A stretch of DNA of 64,000 nucleotides from Trichoplax adhaerens (Eukaryota > Animalia > Placozoa): NCBI RefSeq assembly GCF_000150275.1, contig NW_002060958.1:340374-404373 (forward strand), read 5' to 3'. The notes under the pieces were generated by a model that did not search any database, was not told where the DNA came from, and was given only the letters and a program-made list of their open reading frames with translations. The position numbers were made by a program, and so were the translations under genes. Positions 1 to 64,000 of the stretch are shown here, in pieces (within the stretch, counting starts at the first letter, position 1; each line of letters opens with the position of its first letter).

Positions 1-2099
1 TGACGTTGACTACGAAGATAATATTATTTATTATTTTTATCAATGTGCCGTAAACATCCATTATCAATTATTTTTTACAAGGTATAGCTTGAACATGATG
101 TCATGCTTACATTTGGGTAATCGTTGGTGTGAATACGAATTAAAGATAGGCTGAATATACGAATAGCCAAGCGTTGCTGCTTTTTGTGAATAAGGAGAGG
201 CTAGCATAGAAAAACAATTTTCTGTTGTTAATATCAGTAAATGTATAATTATCATACTAATAACATAAAGTTGCGACGAGTTATGGGAATAATACTAGCA
301 CAATTGGCTCCTTAGCGGGTGCATAACTACCTGTCCGACTGGACGCAGATAAGGCGGACAAACATGATACATCTAGTTTCTGTAAAGGAATTGACGACTT
401 TGATAGCGAGGTTAAAGCCAAATCTTTCCACCAATTGTTGGGCAAATTGAGCTGGCGTAATTCTTCCGCTAATATCTTCTGTAAATTAGACAAGATATTG
501 GTTGAGTGGGAAGATAAATTGTCGTGCAAAGGTAGTGATCAATCAACTGTTGCATCTTTATGTAAACTTTATGATCAGTTCGATTGAATGCCTTTTATTG
601 TCATCGATTCACCTGGGTTTGTTGGGTGATGATTGATAGTTCTTTTTGGTAGTTCTTTGCTACTTGAGCTTGCTGTTGACGTTTATGTCTTGCAGTAGCA
701 GAGCTTGTGGCTATGGCAGTCGTCTTGATTGTGTTAAGTAACGCCAAAGCTTCGTTGATGACTGTCGAGATCTAGAATAGAAAGAATTTTGTAAAGTGTC
801 ATTACAACAGCTTGAATAGTTACTTTCATTTGTGTTGTATAAAACAGCGTGCCGATCGAAATAACTACTATCCACAGAATCTATTCAACCTGAAGTGACG
901 TCGTTGAAGCTAGATTTAGCTCTAGTGTGTCTTTGACATCAACTACTGTATGTAGCGATTTCATCGCCTAAACTGAAATAAATGAACACTCTATTGGTGT
1001 TGGTAAGCCTTGCCCTTTATTTTCCTTTGGTATTTGATGTTGACGTCTACCGTAGCTATCACAAGGCTACAAGTTGAAACTACAGCAGAGACTGTTTTAC
1101 CGAAGAGACTATTCTCTATCTTATGTGATGCTTTGAGGTTACAGATCGCAATCCAATACTGTACCAATCGTATAGCATCATGAAGTTGGCATGGTAGCAA
1201 TGTCTCAACGTTGCCCCTAACATACTGTCCGCATTTTGATGGACATGATTGACGTGGCCTTGTTGTGATGAGATCATTTTAAGCGATAGTCAAGATTGGC
1301 CAATGTTGCTATGTGAGCCATCGTCAGTGTGTGATTTTGTGGTTATTTTCTCGGTATTTTGCTCAATTGTAGGCTAATACAGTATCCTAGTCTATGACCG
1401 TCTTAACCCATAGCACAGTCATTGATGGTAATCATCATCATACGCTTGGCGGGTTACATCATCTTTTTCCAATGATCGTCATTCATAGTAGAGTTACTAC
1501 TATCATTACTATAATAGTGTTGGCCGATTGTGGTGATGTATGACTTTGATATATGGAAAGGTAAAAGTGGAAGATTCCAATTGGGTGACATAGGATGCTT
1601 GCTGCATACTCAATCCATTTGTACTGGCCAAGACTATCCCTATAATCATCATGATGGAAGACGAGCTAGGCTTTAAAAAGGGATTCAGGAATGTGTCTTC
1701 TAAGTTGGAACATGACTCAAGTACACCGTAGTTTGTACTGGTTGTGTTTGATTGGGTATTTGGCTACAGTCATGATGACCAAGTCTTTTTAGTCGTTGTA
1801 TGATTCAATGCGGAAACTGTCTGTACGATAGTTTCTTTGCCAATTTTGCTCTAGTCCAGTCCATTTTGCTTTTCTCCATCACCATGGATGGGAATCTGTG
1901 GTCTCTTTCTACCCAGTGTTAGTACAATGACTGTAGTGTACTGTACCGTGGTCAAAGTGAAGCACATGCAAGACGACCAGCATGTTGGTGATGTTGATGG
2001 CCCAAAGGCAAGAAACTACTGTCTGACAGCACTATCTTAACAAGTCTATATCAAATGCTGACTTACCTGAGCATTACCCAAAGCATTTGTAAACTGCAT
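1..2099 (-). CDS. Multi-exon gene of unknown function (helical protein); probably continues off the left edge; start codon tentative
   Basis: Phase-compatible GT-AG exons 1051-1216, 890-967, 613-771 and 331-478 splice into an open frame (GNVETLLPCQLHDAIRLVQYW...AMKSLHTVVDVKD...ISTVINEALALLNTIK...KILAEELRQLNLPNNWW). A candidate first exon ATG 2099 (MQFTNALGNAQ) ends in GTAAGT. No family recognised. Confidence 0.6.
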
Positions 2100-2285
2100 G
2101 GCAAAATCCAAGTTGGCACACAGCAAGGCTGGCGGACACCGCTAATGAAAACTTTCCACACGCTTACTGACACACAGTGTGATTGCGGTTAGAGAAAGTC
2201 ACTGAGGTTGAGTGGTGTCGGACAGCACTGAGTTGGTTGGGGCTGATGTAACCTCACCTTTGACGTCGCTCCTGCAGCTGACAGG

Positions 2286-3560
2286 AGTACAGTACTGTCC
2301 ACTGTAGCGTGAAGTACAGTGTACTGTACACTGTACAGTACAGTGTCAGCCAGTTCTCTCTACAGTGTACAGTACAGTACTGTCCACTGTAGGGTGGAAT
2401 ACAGTACTGTACTGTACAGTACAGCACGATGTCAGCCACTTCTCTCTACAGTGTACAGTACTGTAGAGTGGAGTACAGCGTACTGTACACTGCACTGTAC
2501 TGTACAGTATAGCACCGTGTCAGCCAGTTCTCTTTTGAGCCCGGGTGAATGGGATTGTTGACGACTGCTCGATATCAGTACAGTATAGTACTGTACACTG
2601 TAGAGTGGAGTACAGTGTACTGTACAGTACAGCACGGTGTCAGCCAGTTCTCTCTACAGTGTACAGTACCGTACTGTACACTGTAGAGTGGAGTACAGTG
2701 TACTGTACACCGTACAGTACAGCACGGTGTCAGCCAGTTCTCTTTCGAGCGCTATGATGGTGGGTGAATGGGTGAGTGATTGTTGACGACTGCTCGATAT
2801 GGCCAGTGTATTTAGGGTTAAATGGGTTAAGATTGATCCAACGTCATGGTCGATGATTGATACTGTAGTCATGGTGTACTGTACTACTAAACTTGAATCT
2901 TCTGTACAGTACTTGGTTCAACTTTAGTACCAGTAGATATACTGTAACCCTAACCGTGTAAATTGTCCACTACTGTAAAAAGTGCTCGAGAATTTTCCAT
3001 TTTCCAGTCCATTGTACTGTACAGTACAGTACAGTACTGTACACTGTACTCTGTGCAATACTGTAGTGTGCATTGTCTAACGCCATGCCGTGTTCCACTA
3101 CCGTCCATCGTGCGGTCTGTACAGTACCATGATATTCTGTCAACTGCAAGTTTTCCAGAAAAGTGCGTGAATATGAACATTCATCCTATATATATACTGT
3201 ATATCATGTATAATATGTATATGTATGTTATCATCATGTATATAAATGTATTCCACTGCGTGGCAGCCAGTGACTGCCACACAGTGAAAGACTGTACTGG
3301 ACTAGACTGGTTGTGTTCATACTGACAGCATGATATTGTACTGTACTGCAAGGTTGACGTCATACAGTACACTACACTACCTTTGACTACAGTACAGTAT
3401 AACGACAGACTATTGTCAGCGCTCACTCACAACCAGACGGAGTCGAAAGTACTGTAGGCTTGTACTGTAGACTGGAGTACAGCAGACTGAAATCATGACG
3501 TCATCCGCGCCCCATCGACTCTACAGTCTACAGTGTACAGTGCACAGTACTCGATTACAC
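2286..3560. repeat. Palindromic GTACAGTAC/TACTGTA-rich repeat field with ~90-120 bp degenerate tandem units (2286-2745), in a divergent intergenic region
   Basis: CAGCCA(G/C)TTCTCT recurs at ~2347, 2433, 2521, 2641, 2730. TTGTTGACGACTGCTCGATAT occurs at ~2556 and ~2780. Self-complementary TACAGTA/TACTGTA words are dense throughout. Confidence 0.9.
3355..3503. promoter_or_regulatory. Two full CRE/ATF palindromes (TGACGTCA) upstream of cyclin T
   Basis: TGACGTCA at 3355-3362 and 3496-3503, about 180-330 bp before ATG 3681. Confidence 0.45.
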
Positions 3561-3680
3561 TAGACTAATACTGACTGTGTTGAATAGAGTACGCGAGTTT
3601 GCTTCGCCGCCGCTTGCAAAGGTGCGTAAAATTCACAAGCCAGAGCGGATTGGAACGCCAGACTGCTGACGAATTGGACT

Positions 3681-6600
3681 ATGGCGACTGCAAATGCTTC
3701 CTCGTCTGGATCATCGTCGAGTAGTTGTAATGCGGCAGATTTTGCTGTTACTAACTTTTATTTTAGTGATACAGAACTGCAAAATACCCCTTCACGGCGT
3801 AACGACATTAGCGTCGCAACGGAGTTATATTATCGTCAAACATGTGCCCTTTGTATACAAGAACTAGGCATGAAGCTGGGAGCGTATCCACTTTCCAATA
3901 TTCATGTTCATATTGTCCTCGGTCAACTTGTCCATTGCTCTGTTGTACCAATTGATTTTCTTGTCAAGTCTTGAATGGACAATCAGTAAAAAAAATAACA
4001 GTGATTAGTAATGTAGGATATCTCGTCGGACAGTTTTTAGTCCACTTTTCACGGCCATTTTGGACGTATTGTTAGACCAGTCAAGTCAAGGCTTGAAGAG
4101 GACAGACTTTCCCTTCAAGGGGTAATGTTCCATTCATGTCTTCACGACTCTATACAGTACTATATATTTTTTCCACCATTCCATTTTTTTTTTCATGCCT
4201 TTTTCATGCCTTTTTCATGCATGCTACATGCATCCAATCTTCCACATATCCATTCACGCTGCATACAATCATGAAAATAATAAACGAATAAGCTGAAATA
4301 ACATGACTTTTGATTCTTCAATGTATTCCTTAACGTTACTACTAGCAATCAATTAACAATTAATACAGCATTGGTTTACATGCATCGATTTTATATGTTT
4401 CACTCTTTAGCAAGTTATAACCTAAAGGTAAGCGGCGGCCATGTTGAATTTTCCATGGAGGATACAATCAATCAATTCTTCAATGGACAAATTATTTTTC
4501 CAATGTTGAGTATCCGATAAATAGTACTGCTTTGAAACGTATTGAAAAAAAATGTGCTTTTTAATCGCAGAATATAGCAGCTTGTGCTATCTTCCTTGCT
4601 TCTAAATCAGAAGAACACCCGAATAAGTTAAATAAAGTCATCACTGCTGCCTATGAGTATTTTAGTCATGAAAGTTCGCCTTTAGACCCTAAATCCGAGG
4701 TAACTTGATAACATCCAATGAATTGTACGTACTCAAAATGGCTTTAATCTTATTGTAATAGGTAGAATAATAATATTGTACGTGATAACCAGATAGAATG
4801 ATGATGATGATGATATAGTACCAAGCGTACAAGTCAGATGATAGTCTTGCTAGAACTTTCGTATTGCATGACTACTGCATTGATTTGCACCAATTTACAA
4901 ATAAAGGTGTTCTACTTGCCATTTCAACCACGATCCACTTTTCTAAGATTATTCAATCATCTTGCAGAAATTTCTCAAGCTGTCTCAAGATCTTGTCGAC
5001 AACGAATATGCGATGTTGTTAACATTAGGCAAGTGTGCCTTAGGTTTTTCTTACCAATGATGAGTAAGACCAGATATGATAGCTACTAGTTTTACTACAG
5101 GCTTTGACATTGAAATCATGCATCCACATACGCACGTTATAAAGTGCTTACATGGCTTGAAAGGTAAGACTTGCATCATATTCCATTCATTTTACAATAT
5201 ACTATGGATTTGAATGCACATATCACTGATAGCAATTCCTATACTGTAATCTTCTCCATAAATTGAAAATAAATGAATTCGTATCTAGCTTGACTCTTCA
5301 AATTTACTAATTTTGTTGTTTTATCTTGTTTCTAAGTAGGCATGAAAGAACTAGCACAGACTGCCTATTTCCTAGCTTCGCAGAGGTAAGTCTATTCTGT
5401 AGTCATGCTTGACCGTAGTTTAAGATCAAATCACGATAGACACTAATGTGCTCTTTCAACACAAATATACTTGTTTAGTTCGCATCTGAGTACGCTTTGT
5501 TTGCAACATAAGCCGGTTATCATAGCGGGAGTTTGCATTCATATCGCTTGTAAATGGCTCGACATCGAGGTAACTCTAAGAGGAAGTCAATGAAATTATC
5601 TTAGTGTTAGCACATGGACAGCCGATTGTTCTATAATTATCATATTTTTCTCTCACCTATAGCTACCCATTTTGAAAGATGGAGGGGCTTGGTACAAATC
5701 GCTTGATCCTCATATATCCTTAAAACAGCTTGATGGTACATAGTTACATAATAGGATTACAATATATATTTTATTTGTTACCTATCTATTTAACTGCGAG
5801 TATCATACTCGGCAGACTTGGCCTGCAAATTTCTCCACATAATCGACACATGCCCTAGTAAATTAAAGAAATCCGTTGCATTTAATATGGATAAGGTAAT
5901 TTACTTTGCTAGAATCTTATGATTCCCTTGAATTGCGATGCCCTGTACAATTTCATTATAATTATTGTGTTGTATACTGTCAATTCTTTTTTGGTAATTG
6001 TAATCATGCATTTTCTTGCCAAGGCTGGACTTAAACAAAGTGAAATTGTTCGAAAGCGTTTTATGAGTGGAGGAAGTAATTCACTTCCTTCTAGTATTAA
6101 AAGTAAGGAGCAATCTTCATCCTTTGGTAACACGAATAAAAGTACTACAGCCACAATTTCTAAAGCTACTACTAAAAATGATGACAAGAATGAGGCTAAC
6201 CACTCCGAAGTACATTTAGAAGCTAGAAAAAACAAGCTATCAGATGAGAAACATGTTAGCGATACAATACAAAATGATAAAACTGATCCCACTCCTACAT
6301 TGTCTGCATCTTCGGAGAAACTGAATTTTGCGCCTTCGGATAAGACGATGATAGCAAATGCGTTGACGCAGCGAGTACCAACAATAAGAACGAATCTCGC
6401 TTCTCAATCGGAAACGTTAAGAAAATCATCATCTACTCCGAATTTTATGAATTATGGGCATTCACAGTCTAATTCAAGACTCGTGGGACACATGGCGCAG
6501 AGCCAAAAAAGAAAGTTGGAGCCAGATATTGCCGAACAGGAAAACTCAGATGTCGCGCCTCATTCTAAGAAACACATGATAGAAAATAATTCTGCAGATC

Positions 6601-6836
6601 ATACACATCATAGTCATGATGATCGAGACAATGGCGCTAGAGCAGTTGAAATAGATAAAACTACTGCAGATGTAAATGAAAGCAGTAGCATTACCTCATC
6701 TGTTTTGAATACTGAAAAGTGCAAGGATGAAGGTGTGGACGTACCGTTGCCTTTGCCTGCTGATAAATCAGTCCCACAGAAATCGCTACCTACGATACCA
6801 TTGCGGACGACTAATAATATCGACTCAGAAATTTAA
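3681..6836 (+). CDS. CCNT: Cyclin T (P-TEFb regulatory subunit), 10 coding exons
   Basis: Exons 3681-3883, 4346-4427, 4571-4699, 4968-5028, 5101-5163, ~5340-5385, ~5479-5569, ~5663-5735, ~5816-5895, ~6024-6836. They give the cyclin-T box FYFSDTELQNTPSRR..ELYYRQ..IQELG..NQLTINTALVYMHRFYM..AIFLASKSEE..LGFDIEIMHPHTHV..ELAQTAYFLAS..CIHIACKW, then a low-complexity C-terminus. Confidence 0.95.
3884..4345 (+). other. U12-type (minor spliceosome) GT-AG intron 1 of cyclin T
   Basis: 5' site is GTATCCACTTT. The consensus U12 branch site TTCCTTAAC is at 4326-4334, 9 nt before the AG (4344-4345), and there is no polypyrimidine tract. The junction restores GA|NQLTINTA. Confidence 0.8.
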
Positions 6837-8091
6837 CAAGAAATAATTTTAGTAATTGTCAATATTAAGCGTTTTGTAGTGTCGATTGAATGACAATATA
6901 CGCGCATAATTCATTGCTACCATAGAGTATGGTCCAATACAGTTCTATACTGTTGTACAATTTTGATTTTATAGATTTTAACATAATCTTCCATTATAAT
7001 GACTACTTTTCAGCACTTGAGTTATAATGTAAGCTATGGTATAATCGATAACTGTATTTATTTGCTGTAAAAGAAAAAAATCACAGTACAGATAAAACTA
7101 AGTGTAATACTATTTGTGAAAATGTTACACTAAGAATGATGACTTGTTATTCTGTTATGTTGGATATGGTATGTAGAAATTTATATACTGTTTTAATTTT
7201 TAAAATTTGGTTAATGTTTATACTCAACACTATTTCGCCTAAAAGGTTACTAGTTACATACTGTATGCATTGTCCACATACCAATGTACTTGTAAATATC
7301 GATTAATTTGTAATATGTATCACAGTGTGGTATAGGTACCGCTATATAAAAACTTTCAATCTATGACCTGCCCCCCCAAAAGTGCTTGTTAACAGTGGTT
7401 AGCTATTGTTGGACGATAGTTACCTGCTTCATCTAGTTGAAGATTTTCTATGCTAAACCTCGTTTAGATAGTCACTTGTACCTAATAACGGTAAATTAAA
7501 TATACACATTCACGTTTCCAAGGCTGCAAGGTATTACTGCGGTGATGTTGCTATAATCAACACTATACTGAAATGTTGAATGCTTGTCTAATATTCATAA
7601 TAGTGAAATTCTTCTTTCCACTGTATTATAATAATGCCTCTGTATAAATAAACTGCTACATAATCAAGTGCTAACAAAATTTATTTGGTAGGTCAGATAG
7701 TAATTATTGTTGCCTCACTGTTCTCTGTTTATTCACGATCTATATTTGTATTTTATTGTAAGAATTAACAGACATTTCCAATTTCAAAGCTTGTCGTAAC
7801 ATACCAATATATATGCCTAAATTGGTTGATAAGTGTATTTGTCATACAAAAAATAAAATTGGTTCCAGTTTATGTACAGATGACGGTGAATAATAGCGTA
7901 TGAGCAGCTCGACTCTTGTAAATATGTTGAATGGCTGAGCGGTGGTCAACATTCTGACATAGTAGCTTATGCTAAAATTTTCTTAAAATTTGCACAAAGA
8001 TGTTCGATAATTCTCAATAATATACCGTACATTATTCAATCATATTCTACAGCACTAGACAGCATTATATACGCGTATATATCAAGTTTGT

Positions 8092-10837
8092 CTATTTCTT
8101 GTCTAGTTTTGTTCTCATTTTTTCATTTTCTGACTGGATCTTATTTCTCCTGGTTAAGCTATTACCGCCACCACCACATGTAACTTCAACATTTATTTTG
8201 CGTTCGTTTAATGACGTATGGTGATACTTTAGCGCTTTCTAGTCAGAGATAAAGAAAATTCATGGTATAGACAACCCCTTTATTTGAATTTCTGTACAAT
8301 TTCAATCTTATTCAGTAAACTACTTTCTAGTCGTAGATCAGAAATTTTATGTCAAAAGAGTTACAACATGTAAGCCTAGTAATATGTCACTTGAAACAGC
8401 GTTAGTAATTTTCCATACACTAGCATATTGGAATGTGATCAATACAAGTGTAAATTGGAGGTTGTCCCTTAAGTAGAAATTTGCAAGAATTTTAGAATCA
8501 TTTGGAAATACTATAACTCACCTGGTAATCAGCATATCTGAAGGCTTCAAGAAATGCACATCCTCTTGGACTACCATCCTTTTTGGTTAACAATCGTACT
8601 TGTAAATTATGACCTGAAATTGAAACACAATGAGTGTAAATTGAATGCTCTTGAAATATTTTGTACCTAAAAGATAAATGTGCCTTTAGCTACTTTAGCA
8701 ATGGCTAAAAAATGCCAGGTTGTACCAATTGTATGATTCTATGCATTTTATGAACTGTCATGATAAAGTTCAAATTATTAATTAATACTTTAGGTCTAGT
8801 TCAATCTGACGCTAGTAACTAGCAACCGTCATAGAGATAAAAATGCGTGGTCCAAATGTTACGTTATTATTAACTGTAAGTCGAAAAATGGTCAAGACAT
8901 AAGTTTAGGCAAAGATTGTAAGTTACTAAGCACGTTAACAATTACAATCATGAACAATTGATTCTATAAATTATTACTTCTTATAGTCTCCAAATGTCAT
9001 CAGAAGATGAGAGAAAATTCAATAAATAACTAGTTGAAATGATTGATCTTACCACATTTTTTAAAATGCTTTAAGATATCTTCGTCGGTGGTAGAATAAC
9101 TTAAATTACCTAGTCAAATACAGGTACAATTAGCATCATTAACACGATTGATATTCTTCCATGACAGTTGGAGAGTGTGTGATTTCGACTACATGATAGA
9201 CTGCTGTGGTATATTTCTCGACAGTAGTCAACGAATTCTTACTTAAAGGAAGATGTATCTAATTTTTTAGATGGTATCAATAATGGTATAATAATAAGAA
9301 ATTTTAACATTCGGTTTTGCTGATAACCAAATACAGTAAACTGTACATCGTATATATAATTAAAGAATCACACTAATGCTCCTGTAGTAAGTAATTCAAT
9401 GTCGATAACAAGAAATTAATCGATAATAATCGATAATATGAAATTTTAACATTCGGTTTTGCTAATAACCAAATACAGTATAGTGTACAGTACTGTACGT
9501 CGTGTATATAATTAAAGAATCACACTAATGCTCCTGTAGTAAGTAATTCAATGTCGATAACAAACTGCAGTCAGAAAAACATTACGTAATGTTAACCTAA
9601 GAAAAGGATAAAACGTTTGGATGATTTATTCTTTAAAGGAGGCTTGATTTCCGCAGCGGCGTTATTTTCGCTGTTCAAATTTTGAATGGGATTACTGGAT
9701 TGACTAGCGTCCTTCTTGGCATGTTTTTTCCACCATCTAACAGATTATACAAAAAACACCTTTGGTTGATGAATACAACCTAAGCACTTGATTGATGGTG
9801 TAAACTTACAAACATTCACAATAAGTAACTATTGTACGATATACATGTGTGCAATAATTATTTTGACGCCATTAGTCTATTTACTTATGAGATGAAGCGA
9901 TTATGAATTTATAAGCTTTCATCCGTCTTATTGATTGAGAGCAACCATTCTAATGAGTTGTAGAGAAATGAAGTGATAGCCAATGTGATCGTTGAGTTAC
10001 AAATTTTATTGTGACATCGCACCAACTTTCTGACAATAATGTAGCAATTTAGATCGAAGGGTTCATCACTAATCATAAATAGAGTATAGTACAGGTATAG
10101 TAATAGCGCACAACCATCCGTGAAAGGATCCTTTAACCCTTTGATGTGCAATTTCTATTTTAAGTACGCTGTCCCTGCATGCAATACGTGTCGATGATGC
10201 CGTCAGAAATAGCAGAAACTTGCTAATGCGAGCTCAATTTGTGCTTGTATCGTCAGGTATATCATCGCCCATGAGCAATAGTAAGTGTAGTCATGAAGTT
10301 CATGTCGATCGTTTTATTCTAATGATTGAAGGAGGTGTGAAAGTGCAAATTCATGCCTTGTATAAGTTGTACCAATGAAGTTTGCAATGCAACCCTATCC
10401 TGAAAGCAAGCAAGACTAGTAGTTTTAGGTATAAAAACTGTAGGAGTTGGATATTACTGTATCAGACCTGGGATCAAGTCCACTTTGTATATGATACAGT
10501 ATAAAAAAATGGTTGGCCCGTCTATTCGACTTAATCCAAGTGGAACAGCGGAAAAGTCATGCTGTCATGAAAGTATACACTTATCCAACGATTGCTTGTG
10601 AACTCTTGCAGGCAAGAAATGACAGCAATACTACATTAGTCTGCTGATGCAAGTCTACAGTGGGTTCTAGAGGCATCACTAACAAGCTTAATACATTCCT
10701 CTCTGCTATTTCAACTGTGCCCATCTTGTATGATAGCATCCACTGATTTTCTTCCGACATGATACATCAAGAAGAACTTACTCCTGCCGGCGTTTCAATC
10801 GATTGATGGATGACGCTTGACTTTTGTCGTTGTCCAT
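8092..10837 (-). CDS. Small single-RRM nucleolar RNA-binding protein, Nop6-like; 5 exons
   Basis: Exons 10782-10837, ~9597-9736, ~9053-9109, ~8522-8613, 8092-~8238 splice to MDNDKSQ..KRFILFLGNLSYSTTDEDILKHF..VRLLTKKDGSPRGCAFLEAF..KALKYHHTSLNERKINVEVTCGGGGNS..RRNKIQSENEKM. This has RNP2/RNP1 plus the Nop6-type INVE.T.GGGGNS tail. Confidence 0.85.
9297..9562. repeat. Intronic ~145-bp direct tandem duplication (2 copies)
   Basis: GAAATTTTAACATTCGGTTTTGCT...AAAGAATCACACTAATGCTCCTGTAGTAAGTAATTCAATGTCGATAACAA occurs at ~9298 and ~9440. Confidence 0.9.
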
Positions 10838-10918
10838 GGCATTGAATCAAGTTGGTTGACATGCAGCTTTTGCTTTCAGCGTCGACGGACTTCACCTGCG
10901 ACAAGTGATACGCCGTTA

Positions 10919-11420
10919 TGTACAGTACAGCACTACAAATTGACGTAATACTGTACACTGTACTCTTCGTGCCATGGTCCGGACCGGACCGGACCATCAA
11001 GACCTCAAGTGTTCAGTAGTCTGGACCAGACCGAACCATCAAGACCTCAAGTGTACTGTACAGTGTACAGTACATACTTTACAGTATACTGCATTACAAA
11101 TTTACGTACTGTACACTGTACAGTTCGTGCATGGGTCCGGACCAGACCGGACCGGCAAGACCTCAAGTGTACAGTACAGTACACTGTACAGTACAGTACT
11201 GCACTACAAATTTACGAACAGTACAGTACACTGTACTGTATACTGTACTGTACACCACTGTACTGTAGACTCTTCGTGCGTGGGTCCGGATCGGACCGGA
11301 CTGGACCGGACTATCAAGACCTCAAGTGTACAGTACACACTGTACAGTGTACAGTACAGTAGACTGTGTTGTAGATTGTTGACTCTACTGGACTGCTGCA
11401 GCCCCTACAGTACTACACTT
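10919..11420. repeat. Second GTACAGTAC-rich palindromic repeat field with GGACCGGACC-AAGACCTCAAGTG units, in a divergent intergenic region
   Basis: AAGACCTCAAGTG at ~10999, 11041, 11157, 11316, each preceded by GGACC repeats or the GGTCCGGACC palindrome. Confidence 0.9.
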
Positions 11421-13674
11421 TGACATGTTGACTAATTCCTTAAATTTGGGGATGGCAAAGGATGTCCATATAAAAAAAAAAATGGACAGATATATCGAAA
11501 ATAATTGCTGTGTGCTGTAACTATTCTTAGTGCACATTCAGTGTACAGCAGTGTACGTACAGTCCACGACTGCTTCGTCACAGTCCAAAATACTGCCATT
11601 CAAAATGCCCAATGGCGGTCCCATCGGACGGACAGATCCACGACATACTGCAGGACGATTAAAGGTATCTCTTTAAAGGTAGGGTTCAACTCCAACAAAA
11701 GAATTTTGGCCCAATCCATTATCCCCCACCTTGAATTAAATGGATTGATTTTTTCATACATTTACTTCATTTTGCCTTTCATTTCTTTCCACTTTAGCAG
11801 TAATGACAGCGGATTCCCATCGATTGTAACACCGTAATCGAATTCAATGCGATTGAAATCAAATCCTTGATTTTTCCTGCGATTGATCCAAATTGGCAAT
11901 ATTGATGTCGAGTTGGTGATCAGCGAAGGTCATCAACGCCTCAGGTATGGATTAATTATAAATACAATTCATCATCATCCAGACAGAAATGGCGATGCCG
12001 TAGTGAGAGGATAGTGTAGCTTCTTTCATCCTCTTAGTAAAGAATCATATTATAGATAAATTGTCTTATTTTCTCGTCTACTTTGATGGCTTGTGTATAG
12101 TACAGGAAGTTGAATGTCTGGCTGTCAAGTAGGAGATTTTATCATCACCGTGTGTTAATGTGTGTGTGTGTCTTTTTCCATTTCTATCCTTCCAGTAATC
12201 GTTATAACTTGATCTACTATAGCATACTATAGTGTGAATACTAGTCGTCATAAAAGTGGCGACATGAGAAATAGAGACTACAGTGGGTAAGACTTTTTGC
12301 TTTGTTTATTTCAGGACTTGCTATCTAATGGTCATATTCCACTCATCGCGCAGTTAGAATGGATGACTGATGATCCTACCGAGTTACTCAAGGTAAGGCA
12401 TCCTGCTACAGTGGGATGACTGTTTTGTTTTCTAATAATGAATTATACTCGTAGTAACTGAACTACCATAGTCTTTCAATCTTGATGAACGTAGAAGAAA
12501 GCGAGATAGTGCTTACTCTTGAATTAAACACCGCCACTATACGTAGTTCCAATTGCAGATTTGGTCATCAATGGCAATACTAGACGTGTAGTGGTTCATT
12601 TGAGTGTAGCAATGGACATTAATCTATATATAGCAAAACCATCAGATAGATTCTTTCTCTTGAAATAAATAAAACCCGTCACTACGCTAATTTCTAAGTA
12701 CACTTGATAATGCAAATATTATGTTGGTAGTGATCAATTTGAACACACAATTCGACCTGAAACTATAACATAATTAGGAAGTATTGTAGTTTATTTCTCT
12801 AGAAATAAACTTCCTCATTATATCAATTTCCAAGTGCAGCCTTGATAATGGAAATACTATTCGTGTCTTAGTCAATTTGAGTACTGTACTATACATAATT
12901 CGATATTAAGATATCAAAAATGACTATCAAATCGATTATTTTCCTAGGAGTAAGCTCTGTCGTTATACTGAGTTCCAAGCATAGCCTTGATAATAAAAAT
13001 GCTATACGCAAATTGGTTAATTTTTGTATACGATGATTGAATAGGAACGTATTCAAAGACTATCAAATAGATTACTGTCGATTATATAACACAGAATAGA
13101 CAAATCATGAATAGGAAAAGCTTCGAAATACACTACTATTACTACTGTCACTACTACTACTTCTCGTACAAACCCGTGTGGTAACTCCAAAGCTATAATA
13201 TGATAAATAAAAGATGAAATCCTGTACCCTTGATCTATGGATTGCTAGCCTAATTCAAACATTTCAACATGGTATTGCGATTAAAGAAATAAGAGTGATT
13301 TTATGCTAGTTCATTTAAATCAACATGATCATTAGTGATCATTAGATCATTACCATTCGATTATAATGTGCTCCATGAGTAAAGCATCCCTTAATTGTAT
13401 ATCATACTTGAATAAGAAATAAAATGTCAATCAATGAATAAAGTTTGTACGCGTTATACCTAATTGTTAATTTGTAATAGGTTTGGTAAGTACGAGTATA
13501 TGAGTAGTGCAATACTACATTGCAATTGGTATAAATTCATATTGCAATTTTTTACACTAGAAATTGACAGCTCGCACTTCTTCAACACTGCAGCAGCGTT
13601 CACTATAAACTGCCGTGTTTTCCTATCGGATATACCAATTCAAGAGTCATATCTTAAACTATATATTAAACAAT

Positions 13675-16162
13675 ATGGACAAGGAAGAACAACACTGGAT
13701 TATTCGCAGCTCAACATCGTACAACGAATCTTTCGGAGTGTTTTCAAGCCTGCGCCAAAGTGGAGTTTTATGTGATGTTATTATTGTGGTGGAAAATAGT
13801 AAAATACCTGCGCATCGATTAGTTTTAGCTTCTTACAGTCCATACTTTTATAGTATGTTTACCAGTAATATGATTGAAGCAACTCAACAAGAAATCACCA
13901 TTGGCAATATTGATGCTACAGCCGCTGAAAAATTGATCGAATTTGCATACGGTGGCCAAATCTACTTAAATAAAAATAATGTACAATCACTATTCACAGC
14001 CTCTGATCTATTGCAAATTGATTTAGTTAAAGAAGCTTGTCGTAATTTTATCATCAAACAAATGGATGCCAGTAATTGCTTAGGTATACGTGCCTTTGCT
14101 GATACATACTCATCTGAAGAATTAGTTTTATCTGCTAATCAATTTATCAATCGTAGCTTTGCTGAAGTATCTCATAGCGACGAGTATTTATCACTATCGG
14201 TCAAACAAGTACAAGAATTATTATTGCGTGATCAATTAAACGTAGCCAGTGAAGAATTAATTTTCGAAGCATTAATAGCATGGACACGCTATCGACTTGC
14301 TGAAAGGAAGCAGTACTTCAGTTATTTACTAAAGTTTGTACGACTACCACTACTGTCACCACAATACCTGGCGGAAAAAGTGGCTAATGTTGACCTTATT
14401 CGAAAAAATATTGAATGTCGTGATTTAGTAGATGAAGCCAAAGATGCTTACTTAATACCTAGTAAACGTTTATCAATTGAATCATATAAAATCAAGCCTA
14501 GATGCTTTACGGAAGAGTTAGGTTATATGTATGCTGTGGGTGGGTTAGCAGCGAACGGCAATTCCGTCAATGCTGTCGAATATTACGATAATGTCCGTGA
14601 CGAATGGTTTCCAGCACCATCACTACAGAGTATGAGAAGTAGGTTAGGAGTAACGGCTTTATGCAATTGCATTTATGCTATTGGTGGTGTCGACGGCACT
14701 GAACGTTTAAGTACCGTTGAAAGATTAGATATCTCTCATCAACAAGCTTCATGGGAATATCAAACGTCAATGCGAGTGCATAGAAGTGCTTTAGGTGCTG
14801 TCAATATTCAAGGCAGTATTTATGCAGTTGGTGGCTATGATGGCACAGCATCATTGAATAGGTACTTAAATTATTTGAAAAATTTCTTGTAACGTCTATC
14901 GCTATGCAGTCGATCATATCAAGACAGAACTTGAAATATCATTCTAGAAATGCAATCCTTGTTGTGATCATTACTATTTCTTTGAACGCCTACGATAGCA
15001 AATTAGTTGTAATCAATTGCAAAAGGATACTAAAGACAGTAGTATATAAGACCTGCTACGTAAAGAAAAAGAATATATGCTATATTTATAGCAATGCTTA
15101 GAAATACTTTAATAATAAACAGTGGCGCCGTCTAGAGAATGCCATCGATGAATTTTAGATTATACCGCAGCAAAAAGTAGTTTAATTAGATTACTTATTG
15201 CTTTGTAATTATTTGAAGGTTATCATAATCTGATTAAAATTGAATGAAGCATTAGTCTGGCAAGAGAATGAGATCGACAGGAATTAAATAGCTTTTGTCT
15301 ACAATTTTTTCATAAAGTTCATGTTACCGTAATTTAATTAACATGTTAATGTGATTCTTGAACCGTAGATTGGTCGTTAAATTTAATTAACATTGCTACT
15401 GAATTAGACAGTAAATGAGTACGCAAAGCATTCATTTAGTCATCACCTAATATATCTTTCTGTTGTTATCGTCTTCAATCAAACTAGTGTTGAGCGATAC
15501 GAATTTGGTAAAGATACGTGGAATTACGTTGCTCCAATGACAACATGTAGAAGCGCTGCAGGAGTAGCTTCTTTAGGAGGTCGAATTTATGCTCTTGGTG
15601 GCCATGACGGATTATCAATATTTAATACGGTCGAATTTTTTGATTTACGGGAAGCTTATTGGCGTCATATGGTGCCAATGGCCACTAAAAGGTTGAAACT
15701 ACGTAGACAGCACTGCCCATTAATTTTAGCCAAATCATACCAAAATTCCTTGCATTAAAACTGTGAAAGTATACTAGTAGTTAAAAGATAAGATCTAGCA
15801 GTATCTTTAACTTAAGGGATGTATTTTTCTATTTTCATAGGTGCAGACATGGCGTCGCTACTCTAGAAAATAAGATATACGTTTGCGGAGGTTATGACGG
15901 TAGATCTTTTCTAAACACCGTGGAGTGCTTTGATCCCATCGCTGACAAATGGACTTTTGTAGCTCCTATGTCAATAAGAAGAAGCAGAGTAGCTATGGTA
16001 GCATTAGGTGGCGTACTATTTGTTGTTGGAGGATATAATGGATTTTGCAACTTAAGAAGCGTGGAATGTTATGATCCTAAGACCAATAAGTGGTCATATG
16101 TTAGTGATATGTCACAGCATGAAGGTGGCGTTGGAATTGTAGCTACTCCTCGTTTTCATTAG
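13675..16162 (+). CDS. KLHL18: Kelch-like protein 18-like (BTB-BACK-6xKelch CUL3 adaptor); 3 coding exons, probable 5'UTR exons near 11.9 and 12.3 kb
   Basis: Exons 13675-14861, 15488-15691, 15841-16162. [26 protein letters not shown], a BACK domain, and Kelch repeats with KLHL18-type motifs [41 protein letters not shown]. Confidence 0.9.
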
Positions 16163-18012
16163 TGTTTAAAGATTTCGCTGGGAGTTGACACATTTCTCTC
16201 TTTCTACAAATTGTACGCAAGATATTATTTTAGGCTTGTGCAATTTTCTTTTTATTTTCAATATTTAATATAAATATCGGTAAAACACTAATTCATTTTA
16301 TCTCCCCTTTGCATCTTATTCTGTAATTCTGATCTGATAAACGCTGCATCCTAAACAGTGATAATAGTGTAACTGTTCAGTATTGCAAAGCTCACTATTA
16401 AGCAGTATATAGATTACATTTACTTAGCACTATTATTTCCGTTAACCGTTTATACATGTGACGAAAACTTACTTTTGTTGGCATGTGAATATTTCATTGT
16501 AAAGAAAATCGTCGTTACACTTTCATGTATTATCGAACATTTAGAATAGACATCTTATTGAGTAAACTGAAGGAATATTTAACTTTTAAATCATCAATCT
16601 GCTATCAGTAGATATTCATCGAGACTTGCATAGTAATGTTATACGCCATGGAAATATTGCGATGTTTAGATCTTTAATTTATCCTACAGTTTCAGTATCA
16701 GATACTTTCATAAGATGTTAAATTCTATGTCATCTTTGCCATTCACTTGTCTGGTGAGCTATCTGTGCTTATAAGTTTGGAAACTATATCCTTTCACAAC
16801 AATTTTCTCAGAGCATTGTCGTTTCTATATGCGATGGTTTCAGAATGCTAAGCTTTATAAAGACTGTTCAATATCTTACAAAATTTCCTACCCAAGATTT
16901 ATAAGATATTCCAGTCTTAAGTTATTATTTATGCGATTATATACTATCATCGAAATCGAGTACCTTGAGATATTTAGCATATATTAATATTTACTTTCAA
17001 AATTATTTATTGACCTTTTTGTTAATCTTCACAGTGTTTATTTCATTCAAAGTTGTAACATACTATTCAGATTACTGTAGCAATCTTCGGTGAATATAAA
17101 TATTGAATTGCTTATGTACTACTTACAGTTAATTTGAAATTATATCACTATAAGAATAATCGTAAGCTAATTATTTAGTTTAAATATACAATTAATCATA
17201 AGTACTTCAAGCTTTGGAAGTCTATAGATTCTACTGAGCATTAAGTAATATACCCTTTTAACTGTTATACTGTATGGAACCGATACATGATTGTAAATCA
17301 CTTCACATTTAACAATAAATCCGACGATCAATACTAGATAAAGTCATTTTAAAAGCTAGTAATGATGCCTTTGGTTAATCCAGTAATGAAAACTTGAACT
17401 AGTCGATGCTTGTTTCTATTCGAAATTCAATTACCAGAAACAGATTGATTAACTGTAGTAAAGCATTACATCCATCTAAGCAGTGTGCAGTAATCTTGAT
17501 AACTATGCAATTAACCTGAATTTATTTTATTATAGATATCAGCTCTAGTACACACTGTCTGAAAGAAGTAGAAATTCAAGTTACTAATGCCAGTTATTGA
17601 ATATAATATAATTAAGATATTATCAAATCGTAAAAGTGCAGTGATGGAGTAAATATGAATAGTAATCTTGCAATACTTTAAATAAATATGTGCGAATGCC
17701 ACAAAAGCGACCAAATATCGTTCCTATTGATAATAATGTAAATGATAGTTTAGACTGTATTATGTATTAAGCACTTCGGTAATTGATACGCATTAATATT
17801 ATTTTATCCATGATCACAATCAATCGAAGGCACAACTTTAGTTGCTAAAAATCCATCTTATCGTTAATCTAAAATTAGACAATAATAGCTTATGTATCAT
17901 ATACGCATATTTCTCTTTACGCTCCATCACAGTAAGTGGAGAATCAAAGGCGATGCAATCACTGCATGCATTTCTGCAATGGTATTATTAATAGCGGTAA
18001 ATCACTTGGACA

Positions 18013-21000
18013 CTAACTACTGTTACCAAAAATGCTTAAAAGGAAGATAAATATATATATAATGTCAGTATATAAAGTCAGAGCTCCGAAAATGTATTCC
18101 TCTGGATCGAGTTCGTAACGTCTACCACCCATAATGAGTTGTGTATCATAGGCAAGGAACTATTACGAAGCAAATTGATCTCATTATTAATTGTTCTAAC
18201 TTTATAATCTTTAAGTTTTTGCAACTGTAAACATTATCCGAACTTACAAGAGTAAATATCAACGCTCCAAGGCTTGCGTAGATTAAATAAACAACCTAGT
18301 AGTAAAGGAGCATTAAGATATGTATCCTTTCTATAGTATGAACTAATGGAAAGGTACAGACTATATATATACTTACTCGGCTCCACATAAATATCATAAA
18401 GAAGCCAAATGTAAACAAAACCATACACAGGCAGAATAACAATCCATTCATCAACGTTAGATCCAGCTGTTAAAAAAAATCTACGGTTAGCTATGATTTC
18501 GAACTTTAGTGAAGTACGATACCAGAAATTTTAAAGCAGCTAAAAAAAGAACCTTTGTCTGACAAGAGAATAATGTTACTCCCAAAGTGACGATCTAATA
18601 AAACAAAGAAATTAGCGGTCAGTTGTTAAGGCTGAATACTTCGTCTAGTAACTTTGTTTAAAGAATACAATGTTTTAACTTATAGGGCCCCTAAAGAAGA
18701 CACATAGTTCTCTAAACAGTCAATAGAATGCATACGATAAAGGTATTTACTTTTGTAGTATGGTAAACGAAGGTGTAAAGTCGTTATATATCAAATTTAT
18801 CCAACAGGTTTTGAAGAAGTTACTTAATCATAGTGAATTAATACTTACGCCAGTAATTCCTAAGGCGATTAGTACTGTATCAATGGAATAACGGCTACCA
18901 GTTTGAGTGGCAGATAATTTTCATATTGTTAATTAATTTTACATACAAAAATGAAATATAAGAATTAGTACAAGCTTATCCCTTTTATTATGACCTATAG
19001 AACTTGGTGCAATCTATACAGCATTGCAGCCGATCAAAGAGAATTGTAGGTTATATTGTATCTGAGGCATTAGTCTAACAATATTTACCAGCTGATAACT
19101 CCAACCAAATATGATAACGCCAACGTCTACATATAAAACGCTACATTAATAAGCCAATCGCACACACGAATCTTGTTTGACTTATCTTAAAATTATCTGT
19201 AAAAGTATCTGTATTTATGAATTACTTGAAGAGTCCTTTAATCTAAGTAAGCAATGATTCACACTTACAAAAATACTCAACGTAATATAATTATACGGCA
19301 CTTTTCGTCTATATTCAAAATAAGGCGGATAAAATCACTTAGTATAAGGATTTAATGATAGTTAAACCAGTTACTGTTATGAGAGCATCAGGTGTATAGC
19401 TAATTCTAATTTTAGTGAATGGTATAAACTCATCTAACTGGTAATTGTATGCCATAGATACGGTTGATTATATATATGCATAATTATTGACACATAAGCA
19501 AAGTTAGTAAATTACACGTTAGAAATAAACATATCGCGGATTCATAGTCGCTTACCTTAAAGAAGGAACACATGTCATGGCCAAGAACGCAATCAGGAAA
19601 ATAACTCTGATGGTCAATCATAGAACATTTGGCTATCAGAACGTGTTGATTATTCAAGTATGATTATATTATTTACTAGTTTCAATATGTTCTCATCAAT
19701 AATATTTATAGTTTAATACTTACAGGCACGAAATATACATAGGAAGACTGGCTCTAACAAATTCTTTGACGCCCGGTCTATTTTTTTAAATAGATGCAGT
19801 AAATTCGGTATAATATCAAAAAATTATAACAGCATCATTATATTAGAAATGACTGCAGTGTGCAGTTCGATGATTCATGTTTGTATTAATTTGATATTCA
19901 TCTATTGGTTACATTCGAACAGTTTGTATAGTAGCATTCCAATACAGTATAAGACTTTTACGATAGATATAGGAAATATTGCAATCAACATTAAGACTTG
20001 AAATAACTTGCTGCTTGCATATATATGGCTATAAAAATTATCTAAGTCTTTTTAAACAAGGTGCCTACTTACACAAAAAGCATAATAGCGACTATGCCAA
20101 TTGTGACCGCTAACTGGATAGTCAGTATCAAATAAACCTAGCGAAAGGTTACATAATTCATATTTCATTACGATTGCCACATCGATTTAACTATTATTAA
20201 ATACATGATGATTGCATCACCTAGATCAACTTACCTTTCTAATGAAGGCTGGAGAAGATATCGGTTATGAAATAGAAAAAATAAAAATTGAGAAAGTGAC
20301 TTATTTGTCGTATAAAGTTGAATTTTACACTTATTAATTAATCTTACATGGGCATTTCTTTAAGTCTATACTCAAGATTGCACCAAGTATTAGCTTAAGT
20401 AACAAAACTAATCTACTGTTAGCAAGATATTTGAGTACAACACTCTTATTTCCTTCGACAAAATTGCAGACAGATACAAGGCAATTGCTCGCATATTGTC
20501 TTTATTAATGGAATTAATCTGTCGTTTGCAAGATATTCGAGTACGACACCCTTATTTCTTGGACAAAGTTGCAGATAGATACATGGTCCTTACTTGGATA
20601 TTGCCAATTTTCATTGATGGCTAAAAATGCAGTCGATAAATGTAATGCATTTTACGTTAAAGTTTGGATGCCTTTAGACTGTCGATTAAATGTATTAGTC
20701 GATAATGCCTGTTGGCTATTCTTGACTGCGTTGATCAGGAACTACGTATACATGTCTATCCATTACCGGCAATGAAACCCATGATTGCTACTAAAAGTAT
20801 TCCGTATAAATCCATTCTAATGTGATTCATTAACTGTCCTATTATTTTCCTATTTAGCAGATCGCAATAGCCTCCTATCTATAGTAAACTATCTTGCTAG
20901 TTAATAATTGATTGATATTAATTAATTAAAATTCTTTTAGTAGGTTTTAGAAGGATAAGCATGTTACAACAGTACAGTATTCATCATTACCATACAGGTA

Positions 21001-22153
21001 AAGTGAACAAATTTTAATGGAATGTAATTCAATACTGGTCAAACTCATTTTGCTTGTCTAGTAAGTTAGCTTTTAGAAATGTCTATAAGGCGTCCATCCA
21101 CATGTATTACTGTACTACTCCATGAAGATTATCCTTCTCTATATGTATAAATTCATAAACGTACGCTCGTATACATAGTTCTCTATAATTAACGCATACC
21201 TTGTGCATACTTTAAATAAAAATAAATTGATTTCCATCATTAAAATAGATATAGCGCACAGTCACGTCAGTACAAACAAACCGAAACTGAACTATCGATT
21301 AGGCATCTTTCTCAATGCATCTACTGTACTGTACTACTCCATTGATTAATTAACGCTTCCCCTATGTATACTGTAAATTATAAATTGATTTCAATTAGTA
21401 AAATAGATACTCTCCAAGTACGGTGAGTCTGTTACGCCAACAAAGTGAAACTATTTGTGCTCGATATCGATACTAGCATCCACAGAATATGGAAGAGTAC
21501 TGTAGAAGAGTAGATTTATTCTAATGAGTGCTATAGTAATTGAAGAGAGAGAAATGCAGTGTTTGTCGATCTTGTTTTCACCTAAGTAGTTCTTGACATG
21601 GAAACATTGTATATGTAGCAACTTTTGTTGTCTTGATATTACACGTTATTTAGCATTGAAAGGCATTCTACTCGACTGGATTTTTTTTGGTGTGTATCGA
21701 CACTATTTACACTTTAGGATAGCACTATGTACGGTGTAAAACATCTAGTCGAGTAAAATGATAGGCAATATCGTATTACAAGATATCATCAGCATAAGAT
21801 AGATTATTCAGGTCTAGCTAGAAGGAGAACAGTGTTGAAAACAAAGATCAAAGTACGTGCATTGTAGTCAATGGGCACAAAAACTGACCACGACGGATAG
21901 ATTTCTGGCTAAAATTTTCAGCGTAGTAGGAGTCAGCAGTATATAACGGAGGTAATGCTGAAGCTCTTTGATAACTTGGTGGAGGCTCTGTTGGCATATT
22001 TGAAGTTGGTTGTCCGCTATAATATTGTTGCTGTTGTGGTGGAGGAACTGGAGGATATTGACTCTGACTTTGGTATCCCTCCATGGCTGGAGGGGCACTA
22101 GCAGATGATCCACCAGGTGCAGGTGTAGGATAACCGCTTTTCTCCGCCGACAT
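18013..22153 (-). CDS. TMBIM/Lifeguard-family (FAIM2/GRINA/TMBIM1-like) membrane protein; 12 exons
   Basis: Pro/Gln-rich N-terminal exon 21889-22153 (PPSY) and a 14-nt exon 20235-20248 (AFIRK). Small exons follow, encoding VYLILTIQLAVT..RRKVPYNYI..FSCQTKLDLT..FLAYDTQLIMGGRRYELDPEEYIFGALTLYTDII (di-aspartyl sensor intact). TAG at 18013-18015. Confidence 0.95.
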
Positions 22154-22677
22154 GATCCACCAATGCAAGACGACAGTTAATAATAATTGTATTCAAATTG
22201 GATACCAACGATCAATTCCAAGGCTGTCAATGATCAGTCCAACTGATGAAGTTTGGAAACAACTTGGAAGCAAGATTTCGATCAGTAATAACGATCCAAC
22301 TCTCTCAAAGACCCAATCCAACGGAAAAAGTTGACAGAATCACCCCACTGGGAAGCAAAAGATGAAGATTTCGATCAGCAATAGCAATCGAGACTGTCGA
22401 CAGACAGTCCAGACGACGGTAGCTATGGCGACATGAATAGTACGATGGCTTCTCTAGGAGGTCTGCTACCCAAACTATCATTAAGATAACACTGCTCACT
22501 ATAGAAGCCAACAATGAACATCGATATTATTATGCCTCGAAAGCGGTACAGTACCGGTAGTATAGCAGTCTTGTGTACAATGCGCCCTGTAGTGTATAGG
22601 GTCTTTACTAGAAGTCAAGAAAAAACAAAAATTCTACCTAGGGTATTAGGGTATCATGTTACCCTGCTCCCAAAGAA

Positions 22678-22685
22678 TGACGTCA
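22678..22685. promoter_or_regulatory. CRE/ATF palindrome upstream of the TMBIM gene
   Basis: TGACGTCA about 525 bp upstream of ATG 22153. Confidence 0.35.
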
Positions 22686-22759
22686 CCTTAGTTAGCGAAG
22701 CCCGTCCCCAAAATCAAAAATGGCAGAATGAAAACGAATTAATAAATCATGAATACTAG

Positions 22760-23810
22760 GATTGCTTTATCTCTCTGCTTAATTCAGTAATCAAACAGCT
22801 TAAGATTTCTATTGGAGCTACTCTTTTTTCCCTAGATGATGCTCGGCATGGCTGACTGGTGTTGTCGACTGTCGGGGATATGGAGCATTTCAACTTGATG
22901 AATTCATAAATGCTAAATTAAATAAATTAAATTAAATAATAAAGCAACCTAAAGTTTCTATTAGAGCTACTCTTTTTGGCCTAAATGATTGTTGGCATGG
23001 CTGACTGGTGTTGTTGACTATCGGGGACATGGAGCATTTCAACTTGATGAATTCATTAATACTAGAATAATTTAAATTAAATAATAAAGCAACCTAAAAT
23101 TTCTATTGGAGCTACTCTTTTTGGCCTAAATGATTGTTGGCATGGCTGACTGGTGTTGTCGACTATCGGGGACATGGAGCATTTCAACTTGATGAATTCA
23201 TTAATACTAGAATAATTTAAATTAAATAATAAAGCTACCTAAAGTTTCTATTGGAGCTACTCTTTGTGGCCTAGATGATATTCGGCATGGCTGACTGGTG
23301 TTGTCGACTATCGGGGACATGGAGCATTTCAACTTGATGAATTCATTAATGCTTAATTAAATATATATTAAATTAAATAATAAAGCAACCTAAAGTTTCT
23401 ATTGGAGCTACTCTTTTTGCCCTAAATGATTGTTGGCATGGCTGACTGGTATTGTCGACTGTCGGGGACATGGAGCATTTCAACTTAATGAATTCATTAA
23501 TACTAGAATCGCTTGATGTTTCTGCTTAATTAAATAAATTAAATTAAATAATAAAGCAAGCTAAAGTTTCTATTAGAGCTACTCTTTTTGGCCTAAATGA
23601 ATGGTAGCATGGCTGACTGGTATTGTCGACTGTCGGGGACATGGAGTGTTTCAACTTAATCAATTTATTAGTACTAGGATCACTTGATGTTTCTGCTTAA
23701 TTCAATAATCAAGTAAACTAAGGTTTCTATTGGAGCTACTCCTTTTGGCCTAAATGATTGTTGGCATGACTGACTGGTGTTGTTGACTGTTGGGGATATG
23801 CAACGTTTAG
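22760..23810. repeat. Tandem array of ~7 copies of a ~145-175-bp unit (GC-richer core plus AT-rich linker)
   Basis: TTTCTATTGGAGCTACTCTTTT...GGCATGGCTGACTGGTGTTGTCGACT.TCGGGGACATGGAGCATTTCAACTT, with units starting at ~22803, 22951, 23095, 23241, 23392, 23564, 23720. Confidence 0.95.
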
Positions 23811-24159
23811 ACGCTGTAGCAGAATACAAACTATCAACGATCACCGAATTATTTTGTTGCTAGATCAAATCATAGCATTCACTCATCGAAAATCGATCTG
23901 ATGTTATAGTTTACATCAGATACAAAAGGTGTATTATATGGCGATAGAGTATGTCTGAAGAAAGACAACTTCAGTGATGTTGTCATTTTTTACTTCTATC
24001 TAACAGTCAATCGGAAATGCAATGGTAGGATTACAACACCATCAGGGGAGTAATCTATAACTGTATCATGGACAGAAATAATATAAAGTAGAGCGTGCAA
24101 TAAAAGATCAAGTAAATATTGACACGCTCCTCACGCTTTAGATAGTCGCCAGTTAAAGA

Positions 24160-24945
24160 AATAACTATCTATAGGAAATAATTCAATCCTATCATGCAAA
24201 TCTGCAAGGTGATGAATAACTGATTATACTAATAAAGCCAGTATAAATTCAAGAAATTTCGATCTACAGGAAAAAAGTTCCATCCTAGAAGGGGATTAAC
24301 AGTTGATTACTAATAGAACCTGTATTAATTCGAGAAACTACTGGCGGCAGGAATAAACACAATCATACAAGGGGATTATTGACTGATTACAAATAAAACT
24401 ACTATAAATTCAAGAAGTAACAGTCTACAGGATGAAGCTCAATCCAATCACAAAGGCGATTAATGACTAGTTACTAATAAAATCAGTACAATTCAAAGAA
24501 ATAGCAGCCTACAGGATAAAGCTTAATCCTATCACAAAGACGATTAACGACTTGTTACTAATAAAATCAGTATCAATTCAAGAAATGATTCTCTAAAAGG
24601 ATAAAGCACAACTCCATCATGCAATCCTAAAAGATGCTTATAAACTGATTACGAATACATTCAGCATCAATTCAGGAAATAACTGTCTGAAAGAACAAAG
24701 TGCAATCCTATCATGCAATCCTAAAAGGTGATTAACAACTGATTAAGAATATAATCAGCATCCATTCAAGAAATAACTGCCAAAGGGAAAGCTCAATCTA
24801 ATCATACAATCCTAATAGGTGATGAATAAGCGATTCATTATAAATAAAATCAGTATAAACTCCAGAGATAATTGACTAAAGGGGAAGACCACAATCCTAG
24901 AATACGAGCTAAATAGATGATGAGCAGCTGATGACAAATAAAACC
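24160..24945 (+). repeat. Degenerate tandem array of ~80-97-bp units (~9 copies) directly upstream of murA
   Basis: Recurrent CAATCCTATCA...GATTA..ACTGATTAC.AATAAAATCAGTAT.AATTCAAGAAAT..CTACAGGATAAAG; no long ORF in the track. Confidence 0.85.
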
Positions 24946-25210
24946 TACAGTCTATTAATTATAATATAATTGAATTGTATATTGTTATAAACTGTTAGAA
25001 CTACCACTTTCAGCGAAGGGTGTGGCTTGTAAGCAATGATTCCGACATTTTCCTTCTGAGTTAAAGGAACTTGTGAGACAAATACTTGTCTTTAGGGGTT
25101 TATGGGGGTTTCCCTTGGAAACCATTGATGACATACGAGACAGTCAGCCGCTGTACCAATATTGACTATCTTGGGCCCTGTAACTTACAAGGCAACACTT
25201 AGACGTCGTT

Positions 25211-26485
25211 ATGGAGAGAATTTTAATTCAGGGTGGAATCCATCTTTTTGGAGAAATAGCAATAAGTGGCTCAAAGAATAGTTCGTTACCTTTAATGGCC
25301 GCTAGCCTTTTATCGAATCAAACTTTACAACTTACCAATATTCCTAAGCTATCTGACATAACAACAATGAAGAACTTGTTAGTGAATCTTGGGACAGTGA
25401 TAGAAATCGTCGACCAAGAAGATAACGGTTTACAGCTAAAATTATCCTCTGCTGACATTCAAAACTATTTTGTACCCTATGAGATTGAAAGTAAAATAAG
25501 AGCATCTATTTGGCTTCTTGGACCATTATTGACTAGGTTTGGCAAAGCAACAGTATCATTTCCAGGAGGTTGTGAGATTGGTGCTAGACCAATCGATTTA
25601 CATATAGCCGTTATGCAAGCGTTAGGAGCAAAAATAATAATGCACCACGATTGTATTGATGCTCATGTAGATGAATGTTTAGTAGGGTGCAATTTTTCTT
25701 TTACCAAAGTATCCGTTGGAGCAACTATAAATGCAATTTTAGCTGCAGTTTTAGCAAAGGGTGAGACCAATTTGTTTCACTGTGCAAGAGAACCAGAGAT
25801 AGCTGATTTATGCCGTTGTTTAAATCAAATGGGAGCAGAGATCAAGGGTATTGGTACGACAGAATTGACAATTATTGGAAAAGATAGGCTCGATGGTACT
25901 AGCTATAAGGTAATGCCAGATAGGATAGAAGCAGGAACTTACATGATAGCGGCAGCAGTAACTAGAGGAGATGTCAAGTTACTGGGCATTGAATGTGACT
26001 TAATTGAAAATTTAGTAATGAGAATGAAAGCCGCTGGTGTAAGCATTCTACAGGGTAAGAACTTTATACGAGTGAAACATCAAGGTCCTTTAAAGCCTGT
26101 TAATATTTCAACACAGCCTCATCCTGGTTTCCCGACTGATTTACAAGCTCAATTCATGTGCTTGATGACCTTGGCGGAAGGATTATCAACTATTTCGGAG
26201 ACTATTTTTGAAAATCGGTTTATGCATGTTCGTGAGTTGTGTAAAATGGGAGCTAACATAACTATTGATGGCCATGATGCGGTTGTACAAGGAGTCCAAT
26301 CTCTAGTAGGGGCTGAAGTTATGGCAAGTGATTTAAGAGCTTCGGCAGGCTTAGTGATTGCAGGACTTTGTGCCAGAGGTGAAACAACCATTAGAGGGGT
26401 GCATCACTTAGATAGGGGATATCAGTCGCTTGAAAAGAAATTATCACAGTGTGGGGCTAAAATTTCGAGAATCACGGGCGATTAA
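25211..26485 (+). CDS. murA: UDP-N-acetylglucosamine 1-carboxyvinyltransferase (MurA), intronless, Rickettsiaceae-like
   Basis: 424-aa ORF with GSKN (K22/N23), RAS (R91), PGGCEIGARP (C115, R120), SVGAT, AREPEI, DRIEAGTY, PGFPTDLQAQF (D305), IFENRFMH, DLRA, HLDRGY (E. coli numbering). Rickettsia-type strings are RASIW, SVGATINAILAAVLA and GAEVMASDLRAS. Confidence 0.97.
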   Translation: MERILIQGGIHLFGEIAISGSKNSSLPLMAASLLSNQTLQLTNIPKLSDITTMKNLLVNLGTVIEIVDQEDNGLQLKLSSADIQNYFVPYEIESKIRASIWLLGPLLTRFGKATVSFPGGCEIGARPIDLHIAVMQALGAKIIMHHDCIDAHVDECLVGCNFSFTKVSVGATINAILAAVLAKGETNLFHCAREPEIADLCRCLNQMGAEIKGIGTTELTIIGKDRLDGTSYKVMPDRIEAGTYMIAAAVTRGDVKLLGIECDLIENLVMRMKAAGVSILQGKNFIRVKHQGPLKPVNISTQPHPGFPTDLQAQFMCLMTLAEGLSTISETIFENRFMHVRELCKMGANITIDGHDAVVQGVQSLVGAEVMASDLRASAGLVIAGLCARGETTIRGVHHLDRGYQSLEKKLSQCGAKISRITGD

Positions 26486-26950
26486 GTATCACTTTCATCA
26501 ATAAGAGATTCAAAATACAAAGATTTTAATCGTATTTAATGGAAGACAGCGAAACCAATAACTCTACAATTGGCTTGAATGGAGAATTAAAAGTACAGCA
26601 CAGATGCAGAAATAATTTATATTCTGCGGTATACAACCGAAGAGAGTGTCAAAGGTGAATACGTCATATAGTAATCCTGACGTAGCATTAAAACTGAAGT
26701 AAAATTATTTATTACCCGTAATACTTAATTTTTAATACCTTTCTAAAATTTTTCAAGAAGGTATGAATAAGTTTTATTAATTTCTGTAGCAACCAAGTAG
26801 AAACCATATTGCAGTATCACAGAAACTAGAAATTATTAGTGCCAATTTAGTTCTTCTCGCTTTATGTGGTCTATTCATCAATATCCATCACTGGTTGGAT
26901 AATTCAGATTTGAATGCTGTGCCTAAATAAGTTCGTGAGCAAAATCATAA

Positions 26951-29900
26951 TAGCGTGCACCTTGATTACAGCTTAAACCAATAGACGGTAAAATATCTAA
27001 TAGACTGAAATTTAAATGTTGCCTGAGTTAAGCCTATCTGTAATGTAATTATTGAGGTGACAACCGTAAATCTAAGAAAAGCTCTTCAATTCCTTCAAAT
27101 TAGACAATATAAATATTAGCTCATGCTATCTATCGTAGTATCTTTGCAAAGAGTCATTGTACGGAAATAAATCAATTTACTTATAACAACTGCAATAAAC
27201 TTTTGAAAAGGTTCCAAACTTGTACGCCTATCGCTAATTTCGATCATGATCTGAAAGTGTACTTGTGTGAAACAATTTATTATGAGTGTTGTTGTCGTCT
27301 CTTATACGTATTAGCTAGAATATTGTTTACTGCAACAGGTTTATTGAATTACTATGTAACTAATAACAAACTACTTTCAATGAATTACTATAAAAATTAG
27401 AGTATAAGCATAATAGGTGATTCCTATGTCTTTCTATTAGATATTGTAACAAATAGATATTGAAACCAACTATCGAAACGTCTATAGGTAATTTGTGAAA
27501 ATCTACGTGCCTGAGGTACCGGTATATAAATAAAATATCAATTAGTAAAGTAGAACATAACTGGATCAAAGTCTTAATTAAATAGCAAGGAGAGTTCATT
27601 TCCTGAATAAGAATTGTCAATATCTTATAAACAAACTTCGCAAGTCTAGCTGTAGTAAAGAGTAGAAAAACATGCAGACTGTCTATAAATGTAGTCTACA
27701 AATATTTTTATTGAAGCGTACTTGTGTAATGAACATACATATCTTAATTTAGGTTACCTGTATCGTTTTAAATTTCAAATTTATCGACCAACTCGAGTCA
27801 TTTAAATGGGATCAATTGCATAATATATGGGCATGCTGGAATAAATGATTAATGTCATAGTAGATTTCACTTTACTTTGTGATTAATTTTACTACACCAA
27901 GTTCTAATACTCGTGCACTATGGAAATAGTTATTAAAAGATTACTTAATCTCTAGTAATATTACACTATCGTTAGACACTGTAAAAATAGGAAGTTCTTT
28001 TATTGTACAATATCCCTAAATGCATATACCATTGGTGTATAGAGTAGAAATATCAAAGCAAAATCTAGTTGGTATTGCTAGGCTTACCTGTCTGCGATTA
28101 ATTTCGGTTATAAAAGCGTAAATTAAATTTAGACAACGGATGCCCTATTTTATGATAACTTGCCACTATAATAGGTTAGTAAATACTATCTTTTCTACAA
28201 GTATGTTATTACAGCGACTAATGACGATGATTCCTGCAATCATTCATACTGAAGCTGAAATTGCTTTAGCAATGCTTGCTTCTACTTGGCTACTTGACAG
28301 CATTCGTAATTTTGCATACACGAGCTACTTAAAAAGTCGAATTCTTCTAGAATAGATTTTTGACAACGCTCAAATATCATGATGACTTTATTTTATTAGT
28401 ATAATCTTACACCCTAAAACAAATATAAGAAGAATAGAGTATAACATAGATGATACAAACATAACTATTTAAGTATTAAGATTACTATACTACGTACTTA
28501 TATAGCTTACAATAACGACAAGAAATAAAAATAATTCCCTATCAACTAATGATAAACAACATATAAATCTACGTAGTAAGATGTTAATCTATATTAACAT
28601 AAGAAAGCGTCTTAATGGTTTGTGGTATTCTCGGTTGTATGCTTGTATTATCTTACAGCCATACATATTGTCTGAGAAATAGGTTGAAATTCGATTCCTC
28701 GCTTAAAAAATATTTTATAACCTCGTCTATATTGAGTAATGTTAAGAATTAAGATCTTATCGATTGTTTCTTTATCGATCTCTAAAATTTTGGAACTTTT
28801 TAAGGATAGATATGAAACTAAATAGACGATTGAGGCATGGGTAATACTCGAATTAAGCGATGAAAATGTATGAAATCTATAAACGAGATCGAACGTAACA
28901 ATATAATGTACGAATAGACCTGTTATGATAAAAATGTAAAATGCTACTTGTAGCTGACTAATTGATATCTTAGGTGTGTAATACTTGAGATAGTTGTATA
29001 ATTCTGCAGGAATACCAGTGCATGGATGAGTTCTACTTTCATATATATCGTAGTAGGTTTGACATAGTTTAGCTTGGAAATAATGAGAACCGTTGTTGCC
29101 TAAGTGAGCTTGGATTTTCTCTTTGAGTATGTTATGTCCGTCGTTAAAAGTACATTTTACACAACCGAAGCCACATTGCAATAATTTGACTGTAACTTTA
29201 TTACTGTCTGACTCAATATATGAGTATTGAAAAACGATGCTCGAAGTACCATTAATTGCGTGATGGTGGTCATCTCTTAGACTTCGTTTAATGTAATCCA
29301 CAATACTAAGTTTGATAGTTTCTTCATTTAACATTTCTGGGGTATCAATTTCTACGTCATTGATACTGCCAGTTTGAGTGATGATAAAATCGACTCGCAA
29401 AATACCTTGCTTACTATCCAAGATTGTTTGAATATTTTCTTCTATTCTTGGCTTTACATCAATAATTCTTTGACATATAAGAGGACCTCGATCAGAGTAA
29501 GCGCTCAATAACAAATAGATAAAATGCACGTATGGAATTACAATAATAATAATTTCATTGAAATAGCTAGAAAATGCGAAAATAAATGTTATAACAGTAA
29601 TAGCGATTCTAGAAATCAATTGTAAACCGCAAGCTAATAGGGATGCAGTAAAAAAGACAAAAAAGAGTGAGTAGAACGTCATAAAGGCTAATACGAGAGG
29701 ATGTATTAAAGGCCAATTTGTTATCTTGGGAAGTAAATTTCGTTTTAATTTGAATGTTAATACTTCAGAAATAAAAAGTAAAGCTCGTAAAAGTCCAATA
29801 AGTCCAAATATGCAAAATGGCAAGCAGATTATAAATGTTAAGAGATCTTTGATAAATTGAAATAGTTGTAGAGAAAGTAAATGGTGTTTCATATCGACAA

Positions 29901-31853
29901 GAATGATGTTAATTTGGTGATAGGACTGTCGCTCATAACTTGGCGTTAAGTACATTTGTCTAGTTAGTAGCTCTTGATCATTGTCGTCAATTTGGTTATA
30001 CGAATTATTTGAATCACTGGTCAATACCTGTTTCAAATGAGCTAAACTTAAAATCAATATGTATGGCCCGCAACATACTGCTATAATAAATCCTATATCT
30101 TTAACGTCATGAAGTTTATCCATTTTATGAAATCGAGGTTTAAAAAAAAAATGCATTGAATTTCGTTGCAAAAGAAGAGAAAGAAATCCCAATCCCGAAG
30201 ATAGAATAACCAGTAATAAGAATATAATACAATGACTAATTTCTAGCCAATGGTAGTTAGTAGTATAGTCGGAAAAATGGAAATAGTTAACATTTTGAAA
30301 GTGTAACGTATCTAAGATACGAACCTTGACCATTTTCGTAAGATTTGTTGAATTTGGTAACATACTATCACTACGCTGGAGGTATGTTTCCCCGATTTGG
30401 TGAGACGATCCAGGCGATGATTGATAAGTTTCTTCTTGAATCAATCCTTGATGCGAATTATTAGTTTGTAGTAGGTTTAATGAATGATCTTGACTCTCGT
30501 CAGAGGTAAGATGAGATTTATGTTCGCAATATCTATTGAAGGAAGATTTTATTCGGGTTATGTGCTACATATACTGTAATAACACTTTGGATCTGAACTA
30601 GGTATGGACTGTAACTGTAAAAAATTAACATTTCTATTTTGAGAAAACAAGTTTAGTTTGCGCTGGGTACTGAACATTGATGTAATTAGTTGGAATGCTT
30701 CTGAATAGATAAACAATAAATAATAGATTGCTTATAGACCGATAATACATAAAGTTCGTTACTGAATTTAAGGTTAACTTTCTACCGCTTTGTAAAATTT
30801 GTGACTTACCGATAATTACCTAATTCTTTCAAGAAGTTGTTAATAAGTTTATCTAACATAGTAACAGCTATAAGGGAACTGATTATTATGGAAATTATTT
30901 GTACCATACGACCTGTCAATTTCTGTTTCCCTAGAATTAGGCATGTACTAATGTTAATTTTTGCAGCAACTATTTCTCTGTTACAGCATGAATAAGGTAT
31001 AGGATGATGTAAAAGTTCCTGTTTTCTATTAAAGCGTCGCCAAAATATTGTAGGACAATATCTACCAAAACAACCTCCACTTGAGTTTGTAAATTTTAAT
31101 AATGCCTCAAAAATGATATACTTTCTTTTGGAATCACTTGTTAGTCGAGCATAGCAACCTCGGCTTGATTCAATAAGATTTAAACTCTGTCGATGTACGA
31201 AAACTGAATATAGACTTAAGCTTGTAGCAATATAATCGACCGGTAAAGAAATCAGAGCCCAACTAAAATCGTCTTTAACCCAGCCATAGAAGTCATAATT
31301 TTTAGAATCGTTGTGTAGATTCTGACCATTTATTATCAGATTAAAATACACTATTTTAGTTTCTTTTGCTTCGATTTTTTGTCGAAATAGGGCATAATGA
31401 TGTGTATCATCATACACACTTAGAGAGCATTTGGAAGTGTTAAAAGACTTCTGTATCACTTGATCGGATGAATTTATAGACGCTGCTTGGATCAAGCAAA
31501 CGACAAATACTACATAATGAAGAGATCGATTTCTAAACAAACCTAAAGTCATCGTCCTGTAAGATATAATTGAATAATATATTCACATTACTTTAGTGTT
31601 CTGATATAATTACAATAAAGAATTATTACGTGTTAGAATTTTGTGTGCTTTTACTACAATATTAGCGATTACAAAATTAGCATTTCGTCGTATTTACTCT
31701 AAATGTCTACGCCTAAGTCTATTCGATCATTATAGGTATCTATTTATTCGCTAAATACAAGCCAGCTACAGTAAGAGATTTTAATGTCCCTAAAAATAAA
31801 ATTAGAGGCAATCCGTAGAAGATAATGCGTAAGATTTGGAGAATGCAACATTA
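26951..31853. repeat. Left arm of a ~5-kb near-identical inverted duplication (partner 39852-45123)
   Basis: Reverse-complement match from TAGCGTGCACCTTG (26951) to GAATGCAACATTA (31853). Spurious ORFs 28140-28355 and 43380-43595 are identical. Confidence 0.95.
28648..31552 (-). CDS. Uncharacterised multi-pass membrane protein, cluster copy A (~875 aa; exons 30810-31552 and 28648-30532)
   Basis: Signal-peptide-like N-terminus, Cys-rich ectodomain with N-glycosylation sequons, and a phase-2 GTAAGT..TAG intron at 'YR'. About 8-9 hydrophobic segments, CGFGCVKC, and C-terminal YRRGYKIFFKRG. A 5'UTR intron ends 4 nt before the ATG, with its donor at ~32052. Confidence 0.9.
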
Positions 31854-33309
31854 TTAGCAAAGGTTACTCAGAATAACAGCTAGTGCACACTTAATTATGC
31901 ATTAAACTATCGAAAGATTTAACAATTGATATTGGAAATTATAAGTGAGTTACATATGGCACTAGAAATAACTACGTCGACGATTAAATTGTTATATCAG
32001 AAACAGATTTTTCAAAAATCTAAGACAAATATTAGATTTACTGTGAACTTACCTTCAATGTTACGATCAAGCTAACTTATAAAGGTCTTATTTCGCTCCT
32101 AGGACAATGATTTCTAAACTGTTTGAAATAACCAATTACGCAAGTTGAAATAGCAAAATGCCTAGAGATTTGATTATAAAACGCTGCAACACTTATTGAT
32201 TGATAATGAAGTTTATTCTCTTATTGGGAAGTAATAATTTTGTACTAAAAATTGATGTTAAATTTTGAATAATTGACAATCTGAAAGAGAAGATTTACCA
32301 AATATTGTCGTTGTACACGTCACTTACGATCTGCAAATAAGCAATGTTTTCTCTATCTACTATTTCTTAAGTGATATCTATATCTATCAACTGAAGTATT
32401 TAATTATTTATGCATAAAATAGTTTGTGATATCGTAATTTATGCAATGTTTGCATTTGTGTCATGCTGCGTCGAGAACGATAATAACAACAGTAATAATT
32501 ATTACAAAAATTGAGTAGCCGGTTTTACAGTGATATCGACGTTGGAATGAAGAAAACATCGACATTTTTTAATTTGATTCTATAGAGCTTTTACTAATAA
32601 ACTATAGTTAACAATATCGATCTAATGTTACTGCTGCCTTGCTGCACTATAGAGAAGTAAACACGTAGGGTAAGTGATGAGGTAGCCTTCTCCTTCTGTA
32701 GTAGATCTCTTAAAATCTCGACTATGAAGCTATAACAATAGTAATCAACAAGAAACTGCAACTACTTTTTCAATCATACTCTCATTTCATAAGCTTCGTA
32801 GAGCTAACTACTGTTAGTGATCCTAAAATTTAAACAACATTATCAACCTACCTATCAGTTGTAATCATTTTGGCATTCTGTAGTGATACACCTCATATTT
32901 GATTATAATGATAGCTATATTCGATATAGTTAGGTTTCTAAGAATAGATATTATTGTGATGCTAATATTAGATGATTAATAACTACTACATTAGAAATTG
33001 TCGATGACTAATGTAATGAAATGTAATATATAGAAATCAAGCTACAGAACTTTTAATAAATTTCGATTCAACCTTCGTGGCACTCTGGTCGACTAAACGA
33101 AACTTTGACACCCAATCAAATTGGGCAAACAACCGAACAACAATTTATTAAGTAAAATGTGAGACAGATAGACTAAACAACCTTCAAATATTTGATTCTA
33201 AATATTATTGGTAAAGAGATCAAAAAACGACAGAACTGAAACTGTCAACAACAAAACAACCTAACAAAAAGAAGAACGTTTTCACTTACAACAATTCTAT
33301 CCAAAATAG

Positions 33310-33508
33310 TTGGTCAATTGTGCGGCCATTCATGGGGATTGACTGAATGGCGGGCCGATTGCTCGGTTATTGATTGGATTGACCAAGTTCACGGTTAGTT
33401 GCTCGGCCAGTCATAGGGAATAGCTGAATTGCTCGGCCAGTCATAGGGAATAGCCGAATTGCTCGGTCATTCCCTGGGAATGATCGAGCAACGGGGATTG
33501 ACCGTAAC
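33310..33508. repeat. GC-richer insert with 30-bp tandem units and a 33-nt hairpin
   Basis: TTGCTCGGCCAGTCATAGGGAATAGC(T/C)GAA twice, then TTGCTCGGTCATTCCC-T-GGGAATGATCGAGCAA at 33459-33491. Confidence 0.7.
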
Positions 33509-33948
33509 AATATTATCGCTAAATCTAATTTAGTATATGCCTTTTTCTACTAGGCTGTTTGATTGCGTTATAATTGTATGTGCATCGGCTGCCTATTATG
33601 TCCAGTTTTTCGATAACACCTTTTTGATAAAGCAAGCTATCATGCCATAATGACTTTTATTTTAACAGCATTATCTTATAACTTACAGCAATTACAACAA
33701 AGAAATAAGCCTATCATGGATTGATCATTAATACCAATATAATAACTACGCGTATTTAAGTACCGTATTAACATGTCAAGTATAATGTTACTATACAGCT
33801 TATGTTAACGATAAAAGAAAAGATATTCGTCATCGACTAGGATGATAAAACATACACAACTATGTAGTAAGATGGTAAACTGTGTTAACTTAAGAAGGTG
33901 AATTAATACTTCACCGTATCCTCAGCTATTTGCTTATTTGTACGCGTA

Positions 33949-36888
33949 TTATCCTATAGCAATGCTTATTGCTTGAGAAATAGGTTGAAATTCGATTCCT
34001 CGTTTGAAAAATGTTTTATAACCTCGTCGATATTGAGTAATGTTAAGAATTAAGATCTTGTCGATTCTTTCTTTCTCGATCTCGAGTAGCTTGGAATATT
34101 TTAAAGATAGAAATGTAGCTAAATAGGCAATCGAAGTATTAGCAACAATCGAATTTAACGATGAAATTGAACGAAGTTTATAAACGAGAAAGATCGTAAC
34201 AGTATAAAAGAAGAATAGAGCTGTTACGATTAAAATGTTAAATGCTACTTGTAATTGACTAATTGATATCTCAGGCGTATAATGTTTCAGATAATCGTAT
34301 AATTCTGCAGGAATGCCAACGCTTTTATGAGCTCCATCTTCATATATATCGTAGTAGACTTGAGTTAATTTACTACGAAAGTAATAAGAATCTCTGTTTT
34401 GTAACTGAGTTTCTATTATCTCTGCGAGTGTACTATATCCGTTGTCGAAAGAGCATTTTACACAACCAAAGCCGCATTGCAATAATTTGACTGTAACTTT
34501 ATTATTGTCCGACATATTTTGGGAGTATTGAAAAATAATGCTCGAAGTTCCATTAACTGCATGATGATGGCTATCTCTAACACTTCTTCTGATACAAACC
34601 TTGATACAATCTTTGATAATTTCTTCATTTAAAATTTCTGGGATATCAATTTCTACATTACTAACATTGGCAACTTGAGTAATTATGAAATTGACTCGCA
34701 AAACACCTTGCTTACTATCCAAGATTGTTTGGATATTTTCTTCTATCCTAGATTTTACATCAATAATTCTTTGAGATATTAGAGGACCTCGAATAAAATA
34801 TGCACGTAATAATTGATAGATAAAATGCAAGTATGGTATCATAATAATAATAATTTGATTAAAATAGGCAGAAAACACAAAAATAAACGTTATGACAGTA
34901 ATGAAGATTCTAAGAATTAATTGTATACCGAACAATAATATTGTTGCAGCAGTAAGGACAAGTATCATAGAGTATAATGTCATTATTACTGACATAAGGA
35001 AATATGTTAAAGGCCAATTCCTTCTGTTGGGCAGTAAATTTCGTTTACATTTCAATGTTGATATTTCAAAAATAAAAAATAAAGCCCGTAAAAGCCCAAT
35101 GAGTCCAAGTATACAAAATGGCAAACAAGCTGTAAGTGTCAAGAGATCTTTGATAAATAGAAGTAGTTGTAGAGATAGTAAATGGTCTTTCATATCGACA
35201 AGAATGATTTTAATTTGGTGATAGGACTGTCGCTCATGACTTGGTGTTAAGTATATTTTTCTAGATAGTAGCTCTTGATCATTGGTACCATTTTGGTTAT
35301 ACAATTCTTTTGAATCTCTCGAACATATTTGTTTCAAAAGGCATACAATAAAGAAGACTGTGTATGGCCCATAGGCGCAAACTACTATATAACTTATTTC
35401 AGGTATGTTGTGAATTATCTCGCTTTTATTAAATTTGGGCGTAAAAATAAAATATGTTGAATTTCGTTGTACAAGAAGAGAAATAAATCCCAATCCACCG
35501 GACAGGATAACTAGTGATAATAGCTTAATAGAGTAACATATTTTTCGCCAATGATAATTGATAGCATAGTCGTAAAAATAGAGATAGTTAACATTTTGCG
35601 ACTGTAACGTATCTAAAATGCGAATCTTAACCATTTTCGGAAGATTTACTGAATTTGATAATATACGATTGCTGAATCTGCCATGCGTTCCACTAATTTG
35701 ATGAAATGATCTAAGCAATGATTGATGAATTTCTTCTTGATCTAATTCCTGACACGAATTATTAGTTGACTGGTTTAATCGATAATTTTGACTCTCATCT
35801 GAGGTCAAGTGAGATTCTTGTTGGAAATATCTAGAAGAAAAGAAATTTTACTGGGACTAAATGTTACATATACTGTAATAACACTTTAAATCTGAGTTAA
35901 TGGTGTCAAAAATCCAATATTAGATTGTAAGTACTGTAGTTGTAAGGGGTTAATATTTTATATTACGCGAAAAATAAGTTTTGTTTACGCTGGTACTGAA
36001 CATTGAAGTAAATAGTCGGGTTATTAAAAAAACAGATAGACAATAAACTATGAATTGCTTGTAGAATGATAATATATAAAATTTGTTATTCAATTTAAAG
36101 TTAAATTCATATCGCATTGTAAAATATGTGACTTACCGATAACTGCATAATTCTTTCAAGAACTTATTAATAAGTTTATCCAATACTACAGCGGCCATAG
36201 AGTAGCTAATCATCATGGAAATTATTCGCATAGCATGAACGTACCACAGTTGCTTTTTAGGTGTTAGGCATGTGCTAATGTTAATTTTGGGATTAATTGT
36301 TCTTCTGTTACAGCAAGAATACTTAACATTCCGATAAAAAAATCCATCTAATCTATTGAAGGATCGCAAACATATTGTAGAACAATCTTGACCATAACAA
36401 CCTTGATTTAAGTTTGTAAATTGTAGTAATGTTGTAAATACGATGTGCTGTCTTTGGGTATCATTTAGTTCATCATAACAACCTCGGGTTGATTCAATAA
36501 GATCTAAGCTTTGTTCAGACGTGAAAATTGAATATAGGTTTAAGCTTATAGCAATGTAATCGGTCGGCAAAGAAATCATAGCCATGCCAAGATCTTTTCT
36601 AACCAGACTATAAAAATCATGGTCATAGTAACGTTCGCTTATAGTACGTTGCTCTACAGTCTGATTATTTATAGTCAAATAAAAAAAAACTACTCGAGTT
36701 CTTTCTGATTGGATAATTTCTCGAAATAGGGCATGTTCAGATGCATTATCCTTCACAGTTAGAGAACAATTGGAATTATCAGAAAGTTCCTGTATGACTG
36801 GATCGGATAAATCACTATACACTGCTTGGATTAAGCAAGCAATAAACACCACATAATGAGATCGATTCCTAAGCAAATCTAAAGGCAT
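33949..36888 (-). CDS. Uncharacterised multi-pass membrane protein, copy B (~877 aa; exons 36137-36888 and 33949-35830)
   Basis: Same exon structure and motifs as copy A; the spliced frame is open. Confidence 0.9.
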
Positions 36889-37947
36889 CGTTCTATAGCA
36901 AATAATTGAATGAAATACATATGGATGTTACTTGTATGTTACGATTTAATTGCAGCGAAGAATGTTACCGTAATTGTCAGAATTTTGCGAGATTTTATTA
37001 GAATATTAACGATTACTACAACGAAATTTCGTCTCAGCCATCTAAAATGTCACGACCGCAAGTTAAACTTAAAAAAATCTTATTTATTTTCACGTTACTA
37101 ATGAGTAGCAACAAATAACAAATTGTCAACGAGCAACTTAATGAGTTATTCAAATTTAGCATAGGCCGAAGTCTTCTCTTTTTTTCTCTATCGTATCTCC
37201 TTTTTATACCATTACAGTTAATCGATCAATACTCTATATTTGTAAGGTAAGTTAATAAAACACGACAACAGTAAATATATTTTTAAAAATTAATCTCACG
37301 ACAGTAATTATCCCTGAAATGGTCAATATAACCAATAATAATCCCTAATATGGAAACCAATTGAACATAACATAAAATACTGTAAAATGGTGAACATAAC
37401 CACTAATAATCCCTAATATGGAAATCAATCTAACAGAACATAAAATATTTCTTTCTAAGCGTACTCAGTCATTATAGGTATCAATTTATTGCTAAATACT
37501 GGCCAGCTACAGTAAGAAATTTTAGCGCCACAAAATGAAATAAACGGAAGTTGCAGAAAATAATTTATAAAACTTAGAGAATATACTAGTATCAGCAAAA
37601 GTTACGCAAAGTAAAAGCTGATGCATAATGAAATATGCATTAAATAACCGAAAGAAGAGAAAATCCAAGTTGTAAAATTACATGTAAGTAATATTCAACA
37701 CTAGAAATTATAGGTTGATAATCAAATTGTCATATGAGGAATAAATGTATTTTCAAAACTCAAAGATATAAGCTAGATTTATTTTGGATTTACCTTCAAC
37801 GTTAAGATAGCGCTGGCCTATAAAGCTCTCATTTCACTCCTAATATGATTTTGGAATACTTATTTGTTTCAAGATCATATTAATCTTTATATGTGCTACT
37901 TAAAGCCCTTGGTGGTATCAGAAAATAAACAAGTGTTGGTATATAAT

Positions 37948-39401
37948 TCATCTTCGGTCTGAAAAATAAACCATATAATGACCGAATGACTAATTGATAT
38001 ATAAAATAGTTTATGATATCAGGATTTTGTGGAATACTTCAGTTCTTTGTGTCACGCCGCTCTGTGTACGGTAGGTTATGCAGTACGGAATTTTGCGTCA
38101 AGAAGGATTATGAAAATTATAGTAATTATTTGCAATAATATCGAGGTTGAGATATAAAGAATATCTTTACTTTTTGCAAAATCGGATTAGCTAGAGCTTC
38201 TATTATGTAGGATTAAACTACAGTTTAAATCATCCGTCTAAAATGAAGCTGCTACCTTGCGTTACTACACTAAAGAGAATTAACAATAGCTGACAATTGA
38301 TCAGGTAGCCTTCTTCTCTAGTTGATCTAGTCACGACTTTAATGCGAAGCTAAACCATAAATTAATTCAAAGAGACTAAAACTACTATTTTCAATCACAC
38401 CATTATTTATAATTTAAGTTTTGCTGGGCTAGCAACTACTACGGATCCTAAAATTCAAACGAGGTTATCGATCTATCACTTGCAATTATTTTAGTAATCA
38501 CGTTCATAAAAAAGTTTTCACGCAGTCCAAGTAAGTTACACTTTAAAATATCTTTATAATTGCTTAAGAACTAATAAAATCACTACAAAATAGTTATCCT
38601 TTCTAGTTTGACTAATGTTACTGTCAAAGAGCTCCTGTAATAAGTGACCTTTAATCATCAAGGTTCATTTCATTAAAACAATAATCAAAGCCTTATTAAA
38701 CAAAACAACAGCTAATTTTCCGCATCTTAATATCACATCAAAAACAAAAACAGAAACTTTACTAGATCCAAATTTCTAATATAGAAGGAATTCTTACAAG
38801 CAATTGGAGCATTAAGTTATCAAATTAAGCGTTTAAATGTAGAGGGTACAATATCGGTGCAATATTAACTTTGCTATAAAGTCCATTCTAGGAGGAAAGG
38901 CTTAGCTACAATCAAAGATACTTTCTATAAATTCTAAAGGATAGTCTTTTTGCAAACTTACGCTCACTCTGGCATAGCCAAAGATACCGAAATCAATTAT
39001 CGGGAAGACAATAAATTTTATGGAATTTCTTTACATTAAAGCATTACTAGATGAAAATTTGAGGGTCCCAAACAGGTGAATAAAAAATATAGTAACACAC
39101 GGTAGATTTTGGACAGATAATTTTAACTGTAGTTTAATCCTACATAATAGAAGCTCTAGCTGATTCGATTTTGCAAAAATAAAGATATTCTTTATATCTC
39201 AACCTCGATATTACTGCAAAATAATTACTATAATTTTCATAATCCTTCTTGATGCAAAATTCCGTACTACATAACCTACCGTACATGAAGCGGCGTGCCA
39301 CAAAGAACTCAAGCATTCCACAAAATCATGATATCACAAACTATTTTATATATTAATTAGTCATTCGGTCATTATATTGTTTATTTTTAGACCGAAAATG
39401 A
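37948..39401. repeat. ~300-bp inverted repeat pair (37948-38244 and 39106-39401) of the copy-B upstream region
   Basis: TTCGGTCTGAAAAATAAAC...GATTAAACTACAGTT matches the reverse complement at 39106-39401 with scattered substitutions; spacer ~860 bp. Confidence 0.9.
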
Positions 39402-39760
39402 CTTATACAATGATAATATTTAATGGCAAAGGTTGTGTTCATTTCTTAAGTAACTAGATTGTTATTTTTATGATTAAATCTTGATGTTTAAAGATTAATT
39501 TTTAGACTTTTATAATGTATCAATGACGTAGAATTATATTAGAAGTGAAGCTTGATGTTTTTATAGTTAAGTTTGTTGGTTTTATAGTGTTTTGTAAGGG
39601 AATCATAAGGTAAATTGTGTCTGAACTTTGAACGATTTTTTTCTTAAGCGGTGCAAAGTAGTTCTCTAAAATGGATCTTAAGAGTGATTGGTCAATAAAT
39701 GTTTAGTTTTAAATACCACCGCGGGCTCTACGAAGTCTATAAATAATAGGCAATCAAAAA

Positions 39761-39851
39761 NNNNNNNNNNNNNNNNNNNNNNNNNNNNNNNNNNNNNNNN
39801 NNNNNNNNNNNNNNNNNNNNNNNNNNNNNNNNNNNNNNNNNNNNNNNNNNN
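39761..39851. other. Assembly gap (91 N)
   Basis: Run of N. Confidence 1.
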
Positions 39852-40152
39852 TAATGTTGCATTCTCCAAATCTTACGCATTATCTTCTACGGATTGCCTC
39901 TAATTTTATTTTTAGGGACATTAAAATCTCTTACTGTAGCTGGCTTGTATTTAGCGAATAAATAGATACCTATAATGATCGAATAGACTTAGGCGTAGAC
40001 ATTTAGAGTAAATACGACGAAATGCTAATTTTGTAATCGCTAATATTGTAGTAAAAGCACACAAAATTCTAACACGTAATAATTCTTTATTGTAATTATA
40101 TCAGAACACTAAAGTAATGTGAATATATTATTCAATTATATCTTACAGGACG

Positions 40153-43087
40153 ATGACTTTAGGTTTGTTTAGAAATCGATCTCTTCATTATGTAGTATTT
40201 ATCGTTTGCTTGATCCAAGCAGCGTCTATAAATTCATCCGATCAAGTGATACAGAAGTCTTTTAACACTTCCAAATGCTCTCTAAGTGTGTATGATGATA
40301 CACATCATTATGCCCTATTTCGACAAAAAATCGAAGCAAAAGAAACTAAAATAGTGTTTTTTAATCTGACAATATTTGGTCAGAATCTACACAACGATTC
40401 TAAAAATTATGACTTCTATGGCTGGGTTAAAGACGATTTTAGTTGGGCTCTGATTTCTTTACCGGTCGATTATATTGCTACAAGCTTAAATCTTTATTCA
40501 GTTTTCGTACATCGACTGAGTTTAAATCTTATTGAATCAAGCCGAGGTTGCTATGCTCGACTAATAAGTGATTCCAAAAGAAAGTATATCATTTTTGAGG
40601 CATTATTAAAATTTACAAACTCAAGTGGAGGTTGTTTTGGTAGATATTGTCCTACAATATTTTGGCGACGCTTTAATAGAAAACAGGAACTTTTACATCA
40701 TCATATATCTTATTCACGTTGTAACAGAGAAATAGTTGCTCCAAAAATTAATATTAGTACATGCCTAATTCTAGGGAAACAGAAATTGACAGGTCGTATG
40801 GTACAAATAATTTCCATAATAATCAGTTCTCTTATAGCTGCTACTATGTTAGATAAACTTATTAACAACTTCTTGAAAGAATTAGGTAATTATCGGTAAG
40901 TCACAAATTTTACAAAGCGGTAGAAAGTTAACCTTAAATTCAGTAACGAACTTTATGTATTATCGGTCTATAAGCAATCTATTATTTATTGTTTATCTAT
41001 TCAGAAGCATTCCAACTAATTACATCAATGTTCAGTACCCAGCGCAAACTAAACTTGTTTTCTCAAAATAGAAATGTTAATTTTTTACAGTTACAGTCCA
41101 TACAATGCAATACAGTGCTGTATCTATGACAATGCTAGTTCAGATCCAAAGTGTTATTACAGTATATGTAGCACATAACCCGAATAAAATCTTCCTTCAA
41201 TAGATATTGCGAACATAAATCTCATCTTACCTCTGACGAGAGTCAAGATCATTCATTAAACCTACTACAAACTAATAATTCGCATCAAGAATTGATTCAA
41301 GAAGAAACTTATCAATCATCGCCTGGATCGTCTCACCAAATCGGGGGAACATGCTTCCAGCGCAGTGATAGTATGTTACCAAATTCAACAAATCTTACGA
41401 AAATGGACAAGGTTCGTATCTTAGATACGTTACACTTTCAAAATGTTAACTATTTCCATTTTTCCACTATACTACTAACTACCATTGGCTAGAAATTAGT
41501 CATTGTATTATATTCTTATTACTGGTTATTCTATCTTCGGGATTGGGATTTCTTTCTCTTCTTTTGCAACGAAATTCAATGCATTTTTTTTTTAAACCTC
41601 GATTTCATAAAATGGATAAACTTCATGACGTTAAAGATATAGGATTTATTATAGCAGTATGTTGCGGGCCATACATATTGATTTTAAGTTTAGCTCATTT
41701 GAAACAGGTATTGACCAGTGATTCAAACAATTCGTATAACCAAATTGACGACAATGATCAAGAGCTACTAACTAGACAAATGTACTTAACGCCAAGTTAT
41801 GAGCGACAGTCCTATCACCAAATTAACATCATTCTTGTCGATATGAAACATCATTTACTTTCTCTACAACTATTTCAATTTATCAAAGATCTCTTAACAT
41901 TTATAATCTGCTTGCCATTTTGCATATTTGGACTTATTGGACTTTTACGAGCTTTACTTTTTATTTCTGAAGTATTAACATTCAAATTAAAACGAAATTT
42001 ACTTCCCAAGATAACAAATTGGCCTTTAATACATCCTCTCGTATTAGCCTTTATGACGTTCTACTCACTCTTTTTTGTCTTTTTTACTGCATCCCTATTA
42101 GCTTGCGGTTTACAATTGATTTCTAGAATCGCTATTACTGTTATAACATTTATTTTCGCATTTTCTAGCTATTTCAATGAAATTATTATTATTGTAATTC
42201 CATACGTGCATTTTATCTATTTGTTATTGAGCGCTTACTCTGATCGAGGTCCTCTTATATGTCAAAGAATTATTGATGTAAAGCCAAGAATAGAAGAAAA
42301 TATTCAAACAATCTTGGATAGTAAGCAAGGTATTTTGCGAGTCGATTTTATCATCACTCAAACTGGCAGTATCAATGACGTAGAAATTGATACCCCAGAA
42401 ATGTTAAATGAAGAAACTATCAAACTTAGTATTGTGGATTACATTAAACGAAGTCTAAGAGATGACCACCATCACGCAATTAATGGTACTTCGAGCATCG
42501 TTTTTCAATACTCATATATTGAGTCAGACAGTAATAAAGTTACAGTCAAATTATTGCAATGTGGCTTCGGTTGTGTAAAATGTACTTTTAACGACGGACA
42601 TAACATACTCAAAGAGAAAATCCAAGCTCACTTAGGCAACAACGGTTCTCATTATTTCCAAGCTAAACTATGTCAAACCTACTACGATATATATGAAAGT
42701 AGAACTCATCCATGCACTGGTATTCCTGCAGAATTATACAACTATCTCAAGTATTACACACCTAAGATATCAATTAGTCAGCTACAAGTAGCATTTTACA
42801 TTTTTATCATAACAGGTCTATTCGTACATTATATTGTTACGCTCGATCTCGTTTATAGATTTCATACATTTTCATCGCTTAATTCGAGTATTACCCATGC
42901 CTCAATCGTCTATTTAGTTTCATATCTATCCTTAAAAAGTTCCAAAATTTTAGAGATCGATAAAGAAACAATCGATAAGATCTTAATTCTTAACATTACT
43001 CAATATAGACGAGGTTATAAAATATTTTTTAAGCGAGGAATCGAATTTCAACCTATTTCTCAGACAATATGTATGGCTGTAAGATAA
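40153..43087 (+). pseudogene. Membrane-protein copy C (inverted duplicate of A; exons 40153-40895 and 41204-43087) with a 1-nt frameshift at ~41465
   Basis: TTTTCCACTAT here versus TTTTCCGACTAT in copy A. The ORF splits into 41292-41492 and 41543-43087. The lesion could be a sequencing error. Confidence 0.75.
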
Positions 43088-44056
43088 TACAAGCATACAA
43101 CCGAGAATACCACAAACCATTAAGACGCTTTCTTATGTTAATATAGATTAACATCTTACTACGTAGATTTATATGTTGTTTATCATTAGTTGATAGGGAA
43201 TTATTTTTATTTCTTGTCGTTATTGTAAGCTATATAAGTACGTAGTATAGTAATCTTAATACTTAAATAGTTATGTTTGTATCATCTATGTTATACTCTA
43301 TTCTTCTTATATTTGTTTTAGGGTGTAAGATTATACTAATAAAATAAAGTCATCATGATATTTGAGCGTTGTCAAAAATCTATTCTAGAAGAATTCGACT
43401 TTTTAAGTAGCTCGTGTATGCAAAATTACGAATGCTGTCAAGTAGCCAAGTAGAAGCAAGCATTGCTAAAGCAATTTCAGCTTCAGTATGAATGATTGCA
43501 GGAATCATCGTCATTAGTCGTTGTAATAACATACTTGTAGAAAAGATAGTATTTACTAACCTATTATAGTGGCAAGTTATCATAAAATAGGGCATCCGTT
43601 GTCTAAATTTAATTTACGCTTTTATAACCGAATTAATCGCAGACAGGTTAGCCTAGCAATACCAACTAGATTTTGCTTTGATATTTCTACTCTATACACC
43701 AATGATATATGCATTTAGGGATATTGTACAATAAAAGAACTTCCTATTTTTACAGTGTCTAACGATAGTGTAATATTACTAGTGATTAAGTAATCTTTTA
43801 ATAACTATTTCCATAGTGCACGAGTATTAGAACTTGGTGTAGTAAAATTAATCACAAAGTAAAGTGAAATCTACTATGACATTAATCATTTATTCCAGCA
43901 TGCCCATACATTATGCAATTGATCCCATTTAAATGACTAGAGTTGGTCGATAAATTTGAAATTTAAAATGATACAGGTAACCTAAATTAAGATATGTATG
44001 TTCATTACACAAGTACGTTTTAATAAAAATATTTGTAGACTATATTTACAGACAGT

Positions 44057-44414
44057 TGTTACAATACGTAAGCTCGTCCTAATTACAGGAGTTTCTGACG
44101 AGACTATAAAAGGCTGGTGCCTGAAGATTCCTTTTTAGTTAGTTAGTCGGTTGGATAGTCAACTAGTTTTTCAATTGATATTTAATTGTAAAGTCTATAA
44201 TCTTGGGTACCGAGATTTCTTCAGTATTAAATGATAGTCAATCTCTGACTTTCTCGTCTACACTATCTGTGACGCTAACATTGTACCATAGTATTCGGTC
44301 GTTGGAACTGAATTATTTGGTGATATAGCTAATCTCGCCTCTTTAAGTTAGTAAGTGGTGTTCTCCGCAAGGATTGGCGTGTGTAGACTACTTTGTCACT
44401 AGTGGTGTGTGACA
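44057..44414 (+). mobile_element. Solo LTR (358 bp) with 5-bp target-site duplication
   Basis: Termini TGTTACA...TGTGACA; ACAGT at 44052-44056 and 44415-44419. The empty site with a single ACAGT is in the left arm (~27674-27690), and there is an internal TATAAAAG at ~44105. Confidence 0.85.
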
Positions 44415-45479
44415 ACAGTCCGCATGTTTTTCTACTCTTTACTACAGCTAGACTTGCGAAGTTTGTTTATAAGATATCGACAATTCTTATTCAGGAAATG
44501 AACTCTCCTTGCTATTTAATTAAGACTTTGATCCAATTATGTTCTACTTTACTAATTGATATTTTATTTATATACCGGTACCTCAGGCACGTAGATTTTC
44601 ACAAATTACCTATAGACGTTTCGATAGTTGGTTTCAATATCTATTTGTTACACTATCTAATAGTAAGACATAGAAATCACCTATTATGCTTATACTCTAA
44701 TTTTTATAGTAATTCATTGAAAGTAGTTTGTTATTAGTTACATAGTAATTCAATAAACCTGTTGCAGTAAACAATATTCTAGCTAATACGTATAAGAGAC
44801 GACAATAACACTCATAATAAATTGTTTCACACAAGTATACTTTCAGATCATGATCGAAATTAGCGATAGACGTTCAAGTTTGGAACCTTTTCAAAAGTTT
44901 ATTGCAGTTGTTACAAGTAAATTGATTTATTTCTGTACAAGATGAAAGCATGAGCTAATACTTATATTATCTACTTTGAAGGAATTGAAGAGCTTTTCTT
45001 AGATTTACGGTTGTCACCTCAATAATTACATTACAGATAGGCTTAACTCAGGCAACATTTAAATTTCAGTCTATTAGATATTTTACCGTCTATTGGTTTA
45101 AGCTGTAATCAAGGTGCACGCTACTTAGTAAACGTGATAATAAATCGTATTTCAATAGTCTTATTAAATTAATAATCATGATTCACATGTAATTGATTAA
45201 TATGCAGTGCTCTCAGTACCCCGCCGGTTTAGTTGGCTCAGGTCGTGTCATGCTATCTACAAATTTATCTCAGATGCGCAATAAAGTAACTAAGGCAGTT
45301 CTTAAATTCGCGTTCATGCGACTAAAATAACTAACTGAATTGCGTTCATTGCTACGATAGATATATACCAACAATGGCGAGATGCACTTTATATATGAAC
45401 TTGACCGTATGCGAAATCGGTCATTTTGCAAACTGCTCTTTAAGATTGCATGATGGGATTGTACATTATCCTTTTAGGC

Positions 45480-45978
45480 AATGATTTGTTGAATTGATAA
45501 CGATTTTATTAGTAAGAAGTCGTTAATCTTCTCTGTGATAGGATTGAGCTTTATCCTGTAGAATGTTACTTCTTGAGTATATGCTGATTTTATTGATGAC
45601 TAGTCATTAATCGCTTTTGTGATTGGATTGAGCTTTATTCTGTAAACTGTTACTTCTTGAATTTATACTGATTTTATTGGTATCTAGTCGTTAATCGCTT
45701 TTGTAATAGGATTAAGCTTTATCCTGTAGACTGTTACTTCTAGAATTTATAGTAGTTTTATTTGTAATCAGTCAATAATTCCCCTTGTACTCGTATGATT
45801 GTGTTTTTTTCGTGGCGCCAGTTGTTTTTCGAATTTATACAGGTTCTGTTAGTAATCAATTGTTAATCCCCTTCTGGGATGGAACTTTTTTCCTGTAGAT
45901 AGAAATTTCTTGAATTTATACTGGTTTTATTAGTATAATCAGTTATTCATTACCTTACAGATTTACATGATAGGATTG
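45480..45978 (-). repeat. Inverted copy of the 80-97-bp array found upstream of murA
   Basis: Unit-by-unit reverse-complement match to ~24184-24590 (e.g. GATGGAACTTTTTTCCTGTAGAT versus ATCTACAGGAAAAAAGTTCCATC). Confidence 0.9.
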
Positions 45979-47460
45979 TACTTTTTCCTTCATAACTGAA
46001 AATCGATTACAGACAGCCAGCGTAAGATATTAAATGGATTTTATTTTAGTATTTCTTTTCTATATACTAACGGATCTGCACATTTAAGGATCTTATACAA
46101 TTAATAGTATAAAAATGATCCCCTACCTTTGCGGTATCGATCGATGATGGAGTATTCTAATAAGCTATCTTCTAGTAACAATTTCGATGTAGCTGAAGCA
46201 TTAGAATCGCGTGTTGTAAAGTTAACTATAAATAAATTAAAACATATTATAGTAATAAAGGTTAATTTTTAGAATTCCCTTTTAATCTTTTACATTTTCT
46301 AATAATATTATAGCTTTAAAAGTAACTTAATTTAGTTTAAATTATAGTAAGATTTTACTTAGTATTCTAGTATATTGTAAACTCGACTACTTTATTCTGG
46401 TTAACATTTAACAGCATACAGTAACATAATTTTGTTAAGAATTATACAATGTAAGATTATTGTAATCGTATATAAATCGTGAATTTTGCTGTAATAAGTA
46501 GATTGTCAGATAGTCAGATAGTCCTTGGTAGTTAGACGAACCTAACTTCTGTAATAAAGTGAAATTTGCAAGAAACTGTAGTTCTTGATTTATTGTTTTG
46601 AAGATCACTTTATCACAATTATAAACTAAGCAACATATTTAGTTAGTATAGTATTCATGCTGCAATTCTGATAAACTGGCAGCTAATTTGAGTTATAAAA
46701 TATAGTAAAAGTTATGTTACTTTGTGATAGAATACAGTATAGTCCCGAACATTATGATCTAGGTTCTAATTGAAGATTTTTGGCTTGTCTTAATATTTTT
46801 TATAGCTATATGCTATATATCCGTAGATGAATACAATTTGTAGTCAAGTTTCGACTATTGCATTACTAATTTATTAACATTCTGGAATCTAGAGTATAAT
46901 TTATCTGATCATATATTTTAATTGCTATTTTTACTTAGAATACTTTAGAGTGATAATTCGATTATTTGGTACCGCCAGCTACTCTATGTAGCAAATAAAA
47001 AGTGACATAATTCAGTAGTTTAGTGAGATCAAGATAGTGTGGTAGTCGATAACGATTAGGATTTTCCTTAAATCATAAGTATATCTCTTTAATTTGATGA
47101 TTTGGTTAGTCAAGGCAGTAATTCTGCCTTTTGTTAATCTTCTAACTAATTTTGTAAAATTCGTTATCACAAATGATAATAAACTGGTATTTCCACCAAA
47201 TTTATTTTGTGTTGGGCTTCAAAAGCTCTTAGTTTCTAATAATTTTTTTCGTCCATTGTTGCTCTATTATACTAATTATTCCTACCCGCACAATCAGATA
47301 TGTTATTAATTGAAATAAAGCCCGGAGCTTTAGCTGTCCGATAAATTTGAAGGCAAATTAAACTAATTCGTGTACGGTAAGTAATTTATACAAATATATC
47401 CTAATAATATACAGTAGATTTTTGTAGTAGATTATGGGCAATAATTTTGAATATGTAGTA

Positions 47461-47716
47461 GATAGAGACTGATGATGAGATTACTTAAGCATTACATGTA
47501 CTATACCAAATTTCTCCCAATTGAAAAGAATATAGAACATCAACTTTAACCCAAGCAATATTAGCGGGTAAAAGCAACACGCAAACTATCGTTAAATGCA
47601 GTTATAACGGTTTGCCTGTTTCTAGGTTTAAGGTTCATGTTCTATATCCTTAATATTTGGGAGAAATTTGGTATATTACAAGTAATACTTAAATCATCTC
47701 ATCATCAGTCTCTATC
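47461..47716. mobile_element. Hairpin/MITE-like element, 256 bp
   Basis: GATAGAGACTGATGATGAGA...CCAAATTTCTCCCAA (47461-47520) pairs with 47657-47716. Pairing continues inward (TATAGAACAT/ATGTTCTATA, GCAAAC/GTTTGC). TSD not resolved. Confidence 0.75.
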
Positions 47717-47751
47717 CGAATGATCTTACCCAATGATCCAATGATCTTGAT

Positions 47752-48452
47752 CTTGACCCTCGTCTGAGGTAAGGTGAGATTTTTGTTCGCAATATCTATT
47801 GAAGGAAGATTTTATTCGGGTTATATGCTACATATACTGTAATAACACTTTGGATCTGAGCTAGCATTGCCATAGATACAGCACTGTATTGTATTGTATG
47901 GACTGCAACTGTAAAAAATTAACATTTTTTACCGTGAGAAAACAAGCTTTGTTTGCGCTGGGTACTGAACATTGATGTAATTAGTTGGAGTACTTCTGAA
48001 TAGATAGACAGCAAACAACAGATTGCATATAGACCGGTAGTACATAAAGTTTGAAACTGAATTTAAGGTTAATTTTCTACCGCTTTGTAGAATTTGTGAC
48101 TTACCGATAATTATCTAATTCTTTCAAGAAGTTGCTAATAAGTTTATCTAACATAGTAGCAGCTATAAGGGAACTGATTATTATCGCAATTTTTTGTACT
48201 ATAGGAACTATCCATTTCTGTTTCCTTGGAACTAGGCATGTACTAATGTTAATTTTTGGAGCAGGTATTTCTCTGCTACAGCATGAATAAGATATAGGAT
48301 GATGTAAAAGTTCCTGTTTTCTATTAAAGCGTCGCCAAAATATTGTGGGACAATATCTACCAAAACAACCTCCACTTGAGTTTGTAAATTGTAATAATGG
48401 CGCAAATACAATATAATTTCTTTCGGAATCACTTGTTAGTCGAACATAGCAA
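47752..48452 (-). pseudogene. Truncated membrane-protein copy D (3' half of the ectodomain exon, the intron, first ~12 codons of exon 2)
   Basis: CYVRLTSDSERNYIVFAPLLQFTNSSGGCFGRYC...KELDNYR, with an intron nearly identical to copy C. Homology stops ~35 bp from the MITE. Confidence 0.85.
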
Positions 48453-49323
48453 CTAGGAATAGCTTTATTAGAAATAGTCGATGAATTTAAAAACTTTACG
48501 TTATTGGAAAGACTGTCACTGTCGGCACTTGTAAGCTTCATAGATCTACCAACTGTTAGTGATCCTAAAGATTTTTATTATTATCAATCTATCATGTTTC
48601 AGAAGCATCTCCACCAGCATGCTTTCTAAATGAAAGTTCATTAAGACTCAGAAAACTAACAAAAATTGTAAAAGTTCATTGATTTGACTAATTTTACTAT
48701 AAAAAGGTAACAATTGAACCTTAATTATTAAGATTTAGTCACTAATGCTACAATCACAGTACATTTTAGATTTTACTTGCAACTGCTAATGTTGGTCATC
48801 TAATAGCAACGGATGTCCTACTTTATAATAATTTTCTACGACAATAGTTAATACTGTCTATTCTATGTTATTACGGTGATTAATGACGATAATTCCTGCT
48901 ATCATTCACGCTGATGCTGAACCTAATATAGCAATATTTGCTTCTACTTGGTTATTTGATTGTATTTATAATTTTTCGTACACGAGTTACTTATAATATC
49001 CAATTCTTCTAGAACAAATGTTAGACACCGTTAAAATTTTGTAATAATGTCTTTATTTTCTTTAACATGTAATAGCAATAATTATAGGAAGAAAATGAGT
49101 ACACTATGTACTGATAATACAAATTAAATAATTATTTAATTATTTAGATTGCGGTATAGTGTTATTTTACAGCTTATAATAATGATAAACAAATGTTCGC
49201 CCTCGACTATCGTTAAAAATATACAATTTTGTAGTAAGATGATAAAATAGGTCAACATAAAAAGGCGTATTAATAGCAATAGTTAACAGTATCCTCAGTT
49301 TTTGTCTATTTATTCGCGTATTA

Positions 49324-52258
49324 TTATCTTACGGCCATGCTTATCATCTGAGAAATAGGTTGAAATTCGACGCCTCGCTTGAAAAATATTTTATAACCTC
49401 GTCGATATTGAGTAATGTTAAGAATTAATATCTTGTCGATTCTTTCATTCTTGATCTCGAATAGTTTGAAATACTTTAAAGTTAGAGTTGTAGCTAAATA
49501 GGCAATCGAGGTATTAGCAATAATCGAATTTAACGATGAAATTGAACGAAATTCATAAACTAGAAAGAATGTAATGATATAATAAAAGAATAGACCTGTT
49601 ACGATTAAAATGTTAAATGCTACTTGTAATGGACTAATTGAAATCTCAGATGTATAATATTTCAGATAATCGTATAATTCTGCTGGAATACCTGTGCATT
49701 GATGAGTTCCATTTTCATATATATCATAGTAGGTAGGAGTTAATTTAGTACGAAAATAATGAGAATCTCTGTTTTGTAAGTGAGCTTCAATTATCCCTGT
49801 GAGTGTGCTGTATCCGTTGTCAAAAGTACATTTTACACAACCGAAGCCACATTGCAATAATTTGACTGTAACTTTGTTATTATCCGACTCATTACGTGAG
49901 TAATGAAAAATGATGCTCGAAGTTCCATTAATTGCATGATGATAGCCATCTCTAAGACTTCGCTTGATGCAATCCTCAATACTTTTTTTGATAATTTCTT
50001 CATTTAACATTTCTGGGATATCAAATTCTACGTTATTAATACTGTTATTTTCAGCGATAATAAAATTAACTCTCAAATAACCTTGCTTACTCTCCAATAT
50101 TGTTTGAATATTTTCTTCAATTCTTGATTTTACAGCAATAATCCGGTGACATATAAGAGGACCTCGATTAGAGTATGCACTTAATAACAAATAAATGTGA
50201 TGCGAGTATGGAATCATAATAACAATAATTACATTGAAATTGGTAGAAAACGCGAAAATAAATGTCGTCATAGTAATGAAGATTCTAATAATCAGTTGTA
50301 AACCGCCAATTAAAAGTGATGCAGTAAAAATGACGAAAAAAACAGAGTATATCGTCATGATAACTGACATAAGACGATATGCTAAAGGCCAATTCGCTCT
50401 CTTAGGGAGTAAATTTCCTTTCAATTTAAAAGTTAATAGTTCAGAAATAAAAAAGAAAGCTCTTAAAAGTCCAATAAGTCCAAACATACAAAATGGCAAG
50501 CAGATTATAAATGTTAAGAGATCTTTGATAAATTGAAATAATTGTAGAGAGAGTAAGTGGCGTTTCATATCAACAAGAATAATCTTAATTTGGTGATAGG
50601 ACTGTCGGTCATTACTTGGTGTCAAGTATGTTTGTCTAGATAGTAGCTCTTGATCGTTGGCGTGACTTTGATTAAACAATTTTTTTGAATCACTAGACCA
50701 TACTTGTTTCAAATAGGCTACAATTAAGATCAATATGTATGGTACACAAATTACTGCTATAATTAAACCTAGTTCTTTAATATTGTGAAATTTCTCCAAT
50801 TGATAAAACCTAGGCATAACAATAAAAAGTGTTGAATTTCGTTGTACAATAATAGAAAGAAATCCCAACCCACCAGACAAAATAATAAATGATAGTAATT
50901 TAATACAATGATTAATTTCTAGCCAATGGTACTTGGTAGCATAATCAGAAAAGTAGAGATAGTTAACATTTTGAAAGTGTAACGTATCTAAGATGCGAAC
51001 CTTAACCATCTGCAATAGATTTGTCGAATTTGGTAATATACAAATGCTGCATCTTAAGTATGCTCCACTCATTTGATGAGATGATCTAAGCAATGATTGA
51101 TGAGATGAGTTTTGAATTGATTCCTGATGCGAATTATTAGTTAGGAGTTGGTTTAATTGATGAGTTTGGCTCTGATCTGAGGTAAGGAGAGATTCTTGTC
51201 GGAAATATCTATAAGAAAAGTAATTCTACTAAGACTGAATGTTACATATACTGAATTAATACTTCGAATCTGTACTAATGATGTTAATGCAATGCTGTAT
51301 TCCATTATATGGAATATACAGTAGCGTTAAGAGATTAATATTTTCTACTATGAGAAGAATAAGTCTTGCTTGCGCTGGATGCTGAATATTGAAGCATTTA
51401 GTCGGGTTACTTAATAATAGATAAACAATAAATGATACATCGTTTGTAGACTAGTATATAAAATTTGTTATAGAATTTTAGGTTAATAATACTCTGCATT
51501 ATAAAATTTGTGACTTACCGATAACTGCCTAATTCTTGCAAAAAGTTGTTAAAAAGTTTATCTATTAGTGTAGCAGCCATAAGCAAGCTAAGTATAATGG
51601 AAATTATTTGTACAGCAGGACCATACCAAAGTTGTTTTGGAGGGACTAGACATGTGCTAACGTTAATTTTGGGGTTAATGGTTTCTCTATTACAGCATGA
51701 ATAGGATACGTTATGATTAAGGAATATATCTTCTCTATTAAAGCGTCGCCAACATATTGTAGAACAATTTTGACCATAACAACCTTGGTTTAAATTTGTA
51801 AATTGTAGTAATGTTGTAAATACGATATGCATTTTTTGGGAATCATTTGTTAGTCGAGCGTAGCAACCTTGGTTTGATTCAATAAGATTGAAACTCTGTT
51901 CGTGTGTGAAAGCTGCATATAGGTTTAAGCCTGTAGCAATGTAATCGGTAGATAAAGAAATCATAGCTATACCAGCATCTTCTCTAACCCATCCATAAAA
52001 GTCATGGTTTTTATGATCAGTCTGCAGATTCTTATTATCTATAGTCAAATTAAAAAAGATTACTCGAATTGTTTTTGGTCGGGTAAGTTCTCGAAATCGG
52101 GCATATTCAGATACATTATCCTTCACAGTTAGTGAGCAATTACAGGTGTCAAAAGGCTGCTGTATCACTTGATCGGATGGATTAGTATACGCTACTTGGA
52201 TTAAGCAAACGATAAATGCCATATAATGAGATCGATTGGTAAATAAACCTAAAATCAT
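49324..52258 (-). CDS. Uncharacterised multi-pass membrane protein, copy E (~874 aa; exons 51519-52258 and 49324-51208)
   Basis: Same structure, open spliced frame, CGFGCVKC and YRRGYKIFFKRG. Confidence 0.9.
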
Positions 52259-54879
52259 TGTCCTGTAAGAAATAATGGAAAGAAAGATATATCGATATTA
52301 CTTCCATGTATTGACTTAATCAAAACGAAGAATACTACTTGTCAGAATTTTGTGTGTTTTGCTAGAATATTAACGACTTTAACGGCATTTCGCCGCATTG
52401 ATTTAAATGTTTGTATTTAAGTGTATTCGATTATTAAAGATTCTTATTTATGCTAAATATAGGTCAGTTATAGTTTGAGAGATTTTAATGTCAAACGAAA
52501 TCTTGAAATAATTAAAAAAACTTGGAGAATATACTAGTATTAGCAAAAGGTAAGCGAAGTAAAAGCTAGTACTTTATCAAATATGCATCAAATAAGCCTA
52601 AGAATAGAAGTAAGTTATATATAGCGCTAGAGATGAATACATTAAAGATCGATTTGTAATATTAGAAACAAACTCCATCCATTAAGACACCTATTAGATT
52701 TACTTACCATCAACGTTACGAATAAGCTGGCCGATAAATCTCTTATTTTATTCCTATATAGTTTACGGATTCTAAACTCGCTTCAAGATCATGATGCTGT
52801 TTTTATACGCTTCGCAGAGCTGTTGGTGGTATCAAGAAATAAGCAAGATACTATAATTCAAAACAGTTTTTAATAATACAAAGTTTCAATGCCAAAACGC
52901 GTTAAGATTTTATTACAAATACCGTAACATTTACAGACCAATAATTGTCTTTATCCTTTTATCTTGGATAATCATTTTGTAATGAAATTTATATGAAAGC
53001 CTGCATAAACAGCTATTAGAAAGATATTTTAGCCAAAGATAATTGTTTCGACCAATTATGACATTCAGAAATTCCCGGAAAAAGACGGCATCCATTGATC
53101 GATTCCTAGGAATGATTGCATTATACTGTTAACCCCTATAGTTAATTGAGTTTCATAGCTAGTAATGTGAAGGTTTTAAAACTAATCACAGCAAATAAAC
53201 GTCAAGTTTCGTTTGTTCGATAAGTTTTGCATTAAGTAGCAATAACAATTATAAAGTTAGATCAATTCTTTCATAATAATAAACGAGGTTGGGATTAGAG
53301 AGAACACCTGTATTCTTTATTTAACGATCTAGAGCCGCCATTATAGTATTAATCTATAGTAAATAATATCTGTCCCACGTAGCCGGTTCCTGCAGTACTT
53401 CACAATGGCGACGAGCAATGGAGGACTAGTACTATAACCTTAGTCCAAAGTTTTGCAATTGTTTTACGATTTAGAATGTAAATTAGGCATAGAGGACATA
53501 TTAGGTCTTTTCTGTAGGTATATGCTATCACAAATACTAGTATTTAAATATAGTAGTAAATCATTCAAGTACTCCGTTGTTTTATCAGTGCACGTAGACG
53601 AGTATTCACGATTATTAAAATTTGAGTTTCTCTTAAAAGATTATAAGTCCTGTATCATCAGGCAATAATTTAGGATCTACACGTATAGCATAATTCCTAG
53701 CTCTTAGTTACGTGTAGTGTAGTAAAAAGATAAATAAAAATATTAGCTACTTAATGGTTGCTAAGTTTGTTGTGAGTCAGTAAATCGTATATCTCAGCTA
53801 GCCGATATTCGGAGTACCTCGTGGGCTATCCTAGCTCCGTTTTGTCAAGATAAACCGAACGGTAAGAACTAGTGGTCAATTAGCTTTCTCCTGCAACAGA
53901 CCTACTAAGAAAAGTTGAGGACGAAGTTAAACTCTAGACTTAACTGGAAAGAATATCTCTACTTTTCGAATCGCGCTCCATTTATAAGCTTCACAGAGCT
54001 AGTAACTATTGATGCTATTATTATTATCAATCTATTATATTTCGGAATCATCTCAGCAAGCATACTTCTAAATAAAGGTTCATTAAGGCTTAAAAAACTA
54101 ATAACCATTGTAAAAATACTTTGACTTAACTAATGCTATCATACGATCAAAAAGGTCATAGCTGACCTTCAGTTAACAAGATTTTAATCATTAAAGCAAT
54201 AATCATAATAGCTTTTAGACTTTACATACAACAGCTAATGCCCAACTATCTTATTAATATCGTAACAAGAACAAACACGAAATTTTTTTCAGACATAAAT
54301 AATCAAATACAATCAAGCGTTATAAGCACTTCGCGGCAATAATTTATCAATTTGAACATTTAAATATAGAGATTACAATACCATGTTTACTTGGCATAAA
54401 AGTTCTATCTTGAAGGATAGACTATAGCTCCAATCGCGTACTAAGATATTCTAACCTGTAAAAGCTATAGATAGGCCCTTTCTTTAAGTATCATAGGGTA
54501 GGCTTTCACTAACTTGTGCTCAATTTAATAGATTTTGTGAAGTAAATAAGTACTACAAACGATAAGCTCCTCATCTAAGTATAAATAAAAAAAAGCAATA
54601 CTAAACATTGAGTAAACGATTATGGTAGTAACCTGATATCAATGCGCTTAAATGTTATAATACTGATAATTAATACATCATCAAATCAGCTCATTTTGCA
54701 GCACTAGGAATATCCATCAATAAAAAACATTCTGCTTGTAATAGTAAAGATATCTTACGTATAAGTTCAAACTTTATTATAGAAAAAGATCAAGTTTAGG
54801 AAAAGTAGCAGGAAAATCAATATTTTTTTAAGTAGACGTATATCTCATTTTATGCAGCAATGATAGCGAAAATATTGTT

Positions 54880-55480
54880 TGAGAATTACATTATAATTTC
54901 GATTCCTCTTTTGGAAATTATTTCATATACTCTTCTAATGTATATTGAATGCGATAATATTAACATTTTAAAGATTTTGTGGATCGTTTATTCTTGATCT
55001 TGAATCAATATAAATATTTTATAAGCACAATTACAGCTTAATAGAGTACATAATTTGATACATTACCCATATTTATATTTAATATTGCACATGGATAAAT
55101 GTTATAAAAGACAAGGACTGTAGTAGTACAAAGAAAAGAATAAGCATTAACGATGGAGTATTGGATGCCATTTGTAATTGACTAGCTGATATTTCAAACG
55201 TGTAGCGTCTAAGATTAGAACTGCTTTGGAATACGAATACTTTGAAAATGTTTTAGTTTCATAAACACTATAGTATTTCGGTGTTCGTTTTGCAACGGAA
55301 TTATTAACAATTTCTGTTCTACAAAGTGAATCTAATGTTTAGGAAAGCTTTGTATTCTATATTAAAATAACATTTTACGTCATTGATAAAACGTTATAAT
55401 GATCGAACTATGACTTTTCTACTGTCCAGCGTACTATTTTCATGTGATACTTGACTCTTTCTTTGGTTACCATTTTCAAA
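54880..55480 (-). pseudogene. Heavily decayed C-terminal remnant of the same membrane-protein family
   Basis: The minus strand reads ..EISASQLQMA.. (~55165-55200) and RRVYEIISKRGIEI (~54896-54937), matching EISISQLQVA and RRGYKIFFKRGIEF. It has many stops and frameshifts, and the upstream limit is approximate. Confidence 0.7.
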
Positions 55481-55819
55481 GTGCCATAGATGTATTTTTG
55501 ATGCTACTCTATCGAATAGGCCCATCCTTCTATTTTATGTAATTTAATAATATTGAGATGATTGTGATCAACAGCTGTAAATTGGGCTCAAGTAGGGTTA
55601 CTTCTTACCTGAAAATAAGGTTTTCTTTTTTAATCCTGACGAAAATGTACTGTTACTGGATAAAAAATTTTGGATAACCTCTCATGCATTGTAGTAACCT
55701 CTTTATATTAACCCTTATTCCTATGTGCATCTTTTATATTCATGGACTGGCAATTCTAAGCCTTTGCTGAGAAAATACTTGAAACTATCAATGCATGCAC
55801 ACAATCATTCCAATCTTAC

Positions 55820-56280
55820 TAAATATTACATGAAGTATGTCATTGCCATTTCGTACTTACTCAGACTATTAAACGTGTTTCTCATTCTGTAATGTGATTG
55901 AGTAATATTAGAATAATTGCAACCATGGACTAATGGTTAAATTTTATGCGATTTCTTATACATATAAATAGTTTCTACATACTCTTTTATGCCTGGTAGA
56001 TATTTTCGATGCTGCTACATGATATGGCAATGTTGGGATAAATGTGATCAAGAACGGACAATCGAAATTCGAGTAATTTCTCCTATATACTAGTAGCTTC
56101 TTCATATTCATTACTCTAATTTATGTACACTTTTCCTATATTATCATGTAATGTAGAAATATCAAGATGATCATGGTGAAGATTTGAAAATCCAATTTTG
56201 AGTAAATTTTCGTACATAGAAATAGCTTTTTCTTGCTTATCCTGGCTCATAAATGCATTTCACAATACTTTGACAACAAT
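55820..56280 (-). pseudogene. Decayed TPR-repeat gene (42-aa kinesin-light-chain/TPR_12-type repeats)
   Basis: NAFMSQDKQEKAISMYENLLKIGFSNLHHDHLDISTLHDNIGKVYIN*SNEYEEATSI*EKLLEFRLSVLDHIYPNIAISCSSIENIYQA*..MYKKSHKI*PLVHGCNYSNITQSH; multiple stops. Confidence 0.8.
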
Positions 56281-57001
56281 TTAGTCGTAGAAAACAATCG
56301 AACATCAATTTATTTAAAATTATAGAGATTTGCCACTAATAGCCATACAATTAGTTTATGACGAGATTGATAAGTGAAGAGATAGCAATAAGCAGAATTA
56401 GTACTGCCAGCAACTATACAAGCTTGCAATAAAGGAATAATCTCACCTACAACCTAGAGACCAAATGGTCTGCAAACGTCATATTACTTCTTCAAACGTG
56501 ATTCTCGTTTTGCTCCACTCTTAATTTTCTAATAGCATCACATTTTATAGTCTTCATAGTACTCATGGCGATAAAAGAAAGTGGATATTTAGTACTCTAT
56601 CACGCTCTAAATTAACTTGGACTAACTAACTTGTCCCACATATAAAAACACAAATTATAGAATGTCCAGACACGAATCACTTAAAGATTCTCTTACAAAA
56701 TAATATGTACTAGCCAAATTACAGTATTATCAAATACATCAATTTTTATCCCTGACAAGACTCTTGACTACTAAACTATATGAAAAATTTAAAATGAATC
56801 TTTAGATAGCAAAATTTAGTCATAAAAACAACGATTGAATTACTTTTTAAATAATACAATAGTTATATTCCCCCATATTATTTAATAAGGAGAATTAAAT
56901 GTATAGTGACACATCCATTTTCCAAATTAAATAGCTTCCATTTCTATGTTTTAAGGTTACAACGGACTTCATTTTCAGTCCTTTATAACAGTTTGATCAC
57001 A

Positions 57002-60000
57002 TTAACCTACAGCCAAATTTATTATCTGAGAAATAGAATGAAATTCGAAGCCTCTTTTGAAAAATATTTTATATCCTCTTCTGTATTGAATAATGCTAAG
57101 GGATATAATACTATCGATGAATTCTTTCTTGATCTTATATACGTTTGAGTATTTGAGGGAAATAACTGTAGCTAAATATACAACTGATGTATTTGCGATA
57201 ATCGCATTTAATGTCGTAAACGAATGAATTTTATAAAAGAGAAGAACTGTGGCAATGTAGCAAAAAAATAGAAATGTTACAATTAAAATATTGAATGCTA
57301 ATTGCAAGAGACTAATTGATATCTGAGGAGCGTAGTGTCTAAGATATTCGTATAATTCTACAGGAATACCAGTACATTGAGAATTGGCAGTTTCATATAC
57401 ATTATGGTACGTAGGTGTTAATTTGCTGCGAAAGTACTGTGGATCTTTATTCTGTAAGTGAACTTCGATCATCTTTATTAACGTATTGTAATTGTTATCA
57501 AAAGAACATTCTATGCAATCAAAACCACACTGCAATAATTTAACTGTGACTCTGTTGTTATCCAGCTTATTATATTGCATTATCATAGTGGATGTTCCAT
57601 TAACTTTATCATGATGGCCATCTCTTATACTTTGTTTGATATAAGCTTTGATGTGATATTTAATAATTTCATCATTCAACATTTCTGGGACATCAATATC
57701 TATTTCTTCAATACTACTGGCGCTAGTTTGAGTGATAATAAATTCCACTTGCAAAATTCCTTCCTTACTGTTCATTATTGTCTCGATATTTTCTTCTACA
57801 CTTTGCTGTACACGAATAATTCTTTCACGTATAAGAGGACCTCGGCTAGTGTATGCGCTTAATAATAGGTAAATATAATGCAAGTACGGAATCGCGGTAA
57901 TAATTATTACATGGAAATAGGCTGAGAATGCAATAATAAATGTCGTCACAGAAATAATGATTCTAAAAATCAACTGCAGTCCGCAAATCAACAGCACTAT
58001 AGTAGTGATGGAGTAGTAAAATGAGATTAGTGTCAATGTTGTAGACACGAAGCGATTTGTCAATGGCCAATTGGCTATATGGAGCGGTAATGTCCTTTTT
58101 AAATTCAATGTTAATAGCTTAGAAATGAAAAACACCGCTCGTAAAAGGCCAATAAGTCTTAATAAACAAAATGGTAGGCAAAGTAGAAACGTGAACAGAT
58201 CCTTAACAAATTGCAGTAATTGCATAGACAGCAAGTGGTATTTCATATCGATAAGGGTAATCTTCAGTTGAAGATATGACTGCTGGTCATGACTTGCTGT
58301 AATATATTTTTGTCTAGTTTGTAGCTCTTGGTCGTTTGTAAGACTTTTGCTAGATTGATATCTTGAATTACTAAATCTTATTTGTGTCAAGCGAGCCAAG
58401 ATTACGATCAAAGTATAGATAATGTTAATACCTACAGAAATCATAATTGTCAACATGATCGTGCGAGGAATCGAGACTTTAGCTATTTTAGGGTTAATAA
58501 TAAATAGGATTGTGTATCGCTGTATCATTAAAGATGCCAGTCCCAAAAGGCAAGACAAAATAGTCAATGATGATAATTTAAAGCAGTAAATAATTTCTGA
58601 CCAAAGCTTTTTGGTGGTGCAATTATGAAGATTGAAATACTTGGCGTTCTGAAATCTTAGAGAGTCTAAAATACGAATTTTGATCATTTTAATATGACTT
58701 TCTGCTTGAAGCAACGAAATATCACCGGATTGACGTGCTAGCCGATGGATTTCTTGGGATGATCCGAGCAATAATTGATCGCTGGATTCTTGATTTGGTT
58801 CCTGATCCGAATTAGTACTTAAAATCAGACTTGGCTCCTGATACTCACTCTCATTTCGGTCGTGGGGTGATTTAAGCTTTACATATCTATCAGAACAATT
58901 TTACAAGTATTAGTAGTCAGTATATGTAGGTTGTAGTAGGTAGCAGTTCATGTTTTAACCTAAGAAAAGATTAGGTTACAGTAAAAGCTAAATGTGATAG
59001 TATTTCTGATCTCTATATAATGGTATTATGAATCTGTTATGAGTCAGATATTGATATAAAGTACAATGCATAGTTAGAAAGAGATCGATTGTGATATTTC
59101 TAATAAAAGTCATAAAGATCTGTTCGCTAAGTATACTTCGTAACAGTAAATAAATTAAATGTAGATAGCTAAATATAATTCGGGAATATGTACTGTAGTT
59201 GTCATTTGAGTGGAATATTGCTTAATTAATCATTCATAGAACTCTTAAAAATTCATAGTTTTGGAATTAAAATTTAAGCTGCACAGATACCGGTTTTTGT
59301 AAAATCAATTACAAAAATTAGTAATGATCATGTTTCATCAAATATTCTTTTGGTCTATAATTACAACATTTGTTACCAATAACTAACCAGACTTGCATAA
59401 ATAGTACAAATATATACGCAGAAATAGATATCTTGAAGTTATACTGTCCTATTTATTCGATAGTTGTCACCCTTTCATAACTTTCAAAATCAAGCAACGT
59501 AGTGGTATCTTTCGTGATGAATAAATATAAATGACCTAAAGTTCAATTTTAGATTATCTTCGACTAATTGAGTATAGGTTTAGCCTGATTTACGAGCAAA
59601 ATTAATACTTGTAAGCTAGATTTATGATAAATTGAAATAAAAGAAGAAATACTGTGTCAAAGTATCATAGGAATACATATCTGCTAAACTAACTATAATA
59701 TAGCAGTAAGATTTAAAATTACTCGCAAAATATGATTTATGTTATTATATTAAAAATTTAGCCTACCGATAACTCCCTAGTTCTTCCAAAAAGCTCTTAG
59801 TAAGTTTATCAACTACTACAGCAGCCATACAGGAACTAATTGCTACGGAAATTATTTGCATTACTGGAAAGTACCATTCTTCTTCCTCTCGCTTTAAACA
59901 TGTATCAATATCTATTTTTGGATTGATTCTACTTCTTTTACAGCATGAATAGTCAACTGCATGGTTAGAATGTCCATCATTTTTAAGATAGCGTCGTCTA

Positions 60001-60518
60001 CATATTGTAAAACAAGCTTCCCCTTGGCAACTTTGATTTAAGTTCATAAATTGTACAAGTGTTGTGAATATGACATGAATTCGACATCGGTCATTTGGTA
60101 GCAATAGATAACAACCTTTGCTTGATTCCCTAAAAGATAAACGTTGAGATGATGTGAAAACTGAAGGAAGGCTTAAGCTTGTAGCTATGTAATCGCTAGG
60201 TAAAGAAATTAAAGCTTTGCCAAATTCATCTCTTATCCATGCATAATATGTTTCCGGGGCAGACCATTTCTGTATGTTCTGATTTTCAAGAAATAATTAA
60301 AAAAAAACGGCTTTTGTTGTTTTTGAGCGAACAACTTCTTGAAACTGAGCATATGAAGATGATCCATTCTCCACAATCAGATGGCAAGTGGGTAGGCAGA
60401 TAGAAGCATTTGTCGCTTGAACTGATGCCTTAAAAAATACTATTTGAAATAAGCAAATAATGTATGGAAGAATATATCGATATCGATATCTATACGTGAA
60501 TAAATCCGAAGGAATCAT
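57002..60518 (-). pseudogene. Membrane-protein copy F (exons 59767-60518 and 57002-58886), intact except one in-frame TAA at 60297-60299
   Basis: AVFF*LFLENQNI versus VFFNLTIDNKNL in copy E. The frame continues through ALISLPSDYIATSL to ELGSYR. The intron is ~880 bp, and the Cys motif is CGFDCIEC. Confidence 0.75.
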
Positions 60519-62859
60519 CCTGTAAGCAGCAGTTTGGTAAAATTTGATAACACCTGCCGAAGTTATTAAATAAATTTGCAAAAAATTTTGCAGAGATTGG
60601 TACCTGCTGATATTTTTTGCTACACTCCGTAGGTACATGAGATGAATACTGTAACTTTTTATTATATTCTCTTAAATACCTTTGCCCTAGTTTATATTTG
60701 CATTATGCTATTCTCTATAAAAGTATCTTTTCATTCCGAATAATTTTCTAGGTAGTAGCAAATGCAAAGTATAAACAGAATAATTAGGTCAATCATGGGG
60801 AAGAAAAAAATTGGAAAATCGGAATAACGCCTCATATTTTCAGCATCTGATTCTTCTACTTATGATTATCACGTAGAAAAGATGTGGAAGTATTGTAGCC
60901 TTTTGATTTTTATTAAGAAATGAAGTCTTTATCCTTTAATTACTTGAAGTGAATGGTAAAGTTTTAATTATTGCTATTAATGTAGTCTAATAGTTATTGT
61001 ATATTGTAACTTTTACCATGAGAAAATAGTTACTGCTTTCAAGGATAGTGCTAGACTCATGTAGGTGAGATCTTATCCAACCGATAAAACTAGACGCTTA
61101 AAATTGATTGATGCTACCTGATAATCAATGTGATATTCAAGTAAAACTAGTGCCAGAGAGATGCTATACTATACAGTACTATATAGTCTATTTACATAAA
61201 ACTTTATGTATTACTCAATAACTGCGAATCGTATTGGTGTATTGCATTATCAGAAATAGAACATTACTATATTTGATACTACTAGCAACCTTCTTCAATT
61301 TTTTTATTAGGCACTACTCAAGAATTACTAATAGTATTAATATATTACTAAAAACAGAACATGATAACGTTTATCATACCAGTAAACATCTAGAATTACT
61401 TTATTAATTAGGCACTATTCAAGAATTATCGATCGCATTTGTATGTTACTCAAAACGCAACGTTATATCGCTACATCATCAGCAGTTATCTATAATTGCT
61501 TTATTTAGCGCAGTGACTATTCTACATCACATAGTGCTTTACTTCATATCACTGTTCTATTTCTAACACGCCCTACTATAATTATTAATTGCCTGATATC
61601 GCTACAGTCCTATTATGATGTGCGATGTAAAAGCGATTCACGTTTACTCTTTATTAAAAAATCATCTTCTTGTCCTTCATAATGTCCAAATGACTGTTTG
61701 ATTTTTCTAAAGATATTTCCTAATCTCAATTTGCATGTACTAAATAATAGACTATTCGCTTGATCACGGTTAAGTTCCGTTCCTATTACTCCGCTATCAA
61801 CACTATTAGGAAAAGTATTTGTTAAACCCATCCTATAAGCCGAAAATCTTCTCTACTAGACGTCATATAGAAATTTTTTTAACCTGTATAATTCAAATCA
61901 TTATTTAATCACTAAAATATTTTTTTAAGCAATGAAGTTAATATCGAATTATGCCAGTTGCTACTAATAATATTTAAATACTCAAGTTGTTTCCAAATCA
62001 GCAATGAAGTATTTATTTTGCAAGTCCTTTGATTATGGCATTCGCTGTTATATTTGACATTAACCTTAAAGCATTTACATCGGTTCGTTGTATATGGCAT
62101 AAGGCAATAACAGAAAGAATATTTTTACAACGATCAAAATAGATTCTAATTGTGCAGTTTCCCTAAGAATAATGGCTACACTATGTTATACATCGCCTGT
62201 CGCTATACGAGTAAAAGATTGTTTACGTAAAATAAATTTTTTAGCATCGCAAAGTCTGTAAGTCAGGCCTTGCTGTGTATGAAACTTGTAATAGCTATCT
62301 ATAGAAACAGCAAAATAACACGATTACACATTTTTCAAATCGCCTTTACCTCTTTCAGGCTTAAGCTGCGGTATTACACGATGTTATCAACTGCGTAAGC
62401 TTTTAGTCGTTTGAATAATTTTTGCAGTTTGATTTTGCTTGTAACTGCAGATTCCTTTTTGCATTTCTGTATGAGCATTGGGCATTTGGCGCATTCATTA
62501 CTCTTTACATTCACATGTTATTATCACTGACATCTACCTACAATGTCAGACTTGCAGCAAATTAAGCATTCTCTCATTGGAATATTTAAAATGAATTAAT
62601 TCGTACGAATACATACTTAAGACTTTTAATGTGTACGAACAAGTAGGAAAAAGTAATGGAAATATGATAAAACTAGCGAAATTCTAGTACTTTTATCGAT
62701 CTAGCAACGTTTTTGCAGTACATTAAATATTCTATTAACTATCGAACGTTACCAAAAGATTCAGTAAATAATTTATCTTTTAATGTTAAATAAAAGATAT
62801 TTAATGCAGCAATTGTATGCGTATAACGTAAAAACAAACAAATTAATTTAGCTTTGATT

Positions 62860-64000
62860 TTAACATGAAACAGTGCTGTTAGCTTCAGAATTATCGTTTA
62901 ACAAGTCGTAATCGTCATGTTTCTTAGGATATCCAAAAGCATTTCTTAGTATATTTAAAATATATCTAAATTGAATCTCGCCATTATTAATGAATCGATT
63001 ATTCTGCGAATTTGCATTATTCAGCTGATTCATATTATCCAACTGATTCACATCATTTAACTGGTTAGTATTATTTGACTGACTGATATTATTCGACGTC
63101 GTGCTATCAAGTTGCAGCATTTCTTCATCATCGTCTGAGTTTTGATTAAAATTTACAAAAATCATCCGATATGCTTGAACTACAGGTTGAAAATGTATCC
63201 CTTCTGTACAAAAGAATTGATATCCTCTTCGATATTTAACAATATATGTAAGTAGAATCTCGTCAACTTCGTCTTCTGTTAATTCTGATATTTTAAGATG
63301 TTTAAGTGATAAAATTGTAGCTACATAGATAACAGGTGTTTTAGCTATAGCAGAATTTAACGATGAAAACGTTTGAATCTTATAATCCAGTAAAACTGTT
63401 AAAACAAATATGAAGAATAATCCGCTTACAAAAATAATATTGAAGAATACACGCCATAGACTGATTGATATTTGAGGAGCGTAATAACGTAGATATTGAT
63501 ATAACTCTAAAGGAATAGCAACAGGCTGATCGCAAGTTCTATCTTCGTGTTTCTTTTTATCTTTCTTCTCATCTTTATTGTCAGATTTATCGTTATCATT
63601 ACTTATGCCTTCATTACTATTTTTATCGTCTGCGTCAGCCACTTCTTTCGGATAGTAAATCTGAGTTAACTTTTTTTCGAAGCCTTCGATCTTGCTATTC
63701 TTTAAATATTGAGCTATATATTCTAGCATATGATTGATCTTTTCAGCTTGCGGACAATTAGTGCAGCCATTAATACACTGCTTTAATTTAACTTTAACAT
63801 TCCCATCTTGTAATATTTTATATTCAAAAATAATTTTCGAGTTTCCATCGATAATCTGATGGTTAGGCTTGCGATTCATCCATTCAACATAGATCTTGAT
63901 GTATTTTCGGATGTTAACATCTTCAAGCATTTCTGGTAAATCTATAAGGATATCATCGTATGCCATGGCTACATAGACTTCCAAATAACCTTGATTTGCT
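62860..64000 (-). CDS. Divergent membrane-protein copy G, partial (5' part beyond the window)
   Basis: IDLPEML, KVKLKQCINGCTNC, IPLELYQYLRYYAPQISISL, FSSLNSAIA, KYRRGYQFF; a D/K-rich insertion and an N/Q-rich tail. Confidence 0.85.
   Translation of the reverse strand, partial: ANQGYLEVYVAMAYDDILIDLPEMLEDVNIRKYIKIYVEWMNRKPNHQIIDGNSKIIFEYKILQDGNVKVKLKQCINGCTNCPQAEKINHMLEYIAQYLKNSKIEGFEKKLTQIYYPKEVADADDKNSNEGISNDNDKSDNKDEKKDKKKHEDRTCDQPVAIPLELYQYLRYYAPQISISLWRVFFNIIFVSGLFFIFVLTVLLDYKIQTFSSLNSAIAKTPVIYVATILSLKHLKISELTEDEVDEILLTYIVKYRRGYQFFCTEGIHFQPVVQAYRMIFVNFNQNSDDDEEMLQLDSTTSNNISQSNNTNQLNDVNQLDNMNQLNNANSQNNRFINNGEIQFRYILNILRNAFGYPKKHDDYDLLNDNSEANSTVSC

Follow-up and report, generated by a model that had tools for sequence, protein, structure and literature searches.

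The nuclear genome of the placozoan Trichoplax adhaerens carries a complete, transcribed murA gene whose closest bacterial relatives lie on the Rickettsiaceae side of the Rickettsiales and not among the Midichloriaceae that now live in the animal. We studied this gene in a stretch of 64,000 nucleotides (hereafter, the window) that lies within a 1.63-Mb scaffold of the T. adhaerens assembly. The explanation that we favor as a whole, with a confidence slightly better than even, is that a single gene was transferred laterally, that it is expressed and probably encodes an active enzyme, that this enzyme has a modulating role on the host side, and that it evolves under relaxed or shifted constraint.

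Neither the gene nor the idea of host control is a discovery, both having been published in 2013. Driscoll et al. 2013 (Genome Biol Evol, PMC3641634) listed 12 bacterial genes carried by large eukaryotic scaffolds of T. adhaerens, those for MurA and DapF among them. The authors described both as rickettsial transfers "possibly reflecting RETA transfers," noted that murA is intronless, and speculated that tissue-specific host expression of murA/dapF could limit or control symbiont growth. Gene, genome, and host-control hypothesis are the same here, and the expectation of our initial annotation that the existence of the gene had been surveyed before was correct. Transcript ends, insert boundaries, rate acceleration, and losses of conserved residues are absent from that paper, which suggested the resident symbiont (RETA) as a possible donor, whereas we trace both genes to a Rickettsiaceae-side lineage. 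Our additions are thus a donor of the Rickettsiaceae type, distinct from the resident symbiont, and an unusually fast evolution. Beyond citations of Driscoll et al. 2013, we found no literature on the function of murA in Trichoplax.

RESULTS

Identity and predicted structure of the murA product

The murA coding sequence (25211..26485, + strand, stop codon included) starts with ATG, is free of introns, and specifies 424 amino acids, as delimited by the ORF listing, the TIGR01072 profile, and an AF2 model. The protein matches the NCBIfam profile TIGR01072 (murA) over all of its positions (1-416 of 416) with 546.7 bits, for a curated equivalog cut-off of 392.7, and Pfam PF00275 (EPSP_synthase) with 324.7 bits; it is the sole murA match in the T. 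adhaerens assembly (105.6 Mb, 1414 contigs searched). Solved MurA structures are matched with E values of about 1e-120. The AF2 model (mean pLDDT, 91.2; pTM, 0.91) superimposes on the crystal structures of MurA from E. coli, E. cloacae, and H. influenzae with TM-scores of 0.95-0.96 and an rmsd of 1.6-2.2 Å, and its low confidence is confined to the flexible Cys loop (residues 119-125), as expected for MurA. The two-domain enolpyruvyl-transferase fold is therefore predicted to be present. NikO was among the matches of a fold search with this model.

All 11 canonical catalytic and substrate residues are kept, namely, K22, N23, R97, C121, R126, D310, R336, D374, L375, R376, and R402 in the protein's own numbering. 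Their E. coli counterparts are K22, N23, R91, C115, R120, D305, R331, D369, L370, R371, and R397, according to a mapping that combines alignments to solved structures with the usual E. coli numbering, and the corresponding columns are invariant in 227-228 of 228 bacterial homologues. The gene is thus intact, full length, and intronless with every catalytic residue, as first described. The description of its nucleophile as Cys115 was right about the presence of the catalytic cysteine but borrowed the E. coli position; the residue is Cys121 here, the equivalent of E. coli Cys115. The cysteine form of the loop predicts sensitivity to fosfomycin.

The murA exon carries no signal or transit extension, because the open frame reaches just nine codons upstream of the ATG and the alignment with bacterial MurA starts at residue 1. 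The product would thus be a cytosolic enzyme without an N-terminal extension. MurA has probably retained its activity, which would turn UDP-GlcNAc and PEP into enolpyruvyl-UDP-GlcNAc.

Insertion site and genomic surroundings

The sequence contains no N between 15 and 35 kb of the window, and murA joins host genes and repeats on both sides without a gap. The upstream neighbor is a multi-exon BTB-BACK-Kelch gene (13615..16162, + strand; Pfam BTB, BACK, and Kelch matches), with additional Kelch-motif ORF pieces at 15537-15758 and 15920-16162. It is followed by host tandem repeats with units of 84-94 bp (24153..24940, no strand assigned), which were detected by TRF, a DNA search of the own genome, and blastn and to which an array at 45439-45989 is related. 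On the other side, one arm of an inverted host segmental duplication (26951..31853, no strand assigned; blastn) starts 465 nt past the murA stop codon, its partner at 45123-39852 being 95-98% identical. The convergent downstream neighbor (28648..31552, - strand), delimited from the ORF list and a paralogue map, belongs to a unit of two ORFs (598 aa and 248 aa) that recurs about five times in the window and has no Pfam match; an RNA contig (28357-28900) overlaps this copy at a depth of 233.7. We considered whether the paralogous copy at 44.4-46.0 kb preserves an empty insertion site and rejected this candidate, as the 316 bp that adjoin the duplication in that copy are unrelated to the 2 kb around murA. 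The duplication boundary is sharp at 26951/45123, and the paralogous copy gives no date for the insertion of murA.

The closest bacterial murA locus (L002) aligns with the region at 79.9% identity over 1348 nt (blastn). Full nucleotide homology to this locus defines a minimal transferred fragment (25194..26539, + strand) made of the gene with 17 nt upstream and 54 nt downstream, and the donor-type neighbors cmk, rpsA, folD, and suhB gave no match in the murA flanks by tblastn. The transferred gene is trimmed almost exactly to its CDS, and the absence of bacterial neighbors stands. The lack of a Shine-Dalgarno sequence, which the initial annotation also brought forward, is real but uninformative, since the bacterial relatives likewise have no clear one.

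Two short-read DNA contigs, X1 (24382-26951) and X8 (24375-26896), span both murA junctions at a depth of 36-45, the host flanks being at 25-60; they stem from two independent DNA runs with two organism labels, that is, from two placozoan strains, and reveal no chimeric join. Where DNA contigs break off at 26951, the sequence of their loose ends is precisely that of the junction of the partner copy of the duplication, so these breaks are induced by the repeat and are not chimeric. In Trichoplax sp. H2, protein RDD39940.1, encoded on a 244-kb contig, is identical to the window MurA at 423 of 424 positions, and murA is present in both the H1 and H2 lines.

Transcription of murA

One RNA contig of 2411 nt (run X18; depth, 45.7) delimits a transcribed region (25151..27552, + strand) composed of a 5′ UTR of about 60 nt, the CDS, and a 3′ UTR of about 1.07 kb. 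This run was labelled as a guess at RNA, and we take it as RNA because its stretches of zero depth, at 23394-24575 and 27728-28318, are not expected of DNA. A definite RNA run, X20, which is a metatranscriptome of the other strain, yields coverage at 25177-25385 and 25675-27211. The X20 contig lacks 85 nt that DNA of that strain lacks as well, so this gap is an indel rather than an intron, and the murA RNA contigs contain no spliced upstream exon.

Two AATAAA motifs are candidate poly(A) signals: a proximal one (27194..27199, + strand), 12 nt ahead of the end of the X20 contig (27211), and a distal one (27529..27534, + strand), 18 nt ahead of the end of the X18 contig (27552). The distal motif lies inside the host segmental duplication, into which the murA 3′ UTR extends, and the murA message is therefore completed with host sequence. 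Contigs that end just past AATAAA in two strains, while carrying neither strand nor expression-level information, support that murA is transcribed with eukaryote-style 3′ ends.

Donor lineage

The best of 8000 scored MurA homologues, P0002, is 77% identical to the nuclear protein and is followed by metagenome-assembled genomes (MAGs) labelled "Rickettsiaceae bacterium" (64-70%) and by Tisiphia (58-59%); identity to Rickettsiaceae-type genomes is 57-63%. In a careful maximum likelihood (ML) tree, Trichoplax MurA is sister to P0002/L002 with a support of 100/99, and the pair lies deep within the clade that includes the named Rickettsiaceae sequences. The gene order at P0002/L002 is cmk-rpsA-murA-folD-suhB, as it is at P0003, P0006, and P0008, and the RpsA protein of L002 shares 88% identity with its counterpart in genome G282, 72% and 66% with those in two further genomes from that side, and 52-53% with those in G103/G388. 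Among the 8000 scored homologues, there was no murA orthologue from other placozoan genera, the only closer relative (P0002) being in a bacterial context. Runs labelled organism C matched none of the sampled sequence words, a count that holds for the sampled words only and is no proof of absence.

To trace the resident symbiont lineage, we compared a MurD from the assembly, encoded by a bacterial contig of 1.76 kb, with 401 Rickettsiales genomes. This MurD is 88% identical to that of G103 and 54-67% identical to those of a group of relatives. G103 has an intact MurA (412.8 bits), and the MurA proteins of G103 and its relatives, which are of the Midichloriaceae type, are just 30-32% identical to the nuclear MurA. 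The nuclear DapF, encoded on another scaffold, is 76% identical to that of G282 and 30-32% identical to those of G103 and G388. These comparisons indicate that the donor of the nuclear murA is a Rickettsiaceae-side, G282-like lineage, the same as for the nuclear dapF, and that the resident Midichloriaceae symbionts are not the donor of either gene. Endosymbiotic transfer from the resident symbiont (RETA, Aquarickettsia, Grellia) was rejected as a candidate, with 32% identity against 77% to L002 and a tree support of 100/99. Calling the gene symbiont-derived, as was first done, is right insofar as it is a nuclear insertion of the rickettsial type and wrong insofar as the present Midichloriaceae are meant.

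A preprint (bioRxiv 10.1101/2025.02.27.640636) describes H1 and H2 as hosts of Aquarickettsia and Grellia and some placozoans as carrying Megaira or a sporadic "Rickettsiaceae-1," and it reports that symbionts have often been replaced. A Rickettsiaceae partner in the past, or an occasional one, is therefore plausible. The mismatch between donor and residents fits such repeated symbiont replacement in placozoans.

Peptidoglycan pathways of symbionts and host

According to the supplementary tables of Gruber-Vodicka et al. 2019, MurA is present in both H2 symbionts (G. incantans peg.440 and R. eludens peg.148); Grellia also has Ddl, DapF, LysA, LdcA, and UppS, and R. eludens has its own Ddl and DapF. 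With the MurA of G103, this leaves the proposal that the host gene supplies a step missing from the symbionts unsupported. A host pathway fares no better: the host assembly (105.6 Mb, 1414 contigs) contains no murB and no nuclear Mur ligase, its one Mur ligase match being on the 1.76-kb symbiont contig. Since the symbionts own murA and the host has neither murB nor ligases, host MurA has no gap to fill in the symbionts and no pathway to feed in the host, and the lack of these host enzymes means that only bacteria can use its product. Grellia is reported to reside in the ER lumen, and a MurA predicted to be cytosolic, with no signal or transit extension, would count against a modulating role on this symbiont.

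Rate and mode of evolution

The terminal branch of Trichoplax MurA in the ML tree measures 0.35 substitutions per site versus 0.06 for its sister, and the host protein has 4-5 times as many lineage-specific replacements. Tajima tests with eight outgroups found 37-56 unique changes in Trichoplax versus 9-17 (pairs from 51:11 to 37:16), with p values from 5e-3 to 2e-8. Among 127 near-invariant columns (at least 95% conserved in 228 homologues), 11 are changed in Trichoplax, which ranks 2 of 229, and 0 in the sister; the changes include G147D (Gly in 228/228), Y148C, V93E, M96I, R396G, and Y398H. The unusual residues noted initially are therefore real: V93E, M96I, L117F, and A122E, near the Cys loop and the R97 helix, depart from the family, R94S less so. 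A segregating allele, G367R, changes another conserved Gly. Of 49 polarized lineage-specific replacements, 11 (22%) fall in columns that are at least 95% conserved. Across 157 bacterial lineages, such columns receive 5.7% (Fisher p = 1e-4); the share in Trichoplax is not significantly below the 30% expected from random placement (p = 0.16).

Despite these 49 replacements, the 1272 nt of murA contain no internal indel and no internal stop, and the single length difference from relatives is a stop two codons early. Neutral simulations yielding 45-55 replacements gave a probability of 0.02-0.07 for the absence of a stop, with indels not yet counted, and indels are frequent in the murA flanks between two strains. 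The kept frame is thus unlikely under pure neutrality. The pairwise dN/dS between murA and L002 is 0.09-0.18, a value for the whole path that includes bacterial time; some of the length of this branch may date from the time in the donor, ahead of the transfer, and the whole-path value therefore says little on the host phase. Saturation of dS to all outgroups makes the host share of dN/dS inseparable and a positive-selection test impossible, and branch-specific dN/dS values from a three-point decomposition were discarded, as the saturated dS gave negative or huge values. The H1/H2 variants of murA comprise 4 synonymous and 2-3 nonsynonymous changes, too few to decide. Altogether, the intact frame argues for selection and the spread of the replacements argues for relaxation; our reading is that the frame and the chemistry-bearing residues have been protected and much else has been free to change.

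These data bear on two other readings of the gene. One is that murA is an expressed relic, which once was of use to a Rickettsiaceae partner since lost, or simply came along with it, and is now effectively neutral, transcribed by virtue of its position, and decaying. We hold this to be possible but doubtful. A decaying gene agrees with the 4- to 5-fold acceleration, with the nearly random placement of replacements, and with the loss of eleven near-invariant residues, one of them a strictly invariant Gly, but not with a frame free of frameshifts and internal stops, the improbability of which would grow further once indels are counted. Likewise, the segregating G367R and the lack both of a need in the resident symbionts and of a downstream pathway in the host would suit a relic, and retention of all 11 catalytic residues, a transcript that in two strains has defined ends and poly(A) signals, and H1/H2 variants that lean synonymous would not.

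The other is that MurA has been neofunctionalized, the changes around the active-site loop (V93E, M96I, L117F, and A122E), together with others, marking a new substrate, a regulator, or a host-only role, such as the formation of another enolpyruvyl sugar or the buffering of UDP-GlcNAc. Several deviations do lie next to the Cys loop and the helix of R97, the acceleration is confined mainly to one lineage in which frame and catalytic residues are retained, and enolpyruvyl transferases with other substrates, e.g., NikO, are known in this fold. Nevertheless, the residues that contact UDP-GlcNAc and PEP in solved MurA structures are all unchanged and many deviations are conservative (A88V, V102L, V128I, and R345K), and we regard a new function as quite improbable. 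A change of function signaled by the unusual residues, as first suggested, would agree with the strong acceleration, but relaxed constraint explains the latter equally well.

DISCUSSION

A Rickettsiaceae-side lineage donated murA, as it did dapF, to the nucleus of Trichoplax. Since only bacteria can use the product of MurA, its most likely role would be to modulate, from the host side, the peptidoglycan precursor supply of intracellular rickettsiae, whose MurB would be the only enzyme around able to use this product. This role probably goes back to a Rickettsiaceae partner of the past and has since been kept under relaxed or shifted constraint, and a loosening of constraint is visible in the rate tests and in the losses at conserved columns as reconstructed here. 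Among the points against this explanation is the matter of gap filling, both H2 symbionts being annotated with a MurA of their own. The observation made by the initial annotation is confirmed, and its interpretation is partly supported.

A misjoin of symbiont DNA to a host scaffold has next to no probability, and an assembly artifact or chimera is excluded: bacterial contigs do occur in the T. adhaerens assembly (e.g., C609 and C290), but short-read contigs obtained independently for two strains run across both junctions at a depth like that of the host, murA is also in the separate H2 assembly, the repeats on its sides are host specific and have paralogous copies 20 kb off, its 3′ UTR is made of host sequence, and the closest bacterium is just 80% identical at the DNA level and the resident symbiont's MurA 32% identical to the nuclear protein.

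The favored explanation, a transferred gene with a modulating role on the host side, has parallels in other hosts. In the mealybug-Moranella mosaic (Bublitz et al. 2019, Cell, PMC6838666), alphaproteobacterial peptidoglycan genes likewise reside in an animal nucleus and are expressed by the host, and they act on an endosymbiont that was not their donor, as would be the case in Trichoplax. There, however, the transferred genes fill gaps of the symbiont, and the MurF protein was shown inside Moranella, whereas the Trichoplax symbionts keep their own murA and just one or two steps are host encoded. Of the features of a mosaic of the mealybug type, we found nuclear residence and expression, and the symbionts have not lost the step.

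Rickettsiaceae dcw genes (murB, ddlB, and ftsQ) are also found in the nucleus of Volvox carteri (Kawafune et al. 2015, PMC4324946), a study that cites Trichoplax murA as a parallel. Their donor was an aquatic Rickettsiaceae endosymbiont, and the genes persist in strains that are now without it. Most of the copies in Volvox are interrupted or incomplete, and that study did not look at their expression, whereas Trichoplax murA is complete and transcribed. Finally, the transferred genes ldcA, amiD, and rlpA of aphids (cited by Driscoll et al. 2013; see also PMC8689515) similarly are host genes for bacterial peptidoglycan enzymes, which may influence symbiont walls. The aphid enzymes are recycling or lytic, and their genes contain introns and are expressed specifically in bacteriocytes; Trichoplax murA differs in being intron-free and in encoding the first committed biosynthetic step.

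Both envelope genes of the host, murA and dapF, are thus of the Rickettsiaceae type, and the residents are Midichloriaceae with a very different MurA of their own. This mismatch turns a loose speculation into a testable one: either the gene outlasts its donor by acting on the successors or it decays. Placozoan lines with Megaira, or without any Rickettsiales (H11), exist, so the comparison is feasible. A bolder proposal, which we think unlikely but worth stating, is that a toolkit from the lost Rickettsiaceae partner, comprising murA, dapF, and, per Kamm 2019, lysA, may now be used on the successor Midichloriaceae, or else that MurA may have gained a new cytosolic substrate or a regulatory role. 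If true, either version would amount to a host-side control module that outlives symbiont turnover.

Genomic surroundings and strain variation of murA

The host sequence downstream of murA (25211-26485, forward strand) carries a large inverted segmental duplication, the arms of which (26951-31853 and 39852-45123) are 95-98% identical and contain a host gene unit of two open reading frames (about 598 and 248 amino acids) for which no Pfam match was found. The duplication has an abrupt edge at 26951/45123, where the initial 149 bp of the arms are 100% identical, and additional, more diverged copies of the two-frame unit lie at about 33.8-37.0, 48.8-52.5, and 57.0-58.3 kb of the window.

Both flanks of murA differ among the placozoan strains represented in public runs. 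An 85-bp deletion in the 3' untranslated region (26896-26982) is found in the runs labeled organism B, a second placozoan strain label, in DNA and RNA alike. Upstream, in the field of 145-bp tandem repeats, 493 bp (23205-23699) are replaced by 20 other nucleotides in an RNA contig of X20, a metatranscriptome of organism B; this replacement was seen in that run only and in no DNA contig. Within the coding sequence, two nonsynonymous variants segregate among the public runs, G367R (position 26309), which is present under both organism labels and affects a column that is Gly in 219 of 228 homologs, and S419L (position 26466), which falls in a variable column of the homolog alignment. The MurA protein deposited in GenBank for H2 has neither of these changes and differs instead by I10N.

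Related genes in Trichoplax, in Rickettsiales, and elsewhere

The T. adhaerens assembly contains two dapF genes. The product of the nuclear gene (contig C1412, 3473077-3473856) is 76% identical to DapF of G282, the donor-like genome on the Rickettsiaceae side, and is only 30% identical to the product of the second gene, which lies on a 1.2-kb contig (C290, 227-1042) and presumably belongs to a resident bacterium.

Among the homologs of the Trichoplax protein, P0076 is almost identical to the MurA of Tisiphia but carries the species annotation of a fungus gnat, Pseudolycoriella hygida, its contig being 192.8 Mb long; it could represent a further case of rickettsial DNA inserted into the chromosome of an animal, or else contaminating sequence that was assembled into a scaffold. 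P0043 and P0049, from short contigs and close to the G282 clade, show an excess of changes at conserved columns (13/47 and 10/43, respectively) like that of the Trichoplax copy, which may reflect decay or transfer of these genes in other genomes, or poor assembly. P0123, which belongs to the bacterial MurA cluster closest to the Trichoplax protein, is encoded on a 6.6-kb contig with a bacterial gene order within a very large NCBI assembly (GCA_024449895.1). The nearest known relative of the donor may be a bacterium sequenced along with another eukaryote.

The MurA proteins of the Midichloriaceae-side genomes G103, G388, G313, G285, and G340 (loci L122-L126) share only some 30-32% identity with those of the Rickettsiaceae type. 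One of the two lineages, on either the Midichloriaceae or the Rickettsiaceae side, therefore seems to have exchanged its original murA for another at some earlier time.
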